DNA from: Pseudomonadota bacterium | GTDB lineage: Bacteria > Pseudomonadota > Gammaproteobacteria > Burkholderiales > Burkholderiaceae_C | Assembly: GCA_021792835.1 (NCBI GenBank) | Contig: JAJYTY010000001.1 | Coordinates: forward strand, 7,722 to 71,721 | Reading direction: 5' to 3' | DNA length: 64,000 bases | Shown here: piece by piece, positions 1-64,000 of the stretch | Position numbering within the stretch: position 1 is the first letter of the stretch | Layout: the number at the start of each line of letters is the position of its first letter | The notes under the pieces: generated by a model | The model's database searches: none | What the model saw: only the letters and a program-made list of their open reading frames with translations | What the model was told of the DNA's origin: nothing | Program-made: the position numbers and the translations under genes

Positions 1-246
1 CAGGATCACGTCCTTGGCCAGCGGGTGGCCGGAACGGATGAAGGACTCCGAGCAGCAGGTGCATTCCAGGCCGTGGAGCCACAGCACCGGCAGGCGCGGC
101 TTGTTCTCCATGGCGTAGGCGATTTCGCTGGCGTACTGGGGCCCCAGTCCCAGCGCGGCCGCGGTGAGGCTGCAGTACTTGAGAAAACTGCGGCGGGAAA
201 TCCCCTGGCGCCGCATGACTTCGTAGAACGTTTCCGTGACCGACAT
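1..246 (-). CDS. hupS: Membrane-bound [NiFe]-hydrogenase small subunit (HupS/HoxK), 5' part only; runs off the window edge
   Basis: Not in the ORF track. Hand translation from ATG 246: [35 protein letters not shown]...[38 protein letters not shown]. Twin-arginine signal SRRSFLK; RBS GGAGGAGG upstream. Confidence 0.95.
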
Positions 247-299
247 GGTCCGCCTCCTCCTGGTTTTGAGGCTTCGCGCGAAGCCTGGCACGTCCTTTC

Positions 300-315
300 T
301 GCAATCCCCGTGCCA
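300..315 (-). promoter_or_regulatory. sigma54 (-24/-12) promoter for hupS
   Basis: Minus strand reads TGGCAC-GGGGA-TTGCA, a perfect match to TGGCAC-N5-TTGCA. Confidence 0.9.
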
Positions 316-333
316 CGGATCGAAGCCACGAAA

Positions 334-346
334 AATCAAGCACTTG
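334..346 (+). promoter_or_regulatory. IHF binding site
   Basis: AATCAA-GCAC-TTG matches WATCAA-N4-TTR and lies just upstream of the hupS sigma54 site. Confidence 0.75.
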
Positions 347-581
347 GCGTGCGCGGAGGGGCCGATTCGTGGTTTACCCCAGGTCGCGGCATGCGCGCGG
401 CCCGCGACGCGGTGGTAAGCGGCTAACCAGTCGGGTCGAGGGCGGCTCGACGGCCCATGCGGCATTTCCCTTTCCGCTTTGGGTCATCAAGCGGAAGGTT
501 TGTTGGCATGTTTTTTCGGCGCGACTGGCAGCTTTGCTGACAATCCGAGTCCGATCAGACACTTAGCGCGACACCACGGGC

Positions 582-597
582 TGGCATCGCATTTGCT
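582..597 (+). promoter_or_regulatory. sigma54 promoter for the hupD accessory operon
   Basis: TGGCAT-CGCAT-TTGCT with correct -24/-12 spacing, 75 bp before the hupD start. Confidence 0.8.
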
Positions 598-672
598 GCA
601 TGGGAATCCGAGAGCGCGCTTCGACGGGCCGGACACCCCCCGCAAGACGACGCCGAACGAGGAGACGACAAG

Positions 673-1371
673 GTGATTGGCAACACGCCCCGCGTGCTGG
701 TGCTGGGCATCGGCAACCTGCTTTGGGCCGACGAGGGCTTCGGCGTGCGCGCGGTGCAACTGCTGCAGCGCGACTACCAGTTCCCGCCCGAGGTGCGGTT
801 GCTCGACGGAGGCACCCAGGGCCTGTACCTGCTGCATCACGTGCAGGAAGCGGACGTGCTGCTGGTGTTCGACGCTGTCGACTACGGCCTTGCCCCGGGC
901 AGCCTGCATTGCGTGTTCGGGGACGAGGTCCCGCGCTTCATGGGGGCGCGCAAGGTCAGCCTGCACCAGACCGGATTCCAGGAAGTCCTGCTCACCGCCG
1001 AACTGCTCGGAGGCATGCCGCGCCACCTGGCGCTGGTGGGCGTGCAGCCGCAGGTGCTGGAGGACTTCGGCGGCAGCCTCAGCCCGGTGGTCAAGGAGCA
1101 GCTGGAGCCTGCCGTGGCCGCCGGCCTGTCCTGGCTCGCCGGGCTGGGCGTGATGGGACGGCGGCGCGACCAGCCCTGCGACTCCGAACCGCTCGGCGCC
1201 GAGGCGCTGGAACTCGCCCGCTACGAGGCCGGACGCCCCGATGCCGGCGAGGCACCGCGCCACGGCGATCCCCGGGTGCTCGCCGACCCGCGGCTGCGCT
1301 TCGATCCCAAACCCGCCTGCGACGTCGGCACCCGCATCAGCGTCGACGTCGACTCGCGCCGCCCGATCTGA
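673..1371 (+). CDS. hupD: Hydrogenase maturation endopeptidase (HupD/HoxM/HyaD)
   Basis: VLVLGIGNLLWADEGFG, DGGTQG, DAVD and SLHQTG motifs; GTG start with a GAGGAG RBS. Confidence 0.93.
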   Translation: MIGNTPRVLVLGIGNLLWADEGFGVRAVQLLQRDYQFPPEVRLLDGGTQGLYLLHHVQEADVLLVFDAVDYGLAPGSLHCVFGDEVPRFMGARKVSLHQTGFQEVLLTAELLGGMPRHLALVGVQPQVLEDFGGSLSPVVKEQLEPAVAAGLSWLAGLGVMGRRRDQPCDSEPLGAEALELARYEAGRPDAGEAPRHGDPRVLADPRLRFDPKPACDVGTRISVDVDSRRPI

Positions 1372-1373
1372 CC

Positions 1374-1715
1374 ATGTGCATCGGCCGCCCCCTGCGCATT
1401 GTGGAGATGCACGAATTCCTGGCTGTGTGCGAAGCCCCGTCGGGCGCGCGCGAGCATGTCGACATGAGCCTGCTGGGACCGCGGGAGCCGGGAACCTGGG
1501 TGCTGGTGTTCCTCGGCCACGCGCGCTCGGTCCTCGAGGCCGAGGAGGCGCTGCGCATCCACGACGCGCTGGGCGCGCTCGACGCGGTGATGCGCGGCGA
1601 GGCCGTGGACGTGGAGCGTTGCTTCGCCGACCTCCTGGAGCGCGAGCCGCAGCTGCCAGAACACTTGCGCCCCCCCTGTTCCCCCGACCCGTCTTTCCTG
1701 AGAGGACCCCGCACG
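1374..1715 (+). CDS. hupF: HypC-like hydrogenase chaperone HupF/HoxL; no in-frame stop before hupG
   Basis: Begins MCIGRP, has WVLVFLG and ends ...EPQLPEHLRP. Reads in frame into hupG; a +1-frame TGA sits at 1699-1701. Confidence 0.85.
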
Positions 1716-2126
1716 ATGTCCCATGCCCTGATCGACCGCCTGAGCGACGAGCTCGGCTACCCGCGCGTGACCGCGCAGAACCTCGACTCCGTGCTGCAAC
1801 GGGCCGAGAACACCGTGCTGTACTTCAGCGGGGATCCGGCCACGGTGCCGGAAGCCTCCGACGTCGCCGTCGTGCTGCCCGAACTGGTGCGCCATTTCGA
1901 CGGGCGCCTCGGCGCCGGGATCGTCGAGCGCGCCGACGAGCGTGCCCTGCAGGCTCTGTACGGATTCGAGATCTGGCCGGCGCTGGTGTTCCTGCGCGGA
2001 CAGCGATACCTGGGCGCGATCAGCCGCATCCGCGACTGGAGCGACTACCTGCAGCGCATCCAGGAATTCCTGGACACCGGACCGGTGCGCACGCCGGCGC
2101 CGCGCATTCCCATTCTTCCCGCCTGA
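1716..2126 (+). CDS. hupG: Thioredoxin-like hydrogenase accessory protein HupG/HoxO/HyaE
   Basis: GDP...EASDVAVVLPEL, WPALVFLRG..YLGAI..IRDW; own RBS (AGAGGA) before ATG 1716. Confidence 0.88.
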   Translation: MSHALIDRLSDELGYPRVTAQNLDSVLQRAENTVLYFSGDPATVPEASDVAVVLPELVRHFDGRLGAGIVERADERALQALYGFEIWPALVFLRGQRYLGAISRIRDWSDYLQRIQEFLDTGPVRTPAPRIPILPA

Positions 2127-2136
2127 GGTCCGCACC

Positions 2137-2997
2137 ATGCCCAAACCCATCGACATCCCGGTGGTCGCCATCGGCCCCGGCAGCCAGCCCGTCGAGGACG
2201 ACACCCTCGAGTACATGGCGATGCCCACGGAGATGTTCACCCACGGCTCGATCCGACTGCCGGAACCCGAGGACCTGCGGCTGCGCCACCGCGTGCGCGA
2301 CCTGCTGGAGGACATGCTGGCCACCACGCGCACCTACGTGCCCGGCCGCGACGAGGCGGTGCCCCACGACCTGTCGCACCTGGACGAAGCCGATCTGGAT
2401 TGCATCAACCAGATGCTCGGCGAAGGAGAGGTCAGCGTGCACATCGACCTTCCCGACGGAAGCGTCCGGGCCCAGGAGTCGGTGCTGACCGGCATCTGGC
2501 GGGTGCGCCGCTTCGACTCGGCGCAACGCCTGCAGAGCGACCACATCGAGGTGGCCGACGTGCCCCACGGCATTCGCTCGCCCGACTGGGGCGTGCCGTC
2601 CGGCACCGCGCCGCTGTCGATGCCCATGCTGCCGGGCGTGCAGAACGCGCCGGCCCTGCTCAGCGAAATCGCCGACAAGTCCGCCGCCTACCGGCCCGGG
2701 CAGCCTGCGCACGTGATCAACCTGACCCTGCTGCCTCTGACCGCGGAGGATCTGGCCTGCCTGGGCGCCGCGCTCGGCGTCGGCCCGGCCACCATCCTGT
2801 CCAGGGGCTACGGCAACTGCCGGGTGGGCGCCACGCTGGTGCCGAACGTCTGGTGGATCAAGTTCTTCAATTCGCAGGACGCGCTGATCCTCAACACCAT
2901 CGAGATCGTCGACGTGCCGGAAGTCGCGCTGGCGGCGCCGGAGGACTTTGCCGATACCTCGGTGCGCCTGCGCGAGATCGTGGCCCTGTTCCCATGA
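2137..2997 (+). CDS. hupH: Hydrogenase expression protein HupH/HoxQ/HyaF
   Basis: GPGSQP N-terminus, LGEGEVS, QNAPALL.EI, VINLTLLP, SRGYGNCR, NSQDALILNTIEIVDVP. Confidence 0.92.
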   Translation: MPKPIDIPVVAIGPGSQPVEDDTLEYMAMPTEMFTHGSIRLPEPEDLRLRHRVRDLLEDMLATTRTYVPGRDEAVPHDLSHLDEADLDCINQMLGEGEVSVHIDLPDGSVRAQESVLTGIWRVRRFDSAQRLQSDHIEVADVPHGIRSPDWGVPSGTAPLSMPMLPGVQNAPALLSEIADKSAAYRPGQPAHVINLTLLPLTAEDLACLGAALGVGPATILSRGYGNCRVGATLVPNVWWIKFFNSQDALILNTIEIVDVPEVALAAPEDFADTSVRLREIVALFP

Positions 2998-3215
2998 ACA
3001 CCTTCGAAGGCTCCTACCTGGGCGACGCCTCGCGCCTGCGCGACGACGCGCGCCTGGAATGCCGGATCTGCTGGCATGTCTACGATCCGGCCGTGGGCGA
3101 CCCGGTCTGGCAGATCGCGCCCGGCACGCCCTTCAGCCGCCTGCCCCCGCATTGGAGATGTCCCGAATGCGACGCCGAATCCATGCACTTCATGGTGGTG
3201 CGGGAGGGACAATGA
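2994..3215 (+). CDS. hupI: Rubredoxin HupI/HoxR
   Basis: MNTFEGSY...ECRICWHVYDP...W.CPEC (two CxxC knuckles); ATGA overlap with hupH. Confidence 0.92.
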   Translation: MNTFEGSYLGDASRLRDDARLECRICWHVYDPAVGDPVWQIAPGTPFSRLPPHWRCPECDAESMHFMVVREGQ

Positions 3216-3237
3216 GCGTAGCGAGGAGGGTTGTTCC

Positions 3238-3726
3238 ATGACCCCGGCCGAACGACTCGATGCCCTCGCCCACGCGGTGGAGCAGGCGTACGCGCGGGTG
3301 CAGCGCGAGAACATGCGGGGCGTGCCCATCGCCAATCCCCGGCTGCAGGTACGCATGCCCGAACTGCGTGCATGGAACAAGCACGCGCTGGGGGTGCTGA
3401 TCACCCCCTGGTGCATGAACCTGCTCGCCCTGCCCCTGCCCGGCGAGCCGCCGCTCGCGCCCCTGCCGGCCGGACGCGCGTGCAGCGTGGACCTGCCCAG
3501 CGGCAGCTACGAACTGCTGTGCACGCACCTGCCGGAACTCGGCCACCATCTGGCGGGCTCGCTGTTCTCCCCAATGCAGGACTTCGACTCCCAGCAGCAG
3601 GCCTTGCAGGCGGCGCAAGCGGCGATGGACCTGGTGTTCGCCCAGCCGGCCGCGCCCGCCGTGGCGAAATCGCGCCGCGGCTTCCTGTTCGGTTCGGGCG
3701 CCAGCGCCCGGGACGCAACTTCGTGA
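3238..3726 (+). CDS. hupJ: [NiFe]-hydrogenase assembly chaperone HupJ/HoxT/HybE
   Basis: M.GVPI.NP.L.V, LITPW.MNL, SLFSPM.DF; GAGGAGG RBS. Confidence 0.88.
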   Translation: MTPAERLDALAHAVEQAYARVQRENMRGVPIANPRLQVRMPELRAWNKHALGVLITPWCMNLLALPLPGEPPLAPLPAGRACSVDLPSGSYELLCTHLPELGHHLAGSLFSPMQDFDSQQQALQAAQAAMDLVFAQPAAPAVAKSRRGFLFGSGASARDATS

Positions 3727-4859
3727 CCCACGACCCGATCGAGCTGCAGATCGAGCTCGGCCCGATGACTCCGGGCGGGCGCTCGGTACGCAGCCACAAC
3801 CGGCGCCCGCTGCACATCGTGCGCCTGCTGGAGGGGCGCGGTGCCGAGCAGGCGCTGCGCATGCTGCCGCGGCTGTTCGCGGTCTGCTCCCAGGCGCACC
3901 AGGCCGCGGGGGCCGACGCGCTGCGCGCGGCCCTCACGCCCGGGCCCGGCGAGCGAGTCGCCAGCCATCGGCTGGTCGGCCTCGAATCCCTGCGGGAGCA
4001 GTTCCTGCAGATCCTGTGCGAATGGCCGCAGGCGCTCGAGTTGGAGCCGCGACGCGACGCTGCCGTGGACATACTGCGCCTGTCGCAAGCCGCGCAGGCC
4101 GACGACCGGGGCCTGCGCGAGCTGGCGGACTGGGCTGCCCGGGAGGTTTTCTGCATGCCGGCCGCCCGCTGGCTCGAACTGCGCGGCGTCGGCGAACTGC
4201 AGGCCTGGGCGCGCCAGGGTGCCGGTGCGGCCGCGGAATTCGTGCATCGCTTGTTCGACGAACCCGCGGCGTCGGCGGTGGATGGGCTCGCCGCGCTGGA
4301 GGACCAGGATCCGCTGCGCATCCAGGCCTGCATGGCCGGCGACGACACGCTGGAGTTCACGCGCCAGCCCGAGCTGGACGGCCAATGCCTGGAGTCCGGA
4401 CCCGCGGCCCGGCAACGCAGGCACCCCTTGGCGCGCGCCTGCGCCGGGCACGGCCTGCTGGCGCGCTTCGTGGGGCGGCTGATCGACGTCGCCGCGACCG
4501 TCGAGGCCTTGCAGCGCGGCGACGACCTGCCTTCCGAGCCCTGCGGGAACGGCCTGGGTTGGGCCGATTGCGCGCGGGGTCGTGTGCTGCACCATGCCGA
4601 GCTCGACGCGGAAGGGTGCATCCGGCGCTACCGCATCGTCGCGCCCACGGAATGGAACACCCACCCGCGGGGGCTGTGCGCCCGGCTGCTGGGAGCCATC
4701 GGCCCGGGTGCCTGGCCGACGCTGCGCCGGCAGGCGCGACTGGTTATGCTGGCGGTGGATCCCTGCGTACCGGCGCGCGTGATGCTGCCGCCCGCCGAGC
4801 TTCCGCCGGGCTCCCAGCGAACCGCGGCCATGCGTACAGTGGAGGTGCATCATGCATGA
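3723..4859 (+). CDS. hupK: HupK/HoxV scaffold protein (degenerate large-subunit fold)
   Basis: LPRLF.VC..AH, ARGR..H, IVAPTEWN.HP, DPCV; position before hypA. GTG start overlapping the hupJ stop is inferred. Confidence 0.85.
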   Translation: MTHDPIELQIELGPMTPGGRSVRSHNRRPLHIVRLLEGRGAEQALRMLPRLFAVCSQAHQAAGADALRAALTPGPGERVASHRLVGLESLREQFLQILCEWPQALELEPRRDAAVDILRLSQAAQADDRGLRELADWAAREVFCMPAARWLELRGVGELQAWARQGAGAAAEFVHRLFDEPAASAVDGLAALEDQDPLRIQACMAGDDTLEFTRQPELDGQCLESGPAARQRRHPLARACAGHGLLARFVGRLIDVAATVEALQRGDDLPSEPCGNGLGWADCARGRVLHHAELDAEGCIRRYRIVAPTEWNTHPRGLCARLLGAIGPGAWPTLRRQARLVMLAVDPCVPARVMLPPAELPPGSQRTAAMRTVEVHHA

Positions 4860-5193
4860 GATGTCGCTTTGCGAGAGCATCGTGCAGATCATCGAGGAAC
4901 AGGCGCGGGCGCAGAACTTCGGGCGGGTGCGCCGGGTCGTGCTGCGGGTCGGGGAACTCGCGGCGGTCGACCCGGAGGCGCTGCGCTTTTGTTTCGGCGC
5001 GGTCGCGGCCGGCGGGGTGGCCCGCGACGCCGAACTGGACATTCGCAAGATCCCCGGGGTGGTCTGGTGCATGCACTGCGCCGCCCAGGTCCGCGTCTCC
5101 CGGCGCCATGAGGCCTGTCCCGACTGTGGCGGGCATCAGACGGTGCTGCAGGGTGGCGACGATTTGAGCATTCAGGAATTGGAGGTGGACTGA
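4852..5193 (+). CDS. hypA: Hydrogenase nickel metallochaperone HypA
   Basis: MHEMSL start, CMHC...CPDC zinc site. Confidence 0.96.
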
Positions 5194-5195
5194 CC

Positions 5196-6116
5196 ATGTG
5201 TACCGTATGCGGATGTTCCGGCGGGGAGGCGCGCATCGAAGGACACGTGCCGGGCGGGCACGACCATGCGCACGAGCATGGGCACGGCCATGACCATGGC
5301 CATGACCATGGACATGACCATGGGCACGACCACGACCACGGCCACGACCATGCCCGCGACGCGCGCGCCGGGCGCGCGCCTGCCCAGGCGCTGCATTCCC
5401 ATGCTCCGGGAATGAGCCCGGCGCGCATGGTCGAGATCGAGCGCGACATCCTCGGGCACAACGACGCCCTGGCGCGCGACAACCGACGCCTGTTCGCTCA
5501 GCGCGGCGTGCTGGCGCTGAACCTGGTGTCGAGTCCCGGCTCGGGCAAGACCACGCTGCTGGCGCGCACCCTCACCGATCTGCGCCAGGGCCTGCGCTTC
5601 GCGGTGATCGAGGGCGACCAGCAGACCTCGCTGGACGCCGAGCGCATCCGCGCCACCGGAGTTCCCAGCGTGCAGGTCAACACCGGCAAGGGCTGCCACC
5701 TGGACGCCCATACGGTCGGCCACGCGGTCGAACACCTCGACATCGAGCCCGGCTCGATCCTGTTCATCGAGAATGTGGGCAACCTGGTCTGCCCCGCGGC
5801 CTTCGACCTCGGCGAGGCCTGCAAGGTGGCCATCCTCTCGGTCACCGAGGGGGAGGACAAACCGCTGAAGTATCCCGACATGTTCGAGGCCGCCGACCTG
5901 ATGCTGATTCACAAGATCGATCTGCTTCCCCACGTGGACTTCGACGTCGCGCGCTGCATCGACGCCGCGCGGCAGGTCCATCCTGGACTGCAGATCCTGC
6001 AGCTTTCCGCGCGCAGCGGCGAAGGTCTGGAGTCCTGGTACGAGTGGCTGCGCCTGCAGCATGCGGCGCGGCAGATCGGCCGCGCCCCGGCGTCGCCCGC
6101 GACCGCGACCCGCTGA
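5196..6116 (+). CDS. hypB: Hydrogenase nickel GTPase HypB
   Basis: MCTVCGC, His-rich tract, [49 protein letters not shown]. Confidence 0.97.
5261..5351 (+). repeat. Imperfect tandem repeat (~12-nt unit, GGCCATGACCAT-like) encoding the HypB His-rich nickel-binding tract
   Basis: Encodes [31 protein letters not shown] (16 His in 31 residues by hand count). Confidence 0.85.
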
Positions 6117-6124
6117 GGCCCGGC

Positions 6125-7592
<1,468 letters not shown>

Positions 7593-7600
<8 letters not shown>

Positions 7601-8957
7601 GCAACGCCGCTTCGCCGCGTCGGCCCCGCGCCCCCTGCCGGCGGCGCCCGCGACCCCGCCCGGCCTGGGCGAGGAGGCCTGGATCGAGGTGGTCCAGCGC
7701 ATGGACGACATCTATGCCGACCTCGTGCGCCATCAGGTGGACCTGGAAGAGAAGAACTCGGCGCTGGAGGACGCGCAGCGCTTCATCGACAGCGTGCTGT
7801 CGTCCATGTCCGACGTGCTGGTCGTCACCGATGTGCATGGGCGCATCCAGCGCGCCAACAAGGCCATGGTCGACCTCCTGGGGCGCAGCGAGCAGCAGCT
7901 TCTGGGTACCGAACTGACGGCGCTGTTCGCGCCCCAGGCGGCGCACACCGTCGCCGAGTTCCGCAAGCACGTGCGCGGCGGCGACATCCTGGACTGCGAG
8001 ATCGAGATCCTCGGGGCCGGCGGCGAGGCGGTGCCGCTGGCGGTGAACTGCAGCCCCCGCTACGACAGCGAGGGCATGCTCTCGGGCATGGTGGTCAGCG
8101 GCCGTCCGCTGGGAGAGCTGCGGCGCGCCTACCGCGCGCTGCAGGAAGCCCATCGCCAGCTCAAGACCACCCAGCAGCAGCTCCTGCAGTCGGAGAAGAT
8201 GGCCTCGCTGGGGCGCCTGGTGGCGGGGGTGGCGCACGAACTGAACAACCCGATCAGTTTCGTGTTCGGCAACATGCACACCCTGCAGCGCTACGGCGAG
8301 CGCCTGCGCGACTACCTGGCGCTGGTGCAGAGCGGCGCGGCGCCCGAGCTGATCGCGCAGGCGCGCCAGACCCACCGGATCGATCGCATTCTCGACGACC
8401 TCGTGCCCTTGATCGCCGGCTCGCTGGAAGGCGCCGAGCGGGTCAGCGAAATCGTGCAGAACCTGCGCCGCTTCGCCACACCGCAGCGCCAGAAGCAACG
8501 CGATTTCGACCTGTGCAGGGTGGTCGAGTCGAGCCTGGCCTGGGTCAGCAAGACAGTGCGCGCCCAGGCGCAGATCGAGCTGGACCTGCCGCCCGAACTG
8601 ATGGTGCGCAGCAGCGAGGGCCATGTGCAGCAGATCCTGATCAACCTGTTGCAGAACGCCTTCGACGCCATGGAATCGGTCGATCCGCCGCGCCTGAATC
8701 TGCGCGTGAGCGCGCAGGACGGATGGGCGCACGTGCAGGTGCGCGACCATGGGCCTGGCATCGCCGAGGACAACCTGCTGCGGGTGTTCGATCCCTTTTT
8801 CACGACCAAGCCGGTGGGCAAGGGAACCGGGCTGGGCCTGTACATCAGCTACGGCCTGGCCACCGAGCAATGCGCCGGCTCGCTGACGGTGCGCAACCAT
8901 CCCGAGGGGGGAGCCGAATTCACCCTCGAACTGCCGCTGGAGACCGCCCATGGCTGA
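7593..8957 (+). CDS. hupT: Hydrogen-sensing PAS histidine kinase HupT/HoxJ
   Basis: PAS region, EKMASLGRLVAGVAHELNNP H-box, N-box, DHGPGI, FFTTKPVGKGTGLGL. Confidence 0.93.
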
Positions 8958-9951
8958 ACGCCTGAACCTGCTGTGGCTGCAGTCCGGGGGCTGCGGCGGG
9001 TGCAGCATGTCCCTGCTCAACGCCGAGGGGCCGGATCTGTACGCGGCCCTCGACCTGGCCGGCATCGACCTGCTGTGGCACCCGTCGCTGAGCCAGAGCA
9101 GCGGGGACGAATTCCTGGATCTGCTGCGCGCCATCGTGCGGGGCGAACAGCGCCTGGACATCCTGTGCCTGGAAGGCTCCGTGGTGCATGGGCCGGACGG
9201 CAGCGGGCGCTTTCACATGCTGGCCGGCAGCGGCCGACCGATGCGCGACTGGCTTGCCGATCTCGCCGCCCGTGCCCGCTACGTGGTGGCCGTGGGCAGC
9301 TGCGCGGCGTTCGGCGGCATCACCGCGGCCGGTGCAAACGAAGCGGAGGCCAGCGGACTGCAGTACCGCGGCGCGGTCCCCGGGGCGCTGGTGCCGGCGG
9401 ACTGGGCCTCGAACGGAGGTCTTCCGGTGGTCAACGTCGCCGGCTGTCCGGTCCATCCCGGCTGGGTCACCGAGGCCCTGGCGCAGCTCGCGCAGGGGGA
9501 ACTGGGGCGCGACGCACTGGACGAACTTGCCCGCCCGCGCAGCTACACCGACCACCTGGTGCACCACGGCTGCCCGCGCAACGAATACTACGAATTCAAG
9601 GCCAGCGCGGAGAAGCCCTCCGACCAGGGCTGCATGATGGAACACATGGGCTGCCTGGGCACGCAGGCGCGGGCCGACTGCAACGTGCGTCCCTGGAACG
9701 GCGGCGGCTCCTGCCTGAAGGGCGGGCACGCCTGCATCAATTGCACGGCCCCCGGCTTCGAGGAGCCCGGCCGGCCCTTCACCGAGACCCGCAAGATCGG
9801 CGGCATCCCGGTCGGGCTGCCCAGCGACATGCCCAAGGCCTGGTTCGTCGCGCTGGCCTCGCTGTCCAAGGCGGCGACGCCCGAGCGCCTGCGGCGCAAC
9901 GCGGTGTCGGACCACATCCAGGTCCGGCCTTCGATCAAGCGGAGCAAGTGA
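8950..9951 (+). CDS. hupU: Regulatory (H2-sensing) hydrogenase small subunit HupU/HoxB
   Basis: WLQSGGCGGCSMS, no Tat signal, GCPVHP, HHGCPRNEYYE, CINCT.PGF. Confidence 0.94.
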   Translation: MAERLNLLWLQSGGCGGCSMSLLNAEGPDLYAALDLAGIDLLWHPSLSQSSGDEFLDLLRAIVRGEQRLDILCLEGSVVHGPDGSGRFHMLAGSGRPMRDWLADLAARARYVVAVGSCAAFGGITAAGANEAEASGLQYRGAVPGALVPADWASNGGLPVVNVAGCPVHPGWVTEALAQLAQGELGRDALDELARPRSYTDHLVHHGCPRNEYYEFKASAEKPSDQGCMMEHMGCLGTQARADCNVRPWNGGGSCLKGGHACINCTAPGFEEPGRPFTETRKIGGIPVGLPSDMPKAWFVALASLSKAATPERLRRNAVSDHIQVRPSIKRSK

Positions 9952-9952
9952 G

Positions 9953-11392
9953 ATGACAAGGCGCATCCTGGGCCCCTTCAACCGCGTCGAGGGCGACCTG
10001 GAGGTCCAGGTCGACATCGAGGACGGGGCTGTGCGCGCGGCCTGGGTGAATTCGCCCCTCTACCGCGGCTTCGAATCCATGCTCGTGGGCAAGGATCCGC
10101 GCGACGCCCTGGTGTACACGCCGCGCATCTGCGGCATCTGCTCGGTGTCGCAATCGATGGCCGCCGCGGCGGCGCTGCGCGCCGCCGCCGGGCTGCAGGC
10201 GGCGCGCAACGGCGAGCTCGCGTCCAACCTGGTGCTGGCCTGCGAGAACCTGACCGACCACCTGACCCATTTCTACCTGTTCTTCATGCCCGATTTCGCG
10301 CGCGCCGAGTACGCGCGCCATGCAGGCCACGCCGAAGCCGCCACACGCTTCACGGCGCAGACCGGCAGCGCGTCGCGGGACATGCTGCCGGCGCGCGCCG
10401 GCTTCCTGCATCTCACCGGCATCCTGGCGGGCAAATGGCCCCACAGCCTGGCGCTTCAGCCGGGGGGCACCACGCGGGCCATCGAAGCCCAGGAAAAGGT
10501 GCAGCTGCGCAACGTCGTCGGGCTGTTCCGGCGCTTTCTCGAGCAGACCCTGTTCGACGACCGGCTGGAAAACGTCGCCCGCATCGACTCGGCCGCGGCG
10601 CTGCGCGATTGGGCCGCTGCCCATCCGCGCGGCGACTTCGCCCATTTCCTGCGGATTTCCGAGCGACTGGACCTGCGGCGCCTGGGGCGCGGAGCCGGGC
10701 GCTTTCTCAGCTACGGCGCCTACGAGGTCGACGGCGCGCATCTGTTCGCCCCGGGCAGCTGGAACGGCAGCCCGCGCGCGCTGGACGCTGCGCGAATCAC
10801 CGAGGACCTGTCCCATGCGTGGATGGCCGGGCCCGCGCAGCCGTCCCACCCCTCGCAGGCCAGCACGCGCCCCAGCCTGGACAATCCCGCGGCCTACAGC
10901 TGGTGCAAGGCCCCCAGGCTGGGTGGAGACGTGATGGAGACCGGTGCGCTGGCGCGCCAGGTGGTGCACGGACATCCCCTGGCACGCGAGCTGGCGCGCG
11001 ACGGCGGCGATGTGCATGCGCGCGTGGTCGCGCGCATGCTGGAACTGGCGCTGGTCCCGCCGGCGATGGAAGCCTGGATCGCGCAACTGCGGCCCGGAGA
11101 GCCCTTCTGTCACGTGGCCACGCTGCCGGAGGAGGCCGAAGGCGCGGGGCTGGTGGAAGCCGCGCGCGGCAGCCTGGGACACTGGCTGCGCATCCACAAG
11201 GGACGCATCCACACCTACCAGATCATCGCCCCGACAACCTGGAATTTCTCGCCCCGGGACGCCGGCGGCACCCCGGGCGCGCTCGAGCAGGCGCTGGTGG
11301 GAACGCCGGTGGCCGCCGACGGAGCGCCCGGCGCGGCGGTGCAGCACGTGGTGCGGTCCTTCGACCCCTGCATGGTCTGCACCGTGCACTGA
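9953..11392 (+). CDS. hupV: Regulatory hydrogenase large subunit HupV/HoxC
   Basis: GPFNRVEGDLE, RICGICS and DPCMVCTVH followed directly by a stop (no cleavable C-terminal extension, typical of sensory hydrogenases). Confidence 0.95.
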   Translation: MTRRILGPFNRVEGDLEVQVDIEDGAVRAAWVNSPLYRGFESMLVGKDPRDALVYTPRICGICSVSQSMAAAAALRAAAGLQAARNGELASNLVLACENLTDHLTHFYLFFMPDFARAEYARHAGHAEAATRFTAQTGSASRDMLPARAGFLHLTGILAGKWPHSLALQPGGTTRAIEAQEKVQLRNVVGLFRRFLEQTLFDDRLENVARIDSAAALRDWAAAHPRGDFAHFLRISERLDLRRLGRGAGRFLSYGAYEVDGAHLFAPGSWNGSPRALDAARITEDLSHAWMAGPAQPSHPSQASTRPSLDNPAAYSWCKAPRLGGDVMETGALARQVVHGHPLARELARDGGDVHARVVARMLELALVPPAMEAWIAQLRPGEPFCHVATLPEEAEGAGLVEAARGSLGHWLRIHKGRIHTYQIIAPTTWNFSPRDAGGTPGALEQALVGTPVAADGAPGAAVQHVVRSFDPCMVCTVH

Positions 11393-11415
11393 CGGGACGC
11401 CGAAGGGAACTCGCC

Positions 11416-13776
11416 ATGGGTGCCGCCGAAGCTCGGATCGCCCGCGTGCAGCAAGCCGATGCGCTGCTGCTGCGGGTGCGCGGGGTCGTGCAGGGCGTGG
11501 GCTTCCGGCCGATGGTCTGGCACGTCGCGCGCGAGCTGGGCCTGGTCGGCCTGGTCTGCAACGACGGCGTCGGGGTGCGGATTTCGGCCTGGGGACCGCC
11601 CGACGCCCTGGTGCAACTGCCCGCGCGGCTGCGCGCCCAGTGCCCGCCGCTGGCGCGCATCGATGCCATCGAAGGCCTCGGCCGCCCATCCGGCGCCGCC
11701 CCCGGCGACTTCCGCATCGTCGCCAGCCTGCAGGGCGATGCGCGTACCGAGGTGGCGCCCGACGTGGCGACCTGCGCACCCTGCCTGGCCGAGGTGCGCG
11801 ATCCAAGCTCGCGCCGCTGGCGCCATGGCTTCGCCAACTGCACCCATTGCGGGCCGCGCTATTCGCTGCTGCGGGCTCTTCCCTACGATCGCGCGAGCAC
11901 CGGCATGGCCGGCTTCCCGATGTGCGCCGACTGCGCGGCGGAGTACGCGGATCCGGCGGACCGGCGCTTTCATGCCCAGCCCATCGCCTGCCCCGCCTGC
12001 GGTCCCCGGCTGTGGCTCGAAGTGCAGGGACGGCGCGTCGATGCCGATCCCGTCGAGCGGGCGGTCGCGCTGCTGCGGGACGGAGGCATCGTGGCCGTCA
12101 AGGGAGTCGGCGCCTACCACCTCGTGGCGCGCGCTGATTCGCCCGAGGTGGTGCGCGAGCTGCGCAGGCGCAAGATGCGCCCGCACAAGCCGCTGGCACT
12201 GATCGCGCGCGACCTGGACGTGGTGCGCCGCTACGCCTCGCCGACCCCGGGGGAGGAACAGGCGCTGGGATCGCCGGCGGCTCCGGTCGTACTGCTGGCG
12301 GCCCGCGGGCCCGAGCGGCTCGCCGACGAGGTGGCTCCGGGGACCGACCTGCTCGGCTTCGTGCTGCCGATGAGCCCCCTGCACCACCTGCTGCTGGCGC
12401 CATTCGACTCGCCCCTGGTGTTCACCTCGGGCAACGCCGCCGGGCGGCCGCCTTGCACCGGCGAGGCCGAGGCACGCGAGGACCTGCGGGGCATCGCCGA
12501 TGCCTGGCTGATGCACGACCGGCCGATCCTGCATCGCCTGGACGACTCGGTGCAGCGCGAGGTCGGCGGCGCGATGCAGACCCTGCGACGTGGGCGCGGC
12601 CTCGCGCCGGAGGCGCTTGCGCTGCCCGAGGGCTTCGCCGACGCCCCGCCGATCACCGCGCTGGGCGCGCAATGGAAGAACACCGCCTGCCTGCTGCGCG
12701 AGGGTCGCGCGGTGCCCTCGCAGCATTTCGGGGATCTGGGCGACAGCGCGGCCGCGGCCGACGCCGCGCGCGAGTTGCAACGCCTGAGCGAATTGTTCGG
12801 CCACGACCCGCAACGCGTCGCGGTGGACCTGCATCCCGACTACGAATCGACCCGGCGCGGCCATGCGATGGCCGCCGCGGCCGGGCTGGAAGTCGAGTCC
12901 GTCCAGCACCACCATGCGCATGTGGCCGCCTGCATGGCCGAGTACGGGCATTCCCTGGGCGCGGGCCCGGTGCTGGGACTCGCCCTGGATGGCTCGGGCC
13001 TGGGCGACGACGGACGCATCTGGGGAGGCGAACTGCTGCGGGTCGACTACACCCGTGCCGTGCGGGTGGCCGGGCTGCGGCCCACCGCGCTGCCCGGCGG
13101 CGACGCCGCCGCCCGCCAGCCTTGGCGCAACCTCGCCGCGCAGCTGCTGGCAGCGCCCGAGGCGCAGGCACTGCTCGATCGATACGCCGCCGACGAGGCC
13201 CTGCGCTGCCTGGCCGACAAACCCATGGCGCTGCTGGCCCGCATGATCGAATCCAGCCGGCATGCGCCGCCGGCTTCGTCCAGCGGGCGCCTGTTCGACG
13301 CGGTGGCCGCCGCGCTCGGACTGGTTGCGCGGGAACAAAGCTTTGAAGGCCAGGCGGCGATGGCCCTGGAGTCCCTGGCCGCGCGCGCACGCGATGACGG
13401 AGCCTACGAACTGGGCCGGCTGACCGGCGGCCAGATGCCGTATCTGGACCCGGCCCCGCTGTGGCCCCAGCTGCTGGCCGACCTGCGGCGAGCAACGCCC
13501 GCGCCGACGGTGGCACGGCGCTTTGTCCGCGGGCTCGCCGCCGGCTGGGGGAAGCTGCTGCGCGAGGAACTGGCACGCCACCCCTATGCCGCGGTGGCCC
13601 TGACGGGCGGAGTGTTCCAGAACGCCTTGTTCACCGAACTGCTGTGCCGCGAACTTCGCCCGACCGGTGTCGCGCTGTGGACCCATCGACGCGTGCCGGC
13701 GAACGACGGCGGCATCGCCCTCGGGCAGGCCGTGGTGGCCGCGGCGCGCGCCCTGCAACCCGAATGGAGGAACTGA
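11416..13776 (+). CDS. hypF: Carbamoyltransferase HypF (full length)
   Basis: Acylphosphatase domain (VRGVVQGVGFRP), two CxxC zinc fingers, KGVGAYHL, HHHAH, DGSGLG, NDGGIALGQ. Confidence 0.96.
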   Translation: MGAAEARIARVQQADALLLRVRGVVQGVGFRPMVWHVARELGLVGLVCNDGVGVRISAWGPPDALVQLPARLRAQCPPLARIDAIEGLGRPSGAAPGDFRIVASLQGDARTEVAPDVATCAPCLAEVRDPSSRRWRHGFANCTHCGPRYSLLRALPYDRASTGMAGFPMCADCAAEYADPADRRFHAQPIACPACGPRLWLEVQGRRVDADPVERAVALLRDGGIVAVKGVGAYHLVARADSPEVVRELRRRKMRPHKPLALIARDLDVVRRYASPTPGEEQALGSPAAPVVLLAARGPERLADEVAPGTDLLGFVLPMSPLHHLLLAPFDSPLVFTSGNAAGRPPCTGEAEAREDLRGIADAWLMHDRPILHRLDDSVQREVGGAMQTLRRGRGLAPEALALPEGFADAPPITALGAQWKNTACLLREGRAVPSQHFGDLGDSAAAADAARELQRLSELFGHDPQRVAVDLHPDYESTRRGHAMAAAAGLEVESVQHHHAHVAACMAEYGHSLGAGPVLGLALDGSGLGDDGRIWGGELLRVDYTRAVRVAGLRPTALPGGDAAARQPWRNLAAQLLAAPEAQALLDRYAADEALRCLADKPMALLARMIESSRHAPPASSSGRLFDAVAAALGLVAREQSFEGQAAMALESLAARARDDGAYELGRLTGGQMPYLDPAPLWPQLLADLRRATPAPTVARRFVRGLAAGWGKLLREELARHPYAAVALTGGVFQNALFTELLCRELRPTGVALWTHRRVPANDGGIALGQAVVAAARALQPEWRN

Positions 13777-13777
13777 C

Positions 13778-14059
13778 ATGTGCCTGGGAATTCCTGGCCG
13801 CATCGTGGAAATCGTCGACCCCGAGGCCTGCACCGCGGTGGTCGAGATCTCGGGGGTGCGGCGTCGCGTGAACGTGGCCTGCGTGGTGGACGCCGGGCAT
13901 CCGGTGGCCTCCTGCGTGGGCGACTGGGTGCTGGTGCACGTGGGCTTCGCGATGAGCCGCATCGACGGCGACGAAGCCCGTAAAACTCTGCAGCTGCTCG
14001 CCGAACTCGGCGAGATGGATGCAGAGCTCAACGCCATGCGTCAGACCGAAGGAGTGTGA
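13778..14059 (+). CDS. hypC: HypC chaperone
   Basis: MCLGIPG start, GDWVLVHVGFAMS. Confidence 0.96.
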   Translation: MCLGIPGRIVEIVDPEACTAVVEISGVRRRVNVACVVDAGHPVASCVGDWVLVHVGFAMSRIDGDEARKTLQLLAELGEMDAELNAMRQTEGV

Positions 14060-14060
14060 G

Positions 14061-14756
14061 ATGGGCACTTCCTCTGCCCTTGAAGGTCTCTACCCCTTCC
14101 TCCATGGCCATCCCAAGGATGCCGCGCAGGACCATGCGGCTCTGCTCGAATCGGTGCGACGCAAGAGTGCCGATAGCCTCGCCGCGAAGGAGCGCTTCTA
14201 CAGCGACCACGCCGAGGACGTGGTGGCCTGCGCCCGTACCCTGGCAGCCGTCTATGCCGACGGCGGGCGGATGTTCGCCATGGGCAATGGCGGCTCCAGC
14301 TGCGACGCGGCACACTTTTGCGTGGAGTTCCAGCATCCCGTCACAGCGGGCCGCCCGGCGCTGCCGGCGATGAACCTGGTGATGGACATGGCCATGTTCT
14401 CCGCGGTGTGCAACGACATCGGCGTGCGCCACGTGTTCACCCGCCAGCTCGAAGCGCATGCCCGCGCCGGCGACGGCTTGGTGGGGTTTTCCACCAGCGG
14501 CAACTCCGACAACCTGATGCAGGCCTTCGCCAAGGCGCGCGACAAGGGGCTGCGCACCATCGGCTTCGCTGGTGGCGACGGCGGCGCGATGCGCCGCAGC
14601 GGCCTGCTCGACCACTGTCTGGTCGTCGACACCGATTCCATTCACCGCGTGCAGGAAGTACACGTCTCGCTCTATCACATCCTCTGGGATCTGACCCACA
14701 CCCTGCTGGCCGACCAGCGCGGCGCCATCAAGGACACCGACCATGCAGTACGTTGA
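14061..14756 (+). CDS. SIS-domain protein, GmhA (phosphoheptose isomerase)-like, embedded in the hyp operon
   Basis: GNGGSSCDAAHF..E, STSGNS.N, G..TIGF.GGDGG, RVQEVH...YH; overlaps the hypD start. Confidence 0.85.
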   Translation: MGTSSALEGLYPFLHGHPKDAAQDHAALLESVRRKSADSLAAKERFYSDHAEDVVACARTLAAVYADGGRMFAMGNGGSSCDAAHFCVEFQHPVTAGRPALPAMNLVMDMAMFSAVCNDIGVRHVFTRQLEAHARAGDGLVGFSTSGNSDNLMQAFAKARDKGLRTIGFAGGDGGAMRRSGLLDHCLVVDTDSIHRVQEVHVSLYHILWDLTHTLLADQRGAIKDTDHAVR

Positions 14757-15906
14757 CGAATTCCGCGACCCGCAAAAGGCGCGCGCCTTGGTGTACCAGA
14801 TTGGCGTGCTGCTCGAGCGCATTCCCGCCGCGCACAACCGCCCGCTACAGATCATGGAGTTCTGCGGCGGCCACACCCACACCATCTTCCGCTACGGCCT
14901 TGAGCAGATGCTGCCCGAGCGTATCGAGATGGTTCACGGCCCGGGCTGCCCGGTGTGCGTGCTGCCGATGGGCCGGGTGGATGACTGCATCGCCATTGCG
15001 CAGCGCCCGGAGGTGATTTTCACCACCTTCGGCGACGCGATGCGCGTGCCCGGCTCGCAAAAAAGTCTGCTGCAGGCCAAGGCCGACGGTGCCGACGTGC
15101 GCATGGTGTATTCCCCGCTGGACGCGCTGGACCTGGCCCGCCGCAATCCCGACCGCGAGATCGTGTTTTTCGCCCTGGGTTTCGAGACCACCATGCCCAG
15201 CACCGCACTCACTGTGCAGCAGGCCGAGCGTGAGGGCATCCGCAACTTCTCGCTCTTTTGCAATCACATCACCACGGTGCCGACCATCAAAGCGATTTTG
15301 GATTCACCAGACATGCAGATTGACGCGTTCCTCGCGCCCGGCCATGTCAGCATGGTGGTTGGCGAGGCACCTTTCGAATTTATCGCTCGGGATTATCACC
15401 GGCCCATCGTCATCACTGGATTTGAGCCTCTGGATATCTTGCAATCTCTCTGGATGGTCATTCGCCAAATGGCCGAAGGAAAGTGCGCAGTGGAAAACCA
15501 ATATGCCCGCGTCGTGCCTTCCGGTGGCAACCTGCCAGGCCTGCAAGCCATCAGTGCTGTGTTCGAGCTACGCCCGTTTTTCGAGTGGCGCGGACTGGGG
15601 TCGATTGATCATTCCGGCGTACGCATGCGTGACAGCTACGCTGTCTTTGACGCCGAACGCAAGTTCGCAGTCCCCAACCTTCGTATTGCCGACCCTAAAT
15701 CGTGCCAGTGCGGCGAGGTACTGAAGGGCTCCATCCGCCCTTGGGAGTGCAAGGTCTACGGTGCCCCCTGTTCACCCGAAACGCCGCTGGGCGCGCTAAT
15801 GGTGTCGTCCGAAGGTGCCTGCGCCGCCTATTTCAGCTACGGCCACCAGACTCGCCGCATGCAGCTTGACGCGCGGATGGCCGCTAATCTGGAGTCCACA
15901 CGATGA
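14743..15906 (+). CDS. hypD: HypD Fe-S scaffold
   Basis: MEFCGGHTH, GPGCPVCV, GFETT, PGHVS, C.CGEVLKG...P.EC, GALMVSSEGACAAY. Confidence 0.97.
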   Translation: MQYVDEFRDPQKARALVYQIGVLLERIPAAHNRPLQIMEFCGGHTHTIFRYGLEQMLPERIEMVHGPGCPVCVLPMGRVDDCIAIAQRPEVIFTTFGDAMRVPGSQKSLLQAKADGADVRMVYSPLDALDLARRNPDREIVFFALGFETTMPSTALTVQQAEREGIRNFSLFCNHITTVPTIKAILDSPDMQIDAFLAPGHVSMVVGEAPFEFIARDYHRPIVITGFEPLDILQSLWMVIRQMAEGKCAVENQYARVVPSGGNLPGLQAISAVFELRPFFEWRGLGSIDHSGVRMRDSYAVFDAERKFAVPNLRIADPKSCQCGEVLKGSIRPWECKVYGAPCSPETPLGALMVSSEGACAAYFSYGHQTRRMQLDARMAANLESTR

Positions 15907-16970
15907 ACGCTCCCGACCCCGTGATGCGCCGGCGCAGCGGCAAGGTGTCCGACGCGCAGATCACGCTCTCACACGGCAGCGGCGGCAAGGCCATGCGCGA
16001 CTTGATTGACGATCTGTTCGTGCGCGCCTTCGACAATCCGTTGCTTTCTTCCCTTGAAGACCAGGCCCGTATCGATCTGACTGAGCTCGCTGCCCATGGG
16101 AGCCGGCTAGCGATGACCACCGATTCCTACGTTGTCACCCCGCTGTTCTTCCCCGGCGGCGATATCGGCAAGCTCGCTGTAGCCGGTACTGTTAACGATC
16201 TAGCCGTGAGCGGTGCGCGCCCGCTCTACCTCACCTGCGGCATGATCCTCGAGGAGGGACTGCCTATTGCCGAGCTGCGCCGGGTCGTGGCTTCGATGCA
16301 GGCCACTGCGGAGGCCGCCGGGGTCCGCATCATCACCGGCGACACCAAGGTGGTGCCGCGCGGCGGTGCGGACAAGCTGTTCATCAACACTGCAGGCATC
16401 GGCGTCATCCCCCACGGGGTGGACATCCGCGCCGACCGCGCCCGGCCAGGCGACGTGGTGCTGATCAACGGCTTTATCGGTGACCACGGCGCAGCCATCG
16501 TGGATGCCCGGGGCGAGCTGGCCCTCGAGAGCGGTGTGGAGTCAGATTGCCAGCCCCTGGGCGGATTGATCGCTGCCATGCTCGCCGCCTGTCCGGACAT
16601 CCGCTGTATGCGGGACGCAACCCGCGGCGGCGTGGCGACCGTGCTCAACGAGTTCGCACAAGCCAGTGGCTGTGCTATCCGTCTGCAACAGGACGCCCTG
16701 CCGGTGCGTGATGCGGTGCGTGGCGTGTGCGAACTGCTCGGGTTGGACCCGCTATATCTCGCCAACGAGGGCAAGATCGTCGCCATCGTCGCACCCGAGC
16801 ATGCCAAGGCGGTGTTAGCAGCGATGCGTGCCCATCCGGCCGGACACGACAGCCGTGCCATTGGCACGGTGCGCGAGGCGCCAAAAGCCACCGTCGTGCT
16901 CGCCACGCATTTTGGCGGCGACCGCCGGGTGGACATGCTCTTCGGCGATCAGCTGCCGCGGATCTGTTGA
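15903..16970 (+). CDS. hypE: HypE carbamoyl dehydratase
   Basis: HGSGG, TTDSYVV.PLFFPGGDIG, GDTKVV, DATRGG, C-terminal QLPRIC. Confidence 0.97.
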   Translation: MNAPDPVMRRRSGKVSDAQITLSHGSGGKAMRDLIDDLFVRAFDNPLLSSLEDQARIDLTELAAHGSRLAMTTDSYVVTPLFFPGGDIGKLAVAGTVNDLAVSGARPLYLTCGMILEEGLPIAELRRVVASMQATAEAAGVRIITGDTKVVPRGGADKLFINTAGIGVIPHGVDIRADRARPGDVVLINGFIGDHGAAIVDARGELALESGVESDCQPLGGLIAAMLAACPDIRCMRDATRGGVATVLNEFAQASGCAIRLQQDALPVRDAVRGVCELLGLDPLYLANEGKIVAIVAPEHAKAVLAAMRAHPAGHDSRAIGTVREAPKATVVLATHFGGDRRVDMLFGDQLPRIC

Positions 16971-16996
16971 ACGGCAGAATTGAGTCTCGCGGGGTC

Positions 16997-17020
16997 TGAA
17001 CTGACCCCCAGAAGTTGGAC
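16997..17020. mobile_element. Solo terminal inverted repeat resembling IS3-family (IS150-like) ends
   Basis: TGAACTGACCCCCAGAAGTTGGAC resembles the TG-A-CTG-CCC...GTTGGAC pattern of IS150-group ends (from recall). No partner IR or transposase was seen. Confidence 0.5.
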
Positions 17021-17033
17021 GTTTGCGATCCCG

Positions 17034-17111
17034 CTAATCAGTCGGCACAAGCTGCTTGCGCCTCTCGTGCAGTTGTTCGAGTTTCTGAAATCGGGCGTCT
17101 TCCTCGTCCAT
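17034..17111 (-). pseudogene. 5' remnant of a probable IS630-family transposase
   Basis: Hand translation MDEEDARFQKLEQLHERRKQLVPTD*, resembling the LEQLHERRKQVV N-terminus of betaproteobacterial IS630 transposases (from recall). Confidence 0.5.
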
Positions 17112-17412
17112 GACCATTCAGCGCACGACGCCCGAAAAAGTTTGCTCATCAACGTGCCGAATTAATAAGATGATCGATTGCAAGCCAAGCCGTGGATGCA
17201 CAGTCTTGGCCTTCTCGATTGCTTCACTTCTCAAGAACGATGATTTGTGGACAGACTTTCTGTGTAGTAGTTCACGATGTTGCCCAATGAATGCAATCGC
17301 GGCGAGAGTCAGCGCAGACAAAGAATCTATGCTTCAAGCGAGGAGTTCCCCAGCGGTTTGAAACCCACCCGCTGCGATTTTGTCGCCGTTGTGCTGTTGC
17401 GCCGAGGCCCGC

Positions 17413-20400
17413 ATGAAAACCATCAGAATCTTCATCATGGCCGGCACGGTCTTGGTTTCGGCCCTGTTTTTCGGCAGCAGCTATGTCATTGTGTCGCATG
17501 CCTTCACCCGGGCGATGCAGGCGAACTCCCTTCGGACGTCGCGCGTCATGGCCCAGTCCACCTTCAACTCGATGTTCCAGTTGATGAGCACCGGATGGAC
17601 GCACACGCAGGCTGAAGCATTCCTGCGCGCCAGCGACGGGGCCATGCAGCATTCCGATTTCACCCAGCAGATCTTCCGCGGCAGCATCGTCTCCGCGCGC
17701 TTCGGCCCCATCCCGCAAGCCCCCGTGGATGCCGCGGTCGCACAGGTGTTCCAGACCGGAAAGCCGGAGCAGCATGTCAGCGGAAACAGCACGCGCTATG
17801 TCTTTCCGCTGCGTGCAGAAACACAATGTCTGCGCTGTCATACCAACGCCCAGGTGGGCAGCGTGCTCGGCGTCATCGACGTTCGCCAGAATCTGGAGCC
17901 GTCCATCCAGGCCGCACGACGGGACTTTTTCGAGTCCATGCTGTGGGTCTTCCCCTTTCCGATCCTGGGCTCCTTGCTGTTGACGGTCTTCGTGGACTGG
18001 CGCATCGACCGATCCATGGGCATGCTCAAGCGCAGCATGGACCAAATCCATCAAATATCGGATTTAAGATTAGTCCGATTTCAGCCCATCGATTTGTGGT
18101 TTTCCGATCTCAACACCATCTTTGGCCAAATTGGTCAGCTCATCGACAAACTCCGTGGCATCGCCATCGAAAAGGACTACCTGGCCGATCATGATGCGCT
18201 GACTGGCCTGCCCAACCGCCGGGGACTGCTGGACCATCTCTCCCGCACGCTGGCGCGCGCCCGTCGTCACGGCGGGCGCGTGGTGATCGGCATGCTCGAC
18301 CTGGATGACTTTAAGCCCATCAATGACACCTGGGGCCATGCGGCGGGCGATGCGCTGCTGCGCGAGTTCGGCCGCAGACTGCGGGCCGCTTTGCGCGAAA
18401 CCGATGTGGTGGCGCGCCTGGGCGGCGATGAATTCGTCGTCATCCTTGACCAAGCCGCGGCCAGCGACGATCTGCCCGCCGTTCTGGCGCGCCTGGAGTC
18501 GGCAATCACCGCGCCCTATGTCCTGCCGAGCGGACACGAGGCCCGCATCGGCGTGAGCCTGGGCGTGACGCTTTACCCCGAGGACGACGCCGAACCGGAA
18601 ATCCTGCTGCGCCACGCCGATGAGGCGCTGTATGCCATCAAGGAGCGCAAGGCCACCCGTCAGCAAGGCTGGATGCAGTGGCACGCACTGCCGGCCCCGA
18701 ACCAACCCAGCGAAGACGATGCGCTGGTCGTGCCCGGTTACGGACAGGGGGCCGCGGCGCTGTTGACCCGTGTGCGGGAGTCGCTTCTGAGCGCCACCTC
18801 CGCGTTCGTCACGACCTTTTACGCCACCCTGGCGCTGCAAGCCGAAGCGCAAGTCATCCTGCAGCGCTTGAGCCCCGATGAATTCACCCATCTGCGTGAG
18901 CGCCAACACCAACATCTGGGACACATTCTGGCCCCCGATCTGACCGAAGCGGCACATCGACTGAGCGCGCACCGCCTGGGGCGCATCCATGCCCTGATCG
19001 GGCTTGACCAGGGTGCCATTATCGAGGCCATGCATCTTTATCTCGATACCCTGAAGCAAGAGATCGGCAAACTGAATCTAAGGCCCTTCGAACGCAGCCA
19101 TTTGGTGAATCTGCTGTCGCGCCGACTGCTCACCGAGATGGAAGAGCAGATCAAGGGCGAGATGGACGTCACGCAAAGGCGCGAGCATCTGCTGCTGTCC
19201 CTGCATGCCCAGAAAACCGCGGCGTCCAACTGGCCGGACTTCCTGCGCATCATGGTCGATCAACTCGTGGCCCTGGAGGGGATGCAAGGCGCCGGTGTTG
19301 CCCGGCCCGATAGCGGTGGGCAGTTCGTCTTCGAATACACCGCCGGGGGGTTCGGCGCCTATTTGCAGGCGATCGACGAACATCAGTTGATGTCGCGGGT
19401 GACCGACCCCGGCGCGAACTTCGAGCACGTTCCTTATTTCCGCGCCTGGCGCAGTGAAATGATTGAGACGACGACCAGCTACGCTACCAATCCCGACATC
19501 GCCCCTCTGCGTGAAGCCGCTCGGGCCGCGGGCATCCGCAGCAGCGCGGCAGTCCCGCTGAAGGATGCGCAGGGCCATGTGTTTGCCGTGCTGATCCTGT
19601 TCGGCAGCTACCCCGGCGTATTCGAGACCCCCTCGGCGCGAACGTTTCTGGCGGCCCTGGGCCTGCTGGTGAGCGAGCGGCACCATGAGACCTCGCGGGA
19701 ACAGAAGATGCCGCCGATCTCCGCCGAACGCCGGCATGCGCTGCGGGATCGCCTGTATCGCGGCGCTCTGGAGCTGCACTACCAGCCGGTGGTGGATTTG
19801 CGCTCCGGCAAACCCGATCTGGTCGAGGCCCTGGCGCGTCTGCGGCTGGAGGACGGTACGCTGGCCAGTCCCGCGGAGTTCCTGCCCGGATTCGGCGAAA
19901 CCGAGTTTGTGCGCCTCTTTCGGGATGGATTGCACCAGGCCCTGACCCAGCTCCAAGCTTGGGACGCGCAGGGGTTGAAGCTTGTCGTGAGCCTGAACCT
20001 GCCCCCAGCCGTGCTGATCCATCCCGAGTGCTCCACCTGGGTGCGACAGGCCTTGCAGGAGCATGGGCTGGCGCCTTCCCGCCTGCGTCTGGAGCTGTTG
20101 GAAACGGAAGAACTCGATGACGTTTCTGGGCGGGATGCCGCCCTACGGGCGCTTTCCATCCTCGGCGTGCAATTGCTCATGGATGATCTCGGCACGGGCT
20201 ACAGCAGTCTGCTGCGCTTACGCACGCTGCCCTTCTCCGCGGTGAAGATCGATCAGGGACTGGTGCGCGAGGCTCCGCGGGATCCCTTGCGGGTCATTGG
20301 CTTCATCGGCTCGCTGGTGCGTCTGGCGCAGAGCCTGGACTTGCGTGTGATCGTGGAGGGGCTGGAAAGCCCGGCGCTGGTCGAGGCCGCCGCCATTCTG

Positions 20401-20784
20401 GGCGCCACCGCCGGCCAGGGCTATGCGCTGGCGCGTCCGATGCCGGCGGCCGAGGTGCCGGGATGGATCCAGGGTTTTGAGCTCCGATTGGATCCGCGGG
20501 ATCCGCAGACGGCCTTGGGCGCCTTGGCCGGGCACTGGAGTTGGGAGCAGGGGGTGCGGTACGCGGGGGCGCGCGCGATGCATGACGCGGGCACGTGTGC
20601 GCTGGGCAGTTTCGTCGTGTCGCAAGGACTCGGCGGATCCGCTCTGGATAGCGCCCACCGGCAGCTGCATCAAGCCGCTGTCGAGCACGGGCCCGAGAGT
20701 GCCCAGTACCGGCAGTGGGCGCAGCGGGTGGTCGCCGCGCTGATGGCGCTGAGCAACGGGTCCATGGGAGCACCGACAGATTAA
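17413..20784 (+). CDS. Membrane c-di-GMP enzyme: TM - periplasmic CxxCH domain - TM - GGDEF - globin (protoglobin) - GAF - EAL - CZB-like tail
   Basis: CLRCH at 17827-17841; RETD I-site plus GGDEF; FYATL...LGRIHALIG globin motif; EAL with DDLGTGYSS and EGLE; C-terminal HW...CALG...HRQLH. Confidence 0.88.
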   Translation: MKTIRIFIMAGTVLVSALFFGSSYVIVSHAFTRAMQANSLRTSRVMAQSTFNSMFQLMSTGWTHTQAEAFLRASDGAMQHSDFTQQIFRGSIVSARFGPIPQAPVDAAVAQVFQTGKPEQHVSGNSTRYVFPLRAETQCLRCHTNAQVGSVLGVIDVRQNLEPSIQAARRDFFESMLWVFPFPILGSLLLTVFVDWRIDRSMGMLKRSMDQIHQISDLRLVRFQPIDLWFSDLNTIFGQIGQLIDKLRGIAIEKDYLADHDALTGLPNRRGLLDHLSRTLARARRHGGRVVIGMLDLDDFKPINDTWGHAAGDALLREFGRRLRAALRETDVVARLGGDEFVVILDQAAASDDLPAVLARLESAITAPYVLPSGHEARIGVSLGVTLYPEDDAEPEILLRHADEALYAIKERKATRQQGWMQWHALPAPNQPSEDDALVVPGYGQGAAALLTRVRESLLSATSAFVTTFYATLALQAEAQVILQRLSPDEFTHLRERQHQHLGHILAPDLTEAAHRLSAHRLGRIHALIGLDQGAIIEAMHLYLDTLKQEIGKLNLRPFERSHLVNLLSRRLLTEMEEQIKGEMDVTQRREHLLLSLHAQKTAASNWPDFLRIMVDQLVALEGMQGAGVARPDSGGQFVFEYTAGGFGAYLQAIDEHQLMSRVTDPGANFEHVPYFRAWRSEMIETTTSYATNPDIAPLREAARAAGIRSSAAVPLKDAQGHVFAVLILFGSYPGVFETPSARTFLAALGLLVSERHHETSREQKMPPISAERRHALRDRLYRGALELHYQPVVDLRSGKPDLVEALARLRLEDGTLASPAEFLPGFGETEFVRLFRDGLHQALTQLQAWDAQGLKLVVSLNLPPAVLIHPECSTWVRQALQEHGLAPSRLRLELLETEELDDVSGRDAALRALSILGVQLLMDDLGTGYSSLLRLRTLPFSAVKIDQGLVREAPRDPLRVIGFIGSLVRLAQSLDLRVIVEGLESPALVEAAAILGATAGQGYALARPMPAAEVPGWIQGFELRLDPRDPQTALGALAGHWSWEQGVRYAGARAMHDAGTCALGSFVVSQGLGGSALDSAHRQLHQAAVEHGPESAQYRQWAQRVVAALMALSNGSMGAPTD

Positions 20785-20794
20785 GGAGGCCATT

Positions 20795-21232
20795 ATGGTT
20801 TTTCCTTCCGGAAAGTCCTGGGACCCCACGTCCCAGCAGTTCGACTACGACCCCAACGATCCGCGGGTGCAGGAGCTGTTCGCCCAAATCGAGAACCTGC
20901 GGCTGGAGAACCGGGGGCAGTTCAAGCCCGAGCGGGTCCAACTGCGCGGGGCCGGACATGGGGCGGGGCCGTTGAAGGATGTGCAGGGGGCACTGATCGT
21001 CAACGACGATGGCCAGGGTGCGATCACTTTGCTGGCCTCCAGGCCCCTGGAGGAGCATCAGTCGTGCTTTGTGAGGCGCCATCTGGGGACGCCCGGGGAG
21101 AGCGAACGCCTCTACGAGGTGCTGCGCTGCCGTCTGGGAACTCGACCCCAGGATGCCGAGAGCAGGATCTGGATCGCCTATCTCAAGATCATGCCTCGAG
21201 CGGGCATCCAAGCCGATGTGCACCGTCGTTGA
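20795..21232 (+). CDS. Hypothetical 145-aa protein coupled to the upstream GGDEF/EAL gene
   Basis: Strong AAGGAGG RBS overlapping the upstream TAA; no family confidently recognised. Confidence 0.7.
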   Translation: MVFPSGKSWDPTSQQFDYDPNDPRVQELFAQIENLRLENRGQFKPERVQLRGAGHGAGPLKDVQGALIVNDDGQGAITLLASRPLEEHQSCFVRRHLGTPGESERLYEVLRCRLGTRPQDAESRIWIAYLKIMPRAGIQADVHRR

Positions 21233-21291
21233 GCGCTTGCCGAGAACCCGAAGAAATAGACGCCACAACCCGATGCGGCATCGGGCTGCCA

Positions 21292-21522
21292 ATCTACACA
21301 ACGAACTACACCACGAACGCGATCGATAGCATCAACGCGCGGCTGCGCAAGATCATCAAGACCCGCGGACACTTCCCCAGCGACGACGCAGGGGCCAAGC
21401 TGATTGGGCTCGCCCTGCGCAACATCACGGCCGACCGGGGCCGCGCGGCGCACAACTGGAAAGAGGCCATGAACCAATTCGCCATCCTCGACGCCGAGCG
21501 ATTCACGAAACCCATTGCGTAA
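21292..21522 (+). pseudogene. IS256-family transposase C-terminal fragment
   Basis: IYTTN(YTTN)AIDSINARLRKIIKTRGHFPSDDA..KLI.LALRNI...W..AMNQFAIL; the N-terminal part is absent and a small 12-nt duplication is present. Confidence 0.9.
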
Positions 21523-21800
21523 GGTGACCACCGACAGGGTTCTGCGGGAAGGTCGTCGGCTCCAATGAGCGAGAGACTGCGGCTCAATGCACCCCAAGGA
21601 AAGGACGCGCGAACCTCAGGTTTCTCCACCGGCGACCCACGCAATCGATCTGCAACGCCTTTGAGCAATGCGCGCCGCCTCGCATTGAATCGCATCATTC
21701 TGTAGCAGTGCACAGCGCCCGATGCGGGCGGGAGATTACGGTCGAGAGCATCGGCGGGCTAGTATTGATTCAAAGAAGCGGCTCATGCTCTTGGCGCCGC

Positions 21801-22004
21801 CTACGCCGCGTGCAATTCCTCGCGAATCACACGCCGCAGCGCATCCAGCGTCAACGGCTCCTTGCTGGAGGCCTCGCGCAATGCGGCATTGATGAGGGTC
21901 TGGTAGCCAAGCCCCTTCTGCTCGGCCTGCTTTTGGAAAGCATCGATCACGTTCGCATCCAGATAAATGGTGATGCGTTTTTTGCCCATCCTGCTATTGA
22001 GCAT
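21801..22004 (-). CDS. BrnA-type (ribbon-helix-helix) antitoxin, orphan and possibly N-truncated
   Basis: KKRITIYLDANVIDAF...GLGYQTLINAALRE motif; no BrnT-like ORF seen upstream. Confidence 0.75.
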   Translation of the reverse strand: MLNSRMGKKRITIYLDANVIDAFQKQAEQKGLGYQTLINAALREASSKEPLTLDALRRVIREELHAA

Positions 22005-22133
22005 AACCGTGGTCCGAGTTTGCCGCCAATGTGTGATCGACAAGGAACGCACGCTCCTGCACTGCCCTGACCTGGAGAGAGAGATCACGGTTGGCCGTCA
22101 CGCGGCTCAGACCGCTCTTTGCAAGCGCCTAGG

Positions 22134-22214
22134 ATGATCGATTTCAAGGGTGAGTACTTCAATCCAGCCAAGCCGCGATCCCGAACGGTCGGGCGGCCGA
22201 GTGCAACAGGAACC
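22134..22214 (+). pseudogene. Possible internally deleted IS6-family relic
   Basis: Starts MIDFKGEYF (IS6 transposases often begin MxxFKGxxF). 22201-22214 read on the minus strand is GGTTCCTGTTGCAC, close to the IS6 IR GGTTCTGTTGCA. Very short evidence. Confidence 0.3.
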
Positions 22215-22308
22215 GTCTGATGGATGCCCCGCAGGGGGCTGTGGTCAAGGTCATCCACGGCTCCCGCAGCGACGGCATTGACCTGAGCTATGCAATGGAA
22301 AAGCCGAG

Positions 22309-22445
22309 CCAGTCTCGCAGACTTCGCTAATCTGTCTCATCTACTTCGCTAATTTTCGCCCGGAAAGTGGCTTCCAGTCCCATTCACTTCGCTTCACTGA
22401 CAGTGGGAGTCACCGACTCGAAGTGAAGGAAATCTGGCGAAGTCG
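22309..22445 (+). repeat. Composite direct repeat, copy A (three 22-bp-type units forward, two inverted)
   Basis: ACTTCGCTAAT at 22321 and 22343, ACTTCGCT at 22386, inverted CGAAGT at 22419 and 22438; collinear with copy B at +1236 bp. Confidence 0.85.
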
Positions 22446-22472
22446 ACGGATTTTCGCGAGGAACGCTTCGTT

Positions 22473-23234
22473 TCAATGACGCTCTTCGCCAGGTCCGGCC
22501 CGCGGCGCGGCCTCGATCTGGCGGGCCAGCTCGAACATCCAGTCCTTGTCGTAGGCCGATGAGCCGCTCGGGCGGCGCACGTCGTCGAGCACCATCAGCG
22601 TGAAGTCGGTGCCGTTGTCGGCCCAGTCGATCACCGAGCGCACCCGGCCCGAGGGCGCGCGCTGCACGCTGAACACCGCCGGCCAGGGGCCGACCCAGTG
22701 GTGGATGAGTTCGCGCACCATCACCGCAGCGCCCTGGCCGTCGAGTTCGTTCTCTCCGAGTTCGATCACAACGCCGTCGGGGCGCACGAAGTCGCGGCCG
22801 ATGGTGAGTACCGGCTCGCCCGGGCGGGCGGTGTTGTCTCTGAGGCCGAGGAAGCGGAATGCAGAAAGCGCTGTCCCGGCTAGGTTTCGAGGGTGGATCA
22901 ACACCCGTCCCTGGTTCATGCTGGCGAAGTTCGGGTACAGCGCCGCCGCCGGTTCGGGCCACTGCCAGTCGTCCTCGGCGACATCGTCGAAGTCGAATCC
23001 ATCGCGGGCATGCTGGGCATCGAGACGCATGGCTTTTCGCGCCTCCTCCTGCATGGCCGGCGGAAGTTCGTCGATGCCGAAGACGTTGACCTTGCCGATT
23101 TCGACCTGCGGTGGGCCGGAGGCGCCGGGCAGTGGGACGCGCTCGGCGCCGGCGGCCGCGCAGGCGCAAAACGCGAGAAGGAGGGCCGTGGGGCTGCCGC
23201 GGCGTGCGGCATCGTGCAGGGTTCGGGATTTCAT
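22473..23234 (-). CDS. Hypothetical secreted protein (orphan cargo between the two repeats)
   Basis: ~253-aa ORF with a basic N-terminus and hydrophobic signal-like segment (ALLLAFCACAAAGA); no family recognised. Confidence 0.75.
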   Translation of the reverse strand: MKSRTLHDAARRGSPTALLLAFCACAAAGAERVPLPGASGPPQVEIGKVNVFGIDELPPAMQEEARKAMRLDAQHARDGFDFDDVAEDDWQWPEPAAALYPNFASMNQGRVLIHPRNLAGTALSAFRFLGLRDNTARPGEPVLTIGRDFVRPDGVVIELGENELDGQGAAVMVRELIHHWVGPWPAVFSVQRAPSGRVRSVIDWADNGTDFTLMVLDDVRRPSGSSAYDKDWMFELARQIEAAPRAGPGEERH

Positions 23235-23366
23235 GATCACCACTCATCCAGGTTGCAGTCCGTGGCATCCGAGTTCCACATCAGGTATTTGTCTCCGGTG
23301 TGCTGTTTGAGACCCCAGTGGTGCCCGGTGACATGCCCGTACCAGACACGATGGCGACCTTCGTGA

Positions 23367-23456
23367 GTCGTCGTCTACAAAGTCGGGCAGCGTATCGAGG
23401 TCTTGAGCGTGTTGCACTCCCGCCAGCGCTACCCGCAGGGCGGCGAGGATTCATGA
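23367..23456 (+). pseudogene. RelE/ParE-family toxin C-terminal remnant
   Basis: Hand translation VVVYKVGQRIEVLSVLHSRQRYP... matches the RelE/ParE-type IVVYRV...IE.L.VLH.RQ.YP ending. Preceded by an in-frame TGA and an out-of-frame GDLRE. Confidence 0.65.
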
Positions 23457-23544
23457 GTATCGCCGCGAAGGCACGACGCGCACGCCTTGATCAGGGCAAA
23501 GCGGAAAGGCTCCAGTCCGGTGGCGTCAGCTCGGCTCCGCGGAT

Positions 23545-23681
23545 CCAGTTCCGCCGACTTCGCTCATCCGTCGCATCCGCTTCGCTAATGTCCGGCACTA
23601 AAACGCTCACCAGTCGCATCGTCTTCGCTCTGCCGACAGCGGGGGCGGACATCGCGAAGTGAATGCGAATTCGCGAATCAG
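23545..23681 (+). repeat. Composite direct repeat, copy B
   Basis: ACTTCGCTCAT 23557, GCTTCGCTAAT 23579, TCTTCGCT 23622, CGAAGTGAA 23655; 82/119 ungapped identities to copy A by hand count. Confidence 0.85.
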
Positions 23682-23843
23682 GGAATTGCGCTCACTGGCG
23701 ATAGCCAGGCCGCTGCCGACGACGCGCGGTCAGACATGCGGCTGGATCGCGATCGTCAGCTGAACTGCGTGCGGCCTCGATCCGGCGCGTCGCGGGCCTT
23801 GCGAAAAGCTTGGTCGGTCCCTCGCTTGATCGGTCCCTCCGGT

Positions 23844-23860
23844 ATATCAATTGCTGATAT
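23844..23860. promoter_or_regulatory. Palindromic operator candidate for the downstream toxin-antitoxin pair
   Basis: ATATCA-ATTGC-TGATAT perfect inverted repeat 9 bp upstream of ATG 23870. Confidence 0.6.
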
Positions 23861-23869
23861 GCTTGTGCC

Positions 23870-24235
23870 ATGCTGCCATCGCCGGGTCTGTCGACGTTGC
23901 TCGACCTGGACGGGAACATCCTGGACCAGGGGGACGGCTACTGGGTCAAGATTGACGCTCACACGGTCGAGCCGACCGCGGAGATCCCCCATGGCATTCG
24001 CTACTCGCTGACGCTGCATGAACCCTATGGCACGCGGATTCTCGGCTACGACAACGCGCACGCGGTGAAGCCGCCGAAGAAGTTCAAGCATGCCGGGCAC
24101 CGGTACGCCTACGACCACAAGCATCGACACGCCAGGGACCGCGGCGTTCCCTATGAATTCACCGACGCCTACCAACTGCTGAGCGATTTCTTCAGCGAGG
24201 TCGACCGGGTTCTGAAGGACCACAAGCCATCATGA
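23870..24235 (+). CDS. DUF6516-like protein, putative toxin
   Basis: PHGIRYSLTLH...G.RILGYDNAH...DHKH motif typical of DUF6516 proteins (from recall). Confidence 0.75.
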   Translation: MLPSPGLSTLLDLDGNILDQGDGYWVKIDAHTVEPTAEIPHGIRYSLTLHEPYGTRILGYDNAHAVKPPKKFKHAGHRYAYDHKHRHARDRGVPYEFTDAYQLLSDFFSEVDRVLKDHKPS

Positions 24236-24313
24236 GCGCGCCGCGCCGCGCGGCCGCCCCGAAGGCGCGCTCCATTTCGTCGGGGAGCCGAGCATAGCGA
24301 GGAGGGTACAACC

Positions 24314-24664
24314 ATGAGCAAGACCATCGTCATCGGAATCCTGCCGCAGGAGAAGATCCGCGAACGCGTGCTCGCCATCGCCCGCGGCGACTACCGCCCC
24401 AAGCCTTCGGACCCCAAGGTCTGGTTCACCTCGATGCGTTCTCTTGCCGAAGTGCTCAGCGACGACAACCGCGCCCTGCTGCACCTGATCCATGAGTCGA
24501 AGCCGGCGTCGATCAAGGCGCTGGCGGACCTCACCGGGCGCAAGCAGAGCAACCTGTCGAGGACGCTCCGAACCATGTCGCGATATGGCTTCGTCGAGAT
24601 GCTGCGTGAGGATCGGCATGTACGACCCGTGGCGAAGGCCACGGATTTTCGAATCGTGGCGTAG
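24314..24664 (+). CDS. Winged-HTH DNA-binding protein (HVO_A0114/COG4190-like), putative antitoxin/regulator
   Basis: VWFTSMRSLA.VLS..NR.LL..I...KP.SI..LA..TGR..SNLSRTL.TM.RYG.VE; GAGGAGG RBS. Confidence 0.8.
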   Translation: MSKTIVIGILPQEKIRERVLAIARGDYRPKPSDPKVWFTSMRSLAEVLSDDNRALLHLIHESKPASIKALADLTGRKQSNLSRTLRTMSRYGFVEMLREDRHVRPVAKATDFRIVA

Positions 24665-24680
24665 CGTCACCGATGTGGCG

Positions 24681-25606
24681 TCACGCACTCAGCAGCTGCA
24701 CCCCGAAGCGGGCCTGCGAATCGGTCCAGTGCGCGGCGACCTGCCAGCCGGCGCGTGCCGCCAGCTCGGCGAAGCCGTCGACGGTGTACTTGTAGGAGTT
24801 CTCGGTGTGGATGGATTCACCGGCGCGGAATGCCAGGCGCCGGCCGTCCAGCCGCACCGTCTGCGCGCGGCGACTGCGCAGGTGCATCTCGATGCGTCCT
24901 TCGGACTCGTTCCAGATCGCCTCGTGGGCGAAGGACTGCGGGTCGAAGTCAGCGCCGAATTCGCGGTTGATGCGATCCAGCAGGTTCAGGTTGAACGCGG
25001 CCGTCACGCCGCGTGCATCGTCGTAGGCGGCGAGCAAGGTCGCCGGATCCTTGCGCAGGTCGACTCCGACCAGGGCCTGGCGCCCCAGCGCGCGCCAGCG
25101 GCGCAGCAGCGTCAGCGCCTGCGCGGGGTCGAAGTTGCCGAGGGTGGAGCCCGGAAAGAAGAACACCGGGCGGCTTGCCGGCGGCGCGTCGGGGATCGAG
25201 AACGAGGCCGTGAAATCGGCCTGCAGCGGGTGCACCGGCAGTTGCGGAAAACGCTCGCGCACGAGGCGCCGGGCGCCGTCGAGCGCGCTGGGCGAGATCT
25301 CGATCGGCACGAAACCGGCGGGTTCCGGCAGGTGCTGCAGCAGCGTGCAGGCCTTCTCGCCGGAGCCGCAGCCCGGCTCGATGAGCAAGGCGCCGGAGCC
25401 GATGCGCCGCGCCATCTCGGGAGCGTGGCGTTGCAGGATCTCGGTTTCCGCGCGGGTCAGGTAGTACTCCGGCAGTTCGCAGATGGCCTCGAACAGCGCC
25501 GAACCCGTGGTGTCGTACAGGTACGCGCTCGGCAGGCGCTTGGGGTCGTCCAGCAGGCCGTCGAGCACGGCGCTGCGCAGGCGCTCGGCTGCGGCTGGAG
25601 GAAGAT

Positions 25607-25610
<4 letters not shown>
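24681..25610 (-). CDS. egtD: L-histidine N-alpha-trimethyltransferase EgtD
   Basis: PKRLP..YLYD..GS.LFE.IC.LPEYY.TR.E, EPGCGSG.K, FFPGSTLGNF, AFNLNLL.RINRE, TENSYKY. Confidence 0.93.
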
Positions 25611-26869
<1,259 letters not shown>

Positions 26870-27128
26870 GGACGGCTCGCTCGGGTCGATCATAGGCCCG
26901 GCCCGCGCAGGCTTGCACGTCCGGCGCGCCGCCGAGCGTCCCGGCGCACGTTGGCGAAGTCCTTGGCGGACACGCCAGATGTCCGGATCTTGTAAGCCGA
27001 ATCGAGCCTTGTAATGCATTGTGTGCCGGAGTTGCGGTCCGCTCACCGCTGGGAATAGGCTTGCGCGGTCTGCCCTGGAAGCGTCTCGCCGCAGCGCGTC
27101 CAAGGTCCGTCATCCGGAGCCGACCACC

Positions 27129-27959
27129 GTGATCCCCGCCAGGAGCTGGGCCCCTTGTCTCGTCGTCGCGCTGCTGCTTCGACTGCCCGCGGCGTGCGCC
27201 GCGGACTCGCTCGTGCAGCCCCCTGGGTTCATCGCGGCGGCTGCTTCCGCACCCGCGCCCGCACCCGCACCCGGGCCGGCGGCCGCGGCCGCCCAGGGAC
27301 CGACCTGCCCCGTGGCGCGGCTGTGGTCCGCCCATCCATCGTTCGGCAGCGGGCTCGTGGCTACCTATCTGCTGGGCGCCACGCTGGGCGTGCTCGACGT
27401 GGCGGGGCTGCACCGGCTGGACCACCCGATCGCACAGGACAACTCGGGGATCTGGTCGATCGCGCGCACGCCGAACTTCCCGGCGGAGCTGATCGGGCTG
27501 ACCCTTGCCGGCGCGGTGTGGGAGGGCGGGCGCTCGCGCTTCGGGCGCACGCTGTGGCAGAGCATCGACGCGGCGGCGATGGCCGGCATCTCGACGCAGG
27601 CGCTCAAGTGGACCTTCCAGCGCATGCGCCCGTCGACCACGACCAATCCAGACCGCTGGTTCCAGGGGGTGCACAACGCCAGCTTTCCCAGCGGCGACGT
27701 GTCGTCGATCACCGCGCTGGTGACGCCGCTGATCCTCGAATACCACCGTCGCGACCCGATGGTCGACACGCTGGCCGCGCTGCCGGTGTTCGACATGGCG
27801 GCGCGCATGAAGGCCCATGGCCACTGGCTGACCGACACGATGGCCGGTGCCGCGGTCGGCGTGGCGAGCGGCTATTTCGCGCATTCCATGCGCTCCCCGT
27901 TCATCCTCGGCTTGCTTCCCGGCGGCTTCTACGTCGGCCTGCACGAACGCTTCGAGTAG
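27129..27959 (+). CDS. PAP2-superfamily phosphatase-like exported/membrane protein
   Basis: K..F.R.RP (C1), SFPSGD (C2, His replaced by Asp), ARMKAHGHWLTD (C3); signal-like N-terminus. Start uncertain. Confidence 0.82.
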   Translation: MIPARSWAPCLVVALLLRLPAACAADSLVQPPGFIAAAASAPAPAPAPGPAAAAAQGPTCPVARLWSAHPSFGSGLVATYLLGATLGVLDVAGLHRLDHPIAQDNSGIWSIARTPNFPAELIGLTLAGAVWEGGRSRFGRTLWQSIDAAAMAGISTQALKWTFQRMRPSTTTNPDRWFQGVHNASFPSGDVSSITALVTPLILEYHRRDPMVDTLAALPVFDMAARMKAHGHWLTDTMAGAAVGVASGYFAHSMRSPFILGLLPGGFYVGLHERFE

Positions 27960-27988
27960 CGGCCAGCCCGCGGGCATCCCCCGCAGGG

Positions 27989-28004
27989 TGTGAGATATGT
28001 CACG
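27989..28004. promoter_or_regulatory. CRP/FNR-family binding site candidate
   Basis: TGTGA-GATATG-TCACG, one mismatch from TGTGA-N6-TCACA, upstream of a TATACA -10-like hexamer at 28053. Confidence 0.55.
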
Positions 28005-28222
28005 GCCGGGGGCATTTTCTCGCGGCTTCCGTCCCCAAGCCATGCGCTTTCCTATACAACTCGGGACATCCCGCCGATGCGTTGCGCGCGCCGCACGCAC
28101 ACCGTGCCTTCGACCCGACCCGCGAGCCCGACTGTCATGCCGCCGCGACCCCGCGATCCGATCCGTACCCATGAGCGCCGCCACACGTTCGCGTGCCGCG
28201 CCGCCGGGGCATGCGCCGGCCG

Positions 28223-31200
28223 ATGAAGCCGGCGCTGCGCGGATCACTGCTGCGCGGCCTGCTGTGGGTGCCGGCGCTGCTGGTGGGGTTGTGGTTGGTG
28301 ACTCAGGAGCGGGCGGACTTGCGTCAGGCCCGTGAGCAGGTGGCGCGGCAGGCGCGCCGCGCCGCGCTGGCCGACGGGCAGCTGATCCAGCTGCGCCTGA
28401 TGCAGCAGTTCCAGCAACTCGAGTTCGCCGCCCGCGACATCATCGGCGCGCGCGATCCGGCACGACTCGCGCCCAGCCGCCGCCGCCTGCTCGAGCACTT
28501 CGCCGCGCAGCACTCGGAACTGTTCGCGCTGAACCTGCAGTCAGCCGACGGCTCGCGCATCGAGTGGTCGAGCTTGCGCCAATCGGTGAAGCCGATCTTC
28601 GGCGAGCGCGCGTTCACCCCGCTGCCCGGACATCCCGACGACCTGCTCGGGCCCGAGGCCTTCGCGCCGCGCTTTGGCGCCAGCATCCTGGCCATGCGCT
28701 ACCGTATGCACGACGCGGCGGGGCGCACCTTGTATTTCATCGGATCCCCCTATCGCCTCGGTGCGCTGCTGGAAATGCCGCGCCGCACAGGCTGGTTCGT
28801 CGCCGTGCGCGACCTGCGCGACGGCCGCCTGGTCGGCAGCGTGCCGGGGGTGGGCGCCGCGCCGGCACGCGGCAGGGACGCCGGCAGCGTCGAGCAGCCG
28901 ATCGGCCACTTGCCGCTGGCGGTCGAGGTCGCATGGTCGCCAGCGCGGGTGTGGGCGCTGTATCGCCAGGGACTGCCGTGGCGACTGGCGGCGCGAGGCG
29001 CGGTGCTCGCGTTGTTCATCCTGGCCGCGTTCACCATCGCGCGCCTGCTGCGCAGCCGCGAGCGTCTGCTCGAGCAAAGCGCGCAACTGGCGCGCTTCAA
29101 TGCCATGCGCGCGCAGGTCAACCGGGCGATCGTGAAGGCCGCCGACGTGCAGGAGCTGTTGCGCGCGATCTGCGACCTCGCCGTGCTGGACCCGGCCGTC
29201 AGCCTGGCCTGGATCGGCCGCCCCGGCGAGCACGGAACCATGGAGGTGCTGGCGCACGCCGGCCCGGCCGCCGCGTACCTGGACGGCATCGCGGCCGGCG
29301 TCGGACAGCAGGTCGCGCAGCAGCGCAGCGCCGAGTTCCTCGCCTGGCACGAGGGGCGCGCCGTGTTCAGCGCGGCGAGCCGCGATGCGCGCGACGCTGC
29401 GGCGCGCATCGACGAGCGGCAGCGCTTCGGGCTGAGCGCCTCGGCCAGTCTGCCGCTGCGCCGCGGCGGGCAGGTGTGGGCCGTGCTGCACTTGTACGGC
29501 AGCCACGGCAGTGCCTTCGACACCGAACTGCAGCGCACGATGCGCGAACTGGCCGATGACGTGTCCAGCGGCCTCGACCGCCTCGACCTGCTGCGCAGTC
29601 AGGCGCAGTTGCAGCAACAGCACGCGAGCCTGCTGGACAACGCGGTGGCGGGGGTCGTCATGGTGCGCTACCCGGGTGCGCTGATCGTCGAGGCGAACGC
29701 AGCGGTGGCGCGCATCTTCGGCGTGCAGGACCTGCGCGGCGCGCTGGGCAAGGCGGTGGCCGAGGCCGCCCCGACGCTGAATCAGCCGGCGATGATCTCG
29801 GCCACGCGCGAGGTGCTGGGGCGTGGCGGTGTCACGCTGGAGGCGCTCGACATCGTGCGCGAGGACGGCCGGCCTGCCTGCATCACGCTGTCCGGCCAGC
29901 GCATGCCGAGGGATGCCGAGGGCGCGACCGACGTCGTGTGGACCATCGTCGACGTGACCGAACGACAGCAGCTGATGCAGCAGATGGAGCACCTCAGCCA
30001 GATCGATCCGCTGACGGGGCTGCCGAATCGGCGGGCGCTGGAATTCAACCTGGAGCGCGCGGTCGCGCGGGCGCAGCATGCCGGCGCGGCGATCGCCGTC
30101 GGTCTGATCGACCTCGACGACTTCAAGCCGGTCAACGACCGCTGGGGTCATGACGTCGGCGACTCGCTGCTGCAGCAGCTCGGCGAGCGCCTGCGCGCGC
30201 TGTCGCGCAGCACCGACATGATCGCGCGCCTGGGCGGAGACGAATTCGTGCTGGTCATCGAGGACCTCGAGCTCGAGTATGCGCAGGCGCAGCTCGAATT
30301 CATCCTGGAGCGAATGCACCAGGCCGTCGAGACCCCCTTCGACCTCGGCGAGGGACGCAGCGCCAGCGTCGGCATGAGCATGGGCATCGCGGTGGCGCCC
30401 GACGACGGCGCGAGCGCCGAGGCCCTGTTGCGCCTGGCCGACGCGGCGATGTACAGGATCAAGTCGCGCAAGGCCACGCGCGCGCACTGGTGGGCGCGCG
30501 CCGGCAGCGGGCCGGATGGGCAGCCGGCGCCGGGGCAGGAGTCGGCCGACGCGCAACCGGAGCCGCCGTTCGACCCCTTCGCCAGCGACGCGCAGTTGCT
30601 GCTGGCGCGTGTCGAGGCGCTGTTCGAGCGCGCCGAGCGCGAATTCGTCGAGAGCTTCTATGCCGAGCTCGCGCATCGGCAGGACCTGGCGGCGATCCTG
30701 TCCGCGCTGAGTCCCGAGAGCCTGGACGGACTGAAGTCCAGCCAGGCCCGGCATCTGCGCTTCCTGCTCGCCCCGGCGACCTCGGCGGCGAACATCCAGG
30801 TTCGCGCGCGGCGCCTGGGGACCGTGCATGCGCTGGTCGGTGTGGCGCCGTCGTGGCTGAGCGCGTCGATGCAGCTGTACCGCGACCTGCTGCACTGGCA
30901 CCTGGACGCGACGGAGCTGGCGGCGCGGGATCGCCATCGCCTGCAGCGGGTGCTGGACGCGCGCGTGCAGATCGACCTGCAGGCGCAGCTCGACATCATG
31001 CTCGAGGTGCAGAACACCTACAACGCCTATCTCGCGCGTCCGCTGCCGCGCAACGGGCAGGGCTGGGTCGAGGTCGTGCGCGAGAAGCTGCGCGCGCTGG
31101 GCACCTTGCCCGGCATCCAGAGCTGCGCGCTGATGCGTCCCGATGGCGAAGGCCTCTTCGCGGTGCAGGCCAGCGACGGCCCGCGTGCCGCGGACATGGC

Positions 31201-32620
31201 GAGCGCGCTGTCGACGCCGGGCATGCGGCCGTCGCTGGATTCCGGAAGCCCGACCGGCATGGGCCTGGCGGCGCTGGCCTGGCGCACCGAGACGGTCATG
31301 ACGGCCCGCTCCTACGAGCTGCAGCCCGGGCTGCGGCCGTGGGAGGAGGCGGCCAGGCGCATGGGGGTGCGCAGCATGGCGGCGATTCCCTTGCTGCGAG
31401 GCGGGCAGACCGACGCGGTGCTGGTGATCTACGGCGCCTACCCGAACCAGTTCGACACCGAGCAGGGGCGCACCTTCCTCACCGCCGTGCAGAACCGCTG
31501 GAACCTGATCGATGACCTGCTGCGCCGGCGCCAGCCGATGCTGGACCAGCGCGAGGCCGCGCGCTATCGCGAGTGGCTCTACGCGGACGGCCTGTCGATG
31601 TTCGTGCAGCCGGTGGTGGACCTGCGCGGCGGCGGCGTCGCCAAGGTCGAGGCGCTGGCGCGGCTGGTCTCGCCGGACGGACGTGTCGTGCCGCCCGACG
31701 ATTTCCTGCCGGCGCTGCGCGACGCCGATCTCGACGCGCTGTTCCGGATCGGCCTGGCGCAGAGCCTGCACTGGCTGACGCGATGGCGCGAGCAGGGCAT
31801 CGAGGTGGACGTGTCGCTGAACCTGCCGCCGTCGACCATGCTGCATCCCGAATGCGCGCAATGGATCGAACAGGCGCTGCGCGACAGCCGGGTGCCGGCG
31901 CGGCACCTCGTGCTGGAGCTGCTGGAGTCGCAGGAAGTCGACGAGGCGCGGCGCGACCAGGCCGTGGCGACGCTGGGGCGCCTGGGCGTGCGCCTGGCCA
32001 TCGACGATCTGGGCTCCGGCTTCAGCAGCCTCAAGCGCCTGGCCAGCATGCCCTTCGACATCATCAAGGTCGACCGCGCCATCATCCTCGACATCGAACG
32101 CGATCCCATCAAGGCGCTGAGCCTGGTGCGCACGGTGGCGCAGATCGGACGCGACTTCGAGAAGGAGGTGGTGATCGAAGGGGTCGAGAGCCCGGCGATC
32201 GCCGAGGCGGCCACCGTGCTGGGGGTGGGTTACGGGCAGGGTTTCGGCATCGCCAGGCCGATGCCCGCGCGCGACTTCGGTGCCTGGGTCGCGCGGCGCG
32301 GTGCCGCCGCATCATGCGCCGCGCCGCTGCGACTCGACAGTGCCCTGGGGGCGCTGGCCTTTCACTGGCTGTACATGCACGAGCTTCAGCCGCATCGCGC
32401 GGCACCGCTGGAGCAGTGCCCGCTCAGCGGCTACCTACGCGGCGTCGGGCTGGATGCGCGCGAGGCCATGGCCTGGCATGCCACCGTGCATGAGGCCGCC
32501 GATGCCGACGAGCGCAAGGCGGCGAGCCATCGTCTCAGCGCCTGGCTGGTCGAGCGCGTGCGCATGCGACCGGCTGCCCATCACGCCGAGCCGCGGGATC
32601 TGCAGTCCGATCCAGCCTGA
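28223..32620 (+). CDS. Membrane c-di-GMP enzyme: TM - Cache-like - TM - GAF - PAS - GGDEF - globin - GAF - EAL - CZB-like tail
   Basis: RSTD I-site plus GGDEF; FYAEL...LGTVHALVG globin; EAL with DDLGSGFSS and EGVE; C-terminal HW...CPLS...HATVH. The start could be 28193 or 28211. Confidence 0.88.
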   Translation: MKPALRGSLLRGLLWVPALLVGLWLVTQERADLRQAREQVARQARRAALADGQLIQLRLMQQFQQLEFAARDIIGARDPARLAPSRRRLLEHFAAQHSELFALNLQSADGSRIEWSSLRQSVKPIFGERAFTPLPGHPDDLLGPEAFAPRFGASILAMRYRMHDAAGRTLYFIGSPYRLGALLEMPRRTGWFVAVRDLRDGRLVGSVPGVGAAPARGRDAGSVEQPIGHLPLAVEVAWSPARVWALYRQGLPWRLAARGAVLALFILAAFTIARLLRSRERLLEQSAQLARFNAMRAQVNRAIVKAADVQELLRAICDLAVLDPAVSLAWIGRPGEHGTMEVLAHAGPAAAYLDGIAAGVGQQVAQQRSAEFLAWHEGRAVFSAASRDARDAAARIDERQRFGLSASASLPLRRGGQVWAVLHLYGSHGSAFDTELQRTMRELADDVSSGLDRLDLLRSQAQLQQQHASLLDNAVAGVVMVRYPGALIVEANAAVARIFGVQDLRGALGKAVAEAAPTLNQPAMISATREVLGRGGVTLEALDIVREDGRPACITLSGQRMPRDAEGATDVVWTIVDVTERQQLMQQMEHLSQIDPLTGLPNRRALEFNLERAVARAQHAGAAIAVGLIDLDDFKPVNDRWGHDVGDSLLQQLGERLRALSRSTDMIARLGGDEFVLVIEDLELEYAQAQLEFILERMHQAVETPFDLGEGRSASVGMSMGIAVAPDDGASAEALLRLADAAMYRIKSRKATRAHWWARAGSGPDGQPAPGQESADAQPEPPFDPFASDAQLLLARVEALFERAEREFVESFYAELAHRQDLAAILSALSPESLDGLKSSQARHLRFLLAPATSAANIQVRARRLGTVHALVGVAPSWLSASMQLYRDLLHWHLDATELAARDRHRLQRVLDARVQIDLQAQLDIMLEVQNTYNAYLARPLPRNGQGWVEVVREKLRALGTLPGIQSCALMRPDGEGLFAVQASDGPRAADMASALSTPGMRPSLDSGSPTGMGLAALAWRTETVMTARSYELQPGLRPWEEAARRMGVRSMAAIPLLRGGQTDAVLVIYGAYPNQFDTEQGRTFLTAVQNRWNLIDDLLRRRQPMLDQREAARYREWLYADGLSMFVQPVVDLRGGGVAKVEALARLVSPDGRVVPPDDFLPALRDADLDALFRIGLAQSLHWLTRWREQGIEVDVSLNLPPSTMLHPECAQWIEQALRDSRVPARHLVLELLESQEVDEARRDQAVATLGRLGVRLAIDDLGSGFSSLKRLASMPFDIIKVDRAIILDIERDPIKALSLVRTVAQIGRDFEKEVVIEGVESPAIAEAATVLGVGYGQGFGIARPMPARDFGAWVARRGAAASCAAPLRLDSALGALAFHWLYMHELQPHRAAPLEQCPLSGYLRGVGLDAREAMAWHATVHEAADADERKAASHRLSAWLVERVRMRPAAHHAEPRDLQSDPA

Positions 32621-32665
32621 GTGCTCGCGCCTCCTCTCGGCCCACGCAGTCGCGAGCCGGCTCGC

Positions 32666-33541
32666 TCATCCCGCGCGTTGCGGCAGCAGGCGGCGCCAGA
32701 CGCCGCCCGCCAGCGCGGTGCCGGCAAGGATCACCGCGCAGCCCGCCAGCATCGGCGGCGTGATGTGCTCGTGCAGGAACAGCGCGCCCCACAGCATCCC
32801 GAAGACGGGGATGAGGAAGGTCACGGAGGCCGCGTAGGCCGCCCCGACGCGCACCACGAGGCGGAAATACAGCACGTAGGCGACCCCCGTGCACAGCACT
32901 CCGAGCGCACCGACATAGGCCCAGATACGCGGCTGCACGGGGTGTGCCGGCCACAGCAAGGCGCCTGGCAGCAGCAGCAACAGCGCCGCGAATGCCTGGC
33001 TGGCGAAGGCGATCAGTCGCGGATCGGCGTGGCCGAGGTGGCGCCGTGTGTAGTGCACGGCGAAACCGTAGGAAGCCGGGGCCAGCAGCGCCGCCGCGGC
33101 GGCCGGCGCCGAGATGCCGTGCGCCAGCTGCGCCTGCCCGCCGACCAGCCCGACCACGCCGAGCAGCCCGAGCAGCAGCCCCGCGCCTTGCGCGCGCGAA
33201 ATGCCGGCGCCGAACCACAAGGCTCCCATGAGTGCCGCCCACAGCGGGGTGGTGGCGTTGAGGATGGACTCGAAGCCGGGACCCAGGTGCAGCGCGCCGA
33301 TCGCGAACAGCGTGAACGGCAGCGCCGAGTTGCTCAGCCCGACGACCGCCAGCGCGCGCCAGTGCACGCGCAATTGCTTGCGCAGCTCCACGCTGCGCAG
33401 CACCGGCGACAGCACCAGCGCGGCGATGCCCACGCGCAGCGCGATCAGGCTCAGCGGCCCCAGCGCCGGCGCGCCCAGGCGCAGGAACAGGAAGGAGCTG
33501 CCCCAGATCGCGGCGAGCAGCAGGAGTTCGAACAGGGGCAT
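32666..33541 (-). CDS. EamA/DMT family transporter
   Basis: LLAAIWGSSFLF, SILNATTPLW, VTFLIPVFG..WG..FL.E; ~10 hydrophobic segments. Confidence 0.9.
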   Translation of the reverse strand: MPLFELLLLAAIWGSSFLFLRLGAPALGPLSLIALRVGIAALVLSPVLRSVELRKQLRVHWRALAVVGLSNSALPFTLFAIGALHLGPGFESILNATTPLWAALMGALWFGAGISRAQGAGLLLGLLGVVGLVGGQAQLAHGISAPAAAAALLAPASYGFAVHYTRRHLGHADPRLIAFASQAFAALLLLLPGALLWPAHPVQPRIWAYVGALGVLCTGVAYVLYFRLVVRVGAAYAASVTFLIPVFGMLWGALFLHEHITPPMLAGCAVILAGTALAGGVWRRLLPQRAG

Positions 33542-33647
33542 GGCGGGCTCGGATTCGACGTGACCCCGCCACTGTAGGCGCGGCGCGCGTGTCCGTGTGG
33601 CCGCAAACGGACCTGCGGATCGCCGCGCGCCGCCCTGCCCGGGTGGC

Positions 33648-35234
<1,587 letters not shown>

Positions 35235-35433
35235 GCGAATCTCCGTTTATGCACAGGTTATGTAGGAAATCGGGACAGGTCATGCCCCAAGCGGCACCAG
35301 CGCGGTGCCCGTCGTGCCGGTGCGGCGGTAGCCACGGCACGCAAAAGCCTAGACCGATATTCAACCATGACGCCGGGTTTCGGGAGCGGCCGCGTTTGCG
35401 CGCGATGCTTGCCCGAGGCGATGCGCGGCCCGC

Positions 35434-36237
35434 TCAGGCGCTGTCGCGCCACGCACGCCAGGCCTGCGCCAGCAGGTACAGCGCGAAGCTCAGCGCCGCG
35501 ATCCAGGTGCTGGCGGGCCAGCCGATGGCATAGGAGGCGGCCAGCCCGCCCCAGGCCACGCCCAGCCCGAGCAGCATCGACAGCACCATGCCGCCGGCGA
35601 TGCCGCGGGTGAAGGCCTGTGCCGCGGCCGGCGGCCCGACGAGGAAGGCGAAGATCAGCAGCGCGCCGATCACCGGCACGGCCACCGCCACGGTGGCCGC
35701 CAGCAGCAAGGCGAACAGCAGGTCCAGCAAGCCCACCGCGATGCCGCGGGTGCGCGCCATGTCGGGGTTCAGGCTGGCCAGCAGCAGCGGACGGTGGATC
35801 AGCGCGAGACCCGCCAGCGCGCCCGCTGCCACCAGCACGGACAGCCGCGCCTGCGCCGCGGTGATGCCGACGATGCTGCCGAACAGGATGCTCATCGCCG
35901 ACTGCGCGTTCCTGGTGTACAGACTCAGGAACAAGACCCCGAGTCCCAGCGCGAACATCAGCACCATGCCGATTCCGACGTCGCGCTGGCGCAGCCGCCT
36001 GCCCGCCAGCGCCAGGGCCAGCCCGGCCGCCAATGTGAACGCGAACAGCCCCAGATAGGCGCTCAGGCCGAGCACGATGGCGCCGGCCGCGCCGGTGAAG
36101 CCGACGTGCGACAGCGCGTGCGCGGCGAAGGTCTGGCGACGCAGCGTGACGAAGTAGCCGACCGCTGCGGCCGCCACGCCGATGCTGCCGGCCGCGACGA
36201 GCGCCTGGCGCATGAATGCGTATTCAAGCCCGAGCAT
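35434..36237 (-). CDS. Zn/Mn ABC transporter permease
   Basis: HALSHVGFTGAAG, ILFGSI, GALLIFA.LV.P.AAA (ABC-3 family). Confidence 0.9.
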   Translation of the reverse strand: MLGLEYAFMRQALVAAGSIGVAAAAVGYFVTLRRQTFAAHALSHVGFTGAAGAIVLGLSAYLGLFAFTLAAGLALALAGRRLRQRDVGIGMVLMFALGLGVLFLSLYTRNAQSAMSILFGSIVGITAAQARLSVLVAAGALAGLALIHRPLLLASLNPDMARTRGIAVGLLDLLFALLLAATVAVAVPVIGALLIFAFLVGPPAAAQAFTRGIAGGMVLSMLLGLGVAWGGLAASYAIGWPASTWIAALSFALYLLAQAWRAWRDSA

Positions 36238-37094
36238 CACGATTCCTGCGTGTGCGTGTGCGCGTGCGCGTCGTGCTCGTGCGCGCCATGCTCGCAATGT
36301 GCCGCCTGCTCGGCCATGAAGCCGCCGGAGGGGTGGATGAACATGTAGCCGGCATGTCGCGCGACGGCCATCGGAACTCCGTACAGCGCGCTCAGCGCGG
36401 CATCGTCGATGACCTCGTCTACATCGCCCAGGCGGCCGTGTCCGGCGGCCAGGTACAGCACGCGGTCCATCACCGGCAGCAGCGCGTTCACGTCGTGCGC
36501 GCTGAGCAGCACGGTCAGGCCGTTGCGTGCGCGCAGCTCGCGCACCAGGTCGAGCACGCCGAGCTGGGAGCGAGGGTCGAGATTGGCCAGCGGCTCGTCG
36601 AGCAGCAGCAGGCGCACCGGATTGACCAGCGCCTGCGCGATGCACACGCGCTGGCGTTCGCCGCCCGACAAGGTGTCCATGCCGCGCCCGGCCAGGTGTT
36701 CGCAGGCGGTCGCCCGCAAGGCCTCGCGCACCGCGGCCGCGCGCTCCGCGCGCAACGCCGGCGACAGCGCGAAACCCCAACGCTCGGCGCGCCACGCGCT
36801 GGCGACGAAGTCGGCCGCGCGCAGCCGCGTCTGCGCGCCTTCCGGGACCACCTGCGCGACGTAGCCGATGCGCCGGCGCGCCTGTGCCGGGCTGCCGCCC
36901 AGCACCTGCAGTTGTCCGGCACCTGTCGGCAGCAGTCCGGCCAGCGCCTGCAGCAGCGTGGTCTTGCCGGCACCGTTGCTGCCGAACAGCCCGACGATCT
37001 GGCCCTGCTCGATGCGCAGCTCGAGTCCGCGCACGATGTCGCGGCTGCCGCGGGCGACCCGCAGCCCGCTCGCCAGCACGGCCGCTTCAGCCAT
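36237..37094 (-). CDS. Zn/Mn ABC transporter ATP-binding protein with a His-rich C-tail
   Basis: GSNGAGKTT, LSGGERQR, LLLDEPLANLD; ends HCEHGAHEHDAHAHTHTQES. Confidence 0.92.
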   Translation of the reverse strand: MAEAAVLASGLRVARGSRDIVRGLELRIEQGQIVGLFGSNGAGKTTLLQALAGLLPTGAGQLQVLGGSPAQARRRIGYVAQVVPEGAQTRLRAADFVASAWRAERWGFALSPALRAERAAAVREALRATACEHLAGRGMDTLSGGERQRVCIAQALVNPVRLLLLDEPLANLDPRSQLGVLDLVRELRARNGLTVLLSAHDVNALLPVMDRVLYLAAGHGRLGDVDEVIDDAALSALYGVPMAVARHAGYMFIHPSGGFMAEQAAHCEHGAHEHDAHAHTHTQES

Positions 37095-37995
37095 GGCAGG
37101 AGGCGCTCGGCGCAGGCGGGTGTGCCAGCGCGTCGGCCGCGCGTTGCAGGCTGTCGAGCAGCCATTGGGGGTAGTCCACCCCCGGAGGCGTGAATTCGTC
37201 CACGCCCAGGGTCGGCACGCCGCAGCGCCTGGCCAGCTGCAGCATGCTGCGGGTCAGCGGCGAGTCGACCTGGCGGTTGTGGATCAGCAGCGCGATGGCG
37301 TGGTGGCGCAGCTCGGAATCGAAGGCCGCCATTTCGCGCGGTGACGGCTCGGTGCCGTTCATGACGTGCAGCTGCAAGGCGGTGTCGTGGTCGCGCCAGC
37401 CCAGTTCGCGCACCATGTAGCCCCATACGGGTTCGGTGGCCGTGACCGGCAGCGCCGGATGCGCGCGCCCCAGTTCGTGGGCGCGCCGCCTGACCTCGGC
37501 GAGTTGCGCCAGCACGCGTTGCTCGCCTGCCGCGTAGGCGGCGTCGTGCGCCGGGTCGACGCGGCGCAGCCAGGCGGTGATCGCCTCGGCCATGCGCTGC
37601 CCGACGCGGGGGTCATAGAACACATGAGGGTTGGCGTCGGCCAGGCGCCGTGCCGGCAACAGTTCGGCCGCCACCAGCACCTGGCGCCCGGCCACCGGGT
37701 TGGCGGCCAGCAGCTGGCTCATCCAGGCGTCGTAGCCGAGTCCGTTCATCAGCACCAGCTGCGCACCGGCGACCACGCGCGCCTCGCGCGGCGAGGCCTC
37801 GAAGGCGTGCGGGTCGACGTTCGGGTTGCGGATCAGCGACACCACGCGCACGTGCGTGCCGCCGATCTCGGAGGCGATCGCGCCGTAGGTGCTCTCGGCG
37901 GCGACGATGGTCGGCGGCGCGGCGGCGTGCGCGAGCGCCGCGCAGGCCCACAGCCATGGCGCGACGAGCATGGCGCGGCGGAGCAGGGCGGGCAT
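37087..37995 (-). CDS. Zn/Mn ABC transporter solute-binding protein
   Basis: DPHAFE, NPHV.YDP, TEP and terminal E/D ligand pattern; signal peptide. Alternative start 38031. Confidence 0.9.
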   Translation of the reverse strand: MPALLRRAMLVAPWLWACAALAHAAAPPTIVAAESTYGAIASEIGGTHVRVVSLIRNPNVDPHAFEASPREARVVAGAQLVLMNGLGYDAWMSQLLAANPVAGRQVLVAAELLPARRLADANPHVFYDPRVGQRMAEAITAWLRRVDPAHDAAYAAGEQRVLAQLAEVRRRAHELGRAHPALPVTATEPVWGYMVRELGWRDHDTALQLHVMNGTEPSPREMAAFDSELRHHAIALLIHNRQVDSPLTRSMLQLARRCGVPTLGVDEFTPPGVDYPQWLLDSLQRAADALAHPPAPSASCHG

Positions 37996-38033
37996 CGGGC
38001 GACTGCGGAGGAAGGGGTTCGAGCTCGCCATGA

Positions 38034-38054
38034 TAATGCAAGCTGGTTGCGTTA
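38034..38054. promoter_or_regulatory. Fur-family (Zur/Mur-like) operator candidate
   Basis: TAATGCAA-GCTGG-TTGCGTTA near-palindrome (one mismatch) just upstream of the metal ABC operon. Confidence 0.6.
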
Positions 38055-38157
38055 ACACGCCGCGCCAGCGCGCCTGCGGGCTGCCGGGACAGCGCGGACG
38101 TGGTCCGCCGGCCACGCTTTCTCGCTGCGAGCTCCGGCGCTTTGCGACAATAGCCGC

Positions 38158-39255
38158 ATGAGCACGATCGCCAACGACACCCTGCTGCGCGCGCTGCTGC
38201 GCGAACCCACCGAGTACACCCCCGTGTGGCTGATGCGCCAGGCCGGGCGCTACCTGCCCGAGTACAACGCCACGCGCGCCCGAGCGGGCAGCTTCCTCGG
38301 CCTGGCCACCGACCCCGGGCTGGCCACCGAGGTGACGCTGCAGCCGCTGGAGCGCTATGCCCTGGATGCGGCGATCCTGTTCTCGGACATTCTCACCGTC
38401 CCGGACGCGATGGGCCTGGGCCTGCGCTTCGCCCCCGGCGAGGGCCCGCGCTTCGAGCATGCACTGCGCACCGAGGCGCAGATCCGCGCGCTGCGCGCGC
38501 CCGATCTGGAGCGTCTGCGCTATGTGTTCGACGCCGTGTCGCAGATCCGTCGCGCGCTGACCCGGGACGGCGTGCAGCGGGTGCCGCTGATCGGCTTCGC
38601 GGGCAGTCCATGGACCCTGGCCTGCTACATGGTGGAGGGGCAGGGCAGCGACGACTGGCGCCAGACCAAGACCCTGATGTACTCCCGCCCGGACCTGATG
38701 CACCACATCCTCGGCGTCAACGCCGAGGCGGTCGCCGCGTACCTGAACGCGCAGGTCGAGTCCGGCGCCCAGGCCCTGATGCTGTTCGACTCCTGGGGCG
38801 GGGCGCTGGCCGACGGTGCGTTCCAGGAGTTCTCCCTGCAGTACAGCCGACGCGTCCTGCAGGCGCTGCGGCGCGAGCACGACGGGCGGCGCGTGCCGCT
38901 GATCCTGTTCACCAAGGGCGGCGGCGGCTGGCTGCGCGAGATGTGCGACAGCGGCGCCGACGCGCTGGGCGTGGACTGGACCGTCAACCTGGCCGCCGCG
39001 CGCTCGCTGGTGGGCGAGCGCGTCGCGCTGCAGGGCAACCTGGACCCGACGGTGTTGTTCGCGCCTCCCGACAGCATCGCCGCGCAGGCGCGTGCGGTAC
39101 TCGACGCCTTCGGGCCGATCGCGCCGGGCCAGCGGGCCGGCCATGTGTTCAACCTGGGCCATGGCATCTCCCAGTTCACGCCGCCCGACCATGTGCAGGT
39201 GCTCGTGGATACCGTGCACCAGCACAGCCGAAGGCTGCGCGAGTCGGGGCAATAG
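38158..39255 (+). CDS. hemE: Uroporphyrinogen decarboxylase
   Basis: [41 protein letters not shown]. Confidence 0.97.
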
Positions 39256-39319
39256 GCGACCGGGGCGTGCGCCGCGCGCACCCGCGACGGTGCATTCGCG
39301 CACGCTTGTCAAGCCCGGA

Positions 39320-39530
39320 GGCATCCATTTATGCACACATCGAGGGATTTGGGGAGATAGCTCGGGGAATCCAGATCTCACTTCAGATCTTCAAATACAA
39401 CTTGTTGATCTGCAATGGTTTTGCCGAATTTGCTGCAAAGCCGCATGGGATCGGAGCCAAGTTGTCCACAGCTGGGGACTGTTCGTCGCGACGCACTATG
39501 CACAAAGTTGTCCACAGCCTGGGGATTCCC
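39320..39530. other. Probable chromosomal replication origin (oriC)
   Basis: AT-richer intergenic region with DnaA-box-like 9-mers TTATGCACA (39329), TTGTCCACA (39462, 39508) and CTATGCACA (39496). Also repeated AGATCT (39373, 39385) and an IHF-like GATCAACAAGTTG (minus strand, 39398-39410). Confidence 0.7.
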
Positions 39531-39616
39531 CGTAGACGGCATTCCCGATGGCGTGGCACGGCCGCGCGCAATGCGAGTCAACACTCACATCCGGCGCTTC
39601 GGGCGCCCTCGGCATC

Positions 39617-41932
39617 GTGGTAAACCCGCAGCCGACCGAGGCGGTCGCCAACGCCGAGGCGGCTTCCCCCTGGCTGGTGCAGGTCGCCGTCGATGCCCCG
39701 ATCTGGGGCGTGCTGGACTATGCCTGCGATCAGGAGATCCCGGCCGGGATGGTCGTGCGGGTCCCGCTGGGACGACAAGTCGTCAGCGGCGTCGTGCTGG
39801 AGGCGCGGCTTGCCGGGCAGCCACGGCGCCCCTTGCGTGCGGTGCACGAGGTCTGCGATGGACTGCCCCCGCTGGGGGCCGACTGGATCGCGCTGCTGCG
39901 CTTCGCCGCCGAGTACTACCAGCGCCCATTGGGCGAGCTGATGGGAGCCGCGTTGCCGGGCTGGCTGCGTGGAAACTCCGCGGCTGCGGTGCGGCGGCGC
40001 CTGCAGGCGGCGCAACAGCGGCGCGCGGCCCGCAGCTACGTCGTCAACCCGGCCGGGCGCGAGGCCCTGGCGCGCAGCCTCGGACCTCGCAGCACGGCGT
40101 TGTGGCGCCTCGCCGGGGAATTGGGCGTGGTGCCGGCTGGCGCGGCGCCCGACGTGCCGCTGCAGGCCGGCGCGGCATCCCTGAACGAGGCGCAGGCGCG
40201 TCGACTGCACGCGCGCGGGCCCGCCCTGCTGCGCGAGTGGCGTGCGGCGGGCTGGCTGGACGAGCTGGAACCCGCGCCGCCCACGCCACCCGCGCTGCCC
40301 GAGCTGCATGAGGAACAGCGCCACGCGGTGCAGGTGCTGCAGGCGCAGCAGGGATTCGCCGTGCAGTTGCTGTTCGGGGTGACCGGCAGCGGCAAGACCG
40401 AGGTCTACCTGCGCGCCGTGCAGCATGCGCTGCAACGCGACGCGAACGCGCAGGTCCTGGTGCTCACCCCGGAAATCAATCTCACGCCGCAACTGCTGCG
40501 CAGTTTTTCCGAGCGCTTCCCCGGCGAGTCCCTCGCGCTGCTTCACAGCGGGCTGGCCGAGGCCGAGCGCTTCGACCACTGGGCGGCGGCGCACGCGGGG
40601 CGCGCCCGCATCGTGCTGGGAACCCGGCTGGCAGTGCTGGCCAGCCTGCCGGGCCTGGCACTGGTGGTCGTCGACGAGGAGCACGACCCGTCGTACAAGC
40701 AGCAGGAGGGCGCGCGTTACTCCGCGCGCGACCTCGCGGTGTGGCGTGGGCGCCAGCGCGACGTGCCGGTGCTGCTGGGCTCGGCCACGCCATCGCTGGA
40801 GAGCTGGCAGGCCGCGGCCGGCGGGCGCTACGGCCTGCTGCGCATGGGCCGGCGCGCCAGCGGGGCCTTGCCGCAGGTGCGCCTGCTGCCCAGCCAGCAC
40901 GACCCGCTGCTGCGCGCCGGGGGGCCGGTCGGGCAGGCCTTGTTCGATGCCGTCATGCAGCGCCTGGTGCACGGCGAGCAATGCCTGCTGTTCCTGAACC
41001 GGCGCGGCTACGCGCCGGTGCTGTGCTGTCCCGACTGCGGCTGGATGTCCGACTGCCCGCACTGCGACGCGCACCTGGTGTTCCACCGCACCGACCGCAG
41101 CCTGCGCTGCCACCATTGCGGGCACCGCCAGCCGGTGCCGCGCGCCTGCCCGCAGTGCGGCAGCCTCGACCTGCAGCCGGTCGGGCGCGGTACGCAGCGG
41201 GTGCAGGAGGCGCTGGCGACGCTGTTTCCGCAGGCGCGCATCGCCCGCATCGATGCCGACACGGCGTCGCGCCGGGGACAGGCCGAGGCCGGTTTCGCGC
41301 AGGTGCACGCCGGCGAGGTGGACATCCTGGTGGGAACGCAGATGGTCACGAAGGGCCATGACTTCCAGCGTGTCAGCCTGGTGGCCGCGCTGAACCCCGA
41401 CGCCGGGCTGTTCAGCCACGACCCGCGCGCCCCGGAGCGCCTGTTCGCGCAGCTGGTGCAGGCGGCGGGGCGCGCCGGGCGAGCCGCCGGCTCGACCCTC
41501 GGGGCGGAGATGCTGGTGCAGACCGCCTACCCGGAGCATGCGCTGTACCAGGCATTGCAGCGCAACGACTACCCGGGCTTTGCCGAGCGCGAGCTGGCCG
41601 AGCGCAGGCGCGCCGGCATGCCCCCGTTCAGCTACCAGGCCCTGCTGCGCGCCGAGCACGCGCGCGAGCAGCGGGTGCAGGAATTCGTCGAGCAGGCCGC
41701 CCAGCTCGCAGTCGAACTGCTGGGGCAGTTGCCGGCCGCCGACGCGCCGACGGTGTATCCGGCGGTTCCGTCGGGCCTGGCGCGGCTGGCCGGGGTGCAC
41801 CGCCGCCAGACGCTGGTCGAGGCGGCGCGCCGCGGCGCGCTGCACGGCTTCCTGGCGCGCTGGCGCCAGGCGCTTCAGGAACTGCGCAGCGGTGTGCGCT
41901 GGGCCATCGACGTCGACCCCACCGAGTTCTGA
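39617..41932 (+). CDS. priA: Primosomal protein N' (replication restart helicase)
   Basis: GVTGSGKTEVY, VVDEEHD.SYKQ, FLNRRGYAP, four CxxC, GTQMV.KGHDF. Start uncertain (ORF open from 39548). Confidence 0.95.
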   Translation: MVNPQPTEAVANAEAASPWLVQVAVDAPIWGVLDYACDQEIPAGMVVRVPLGRQVVSGVVLEARLAGQPRRPLRAVHEVCDGLPPLGADWIALLRFAAEYYQRPLGELMGAALPGWLRGNSAAAVRRRLQAAQQRRAARSYVVNPAGREALARSLGPRSTALWRLAGELGVVPAGAAPDVPLQAGAASLNEAQARRLHARGPALLREWRAAGWLDELEPAPPTPPALPELHEEQRHAVQVLQAQQGFAVQLLFGVTGSGKTEVYLRAVQHALQRDANAQVLVLTPEINLTPQLLRSFSERFPGESLALLHSGLAEAERFDHWAAAHAGRARIVLGTRLAVLASLPGLALVVVDEEHDPSYKQQEGARYSARDLAVWRGRQRDVPVLLGSATPSLESWQAAAGGRYGLLRMGRRASGALPQVRLLPSQHDPLLRAGGPVGQALFDAVMQRLVHGEQCLLFLNRRGYAPVLCCPDCGWMSDCPHCDAHLVFHRTDRSLRCHHCGHRQPVPRACPQCGSLDLQPVGRGTQRVQEALATLFPQARIARIDADTASRRGQAEAGFAQVHAGEVDILVGTQMVTKGHDFQRVSLVAALNPDAGLFSHDPRAPERLFAQLVQAAGRAGRAAGSTLGAEMLVQTAYPEHALYQALQRNDYPGFAERELAERRRAGMPPFSYQALLRAEHAREQRVQEFVEQAAQLAVELLGQLPAADAPTVYPAVPSGLARLAGVHRRQTLVEAARRGALHGFLARWRQALQELRSGVRWAIDVDPTEF

Positions 41933-44900
41933 TCGGGTGGCGCCGCGGCGTCGGTGCGCCACTGCTCCAGCAGCGCGTCCCACTGCGGCAGCACCTGCTC
42001 CATGCTGCGCTGCTTGACCGGGCCGTAGCCGCCGATGCGCGCCGGCAGCTGCGCCACGCGCAGCGCCAGCTGCAGGTTGTCGGCGCGCAGCCGCGCCAGC
42101 AGTTGCTCCACGGTGTCGCGGTAGCGCTGGATCAGCGCGCGCTCGGCGCGCCGCTCCTCGGTACGGCCGAAGGGGTCCAGCCAGCTGCCGCGCAGCACCT
42201 TGCCATGGCGCAGCAGCCGCATCGCGCGGCCCATCCACGGGCCGAACTCGATCTTGCGCGGCCTGCCGTCGGCGCCCATGCGGCTGAGCATCGGCGGCGC
42301 CAGGTGGTAGCGCAGCTTGAAGTCGCCTTCGAACTGCTCGCGCAGCGAGCGTTCGAAGGCCGGGTCGGCGTGCAGGCGCGCGACCTCGTACTCGTCCTTG
42401 TAGGCCATCAGCTTGAACAGGGTGCGTGCCACCGCTTCGCTCAGGCGCGTGGAACCCAGCGCCGACTCGGCCCGCGCGACGCGCTCGACCAGCTCGCGGT
42501 AGGCCCCCGCATACGCCGCGTTCTGGTAGGCCGTGAGGAAATCGGCATGCGTGCGCAGCAGTTGCTCCAGCCCGGGGCGGCGCGCGAAGGCGATCACCTG
42601 CTCGGTGGAAGCCAGCGCGGCAAGTTGCTGCGGGTTCGCGGCGGCCTGGCGCCCCCATTCGAAGGCGGCCTTGTTCTGCTCGACGGCCACGTCGTTGAGC
42701 TCGATGGCGCGCAGCAGGGATTCGCGGCGCAGCGGGATCCAGCCCTTCTGCCACGCGAAGCCCAGCATCATCGGGTTGGCGTAGATGCTGTCACCCAGCA
42801 GGCGCCGCGCCAGTGCATCGGCGTCGAATCCGGCGACCTGCGACGGGCCCGCCGCCTGCTCCAGCGCCTGCTGGCACGCCGCCTGCGGGAATTCCCATTG
42901 CGGCTGGTGTACCAGCGCCGCGGTCGGCGCGCCGTGCGTGTTCAGCGCGACGAAGGTGCGGTCGCGGCGGACCCGCGCCAGGGTCTCGCGGTCGGCCGCG
43001 ACGATCGGGTCGCAGCCCAGGATCAGCTCGGCCTCGGCCATGGCCACACGGGTCGTGTGGATCTGCGCGGGGTCGTTGGCGATGAGCACGTGGCTCCAGG
43101 TCGCGCCGCCCTTTTGCGCGAGCCCGGCTGCGTCCTGGGTGACGATGCCCTTGCCCTCTATATGGGCGGCGACTCCGAGCAACTGCCCGATCGTGATCAC
43201 CCCGGTGCCGCCGATCCCGGCCACCAGGATGCCGTAGCAGCCGCCGCCGGCGCGGTCGGCCTGCACCGGGTCGGGCACCTGCGGCTCGCCGGGGTCGCCC
43301 AGCGACTGCAGGCTCGGCGACTGCACGGCTGCCGCCTTGCGCGGCTTGCCGCCCTCGACCGTCACGAAGCTGGGGCAGAAGCCCTTCAGGCAGGAAAAGT
43401 CCTTGTTGCAGCTGCTCTGGTTGATGGTGCGCTTGCGCCCGAACTCGGTGTCCAGCGGTTCCACCGACAGGCAGTTGCTCTGCTCGGAGCAGTCGCCGCA
43501 GCCCTCGCATACCAGCGGGTTGATGGCCACGCGCCGGTTCGGCTCCGCCAGCAGCCCGCGCTTGCGCCGGCGCCGCTTCTCGGTGGCGCAGGTCTGGTCG
43601 AAGATCAGCACGGTGGTTCCCGCCACCTCGCGCAGCCGCCGTTGCACGGCGTCGAGTTCGTCGCGGTGCAGCACCGTGGTCTGCGGCGCGAGATCGTGCA
43701 CGCCGCGGTACTTGTCCGGCTGGTCGCTGAGCACGACGATCTCGCGCACCCCTTCGGCGTGCAGCTCGCGGCTGATCTGCGCAACGCTGAGATGGCCCTC
43801 CACCGGCTGCCCGCCGGTCATCGCCACGGCGTCGTTGTAGAGGATCTTGTAGGTGATGTTGGCGCCGCTGGAAATCGCCTGGCGGATCGCCAGCAGCCCC
43901 GAGTGGTAGTAGGTGCCGTCGCCGAGGTTGGCGAACACGTGGCGGTCCTTGCTGAACGGCGCCTGCCCCACCCAGGCCGCCCCCTCGCCGCCCATCTGGC
44001 TGAAGGTCGAGGTGTTGCGGTCCATCCAGACCACCATGTAGTGGCAGCCGATGCCGGCCATCGCGCGCGAACCTTCGGGGACGCGGGTGCTGGTGTTGTG
44101 CGGGCAGCCCGAGCAGAACCATGGCGGGCGCTTCTCGCTGGGAGGCGCCTCGGCCAGCGCGCGCTCCTTCGCGTCGATCAGCGCGACACGCTCGCGCAGC
44201 CTGCGCTGCAGCTCCTGCGGTGCGTCGCGCAGCAGTCCCAGGCGCTCGATGCGCGACGCGATGGCGCGCGCGATCTGCGCCGGGTTCAGGTCGGCCTTCG
44301 CCGGCAGCAGCCAGTTGTCGCCGGGGTTGGGCTGGCTCCATTCGCCGCCGCTGCGGTCGCCGGGGAGCTCATGGAACTTGCCGATCACGTTCGGGCGAAC
44401 GTCCTCCCGCCAGTTGTATAGCTCTTCCTTGAGCTGGTATTCGATGATCTGGCGTTTCTCTTCGATGACCAGGATTTCCTGCAGGCCCGTAGCGAACTCG
44501 CGGGTCGCGTGCGCCTCCAGCGGCCACACCACCGCGACCTTGTGCAGTCGCAGTCCGATCTGCGCGCAGGCCTGTTCGTCGAGTCCGAGGTCGGCGAGCG
44601 CCTGGCGGGTGTCGTTGTAGGCCTTGCCCGAGGCCATCAGGCCCAGGCGGGCTCGCGGGCTGTCGATCACCGTGTGGTTGAGCCGGTTGGCCCGCACGTA
44701 GGCCAGCGCCGCATACCACTTGACGTCCATCAGGCGCGCTTCCTGGCTCAGCGCATCATCGGGCCAGCGGATGTGCACGCCGCCGTCGGGCATCGGGAAG
44801 TCCTCCGGCAGCACGATGCGCACGCGCTCGGCCGACACGTCGACCGACGCCGAGGACTCCACCACCTCCTGGATGGTCTTCATGCCGGCCCACAGCCCGC

Positions 44901-45510
44901 TGTAGCGGCTCATCGCCAGCGCATGCAGCCCGAGGTCCAGGATGTCCTGCACGTTGCTGGGGAAGAACACCGGGAAGCCCACGGCCTTGAACACGTGGTC
45001 GCTCTGGTGCGCGGCGGTCGAGCTCTTCGCGACGTGGTCGTCGCCGGCCACCGCGATCACCCCGCCGTGGCGCGCGGTGCCCGCCAGGTTGGCGTGCTTG
45101 AACACGTCGCCGCAGCGGTCGACCCCCGGGCCCTTGCCGTACCAGATGCCGAACACACCATCGAAGCGCTTGCTCTGCGGGTACAGGTCGAGCTGCTGCG
45201 TGCCCCACAGCGCGGTCGCCGCGAGTTCCTCGTTGACACCGGGCTGGAACACGATGTCGTGGGCCGCCAGCAGCTTGCGTTCCTTCCACAGCGCCTGGTC
45301 GTAACCGCCGAGCGGCGAGCCGCGGTAGCCGCTGATGAACCCGGCGGTGCGCAACCCCGCCAGCTGGTCGCGCCGGCGCTGCAACAACGGCAGGCGTACC
45401 AGCGCATGGATGCCGCTCATGAAGGCGCGGCCGGATTCCAGGGTGTACTTGTCGTCGAGACGGATGGTCTCCAGGGCCCGGCGGACGGCTTCGGGCAGCG
45501 CTGCGTTCAT
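41875..45510 (-). CDS. Indolepyruvate ferredoxin oxidoreductase family protein (fused alpha/beta/gamma)
   Basis: SGYRGSPLGG, GVNEELAAT, FCSGCPHN.ST, GDGTY.HSG, CEGCGDC, CNKD.SC..GFCPSF, YKDEYEVARL; GAGGAG RBS. Confidence 0.93.
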   Translation of the reverse strand: MNAALPEAVRRALETIRLDDKYTLESGRAFMSGIHALVRLPLLQRRRDQLAGLRTAGFISGYRGSPLGGYDQALWKERKLLAAHDIVFQPGVNEELAATALWGTQQLDLYPQSKRFDGVFGIWYGKGPGVDRCGDVFKHANLAGTARHGGVIAVAGDDHVAKSSTAAHQSDHVFKAVGFPVFFPSNVQDILDLGLHALAMSRYSGLWAGMKTIQEVVESSASVDVSAERVRIVLPEDFPMPDGGVHIRWPDDALSQEARLMDVKWYAALAYVRANRLNHTVIDSPRARLGLMASGKAYNDTRQALADLGLDEQACAQIGLRLHKVAVVWPLEAHATREFATGLQEILVIEEKRQIIEYQLKEELYNWREDVRPNVIGKFHELPGDRSGGEWSQPNPGDNWLLPAKADLNPAQIARAIASRIERLGLLRDAPQELQRRLRERVALIDAKERALAEAPPSEKRPPWFCSGCPHNTSTRVPEGSRAMAGIGCHYMVVWMDRNTSTFSQMGGEGAAWVGQAPFSKDRHVFANLGDGTYYHSGLLAIRQAISSGANITYKILYNDAVAMTGGQPVEGHLSVAQISRELHAEGVREIVVLSDQPDKYRGVHDLAPQTTVLHRDELDAVQRRLREVAGTTVLIFDQTCATEKRRRRKRGLLAEPNRRVAINPLVCEGCGDCSEQSNCLSVEPLDTEFGRKRTINQSSCNKDFSCLKGFCPSFVTVEGGKPRKAAAVQSPSLQSLGDPGEPQVPDPVQADRAGGGCYGILVAGIGGTGVITIGQLLGVAAHIEGKGIVTQDAAGLAQKGGATWSHVLIANDPAQIHTTRVAMAEAELILGCDPIVAADRETLARVRRDRTFVALNTHGAPTAALVHQPQWEFPQAACQQALEQAAGPSQVAGFDADALARRLLGDSIYANPMMLGFAWQKGWIPLRRESLLRAIELNDVAVEQNKAAFEWGRQAAANPQQLAALASTEQVIAFARRPGLEQLLRTHADFLTAYQNAAYAGAYRELVERVARAESALGSTRLSEAVARTLFKLMAYKDEYEVARLHADPAFERSLREQFEGDFKLRYHLAPPMLSRMGADGRPRKIEFGPWMGRAMRLLRHGKVLRGSWLDPFGRTEERRAERALIQRYRDTVEQLLARLRADNLQLALRVAQLPARIGGYGPVKQRSMEQVLPQWDALLEQWRTDAAAPPDQNSVGSTSMAQRTPLRSS

Positions 45511-45712
45511 GGCGCCTATCTCCTCATGGTGCGACTCGATGCGCAACGGCCGTCCCCCGCGGCGGTGGCTGCGGGTGGTTCGCGACAGGCGCGGCAGGGT
45601 GGCGCTGCGCCAGCCACGGAGCGGGCCTCGTGGGCCCGCCCTGCGGTCGTCTCATGCGGCGATCGTAGTGTGCCGCGGCAGGCTTGCCAACCCGCGGCGC
45701 CCCGTCAGGGCC

Positions 45713-46429
45713 TCAGCGCTGTTCCAGGCACAGCACCTCGGAGCCGGGGCTGCGCAGGTTGCTGATGGTCGCCTGGCGGCCCTTGAACCACACCTGGACT
45801 TCGCCGTTCGAGTAGCGCGCGCCGTCGGCGGCTACCGTCTGCTCCAGTTGCAGCACGCCCAGCGCGGTACTCATGGTCACGCTGACGTCGCCGAAGCTGG
45901 CAAGGAAGGAGGTGCCGTCGTTGCAGACGTAGCGCACCGCTCCCGGCGGCACGCTGGCGGCCGGCAACGAGGCCGGCGACGCCGGCAGCGAAGCCGGTGC
46001 CTGCGGGGCTGATGCGGGGGCCGACGCCGGGGCTGATGCGGGGGCCGCGGCGGAAGCAGGCGCGGATGCCGGCGACGACGCCGGCAGCGCCGGCAGCGCC
46101 GGCAGGCTGGCCGCGCTGGCCGGCGCCAGCGGTTGCACCACGACCCCCGGGGTCGGCTGCAGGCCCTGCGCCTGCGCCGGCGGTTGCGCCGCGGTCGAAG
46201 CCGGCGCCACGGGTGCCGGTTGCGCGGCAGGCGCCGAGGCCTGCGGGTGCAGTACGACGATGGGCGCGGGCGTGTTCAGCGAGACGGTCTCGCAGCCGGC
46301 GAGCAGCCCCAGCGCGCCCAGCGCGCCCAGCCATTGCGCGCAACGCCGCGCAGGCAGGCGTGCGCGGCGCGGAGCGGGCTGCGCGGCGGCCGACGGATCA
46401 TGCTGCGGGATGGGCGTCGGGGCGTGCAT
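45713..46429 (-). CDS. Lipoprotein with a Pro/Ala linker and a C-terminal MliC/PliC-like domain
   Basis: Lipobox LLAGC; C-terminal YVC..G...L.QTVAADGARY.N....WFKG.QA. Confidence 0.78.
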   Translation of the reverse strand: MHAPTPIPQHDPSAAAQPAPRRARLPARRCAQWLGALGALGLLAGCETVSLNTPAPIVVLHPQASAPAAQPAPVAPASTAAQPPAQAQGLQPTPGVVVQPLAPASAASLPALPALPASSPASAPASAAAPASAPASAPASAPQAPASLPASPASLPAASVPPGAVRYVCNDGTSFLASFGDVSVTMSTALGVLQLEQTVAADGARYSNGEVQVWFKGRQATISNLRSPGSEVLCLEQR

Positions 46430-46471
46430 CGGGACGAACTCCTTGGCGACTGATGGATGCATTACACCAGA

Positions 46472-47770
46472 TCACCGCGCGCGGGTTGGCGTCGAGGTGC
46501 TACGCGGCAACAGCAGCCACATGCTCCCCGGCGACTGCATGCGCCCGGCGGCGTCGCCGGCCGCCTCGCCGGTGCCGAAGAACAGATCGGCGCGCAGCGG
46601 GCCGCGGATCGCGCCGCCGACGTCCTGCGCGAACACCAGGCGACGCAACGGCCTTGCGTCGACCGTGGTCGACAGCCACAGGGGCATGCCGAGCGGGAGC
46701 AGTCGCTTGTCCACGGCGACGCTGCGCAGCGCCGTCAGCGGCACTCCCAGCGCCCCGGTGGGGCCGCGTTGCGGACCGCGCAGCGGCGCGGCGTGGAAGA
46801 ACACCACGCGCGGGTTGGCATCGAGCATCTGCCGCACCTGCTCCGGGTGCATCTGCGCCCAGGCGCGGATGATCTGCATGGTCACGGTGCCACGCAGGTC
46901 GCCGCGATCGAGCAGCCAGCGCCCGACCGAGCGGTACGGCCAGCCGTTGTCGCCGGCGAAGCTCAGGCGCAGCATCGAGCCGTCCGGCAGGCGCAGCAGC
47001 CCCGAGCCCTGCACCTGCAGGAACAGCGCGTCCACCGGGTCGCGCAGCCACGCCACCACATGGCGCGACAGCACCTGCTGCGCCTGCGGATTGCTCGCGA
47101 TCTGCGCGCGGCTCCAGTAGGGCTCGACGACGGTGCGCCCGTCGGCTTCGTCGACCACGCGACCGCGACGCACATCGCCGGGCGAGCCGGTCGGCAGGTC
47201 GACGAGGTCGGAGGGCAGGCCCCAGACCGGCACCACGTAGGGCCAGCCGCGCGTCGTCGAGCCGTCGAACACCGGCTCGTAGTAGCCGGTCACCAGTCCC
47301 TGGTCGGAGCCGTCGGGCGCGCTCAGCTGCCAGGGCTGGAACCACCTTTCGAAAAAGGCCCGCTGCGCTTCGGGGTCGTTCGCGGCAACCGACTGCGACG
47401 CGGCGCAGGCTTGCGCGAGCATCGCCACATGCGCGTCGCAATCGCGTCGCCAGGCTCGCCACAGGCCGGAGAAGTCGTCGTCGTTCCAGCCCGGCAGGCG
47501 GTCGAAGGAAGTCGGTTGCATCGGCAGCGGGCTGATGCCGCTCGGCGGCGCGGAGGATGCCGCCGCGGGGGCGCTCGGCGCGGGCGCGCTCGACGCCGGC
47601 GCGGCAGCGGCCGGCGCTGCGGGGGCGGCAGCAGGCGCCGCCGCGGGCGCGGGCGGCGCCGGCAGTACCGCGCACGATCCCAGCAGCGCGGCCAGGCCAA
47701 CCGCGAGAACCAGCCGCGCGCCGCGTCCGGCCGCGCTTGTCGCTGTGAAATGGCGCGAGCCTGGATTCAC
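46472..47770 (-). CDS. mltA: Membrane-bound lytic murein transglycosylase A
   Basis: Lipobox LLGSC; TGYYEP, FL.VQGSG, NP..VFF, RS.AVD, AQDVGGAI.G..R.D.F.G.G. Confidence 0.93.
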   Translation of the reverse strand: MNPGSRHFTATSAAGRGARLVLAVGLAALLGSCAVLPAPPAPAAAPAAAPAAPAAAAPASSAPAPSAPAAASSAPPSGISPLPMQPTSFDRLPGWNDDDFSGLWRAWRRDCDAHVAMLAQACAASQSVAANDPEAQRAFFERWFQPWQLSAPDGSDQGLVTGYYEPVFDGSTTRGWPYVVPVWGLPSDLVDLPTGSPGDVRRGRVVDEADGRTVVEPYWSRAQIASNPQAQQVLSRHVVAWLRDPVDALFLQVQGSGLLRLPDGSMLRLSFAGDNGWPYRSVGRWLLDRGDLRGTVTMQIIRAWAQMHPEQVRQMLDANPRVVFFHAAPLRGPQRGPTGALGVPLTALRSVAVDKRLLPLGMPLWLSTTVDARPLRRLVFAQDVGGAIRGPLRADLFFGTGEAAGDAAGRMQSPGSMWLLLPRSTSTPTRAR

Positions 47771-47774
47771 TGCG

Positions 47775-48152
47775 TCAATGCAGGCTCTGGCCCGGCGGCA
47801 TCAGCACGAACTCGGGAATCGGCGCGTCGAATTGCGAGCCCTCGTCGGTCACGCACAGGTAGCTGCCGCGCATGCTTCCGCTGGGCGTGCGCAGGCGGGT
47901 CCAGCTGGAGTACTCGAACACCTCGCCCGGGCGCAGCAGCGGCTGCTGGCCGACGACGCCGAGCCCGCGCACCTCCTCGGTGCGCCCGGTGTCGTCCATG
48001 ATCACCCAGTGGCGCGCGATCAGCTGCGCCGGACGGCTGCCGGTATTGCGGATGCGCACGGTATAGCTGTAGGCCCACAGGCCGCCCCCGGCGTCCGACT
48101 CCTCCGGGAGGAAGGCCGGTTCGACGGATACTGAAAATTGATTCGCATCCAT
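47775..48152 (-). CDS. apaG: ApaG (Co2+/Mg2+ efflux-associated) protein
   Basis: Y.V.I.N.G...AQL..RHW.I.D, V.G.GVVG.QP, G.M.GSY. Confidence 0.95.
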
Positions 48153-48216
48153 GGTGGCGCCGATTGTAGACACGAGGCCTGGATGGGAGGGGGCCGGCTT
48201 CTACAATCGGCGCACC

Positions 48217-48915
48217 ATGAAGACCTACCGAATCGCTCCCAGCATCCTGTCCGCCGATTTCGCCCGCCTGGGCGACGAGGTCCGCAGCGTGATCGACGCC
48301 GGCGCCGACTTCATCCATTTCGACGTCATGGACAACCACTACGTGCCCAACCTCACGGTGGGCCCGCTGGTTGCGCAGGCGATCAAACCGTACTGCAAGC
48401 GTGCCGACGGGTCCGCCGTGCCGCTGGACGTGCACCTGATGGTCGAGCCGGTCGACGCGCTGGCGCAGATGTTCGCGAAGGCCGGTGCCGACATCATCAG
48501 CTTCCACCCCGAGGCGAGCCGGCACGTCGATCGCACGCTGCAGCTGATCCGCGATGCCGGCTGCCGTGCCGGGCTGGTGTTCAACCCGGCTTCGTCGCTG
48601 GAAGTGCTGGACTACGTGCTGGACAAGGTCGACCTGGTGCTCATCATGAGCGTCAACCCGGGATTCGGCGGCCAGAGCTTCATCGCCGAGGCGCTGCGCA
48701 AGACCGCGCTGGTGCGCCAGCGCCTGGACGCCTACCGCGAACACAGCGGGCGCGAGGTGCTGCTGGAAGTCGACGGCGGCATCAAGACCGACAACATCGC
48801 CGCGGTGGCCGCCGCCGGGGCCGACACCTTCGTCGCCGGCAGCGCGATCTTCGGCCAGAAGGACTACCGCGCGGTGATCGACTCGATGCGCTCGGAACTC
48901 GCGCGCGTGGTCTGA
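48217..48915 (+). CDS. rpe: Ribulose-phosphate 3-epimerase
   Basis: [43 protein letters not shown]. Confidence 0.97.
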
Positions 48916-48928
48916 GGCCGGCGCCGCG

Positions 48929-49543
48929 TCAGTCCGCGTCGGCGGCGTCCCCGAGCAGCGCGCGCTTCAGGCGCGAGTCGGCCGGGTCCGGGCCGAGCCA
49001 CACACGAAGCAGCGCATCGAACAGCCGCGGGTCGGCGAAGGGCGGGCCCAGCGGCCTGGCATCCACTTCCACCAGCATGCCGGTTCCCGGCTCGTCGCGC
49101 AGGTCGATGGTCTGGCCTTCGCGCAGTTCGCGCTGGGTCGCGAACAGGCCGCGAAGGCGCTGCAGCGAGGGCGCCAGCGAGGCGATCTCGGCCCGCGACA
49201 GGTTGGCGCGGATGTCGGAGTCGAGCTTTTCGCCGAGTTCCTTGCCGCTGACCTCGCGCAGCATGACCAGCCGCATGTGCTTCGGACCGGGCATCGCCAG
49301 CGCCGCGCTGGCGTCGCGTGCCGGACGCGGCAGGTACAGGCCGGCGGCATAGACCTTGAAGATGAAGAAGTAGCGCGTGCCGGCGCCGTTGAGCACAAGG
49401 GCCTGCCCGGCCTGCTGCTCGCGCGGCGCGAAGTTCACGCCGTGCACCTGCATCGCCTGCGCGCCGCAGGTGCAGGCACCGGCGCAGCTCAGCAGCGCGA
49501 TGCCTCGACGCACGGCGCGCGCGGGAAGGATCGGCAATCTCAT
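48929..49543 (-). CDS. Chalcone-isomerase-fold family exported protein
   Basis: Signal peptide; LVLNGAG.R....FKVYAAGLYL, LL.VWLG..P.D..LK.ALLG. Confidence 0.85.
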   Translation of the reverse strand: MRLPILPARAVRRGIALLSCAGACTCGAQAMQVHGVNFAPREQQAGQALVLNGAGTRYFFIFKVYAAGLYLPRPARDASAALAMPGPKHMRLVMLREVSGKELGEKLDSDIRANLSRAEIASLAPSLQRLRGLFATQRELREGQTIDLRDEPGTGMLVEVDARPLGPPFADPRLFDALLRVWLGPDPADSRLKRALLGDAADAD

Positions 49544-49676
49544 GGCAGGTCTCCTCGGCAGCGGTGGTGCCAGCATAATCGAACGGTCGTTCGCAAGGTG
49601 CGCGAGGTGTTGCCCGCGGCGCATTTGCTACAGTGGCCGAAGCCCGTCGCGCGACGTCGCGCACCCCCTTCGCACC

Positions 49677-51173
49677 ATGACAGAAACCGAATTCAACAGC
49701 CTGGCCGAGGCCGGCTACAACCGCATCGCGCTGGTCTCGCAGGTCTTCGCGGACCTCGATACCCCGTTGTCGCTCTACCTGAAACTGACCGATGGCGGCG
49801 CCGCGCGCAACACCTTCCTGCTCGAGTCGGTGGTCGGTGGCGAGCGCTTCGGGCGTTACTCCTTCATCGGGCTGGCCGCGCGCACCGAACTGCGCGTGAA
49901 GGACGGAGTCACGCGGGTGCTGCGTGACGGTGCCGAGGTCGAGCGCTCGACGCAGCCGCCGCTGGAGTTCATCGAATCCTTCCGCGCCCGCCACAAGGCC
50001 GCGCTGCCGCAGGGCATGCCACGGTTTTGCGGCGGCCTCGCCGGGTATTTCGGCTACGACGCGGCGCGCTACATCGAGCCGCGGCTGCAGGAGTCGGCGC
50101 GCCGCAACCCGCGTCCCGACCCGCTCGACCTGCCGGACATCCTGCTGCTGCAATGCGAGGAGCTGGCGGTGATCGACAACCTGGCGGGTCGCCTGAGCTT
50201 CATCGTCTACGCCGACCCGGCGCAGCCGCGGGCGCATGCCCAGGCCACGCAGCGCCTGCGCGAGTTGCGCGAGCGCCTGCGCGCCAGCGTGGCCGCGCCG
50301 GCGATGCCTGCGGCCGAGGTCACGCCTGTCGAGCGCGAATTCGACAAGTCCGACTACCTGCGTGCGGTGGAGCGCGCGAAGGAACTGATCGCGGCCGGCG
50401 ACTTCATGCAGGTGCAGGTCGGGCAGCGCCTGCGCAAGCGCTTCGGCCAGTCGCCGCTGTCGCTGTACCGCGCGCTGCGCACGCTCAACCCGTCGCCGTA
50501 CATGTACCTGTACAACTTCGGCGACTTCCAGGTGGTCGGCTCCTCACCGGAGATCCTGGTGCGCCAGGAGGCCACGGAGCAGGGGGAGAAGGTGACCATC
50601 CGTCCGCTGGCGGGAACGCGCCCTCGCGGCGAGACGCCGGACAAGGACCTGGCCAACGAACGCGAACTGCTGGCCGACCCGAAGGAGCGGGCCGAACACC
50701 TGATGCTGATCGACCTCGCGCGCAACGACCTGGGACGCATCGCGCGCACCGGCAGCGTGCAGGTGACCGAGGCCTTCGTCATCGAGCGCTACTCGCATGT
50801 GATGCACATCGTCAGCAACGTCGAGGGGCTGCTGCGTCCGGGCCTGAGCGCGCTGGACGTGATGCGCGCGACCTTCCCCGCCGGTACGCTTTCGGGCGCG
50901 CCGAAGATCCGCGCGATGGAAGTGATCGACGAACTCGAGCCGACGCGGCGCGGGCTGTACGGCGGCGCCGTGGGCTACTGGAGCTTCGCCGGCGACATGG
51001 ACCTGGCCATCGCCATCCGCACCGGCATCGTCAAGTCGGGTTGGCTGTACGTGCAGGCCGCGGCCGGCGTGGTCGCCGATTCGGTGCCCGAGATGGAGTG
51101 GCGCGAGACCGAGGCCAAGGCGCGCGCCGTGCTGCGCGCGGCCGAGCAGGTGCAGCAGGGACTCGACGCCTGA
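49677..51173 (+). CDS. trpE: Anthranilate synthase component I
   Basis: DLDTPLS.Y, FLLESV.GGE..GRYS, NPSPYMY, RPLAGTRPRG, KE.AEHLML.DL.RND, FPAGTLSGAPK. Confidence 0.96.
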   Translation: MTETEFNSLAEAGYNRIALVSQVFADLDTPLSLYLKLTDGGAARNTFLLESVVGGERFGRYSFIGLAARTELRVKDGVTRVLRDGAEVERSTQPPLEFIESFRARHKAALPQGMPRFCGGLAGYFGYDAARYIEPRLQESARRNPRPDPLDLPDILLLQCEELAVIDNLAGRLSFIVYADPAQPRAHAQATQRLRELRERLRASVAAPAMPAAEVTPVEREFDKSDYLRAVERAKELIAAGDFMQVQVGQRLRKRFGQSPLSLYRALRTLNPSPYMYLYNFGDFQVVGSSPEILVRQEATEQGEKVTIRPLAGTRPRGETPDKDLANERELLADPKERAEHLMLIDLARNDLGRIARTGSVQVTEAFVIERYSHVMHIVSNVEGLLRPGLSALDVMRATFPAGTLSGAPKIRAMEVIDELEPTRRGLYGGAVGYWSFAGDMDLAIAIRTGIVKSGWLYVQAAAGVVADSVPEMEWRETEAKARAVLRAAEQVQQGLDA

Positions 51174-51212
51174 GCGGCGGCCGCCCGCACTTCCCAGCCT
51201 CACAGGCCGCGC

Positions 51213-52043
51213 ATGCCCTGGACCCGCAGCACGCGCAGCGAACTCGCCGGCTCGCTGCTGTGGAGCGTTTTGCCGGTGGCGGTGGCAGTGGCCTCGCCGG
51301 CGCTGCCCGCGCTGTTGCAGGCCACGCTGAGCACCACCGGGTCGCTGCTGCTGGTGTGGCTGTGGACGCGCTGGCGTGGCATCGCCGTGTTCGCCCAGGA
51401 CGCCACGCTGGCCCCCGGCCTGCGTCTGGGACTGCTGTTCAGCCTGCGCGTCGCACTGCTGTACCTGGCGGTGGCGCGTGTCGGCGCGGTCGCCGCGGTC
51501 GAACTCAGCGCCGGCGTCCTGCTGTTGCTGGCGGCGGGCGCGCGGCGCGGCGCGCGCGCATGGCCCGCCGCGCTGCTGGCGCTGGTCGCGCTGGGCCTGC
51601 TGGCGTCCGCCCTGCCGTGGCGTGGCGCGTCGCTCGCCATACTGGCGGCGCTGGCCTGGGGTGCCCAGGAATGGGCCGCGGCGGATTCGCGCCTGGCCGC
51701 CTGCGGTGGCGAAAAATTCATCATCTATCAGTTGATCGGAGCGGCCGTCATTCTTCCGGTGGCCTCCGTGGTGGCGGGCGAGAACTGGCTGGTCGCGGCT
51801 TCGGCCGCCGCCTGGTGGGCGCTGCTGGCGCAGATCGGAGCCTGCGCGCTTGCGATGTCGCTGTTGTGGATCGCCACGCCGGCCGGACCGCGGGCGCGTC
51901 GCCTGCCGGTCCTGCTGACGCTGGCCCCCAGCCTGACGCTGCTGCTGCAAAGCGCGGTCGGCGCGCTGCCGCAGGCCCGATGCTGGGTGGTCGCGGTGCT
52001 GCTGCTGGGGGCCGCGCGCTGGCCGCGCGCCAGGGCGGCCTGA
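51213..52043 (+). CDS. Integral membrane protein, divergent DMT/EamA-like
   Basis: Multiple hydrophobic helices; EK...YQL.GAA motif; the repeats are degenerate. Confidence 0.6.
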   Translation: MPWTRSTRSELAGSLLWSVLPVAVAVASPALPALLQATLSTTGSLLLVWLWTRWRGIAVFAQDATLAPGLRLGLLFSLRVALLYLAVARVGAVAAVELSAGVLLLLAAGARRGARAWPAALLALVALGLLASALPWRGASLAILAALAWGAQEWAAADSRLAACGGEKFIIYQLIGAAVILPVASVVAGENWLVAASAAAWWALLAQIGACALAMSLLWIATPAGPRARRLPVLLTLAPSLTLLLQSAVGALPQARCWVVAVLLLGAARWPRARAA

Positions 52044-52066
52044 GGCGCGCCGCGGCGTGCCGGTGC

Positions 52067-52516
52067 CTACGCGGCCCTGCGCAGGCGCGGCAGGAACCTT
52101 CCGGTATGCGCGCGATACGCCGCGTATTCGGGCCAGCGCTGCATCAGCAGCCGTTCCTCCAGCGAGGACTTGCCCAGCAGCACCAGCCACAGCGCCAGCC
52201 ACGAGGCCAGGCGCACGAGGTCCGGGCTGGCCGACGCCACCGCGGCCATGCCCAGCAGCAGCGAGCTGTACATCGGATGGCGCACGAAGTGGTACGGCCC
52301 GCCCACCACCAGGCGCGCGCCGGGCTTGGGCTGCGGGCGGATACGGAAATTGCCTGGGCGGTTGTGGCTCAGCACCCATGCCCCCAGCGCCAGCGCGGCC
52401 GCGCCGAGCAGCTGAGCGGGCAGTCCGATGCGCCAGTGCCCGGGCCACGCCAGCATCAACGCGATCAGCGCGAACTGGGCTGCCACCCACAGGCTCGCGC
52501 GCAGGGACAGGCTCAT
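52067..52516 (-). CDS. Isoprenylcysteine carboxyl methyltransferase (ICMT/PEMT)-family protein
   Basis: LV..GPY..VRHPMY, EE..L...WPEY..Y...T.RF.P. Confidence 0.88.
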   Translation of the reverse strand: MSLSLRASLWVAAQFALIALMLAWPGHWRIGLPAQLLGAAALALGAWVLSHNRPGNFRIRPQPKPGARLVVGGPYHFVRHPMYSSLLLGMAAVASASPDLVRLASWLALWLVLLGKSSLEERLLMQRWPEYAAYRAHTGRFLPRLRRAA

Positions 52517-53025
52517 GGCAGTTCCTTCCCCGCCGGATTCATGGTTGCCGCACCTGCGGCCTGGCGCGTGCCGAACATGCTCCAGCCGGTCATTTGCAGC
52601 ACCTGCTCGTCATGCTGGTTGCGCAAGTCCCAGCGCGAGCGAACGAGCCCGACCCCGGGACGGCTGCGCATCAACCGGGCGTCCAGCACGATCATGCGCA
52701 ATTGCAGCGTGTCCCCCGGGCGAACCGGCCTGAGCCAGCGCAATTCGTCGAGCCCGGGCGAGCCCAGGCTGCTGCTGCGCAGCACGTAGCTGTCGCACAT
52801 CATGCGCATGCACATCGCGCAGGTGTGCCAGCCGCTGGCGCTGAGTCCGCCGAACAGCGAGGCCGAGCCCGCGTCGTCGTCCAGATGGAAGGGTTGCGGG
52901 TCGAATTCGCAGGCGAAGGCGACGATTTCGTCGCGCCCGACGTTGCGCGAGCCGCAGTCGAGTTCCAGCCCGGCCGGGAAATCCTCCCAGTACAGGCGTT
53001 CTCCGGATGGGACCGATGCTTGCAT
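52513..53025 (-). CDS. MaoC-family dehydratase
   Basis: LYWEDF..G, FA..FDPQPFHLD, ASGWHT, LRW..PV.PGD.L. Confidence 0.9.
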   Translation of the reverse strand: MQASVPSGERLYWEDFPAGLELDCGSRNVGRDEIVAFACEFDPQPFHLDDDAGSASLFGGLSASGWHTCAMCMRMMCDSYVLRSSSLGSPGLDELRWLRPVRPGDTLQLRMIVLDARLMRSRPGVGLVRSRWDLRNQHDEQVLQMTGWSMFGTRQAAGAATMNPAGKELP

Positions 53026-53180
53026 GCAACGATGGTAGCCGGCGCGGGCACGCGGGTGCGGGCGTGCGCCGAGGGGAAGCCGCGAGGCCGGCGCGTATCC
53101 GTGCGTATCAGGGTTTGCCACTACTCGCCGAGGAGCGCAAAATATTGTCTTAACACAATCTTTTCGAGGCGAACCACCCG

Positions 53181-53609
53181 ATGCCCGACCCAGTCAAGCA
53201 TGCGGCCGAAAGCCAGGCCGCGGTACAACGCGCCGTGCAGCGGGCATTGAACCGCGATCTCCAGCCCGGGGAAATTCTCATACTCGGGCGTACCCACGAG
53301 GGGCGCGCATTCCGCCCCAGCGACTGGGCCGAGCGTCTTGCCGGAGTGATGTCGCGCTTCCGCCCGGCGGGCGTCGGGCATGCCGAAGGCCACCTGTGCT
53401 ATTCGCCGCTGTGCATGCCGACGCTGGTCGACGGCGTGCGCGCGGTGGTGGTCAGCCGTGAGCTGGCCGACGTGGAGCCGATGGCCTACGACTTCGTGCT
53501 GCGTTTCGCGCGCGACAACAACCTGCAGACCGTCGAGGCCTGCATGCTCGACGTCGACTCCCCCGACGGCGCGCGCCAGCAGTCCGCCGGCGGGCGCCGC
53601 GTAGCCTGA
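53181..53609 (+). CDS. DUF3579 protein
   Basis: I.G.T..GR.FRPSDWAERL.G, YSP...P....GV..VVV...L...EP.AY.F...FA.DN.L. Confidence 0.88.
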   Translation: MPDPVKHAAESQAAVQRAVQRALNRDLQPGEILILGRTHEGRAFRPSDWAERLAGVMSRFRPAGVGHAEGHLCYSPLCMPTLVDGVRAVVVSRELADVEPMAYDFVLRFARDNNLQTVEACMLDVDSPDGARQQSAGGRRVA

Positions 53610-53628
53610 ACAGGGCAGCGAGCACCTG

Positions 53629-53667
53629 GCGGGCAGCGAGCCCCTGCCCACTGCCTTCGCTGCCCGC
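53629..53667. terminator. GC-rich hairpin between convergent genes
   Basis: GCGGGCAGCGA...TCGCTGCCCGC 11-bp stem; no clear U-tract. Confidence 0.45.
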
Positions 53668-53689
53668 GGGGGTTGCCTCAGGTGCGGGG

Positions 53690-53854
53690 TTACAGCCCCG
53701 CCTGCCACCAGGCCGCGGCCAGCAGGGCCGGCACCAGCATCCAGCCGCCGACGGACGGCCAGGCATGCGCGACGGCCAGGGCCAGCGCGAGGCAGGCCGC
53801 GATCGAGCTGGTGTTGCGCCAGTCGCCGAAGATCAGTTGGATCAGTTTGCTCAT
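53690..53854 (-). CDS. Small (54 aa) membrane protein coupled to the COG4280 gene
   Basis: MSKLIQLIFGDWRNTSSIAACLALALAVAHAWPSVGGWMLVPALLAAAWWQAGL; ATGA overlap with the upstream stop. Confidence 0.65.
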   Translation of the reverse strand: MSKLIQLIFGDWRNTSSIAACLALALAVAHAWPSVGGWMLVPALLAAAWWQAGL

Positions 53855-54594
53855 GCCCGGACTCCGACGGACGGGACGGCGGGTGCGCGCAGTCGCCAGG
53901 CCAGCAAGCGGCCGCACACGGCATAGGTCACGAACAGCAACAGCAGCGTGGGGTCTCCCAGCGGCCACGCCGCGCGCTCGCCCAGCAGGCCTGCCAGGCT
54001 CCAGTAGCTGCCGAAGGACAGCAAGGCGCTGGCGACCAGGAACTTCAGCGTGTTCTCCGGGACGGCGGTCAGCGGCCGGCGCAAGGTCATGCCCACGGCC
54101 ACCACCAGCAGCAGCGCCGCCACCGCGGCCGACGCCGACTGCGCCAGGTTCAGTCCGTGGCCCATCGCGACCACCAGCAGCCAGACCTCCAGGCCCTCCA
54201 GCAGCACGCCCTTGAAGGCGACGATCCACGCCGCGCGCATCTCCGCGTGGCCGAGCGCCTCGCGGGTCTCGCGGAATTCCTCGGCCTCATCGTGCAGGCG
54301 CGTGCGTCCGGCATAGCGGCGCACCGCCTTCACGTACCAGCGAAGTCCGAACAGCAGCAGGAACAAGCCGATCGCCGCGCGCATCGCCAGCATGTCGGCG
54401 CCGATCCAGCGCAGCCCCGCGGCGCTGGCCGCGATCAACGCGGCGACGGCCGCCAGCGCGCATGCCGCGGCCCCGCTGGCTCGCATCCAGCCGATGCTCA
54501 GCGCCACGGCCAGCACGATGGTGAAGGCCTCGACCCATTCGACCGCGCTGGCGGCGAAGATCGCGCCTGCGGCTCCCCAATTCGTCATGTTCAT
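53851..54594 (-). CDS. COG4280-like membrane protein (Ftr1/ILT-like E-x-x-E motifs)
   Basis: SAVEWVEAFTIVLAV, LLLFGLRW..KA, FKGVLLEGLEV, RPL..VPEN.LKF; AAGGAG RBS. Confidence 0.8.
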   Translation of the reverse strand: MNMTNWGAAGAIFAASAVEWVEAFTIVLAVALSIGWMRASGAAACALAAVAALIAASAAGLRWIGADMLAMRAAIGLFLLLFGLRWYVKAVRRYAGRTRLHDEAEEFRETREALGHAEMRAAWIVAFKGVLLEGLEVWLLVVAMGHGLNLAQSASAAVAALLLVVAVGMTLRRPLTAVPENTLKFLVASALLSFGSYWSLAGLLGERAAWPLGDPTLLLLFVTYAVCGRLLAWRLRAPAVPSVGVRA

Positions 54595-55748
54595 CGAACT
54601 TCCATCTCCTTTGCGGTTTCGGTGGATGTTGCGGAGTCCCCTGCGGACCCGCCGGGGGGTGCAGGCGCCGGCGCGCGCTGCGCCGTGTCGCCGAACAGCA
54701 ACGCCTGCCGCGCGTCCAGGCACAGCCGGACCTCGCTGCCCGGGGCGTGCCTCGCCTGGGTCAGCAGGCGTACCGCGACGCCGTGCAGCATGGCCTGCAC
54801 TTCGACGCCCTCGAGCGTCGGCACGCAGCGCAGCACGCGCGCCGCGGCCTGCATGGAAAACGGCCCGCACGACCCCGCTTCGCCAGATCCGCCGGCCGAG
54901 GCTTCGATGCGCAGCGCGGTCTGCGGCAGGTACAGGCGCGTCGCACCGCGCGCGGCCGGGGTCGCCTGCGCGAGCTCGCCCCATGGCGCATGCAGCGCGC
55001 TGCCTTGTTCCTGCAGTGGCCACGGCCCGAGCGCGTGCAGGAAGCGCGCGACCTGCTCGCTGGCCGGCTCCAGCAGCAGTCGGTGCGGCGCATCGATCTG
55101 CAACAGCGTGCCGGCGCTGAGGATTCCGACGCGATCGCCCAGCGCGAAAGCCTCGCGCTGGTCGTGGGTGATGTACAGCGCCGACAGCCCGTGTTCGCGC
55201 ACCACTGCGCCGATCAGCTCGCGCAGTTCCTCGCGCAGCCCCGAGTCCAGGTTGGACAGCGGCTCGTCGCACAGCAGCAGGCGCGGGCGAACCGCCAGGG
55301 CGCGGGCCAGCGCGACGCGTTGCTGCTGTCCGCCGGAAAGTTCGTGCGGCCGGCGCTGCTGCAGCCCGTCGAGGCCGACCCGGCGCAGCATGTCCCGGGC
55401 CTGCGCGACGGCGTCGCGCTGCGCACGCGCGCGCAGGGCCAGCGCGACGTTGTCCAGCGCACTGAGGTGCGGCCACAGCGCATAGTCCTGGAACACCATG
55501 CCCAGGCCACGTTGCTCCGGCGCGAGCGCCGCGGTGCCCGGGGCGTCGACCAGGTGTCCGGCGATTCGCACACTGCCGGAATCGAGTCGTTCCAGCCCGG
55601 CCACCACGCGCAGCAGCGTGGTCTTTCCCGAGCCCGACGCTCCGAGCAGCGAGACGATCTCGCCGGCGGCCACCGACAGGCTGAGCCCGCGCAGGACCTC
55701 GACGCCGTGCAGGCTCTTGCGAACTCCGCTCAGTTCCAGTGCGTTCAC
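54591..55748 (-). CDS. ABC transporter ATP-binding protein (FbpC/PotA type)
   Basis: GASGSGKTT, MVFQDYALWPH, LSGGQQQRVALARAL, DEPLSNLD; GTG start overlapping the permease stop. Confidence 0.92.
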   Translation of the reverse strand: MNALELSGVRKSLHGVEVLRGLSLSVAAGEIVSLLGASGSGKTTLLRVVAGLERLDSGSVRIAGHLVDAPGTAALAPEQRGLGMVFQDYALWPHLSALDNVALALRARAQRDAVAQARDMLRRVGLDGLQQRRPHELSGGQQQRVALARALAVRPRLLLCDEPLSNLDSGLREELRELIGAVVREHGLSALYITHDQREAFALGDRVGILSAGTLLQIDAPHRLLLEPASEQVARFLHALGPWPLQEQGSALHAPWGELAQATPAARGATRLYLPQTALRIEASAGGSGEAGSCGPFSMQAAARVLRCVPTLEGVEVQAMLHGVAVRLLTQARHAPGSEVRLCLDARQALLFGDTAQRAPAPAPPGGSAGDSATSTETAKEMEVR

Positions 55749-57472
55749 GTCGTGGCTCCAGAGTGCGCCGCCGCGGGGGCGTGGGTGGGCGAGGCGGCGG
55801 CGCGCCGCGCCCGCGTCCAGGCCCAGCGCGCCAGCGCGGCAAAGCCCATCAGCAGGCCCATTCCCAGCAACTGCAGCCGCGCCTGCAGGCGCAGCTGGAA
55901 GCCGGCGGCGGCGTTCAGCAACGCCACCGCCAGCGGTGCGTGGCCGGGCGGGTACAGCAGCTGCGATGCGGGAAGCTCGAAGGCCACGTGCAGCGCGGCC
56001 AGCAGCCACGCCGCGCCGAGTGCCGGCGCCAGCAGCGCAGCCTCGATGCGCAGCAGCACCTGCCAGGGCCTCAGGCCGTGCACGCGAGCGGCCTCGGCAA
56101 GGCTGCCGTGCAGTTGCGCCACCGGCCCCTGCAGCAGCCGGGTCGCGGCCGGCAGCGCAAGCGCCACATAGGCCATCGCGAGCAATCCGCTGCCGCCGTA
56201 CCAAGGGGTGATCGGCAGGTTGTACATCTGCACATAGGCGGCCGCCAGCACGATTCCGGGCAAGGCCATGGCCGCCGTCAATCCGAGGTCGACCGCGCGG
56301 CCGAGCCGGCTGTCGCTGCCCAGCGCGCGGGCCGCCGGCCAGGCCAGCGCGGTGGTCAAGCTGGCCGCCAGCACGGCCATGCGCAGCGAATACCCGAAGG
56401 ACGGCAGCAGTTGCAGCGCGTCGTGCAGGAATCCGTCGCCGTGCGAGCTACCGCCTAGCGCGAGGCTGGCCGCGCTGAGCAGCGGGACTCCGAGGGCCAG
56501 CAACGCCAGCAGCGCGGCGCCCGCGCCGTGCAGCCGCGCCTGCCGCGGCGCCAGGCGCAGCGGCGAGGGCGGTCGATGGCGGGCGCCGACGCTACGTGCC
56601 GCCACCGCCCGCCGGCGCGCCACGCCCTGCAGCAGCAGGGCCGGTACGACCAACCCGAGCAGCATCCACGAGGCCGCTGCCGCTTGCGGAAAATTCAGCG
56701 GAAGCGCCGCCACCGACTGCTCGATGGCGTAGGTCGCCATCACCGTGCCGCTGCCCGCGCCGAGGGTGGCGGCGATGGCGAAGTCACTGGCCGACTCGGC
56801 GAAGGCGGCGGCGAAGCCGGCGGCCAGCGCCGGCAGCAGCGCGGCGGCGGCCAGCAGCAGGCGCTGGCGGCGCCGCAGTCCGAGCACGCGCGCCGCCTCC
56901 TGCGGTGCCGCCGAAGCGCCGCGCAGGCTGAGTTGCAGCGCCAGGAAGGTGTAGGGCAGCGCCTTGAACGCCAGGCTGAGCACGATGCCCGTGGGGCCGA
57001 GCAGCGCCTGCGCCGGCGCCAGCAGCCAGGGCAGGTGTGCCAGCGGACCCACCGGCGCGGCCAGCAGCATCCACCCGGAGGCGACGAAGTAGCCCGGCAT
57101 CACCAGCAGCAGCCAGCACCCGGCTTCGATCCATGCGCGCCAGGCCAGTTGCGTGCGCTCGCGCAGCCACGCCAGCCACGCGCCCAGCGGCAGCGCGAGC
57201 AGGCTGGCAGCGCCGGCGGCGAGGAAGCTGTTGCGCAAGGCCTGCGCCCCGCCGTCCTGCCAGGCCTGGGGGAACGCCGCCAGGCTGACATGCAGCCTGC
57301 CGTGCAGCAGTCCGGGAACCAGCGCCTGGCCGAGGAAGCCGCCCAGCGGCCATGCCCACAGCGCCAGGGCCGCCAGCAGCAGTGGCGCCGCCGCCAGCGC
57401 CGCGGCCGCCCTGCGCAGCCGGCGTGCGCCGGCTGTGCGCTCGCGAGTCGTGGCCAGGGCCAATGCCGTCAT
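55745..57472 (-). CDS. ABC transporter permease (duplicated FbpB/AfuB type)
   Basis: Two BPD_transp repeats with EAAR.LG and EAAR.HG loops. Confidence 0.88.
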   Translation of the reverse strand: MTALALATTRERTAGARRLRRAAAALAAAPLLLAALALWAWPLGGFLGQALVPGLLHGRLHVSLAAFPQAWQDGGAQALRNSFLAAGAASLLALPLGAWLAWLRERTQLAWRAWIEAGCWLLLVMPGYFVASGWMLLAAPVGPLAHLPWLLAPAQALLGPTGIVLSLAFKALPYTFLALQLSLRGASAAPQEAARVLGLRRRQRLLLAAAALLPALAAGFAAAFAESASDFAIAATLGAGSGTVMATYAIEQSVAALPLNFPQAAAASWMLLGLVVPALLLQGVARRRAVAARSVGARHRPPSPLRLAPRQARLHGAGAALLALLALGVPLLSAASLALGGSSHGDGFLHDALQLLPSFGYSLRMAVLAASLTTALAWPAARALGSDSRLGRAVDLGLTAAMALPGIVLAAAYVQMYNLPITPWYGGSGLLAMAYVALALPAATRLLQGPVAQLHGSLAEAARVHGLRPWQVLLRIEAALLAPALGAAWLLAALHVAFELPASQLLYPPGHAPLAVALLNAAAGFQLRLQARLQLLGMGLLMGFAALARWAWTRARRAAASPTHAPAAAHSGATT

Positions 57473-57494
57473 CGCGCAGTCTTCCTCGCCGTGC

Positions 57495-58487
57495 TCAATG
57501 CATCACCCGCGAGCTGAACCATTGATCGATGCCGGCCTGGCGCGGTCCCCACGTGAGCGGGTCCAGCAGCAGCGGATCGCGCACGAGCAGGCGCGAGACC
57601 GCGGGCAGCGCGGCAACGCCCTGCAGCAGCGGCTGGTAGTTGGAATCGGCATCGGGGTCCGCCCGCTGCATCACCCGCTGTCCGGCGGGGGACAACACGA
57701 ATTCGACGAAGCGCCGCGCCTGCTGCAGCGTGCCGGCGCGCACGCCTGCACCGATCGCGATGTCCGACGGCAGCGCCGCCTGGGGCGGCGCCGCGACGAT
57801 GCGCAGCCCGGGCTCGCGCGCGGCGAATCCCAGGGCGGCCGAGCTTTGCACGATGGCCACGTCGATCTGCCCATACTGCAGCGCGCGCAGGGTCACGCCG
57901 TTGGTGGGATAGACCTTCAGGCCGTTGCGGTGCAAGGCCTCGAACCAGGCTTCGCCGGCGTGCAGCCCGTCATGCTGCAGCATCGCGGCGACGAAGGGGA
58001 AGGTGGGGCCCGAGATCGCCGGGTTGTTCATGCCGACCTTGCCGCGCAGCGCCGGCCGTGCGAGATCGGCCCACGAGCGCGGCACCGTGCCCAGCCGACG
58101 GGCATTGACCAGCATGGTGCCGGCATAGGTGAGTCCGACCGGCAGATAGCAGAGGTCGGCGGGCTCGAGGCTGCGACCCAGCGTGGAGTAGTGCACGGCG
58201 GGCGTCCAGCCGCAGGCCAGGCGATGCTGCAGCGCGAGCTCGCGCATCGCCACATTGCCGTCGAACCACACGATGTCCCAGCGTGCGCGCTTGCCCTCGG
58301 CCTGCACGCGCGCCTGCAGCGGGCCCGTGCTCAGGTGCACCAGGTCCACCGGGATGCCGGTGCTGCGCGTGAAGGCCTGGGCCACGGCCTGGTCATAGCC
58401 GAAGGCGGCGTACACGGTGAGGGTGTGCGCCCGCGCGGTCGCGAGGCCCAGCGTGCCGGCAAGCAGCAGGAACAGGAGACGTTTCAT
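57495..58487 (-). CDS. ABC transporter solute-binding protein (FbpA/AfuA/PhnS cluster)
   Basis: Signal peptide; LSTG.L.ARV.AE...A.WD..W.DG, GKVG.NNPA.SG, F.EFVLS..GQ. Confidence 0.85.
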   Translation of the reverse strand: MKRLLFLLLAGTLGLATARAHTLTVYAAFGYDQAVAQAFTRSTGIPVDLVHLSTGPLQARVQAEGKRARWDIVWFDGNVAMRELALQHRLACGWTPAVHYSTLGRSLEPADLCYLPVGLTYAGTMLVNARRLGTVPRSWADLARPALRGKVGMNNPAISGPTFPFVAAMLQHDGLHAGEAWFEALHRNGLKVYPTNGVTLRALQYGQIDVAIVQSSAALGFAAREPGLRIVAAPPQAALPSDIAIGAGVRAGTLQQARRFVEFVLSPAGQRVMQRADPDADSNYQPLLQGVAALPAVSRLLVRDPLLLDPLTWGPRQAGIDQWFSSRVMH

Positions 58488-59242
58488 GAGTTGTCGTCGA
58501 GATGGAAGCGCACCCAGATGCGAAAGTGCATCGCCTGCCCGGCCAGGGGCGCCGGAGTCGGCGGATACGGCGCGTCGGCCACCGCGGCCCGCGCCGCGCG
58601 GTCGAGCGAGCCGATGCCGCTGGACTTGACGACCGCGATGTCGCTGACCTTGCCGTCGAGCATGCGAAAGCTCACCAGCACGCGGCCGCCGACGTGCATC
58701 AGGCGCGCCGCTTCGGGGTAGCGCACCGCAGCCTGCACGGCTTCGCGCAGCGCGCCCTCGAAGTTCAGGCGTACCGCGGCGAGGTCCGGCGCGTGCACCG
58801 GCAGCGGCTTGGGCTTGGGCGCCGGCGCCGGGGGCACTACCGGCATGGCCGGCTTGATCGCCGCGCGTGGTGCCGGTGGCGGGGGTTGCAGATGCGGCTG
58901 CACGGGCGGTGCGATCGGCTTGGGCCTGGGCAGCGGATGCGGCCGAGGGTGCGGATGCACCACGGGCTTCGGCTTGGGCAGCGGTTTCGGCAGCGGCTTG
59001 GGGGGCGGCGGCTTCGGCGGAGTCGGCTTGGCGACCACGGGCTTGGGCAGCGGCTTGGGCTGCGTCAGCGTGATCTCGATCGGCACCGGCGGTGGCGGCG
59101 GCGCCGGGCGGCTGATCAGCCACGCCATCACCCCCAGCAGCGCGGCCTCGAGCAGCAGCGCCAACCCCAGCGACGCGGTCCAGCGTCCGCCGCCGCGAGG
59201 CTCGCGCCACTCCTGCGCATCGCTTGCGACGGCCGCGCTCAT
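58484..59242 (-). CDS. tonB: TonB energy transducer
   Basis: Single TM, Pro/Lys-rich spacer, C-terminal YP..AR.....G.V.VSF...G.......SSG...LD.AA. Confidence 0.9.
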   Translation of the reverse strand: MSAAVASDAQEWREPRGGGRWTASLGLALLLEAALLGVMAWLISRPAPPPPPVPIEITLTQPKPLPKPVVAKPTPPKPPPPKPLPKPLPKPKPVVHPHPRPHPLPRPKPIAPPVQPHLQPPPPAPRAAIKPAMPVVPPAPAPKPKPLPVHAPDLAAVRLNFEGALREAVQAAVRYPEAARLMHVGGRVLVSFRMLDGKVSDIAVVKSSGIGSLDRAARAAVADAPYPPTPAPLAGQAMHFRIWVRFHLDDNS

Positions 59243-59640
59243 GATCCGCCGGCCTGCTGCGCCGCCAGGCCGATGCGCGTGACCCCAGCCTTGCGGCACG
59301 CGTCCATCACCTGCATCAGGAGTTGCAGCGAGGTGTGGCGGTCTCCGGCGAGCACGACCTGCAGGCGCGACGGGTCGGGCTTGTTCTCGAGCATGCGCGT
59401 GAGCTGCGCGGCGGACAGGTCGAGGGCGCCGACATGGATCGTCCCCTGGCGGTCGACGACGATCGTGATCTGCGGTCGCGGCAGCGACTTCGCGGTGGAG
59501 CTGGTAGGCAGCCGCGACGCGATTCCGTCGGCCGGAATCATGCGCAAGGTGACCATGATGAAGAACACCAGCAGGAAGAACATGATGTCGATCATCGGAA
59601 TGATCTCGATGCGGGCCTTGCGGGTTTCGAAGTAGCGCAT
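59239..59640 (-). CDS. exbD: ExbD
   Basis: IEIIPMIDIMFFLLVFFIM, AGD......L..VMD....AG. Confidence 0.93.
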   Translation of the reverse strand: MRYFETRKARIEIIPMIDIMFFLLVFFIMVTLRMIPADGIASRLPTSSTAKSLPRPQITIVVDRQGTIHVGALDLSAAQLTRMLENKPDPSRLQVVLAGDRHTSLQLLMQVMDACRKAGVTRIGLAAQQAGGS

Positions 59641-59655
59641 GGACGATGCGGCGGG

Positions 59656-59683
59656 AAAAAGGACGCCACAGCAGGGCTGTGGC
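59656..59683 (-). terminator. Weak intrinsic-terminator-like hairpin between exbB and exbD
   Basis: GCCACAGC-CCT-GCTGTGGC stem followed by GTCC and a 5-U tract on the coding (minus) strand. Confidence 0.45.
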
Positions 59684-59738
59684 CGAAGCGGGCGGCGCGA
59701 GGCGGCCCGCGCTCACGATGTCGGGTGGATGCCGGGTG

Positions 59739-60449
59739 TCACTGCAGCAGTTGCACGCCCTGCGCGCCGGCCGTGCCGCGGTGCGGCGAGGCCTCGTGCG
59801 TGCCGCGCGAGCTCGGTTGCGGCGAGCGGTAGTGGGGGTACATGCGATTGGCCAGCATCAGCTTGATGCGCTCGAGCTGGTGCATGACCAGGCGCACGCG
59901 CTGGTGCAGCGCGTTGAAGGCCACCAGGCCCAGCACGGCGATGAACAGGCCCGCCGCGGTGGCCAGCAGCGCCTCGCCGACTCCGCCGGTCACGGCCTGC
60001 GTGGCGGCGGCCGGGTGGGACAGCGCCTGGAAGGTGTTGAACATGCCGACGATGGTTCCCAGCAGCCCGAGCAGCGGCGCCAGCGTGACGATGGTGTCGA
60101 GCATCCACAGCCCGCGGTCGACTTGCGGCGCCTGGTCCATCACGGCTTCCTCGAGGCGGTCGCTGAAGTGGTCCAGCGGATCGCCCAGGTCATGGCTCAG
60201 CGCCACTGCGACCACATGCGCTGCCGGCGAATCGGCGTCGCCCTGCAGGCGCTCGCGCAGCAGCCCGGTGTCGACGTGCGAGTGCCCCTTGAGTTCGCGC
60301 ACCCAGCGCCGGCACTGCGTCTGCATGCGTCCGAGCGCCCAGGCTCGCTCGATGGCCACGGCAAGCGCCAGCAGCAGCAGCACGGCCATGATGTACAGGA
60401 TTCCGCCGGATTTGTGCGCGGCATCGGCGAGGGTCTGAACGAGGGTCAT
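59739..60449 (-). CDS. exbB: ExbB/MotA/TolQ proton channel
   Basis: L.TI..LAPLLGLLGTI.GM..TF, GVGEAL.ATAAGL..A. Confidence 0.93.
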   Translation of the reverse strand: MTLVQTLADAAHKSGGILYIMAVLLLLALAVAIERAWALGRMQTQCRRWVRELKGHSHVDTGLLRERLQGDADSPAAHVVAVALSHDLGDPLDHFSDRLEEAVMDQAPQVDRGLWMLDTIVTLAPLLGLLGTIVGMFNTFQALSHPAAATQAVTGGVGEALLATAAGLFIAVLGLVAFNALHQRVRLVMHQLERIKLMLANRMYPHYRSPQPSSRGTHEASPHRGTAGAQGVQLLQ

Positions 60450-60485
60450 GATGGGCTCCTGGCAAGGTGGTCCTGATGGCGGGAA

Positions 60486-60512
60486 CCGTGGCGGCGGGAT
60501 CCGCCGCCACGG
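60486..60512. other. Perfect 12-bp RNA hairpin between the receptor gene and exbB
   Basis: CCGTGGCGGCGG-GAT-CCGCCGCCACGG; no U-tract on the coding strand. Confidence 0.7.
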
Positions 60513-60524
60513 GGGCCTTCGGGG

Positions 60525-62915
60525 TCAGAAGTCGGCGGAAAGGCCGGCGTAGAAAGTCCGCGGCGCACCCGGAATGGCCATCACGAACTGCGTGCTGGTC
60601 GATCCGTTGCCCACCCATTCGCCGTCATAGCTGACGAACTCGTTGGCGTTGTATTGCTTGTCCAGCGCGTTGAGCACGCCCAGTTGCAGGTGCAGACGGC
60701 GGAAGAAGGTGTCGTGCAGCGGCTTGGTCGCGTCCAGGCTCAGGTTCCACACGCCGTAGGCGGGCATCTTCTGGGTGCTGGGGCCGCCGCTCTGGTTGTT
60801 GGCGGCGTCGCTCCACATCGACTGCTCCCCGGTGTACTGGTAGCTCAGCGCCGGGTTCCACAGCACTCCGCCACGGTAGATCCTGTAGTCGACCCCGAAA
60901 TTGAAGGTGCGGTTGGGCACATACGAAACCGGCAACCCGGAGTAGCTGATTCCACCGGTGGTGTAGGAGTTGAAATCGGCCTTCTCGAAGTTCAGGTTCG
61001 CGAACACGCCCAGGTTGTAGAGCAGCTCGTCGGCCACCGCGATGTTGAATCCCTTGTACGTCGAATCCCCGTTGGCGTCGCTGACGTTGTTGGTGACAGG
61101 GTTCGTGAAGGTGATGTACTGGTTCGCGAAGTGGTTGTGGAAGTACGAGACCGACAGCAGGAAGTTGCGCAGGTACTCGGCGCGCGCGACGTGGATCTTG
61201 AATCCCAGGTTGTAGCCGCTGCTCTTCTCGAGGTTGTAGACCGGCTGCACGGTCTGGTAGAGCCCGCCGCCGCCACCGACCTGCGGTTCCTTGTACGCGA
61301 CCGCATAGTTGGCGAAGGTCGCCAGCCACGGCGTCGGGCGGTAGTTCAGGCTGATCGACGGCTCGATGTCGTGGTGGCTGGTCTGCGAACCAGGCAGCGA
61401 ACCCTGGTCCTTGCTCGGGTCGAGCTGGTAGGCGGTGGCGAAATCGGTCGCGCCGGCCGGCGAGTAGACGGTGGAGTAGTTGATCAGGCGAACCCCCGGC
61501 GTGATGTCGAGGTTGGACAGCGCGCTGATGCGGTCCTGCGCGAACATCGCCACGTCGGTCTGGTCGAAGTAGTCGCTGCGGTACTTCGCGTTGGGCACGT
61601 ACTGGCTGCCATAGACCGTCGTCGACGTTCCCACCAGGTCGGCCGGGTTGTAGAAGGCGTTGCGGGTGTTGTAGGTGCTCTTCAGGAAGAAGCCCCCGAC
61701 CGACACCAGGTTGTGCGGAAGGGCGATGTCGGCCCACATCCTGTCCCCGTACACGGTGGTGCTGGGGTTGTTGTGTTCGTACAGGTTGGCCGGGCTGCTC
61801 AGGCCATAGTTGTTGTAGTGGTCATGCACCCGTTCACCCAGACGGTACCAGGCGAGGTTGTGCAGCGTGGTCATGGAGTCCAGCGCCACGTTGAGCTTGC
61901 CGTACACCAGTCGGGTCTTGTTGGTGTCGTTCTTGTGCCAGATGTAGCCGGGAACCGTGCTGTAGAAGCCCGAGGTCTGCTGGCTGTAGACGGGGCTGCC
62001 GGCCGTGCCGGTGAGGGTCACGTCGGGCATCGCGGTGGTCGGAACCGCCATCGGCCGGTAGCCCGTGCCGCGCGCCTGGTACAGGCCGATCGAGAAGTCG
62101 CCGGCCTCGAAGTCCTTGCGGGTCTTCAGGAACACCGCGTAGTCCTGGCTTCGCGAGTTGAAGCCGTCGGTCGTGGTGCGGTAGCTGTCGGCCGAACTCG
62201 TGCCGCCCGCAAGCACCGTGGCCCAGCCGTCGTGCTTGCCGGTGTTGAGCAGGTAGTGCAGGCCGCGCGCGCTGTTGCTGCCCACGCTGAAGCCGATCGA
62301 GCCGCCTGCCTTGTTGCTCGGCTGCACCGGCACGAAGTCGATCTGTCCGCCGAGGTTGTTGTACCAGCGGTCCGCCGGCTCGCCCGGCCCGTAGGTGATG
62401 CCGACGCCGGAAATCAGGCTCATCTCCGGGATCTGCGACGAACTCCACAGTCCGCTCGACGGGTTGACCATCGGCACTCCGTCGAAAGTCACCGACAGGT
62501 CGCCGTTGTCGACCCCCGATGCTCCGGAGAAACCTCCCCAGCCCTGCTTGAAGCCGTTGATGGAGATGCTGCTCTTGGTGGCGCCGGTGGCGCCGGTGGC
62601 GCCGAAGCTCGTGACCTGCGCGCCGGGAGCGAAGGCGATGGCCTGCGCCGCGCCGCCGAACGGACCCACCGCCTTGATCTCGGCATGACCGATGACCTTG
62701 ACCGACTGGCCGGAGCGGAAGACATGCTTCGGCGAGAGCTTGCGTTGCTCGGGGGTCTTGCCGATGGGCGCCGAACCCTGCGCGCCGGCCTGGACGGTGC
62801 CGAGGTCGGTGGGGGCGCTCTGGGCGTACGCGGCCGGTGCCGCGCAGAGTGCGAGCAGCACGGCATGGGACAGCAACTTGCGGCGGAACGCGGGCGGCGT
62901 GGTGCGGTGATGCAT
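60525..62915 (-). CDS. TonB-dependent outer-membrane receptor (796 aa)
   Basis: Signal peptide, TonB-box-like DLGTVQA, plug with DG.P, beta-rich body, LNALDKQY and C-terminal FYAGLSADF (terminal Phe); GGAGG RBS. Confidence 0.93.
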   Translation of the reverse strand: MHHRTTPPAFRRKLLSHAVLLALCAAPAAYAQSAPTDLGTVQAGAQGSAPIGKTPEQRKLSPKHVFRSGQSVKVIGHAEIKAVGPFGGAAQAIAFAPGAQVTSFGATGATGATKSSISINGFKQGWGGFSGASGVDNGDLSVTFDGVPMVNPSSGLWSSSQIPEMSLISGVGITYGPGEPADRWYNNLGGQIDFVPVQPSNKAGGSIGFSVGSNSARGLHYLLNTGKHDGWATVLAGGTSSADSYRTTTDGFNSRSQDYAVFLKTRKDFEAGDFSIGLYQARGTGYRPMAVPTTAMPDVTLTGTAGSPVYSQQTSGFYSTVPGYIWHKNDTNKTRLVYGKLNVALDSMTTLHNLAWYRLGERVHDHYNNYGLSSPANLYEHNNPSTTVYGDRMWADIALPHNLVSVGGFFLKSTYNTRNAFYNPADLVGTSTTVYGSQYVPNAKYRSDYFDQTDVAMFAQDRISALSNLDITPGVRLINYSTVYSPAGATDFATAYQLDPSKDQGSLPGSQTSHHDIEPSISLNYRPTPWLATFANYAVAYKEPQVGGGGGLYQTVQPVYNLEKSSGYNLGFKIHVARAEYLRNFLLSVSYFHNHFANQYITFTNPVTNNVSDANGDSTYKGFNIAVADELLYNLGVFANLNFEKADFNSYTTGGISYSGLPVSYVPNRTFNFGVDYRIYRGGVLWNPALSYQYTGEQSMWSDAANNQSGGPSTQKMPAYGVWNLSLDATKPLHDTFFRRLHLQLGVLNALDKQYNANEFVSYDGEWVGNGSTSTQFVMAIPGAPRTFYAGLSADF

Positions 62916-63024
62916 GGATCCTCCGGGAGGCGATTCGATGGCGAGGCGCCCGCGGGCCGCCGTCGTCGAGTCGCGGCGGCTCCGGTGCGAGCGAAGGCTC
63001 CATTGCATCGGCCTCGTGTGATGA

Positions 63025-63043
63025 ACAGGTGTCGCAAACCTGT
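63025..63043. promoter_or_regulatory. Palindromic operator candidate upstream of the receptor operon
   Basis: ACAGGT-N7-ACCTGT perfect inverted repeat. Confidence 0.5.
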
Positions 63044-63075
63044 CCGTTTCCTCACCGAAGCGCCGGTGGTTGTGC

Positions 63076-63900
63076 TCAGATGTTTCCCTCTGGCTCGGCG
63101 CCAGGCAGGGCATTCGCTGGAGGCAGCCAGCGATATCCGCTGCCATGCACGGTCTGCAGCGGTCCGTCCAGGCCGTGTTCGCGCAGCGCGCGCCGCAGCT
63201 TGCCCACCGCGGTGTGCAAGGCCTGCGCGTCGGCGCGCGCCGGAATGTCCAGCGCCACGCGCAGGCTGGCCGCGTCCAGTACCCGTCCCGGGCGCTCGCA
63301 AAGGACCCAAAGCAGCCGGAACATCTGTGGAGACAGCGCAAGTGTTGCCGCGGGCAGCTGCAGTTGCCGGGTCGCCGCATGCAGCGCGCAGCCAGGGGCC
63401 GGGTACAGGCGGCCGGCGGGTGGCGGCGCCACTCGCTCGCGCAGGCGTGCGAGCTGCGCCTGCAGCAGCGGCGGCTCGATCGTGGCCGCGAGCACGACGT
63501 CGGCGCCGGCGCGCAGCGCCTGCAGGGCCACCGGCCCCGTCGGGTCGTCGGCGAGGCCCAGCAGCACCGCCTGCGACGAGCCGGGATGGTGGCGCACGCG
63601 CATGATCCAGTCGAGGGCGGCGCGCGCCTGGGCGGTGCAGCGCAACATCGCCGCCCACGAGCTGCCGTCGCCGAGCTGACTCAGTGCCGTCTCGGGGGTG
63701 GCGACCTGGGAATTGTCCAGCGGGCTCGGCGCCGGATCATCGAAGCCCACGTAGAGCACCGAATGCCGGGCCGGCGGCGCGCCGCAGCCCAGCAGAGCCA
63801 GCGCATGCCCGAGCGGCGCGCGCCATGCATGCGCGAGCACGCAGGCGAGCACGCGCGCGGGTTCGGTGAATTGCGAGGCCTGGCAGGGCGGCTGGAGCAT
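63076..63900 (-). CDS. OmpR/PhoB-type winged-helix regulator with a degenerate (pseudo-)receiver domain
   Basis: ALRAGADVVL receiver remnant; C-terminal LHTAVGKLRRAL...LQTVHGSGYRW resembles the PhoB DNA-binding domain. Start 63900 or 63933. Confidence 0.8.
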   Translation of the reverse strand: MLQPPCQASQFTEPARVLACVLAHAWRAPLGHALALLGCGAPPARHSVLYVGFDDPAPSPLDNSQVATPETALSQLGDGSSWAAMLRCTAQARAALDWIMRVRHHPGSSQAVLLGLADDPTGPVALQALRAGADVVLAATIEPPLLQAQLARLRERVAPPPAGRLYPAPGCALHAATRQLQLPAATLALSPQMFRLLWVLCERPGRVLDAASLRVALDIPARADAQALHTAVGKLRRALREHGLDGPLQTVHGSGYRWLPPANALPGAEPEGNI

Positions 63901-63944
63901 GTCGGCGCGGTGGGACGCCAAAAGCTCCAGCATCGGCGCGTCTC

Positions 63945-63962
63945 ATGACAGCATCATGAAAC
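63945..63962 (-). promoter_or_regulatory. Pho-box-like tandem repeat
   Basis: Minus strand GTTTCAT-GATG-CTGTCAT: two heptamers at 11-bp pitch, the second identical to the E. coli Pho half-site CTGTCAT. Confidence 0.55.
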
Positions 63963-64000
63963 GCCGGGGCGGCCCGTGGCCGCCCGGGGGAAAGGGGGGT

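Follow-up and report, generated by a model that had tools for sequence, protein, structure and literature searches.

The window, by which we mean the whole 64,000-nucleotide stretch of DNA that was analysed, contains two copies of a 119-bp repeat (copy A, 22309-22427; copy B, 23545-23663) that align without gaps at an offset of +1236 bp. The 82/119 identities claimed for this alignment in an earlier, sequence-only reading were reproduced exactly; 200,000 random pairs of 119-mers drawn from the window gave a mean of 34.4 matches (sd 5.7) and a maximum of 63. The layout described there was likewise found in both copies: two tandem units at a 22-bp pitch, a 21-bp variable spacer, a third unit and then ...GACA, followed by 5 bp (GTGGG in copy A, GCGGG in copy B) and inverted CGAAGTGAA units. 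With one mismatch allowed, ACTTCGCTAAT occurs four times in the window, always within the two copies, against 0.16 occurrences expected by chance. The copies are only 69% identical to each other, the DNA between them is unrelated to the DNA outside them, and a search of Rfam over 21500-24800 returned no match. The features of the locus are listed below under the names that they would bear if each copy is a junction between neighbouring transposons, here called E1, E2 and E3.

~21240-21522: fragment of an IS256/Mutator-family transposase gene
21801..22088 (-): BrnA-type antitoxin gene, just inside the E1 spaced end
22309..22402 (-): E1 spaced three-site end, with E1 lying to the left; inward on the minus strand, 8-bp terminus TGTCAGTG (22395-22402), site 1 (22374-22394), variable spacer (22353-22373), site 2 (22331-22352) and site 3 (22309-22330)
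22403..22407: GTGGG, one copy of the target-site duplication (5 bp); the same 5 bp separate lipA from a transposon end on contig C259 of this genome
22408..23638 (+): E2, 1231 bp from compact end to spaced end, a non-autonomous mini-element
22408..22470 (+): E2 compact end, AGTCACCGAC-TCGAAGTGAAGGAAATCTG-GCGAAGTCGACGGATTTTCG..., with the first base mutated (TGT to AGT)
22473..23243 (-): E2 cargo, an ORF of 256 aa
23545..23638 (-): E2 spaced three-site end; inward, TGTCGGCAGAGCGAAGACGATGCGACTGG, spacer and two tandem sites
23639..23643: GCGGG, older copy of the 5-bp duplication, matching GTGGG at 4/5 positions
23644..23700 (+): E3 compact end, degenerate, GGCGGACATCGCGAAGTGAATGCGAATTCGCGAATCAGG..., with the TGTC terminus lost
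23870..24664 (+): E3 cargo, a TumE-family toxin gene (23870-24235) and an HTH partner gene (24314-24664)

To the left of the E1 end the window is a mosaic made up of debris of IS elements, a GGDEF-EAL module that is highly mobile and a hydrogenase cluster whose GC content is core-like. The aligned block of the repeat stands as originally described; its proposed right limit does not, since the inverted units would belong, as terminal sites, to the end of the following element and similarity accordingly runs on for ~40-60 bp to the right. The right-hand end of copy A begins with AGTC, which is TGTC in the orthologous copies of two congeners, and that of copy B is heavily degenerate (GGCGG...). 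A RelE/ParE relic had also been proposed between the copies (~23244-23470); this region gave no Pfam support, even when translation was continued across the frameshift.

Sequences of the same kind were found in other genomes of the genus, where they terminate discrete elements. Across nine genomes, sixteen ends can be aligned in register to the pattern TGTC-N6-GCGAAGTGAATG(R)GAC and fall into two conserved architectures, one spaced (1+2 sites) and one compact (2-3 sites at a 20-22-bp pitch); we infer that the 20-22-bp units are binding sites of the TnsB transposase. The geometry of the E1 spaced end recurs in five other ends, one of which stands alone 516 bp upstream of tnsA at locus L070, and in complete family members it is the spaced end that adjoins tnsA. 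The compact end is the one that abuts lipA when an element stands first in line. When the lipA 3' ends of 24 genomes of the genus were located, a compact half was found, on its own, in the last codons of the gene in 12 of them, and the other 12 provided the empty-site alleles that the sequence-only reading had suggested looking for. Insertion falls at the identical nucleotide of lipA in ten of the 12 occupied sites (the remaining two are at +1 and -3), is orientation-specific, with the compact end lipA-proximal in all 12, and leaves the gene to be completed by the element end (...VTDAK-stop). Exact 5-bp duplications flank a 4.26-kb element in G020 (TTATT at both flanks) and a 60-kb element in G021 (CTATT at both flanks). 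The 5 bp at every junction of abutted ends follow the 5 bp of each genome's own lipA site, i.e. GTGGG in G012, CTATT in G021 and TTATT in G020; in the genome under study the lipA-site 5 bp are GTGGG, compared with GTGGG at junction A and GCGGG at junction B. Tandem arrays are common in the genus, which also has mini-elements of 1.2-4.3 kb with one to three genes, such as the orphan ORF in the window, a DUF3368/UPF0175 toxin-antitoxin pair in G012 and a methyltransferase-egtB-egtD set in G020.

E2 is the best defined of the three elements at the locus. Its 1231 bp together with the 5-bp duplication account for the 1236-bp period of the repeat. Over 101 bp the E2 spaced end shares 86% identity with its counterpart in a 1.19-kb mini-element (G012:C58). 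A copy in G024 (C236), identical to E2 at 95.6% of positions over 725 bp, abuts lipA directly and retains an intact TGTC terminus; another in G022 (C82) matches at 90.9% over 187 bp, is then cut, and likewise lies directly at lipA. As lipA itself is only 85% identical between G024 and the genome under study, E2 is more alike between species than its host gene, which indicates that it is mobile. The 256-aa ORF matched no family; G018 has a homologue of it 1.1 kb downstream of lipA, and contig C273 of the genome under study carries a paralogue. E2 bears no transposition genes and would have been mobilised in trans. Mutation of the terminal TGT/ACA immobilises Tn7-like elements (PMC11014353), and E2 is probably immobile now through its change from TGT to AGT.

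E3 is a decayed member. Its compact end is 84% identical over 56 bp to that of the G012 mini-element, and no distal end was detectable before egtD (24681). An nhmmer search of the genome with a profile built from the outermost 28 bases of 14 ends gave no further ends, including neither the E3 distal end nor the partner of the E1 end. From E1 to E3 the ends and the duplication copies become progressively more degenerate, a gradient expected if the newest element adjoins lipA.

Complete members of the family carry tnsA-tnsB-tnsC-tniQ. In the 60-kb element of G021, tnsA (PF08722 2.6e-12, plus PF08721; NF033179) directly precedes tnsB, whose 746-aa product has weak matches of the DDE-transposase type (IS481-family transposase at 1e-16, below the cut-off; Mu C-terminal domain at E 0.012); tnsC matches TniB at 6e-64 and tniQ its family at 5e-31. 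Downstream, tniQ is followed by a subtilase gene in the opposite orientation, not by a resolvase gene. The same operon was found in 32 loci of other genera, those with a genus name being Burkholderiales. Three of the 32 have lipA within 10 kb in a matching arrangement, and in each a TGT-terminated end with related repeats directly follows lipA. The tns operon points toward the attachment gene, and a conserved gene of ~530 aa (532 aa) lies just inside the attachment-proximal end. This 532-aa product had no match in sequence and profile searches of Pfam, NCBIfam, PADLOC and PDB, and its AlphaFold model, built from eight sequences, reached a pLDDT of 41.6, too poor for a fold search; it could be a new component of target selection or immunity. 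The proposed check for copies of the repeat beside tniA/tnsB was in this way positive, the ends being linked to tnsA-tnsB-tnsC-tniQ.

The search for copies elsewhere in the genome under study was positive as well. On its contig C259 a compact end flanked by GTGGG lies at lipA, the GC content steps from 62% to 71%, and the contig also bears the 3' end of tnsC and a tniQ gene (C259:136-1203; PF06527, 7.9e-30) that is 77% identical to tniQ of G021. The earlier statement that no cognate recombinase is present thus holds within the window and fails for the genome, in which the cognate tnsC 3' end and tniQ occupy another contig. Genes for tnsA and tnsB were absent from this draft of 323 contigs in searches with Pfam (Mu-transposase C, rve, TnsA_N) and by tblastn with the G021 proteins. 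As lipA is on C259 and the array on a different contig, C196, their physical continuity is our inference and not an observation. In empty-site relatives the core synteny downstream of lipA resumes at ~32,640 of the window in unchanged orientation, so that the array sits where a lipA-downstream island should.

Taken together, these data lead us to conclude with considerable confidence that Tn7-like transposons inserted successively at a single attachment site, the 3' end of lipA, and made both junctions; each copy of the repeat is in all likelihood such a junction, composed of the three-site end of one transposon, 5 bp and the compact end of the next. In the mechanism that we propose, a TniQ-family selector and TnsC would bring the transposase, TnsA/TnsB, to one invariant position within the final codons of lipA. 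The element would enter in a single orientation, the compact end toward lipA, to which it would give a new stop codon, and the three-site end, which is spaced and lies nearest tnsA, directed away from the gene; insertion would generate a 5-bp target duplication. A later insertion would reuse the same 5 bp and displace the earlier element from lipA, the outcome being 'spaced end ...GACA / 5 bp / TGTC... compact end'. The order outward from lipA would then be E1 (newest, ending at 22402), E2 (22408-23638) and E3 (oldest). In the Tn7-like elements that have been studied, target immunity strongly disfavours a second insertion beside a resident copy (PMC11014353), and tandem arrays would need an immunity that is leaky, heterologous or decayed.

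The sequence-only reading had offered two interpretations, and one of them, tandem and partly non-autonomous Tn7/Tn402-type ends joined across 5-bp duplications, is the one supported by the ends in congeners, the lipA site and the linkage to tns genes. The other took the copies for directly repeated res- or att-type sites bounding an excisable cassette. In the wider form of this idea the copies are direct sites for site-specific recombination (res, att, dif-like or attC-like) at which a tyrosine or serine recombinase excises or captures a 1.2-kb circle. Each copy does contain an imperfect inverted repeat (19 bp, with a 7-bp centre) flanked on one side by direct repeats, a superficial likeness to core and arm sites, and the cargo of toxin-antitoxin genes and orphans is that of integron arrays. 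Nevertheless, the two halves of the repeat occur apart as termini of elements (compact at lipA in 12 genomes, spaced near tnsA at L070), the boundaries are TGT/ACA, the central 5 bp vary between genomes and copy each genome's lipA sequence, the linked genes are tnsABC-tniQ rather than a recombinase, and the copies share only 69% identity; we therefore regard recombination sites as highly improbable. Integron attC cassettes in particular (cores RYYYAAC / GTTRRRY) were rejected on the basis of the boundary sequences, GACA / TGTC around 5 bp that vary with the host lipA, and of the separate occurrence of the halves. An abutted-end junction of an IS21 element, a type whose ends bear several IstA-binding terminal repeats and are linked to istA and istB, was also discarded: the IS21 copy of this genome (C175) has unrelated terminal repeats of the GTCCACGATCA type, and the ends described here are linked to tnsABC-tniQ.

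The earlier comparison with Tn402 IRi suggested a Tn5053/Tn402-type element (tniA-tniB-tniQ-tniR), replicative and res-resolved, as the owner of the ends in place of a TnsA-containing cut-and-paste Tn7-like element. This is very unlikely, even though the ATPase is strongly of the TniB family (6e-64), the selector is a short TniQ and the terminus TGTCG...GAAGACG... resembles the Tn402 inverted repeats. A tnsA gene stands directly before tnsB, both in G021 and in the other genera's loci, tniQ is followed by the opposite-strand subtilase with no resolvase there, and the target is the chromosomal lipA 3' end instead of a res site. It would be more surprising still if the repeat had no role in mobility and either arose by local duplication or served as operators or iterons bound by a regulator of the nearby toxin-antitoxin genes. 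Such genes do adjoin the repeats and the units are of operator size; against this, in many genomes the units form the termini of elements that sit at lipA, where target duplications and empty alleles occur too, the two copies enclose DNA with no relation to that outside them, and E2 is found elsewhere as a discrete unit.

Under the transposon reading, an unexplained repeat becomes a map of a lipA-anchored island built by repeated Tn7-like insertions, and the window to the left of ~32.6 kb would be accessory DNA at the lipA site. The lipA-targeting family is Tn7-like, a kind of element already known; the label 'undescribed' given to the module earlier survives only in a narrow sense, in that our literature search, which stopped short of the supplementary tables of large surveys, turned up no report of lipA (lipoyl synthase) serving as an attachment site for Tn7-like elements. 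The lipA 3' end is thus a candidate new attachment site, to be added to the other ends of housekeeping genes that Tn7-like elements use, and one at which the element rewrites the last codons of the gene. The family provides natural mini-elements with defined ends of ~95 and ~60 bp and natural tandem arrays useful for studying how target immunity is bypassed, and it flags the conserved attachment-proximal gene as a candidate for a role in transposition. More speculatively, the lipA site of the genus might be an integron-like cassette platform built by transposition, in which mini-elements are mobilised in trans by a resident tnsABC-tniQ and stacked head-to-tail despite immunity, an idea that we consider, on balance, somewhat doubtful.

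Among known systems, Tn7 at attTn7 (downstream of glmS) shares with the lipA family the genes tnsA, tnsB and tnsC with a TniQ-domain selector, TGT/ACA termini and a 5-bp target duplication, several ~22-bp transposase sites with one end spaced and three-sited and the other compact, and insertion in a single orientation into the 3' end of a conserved housekeeping gene, always at one fixed position. Cargo rich in defence and toxin-antitoxin genes is a further shared feature, and the likeness extends to the genomic islands that Tn7-like elements with a heteromeric transposase form. In contrast to Tn7, the lipA family targets lipA, inside its last codons and with the element supplying the stop codon; its polarity is reversed relative to Tn7 at glmS, the attachment-proximal end being far from tnsA and the tns operon reading toward the attachment gene; it has a short TniB-type ATPase, a short TniQ (~350 aa) and the conserved ~530-aa gene; and its tandem arrays are common, despite the target immunity of Tn7. 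For the Tn6022/AbaR family we know of no reported mini-elements of 1.2-4.3 kb. Those Tn7-like elements use comM in Acinetobacter, a different attachment gene, which they interrupt (PMC11014353), and have accessory selectors of the TnsF/TnsE types. They resemble the lipA family in their fixed chromosomal site and in islands that arise from repeated or nearby insertions followed by rearrangement, and experiments have revealed immobilised copies whose termini are mutated (PMC11014353). Tn5053/Tn402 (tniABQR) elements are alike in the TniB-type ATPase, the short TniQ, the TGTC... terminus with repeated sites and the 5-bp duplication; they lack TnsA, have a resolvase with res and hunt the res sites of plasmids and transposons, whereas the lipA family has TnsA and no linked resolvase. 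Finally, chromosomal integron arrays offer a parallel in organisation: a row of one-to-three-gene units at one site, with related repeats of ~120 bp as separators, a similar cargo (toxin-antitoxin pairs, orphans and a small biosynthetic operon) and new units added site-proximally. The separators here are pairs of transposon ends with a target duplication instead of attC, and a DDE transposase, regulated by an AAA+ protein, takes the place of IntI.

The two repeats at 22309-22427 (copy A) and 23545-23663 (copy B) are the junctions left where members of a Tn7-like family that targets lipA inserted in tandem, with one small non-autonomous element between them. The ungapped pairing at +1236 bp proposed in the sequence-only reading was reproduced with exactly 82 of 119 identities, against 34.4 ± 5.7 (maximum 63) in 200,000 trials with random 119-mer pairs from the window. 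All four window matches to ACTTCGCTAAT (at most one mismatch; 0.16 expected by chance) fall within the copies. The copies stand as described there; the right border assigned to them does not, since in the alignment the likeness extends further right through inverted CGAAGTGAA units. The left part of both copies, taken inward along the minus strand, consists of a terminus of 8 bp (TGTCAGTG in A, TGTCGGCA in B), a site of ~21 bp, a 21-bp spacer unlike in sequence between the copies, and two tandem 22-bp sites. The terminal ...GACA is directly followed by 5 bp (GTGGG in A, GCGGG in B), beyond which lies a second, inverted terminus with tightly packed sites, AGTCACCGAC-TCGAAGTGAAGG...GGCGAAGTCGACGG... 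in copy A and a degenerate GGCGGACATCGCGAAGTGAATGCGAA... in copy B.

A pattern scan and an nhmmer profile search of the whole draft genome (323 contigs) revealed one additional copy, on contig C259. This end is of the compact type, with inward sequence TGTCACCGACGCGAAGTGAATGAGACTATAGCGAAGACGG, and adjoins the 3' end of lipA, the radical-SAM lipoyl synthase gene; its flanking 5 bp are GTGGG, and GC content steps there from ~62% to ~71%. The following genes were annotated on this contig:

C259, element side of the end: TniQ gene (PF06527, 7.9e-30)
C259, contig edge, element side: final 42 codons of tnsC
C259:6333-7931 (L001), minus strand: conserved gene of ~530 aa
C259:1431-5513 (L001), minus strand: PD-Lambda-4_A defence protein, 1360 aa (2.6e-88), with an N-terminal MqsA-like HTH

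The PD-Lambda-4_A gene is cargo of the lipA-sited element. Neither tnsA nor tnsB was found in the 323 contigs. The same genome carries a second Tn7-like operon, unrelated to the lipA family, at C239:9546-14900 (L005:2546-7900; a 248-aa ORF, a 691-aa tnsB-like gene, an AAA_22/TniB-type tnsC and a 526-aa TniQ) with GCGAAGTAA-type repeats upstream; C193:266-1894 encodes its third TniQ protein, in fusion with HTH domains.

A DNA search of 60 relatives recovered the repeat from several genomes of the genus, and in-register alignment of 16 ends from nine genomes yielded TGTC-N6-GCGAAGTGAATG(R)GAC and two conserved architectures. Complete elements were delimited in congeners. That of G020, 4.26 kb long, carries a methyltransferase, egtB and egtD between TTATT flanks:

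L020:14006-18265 (G020:C243): intact ergothioneine mini-element at lipA, with TTATT duplications

The G021 element spans 60 kb between CTATT flanks and encodes tnsA (PF08722 and PF08721), a 746-aa tnsB, a TniB-type tnsC (6e-64) and tniQ (5e-31); an end remnant inside it suggests that it is itself composite. G012 holds a distinct mini-element of 1.19 kb, which carries a DUF3368/UPF0175 toxin-antitoxin pair and whose ends are closely akin to those of junction B.

The lipA 3' ends gathered from 24 genomes of the genus divide into 12 genomes with a compact end at lipA, always oriented toward the gene, and 12 (13 loci) in which lipA ends uninterrupted. Ten of the 12 occupied sites share one nucleotide offset, the remaining two lying at +1 and -3, and the lipA reading frame is completed by element sequence, for instance as ...G-VTDAK-stop in the genome of the window. 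If elements keep inserting at a single fixed site, the 5 bp between abutted ends should copy the 5 bp of the same genome's lipA site, and this was found wherever two ends abut:

Own genome: GTGGG at lipA, GTGGG at junction A, GCGGG at junction B
Other genomes: GTGGG in G012, CTATT in G021, TTATT in G020

Each incoming element would thus insert between lipA and the earlier element, duplicating the same 5 bp anew. Full-text literature searches turned up no paper describing lipA as a Tn7-like attachment site, supplementary tables of large surveys lying outside their scope.

The window fits the repeated-insertion prediction in a second way, in that ends and duplication copies are increasingly decayed with distance from lipA, in the order E1, E2, E3 of successive elements: the E1 end is intact, one E2 terminus has changed from TGT to AGT, and E3 has lost its terminus (its distal end was not found in the window). 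In relatives with an empty or sparse site, DNA 0.3-8.6 kb downstream of lipA is collinear, in the same orientation, with the window from 32,640 onward (~3-4 kb past lipA in the closest of them). This collinearity places the array (22.3-24.7 kb) where the lipA-downstream island is expected, a position that it appears to occupy although the genome's own lipA is on another draft contig. Directly past the array, egtD and egtB (24681-27103) lie in the orientation opposite to that in G020 and lack recognisable ends; in G012 these genes flank its array on the opposite side.

Left of the E1 end the DNA is a mosaic of an IS256-type fragment, a GGDEF-EAL module and a hydrogenase segment. The GGDEF-EAL module is horizontally transferred: it is 93% identical over ~3.2 kb (18100-21292; 95-96% over the 1.6 kb of the initial search) to G014, a distant congener with just 79% LipA identity, and the homology ends at an IS256/Mutator-family transposase fragment (~21240-21522). 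The stretch covers the GGDEF-EAL gene's 3' portion plus the next 145-aa ORF and matches two to three places in G014. The hydrogenase segment (9000-11500) was found in just 9 of 28 genus genomes, the closest relatives not among them, and a 78% identical paralogue lies at C259:33591-36020; given this patchy presence and the paralogue, the window cluster looks like an accessory second copy within the lipA-downstream island.

The small element between the junctions is delimited as follows:

22408-23638: E2, 1231 bp; the 1236-bp period is this length plus the 5-bp duplication

Apart from some decayed sequence, its sole content is a 256-aa ORF, which is unclassified. The interval from this ORF to the spaced, three-site end (23244-23544) holds broken frames only, and the RelE/ParE relic that had been read there lacks Pfam support; in G018 a homologous stretch follows a lipA site that is apparently empty, and it has no recognisable transposon ends. 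G024 and G022 have the E2 unit immediately next to lipA, its TGTC terminus intact. The G024 copy is 95.6% identical over 725 bp, the adjacent lipA genes 85%, which marks E2 as a discrete mobile unit whose ancestry is shared more recently than that of the host genes. The window copy is probably now immobile.

With the genome's own tniQ as query, 32 loci were retrieved from other genera, those named all being Burkholderiales (Polaromonas, Variovorax, Rhodoferax, Undibacterium, Polynucleobacter, Curvibacter and others). The order tnsA-tnsB-tnsC-tniQ is kept where the contig is long enough. Three of the 32 have lipA inside the 10-kb flank, convergent with tniQ, and bear diverged forms of the same repeat as ends. 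Together with a spaced-type end 516 bp upstream of tnsA at locus L070, these lipA-flanked loci show that the spaced end is tnsA-proximal, and that it is the compact end, distal to tnsA, which points to the att gene. In several genera (those named being Burkholderiales), the ~530-aa gene (~510-570 aa) always comes first inside the lipA-proximal end, with homologues at:

L016:1096-2628
L023:11023-12600
L071, L075, L078, L081, L085, L092, L094 and L099

It has no match in Pfam, NCBIfam, PADLOC or PDB, and the AlphaFold model of its product has a pLDDT of 41.6; it may serve the family as an additional component for transposition or target selection.

Of the interpretations raised by the sequence-only reading, that of transposon ends is borne out by the shared ends, the 5-bp duplications, the fixed lipA site and the linked tnsABC-tniQ genes. 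A Tn5053/Tn402 affiliation is ruled out by the presence of TnsA, the lack of a resolvase and a target that is not a res site, and both an integron attC and an IS21 origin by the boundary sequence and linked genes. All the sequence-level traits that define Tn7-like elements were found, namely the core genes, TniQ, TGT/ACA termini on multi-site ends that are asymmetric, duplication of 5 bp, and an att site used in one orientation. The polarity of ends relative to the att gene is opposite in Tn7 at glmS. Target immunity in Tn6022 and Tn7 strongly blocks a second insertion (PMC11014353). We infer that in the lipA family immunity is leaky, end-subtype-specific, or lost with the decay of resident ends.
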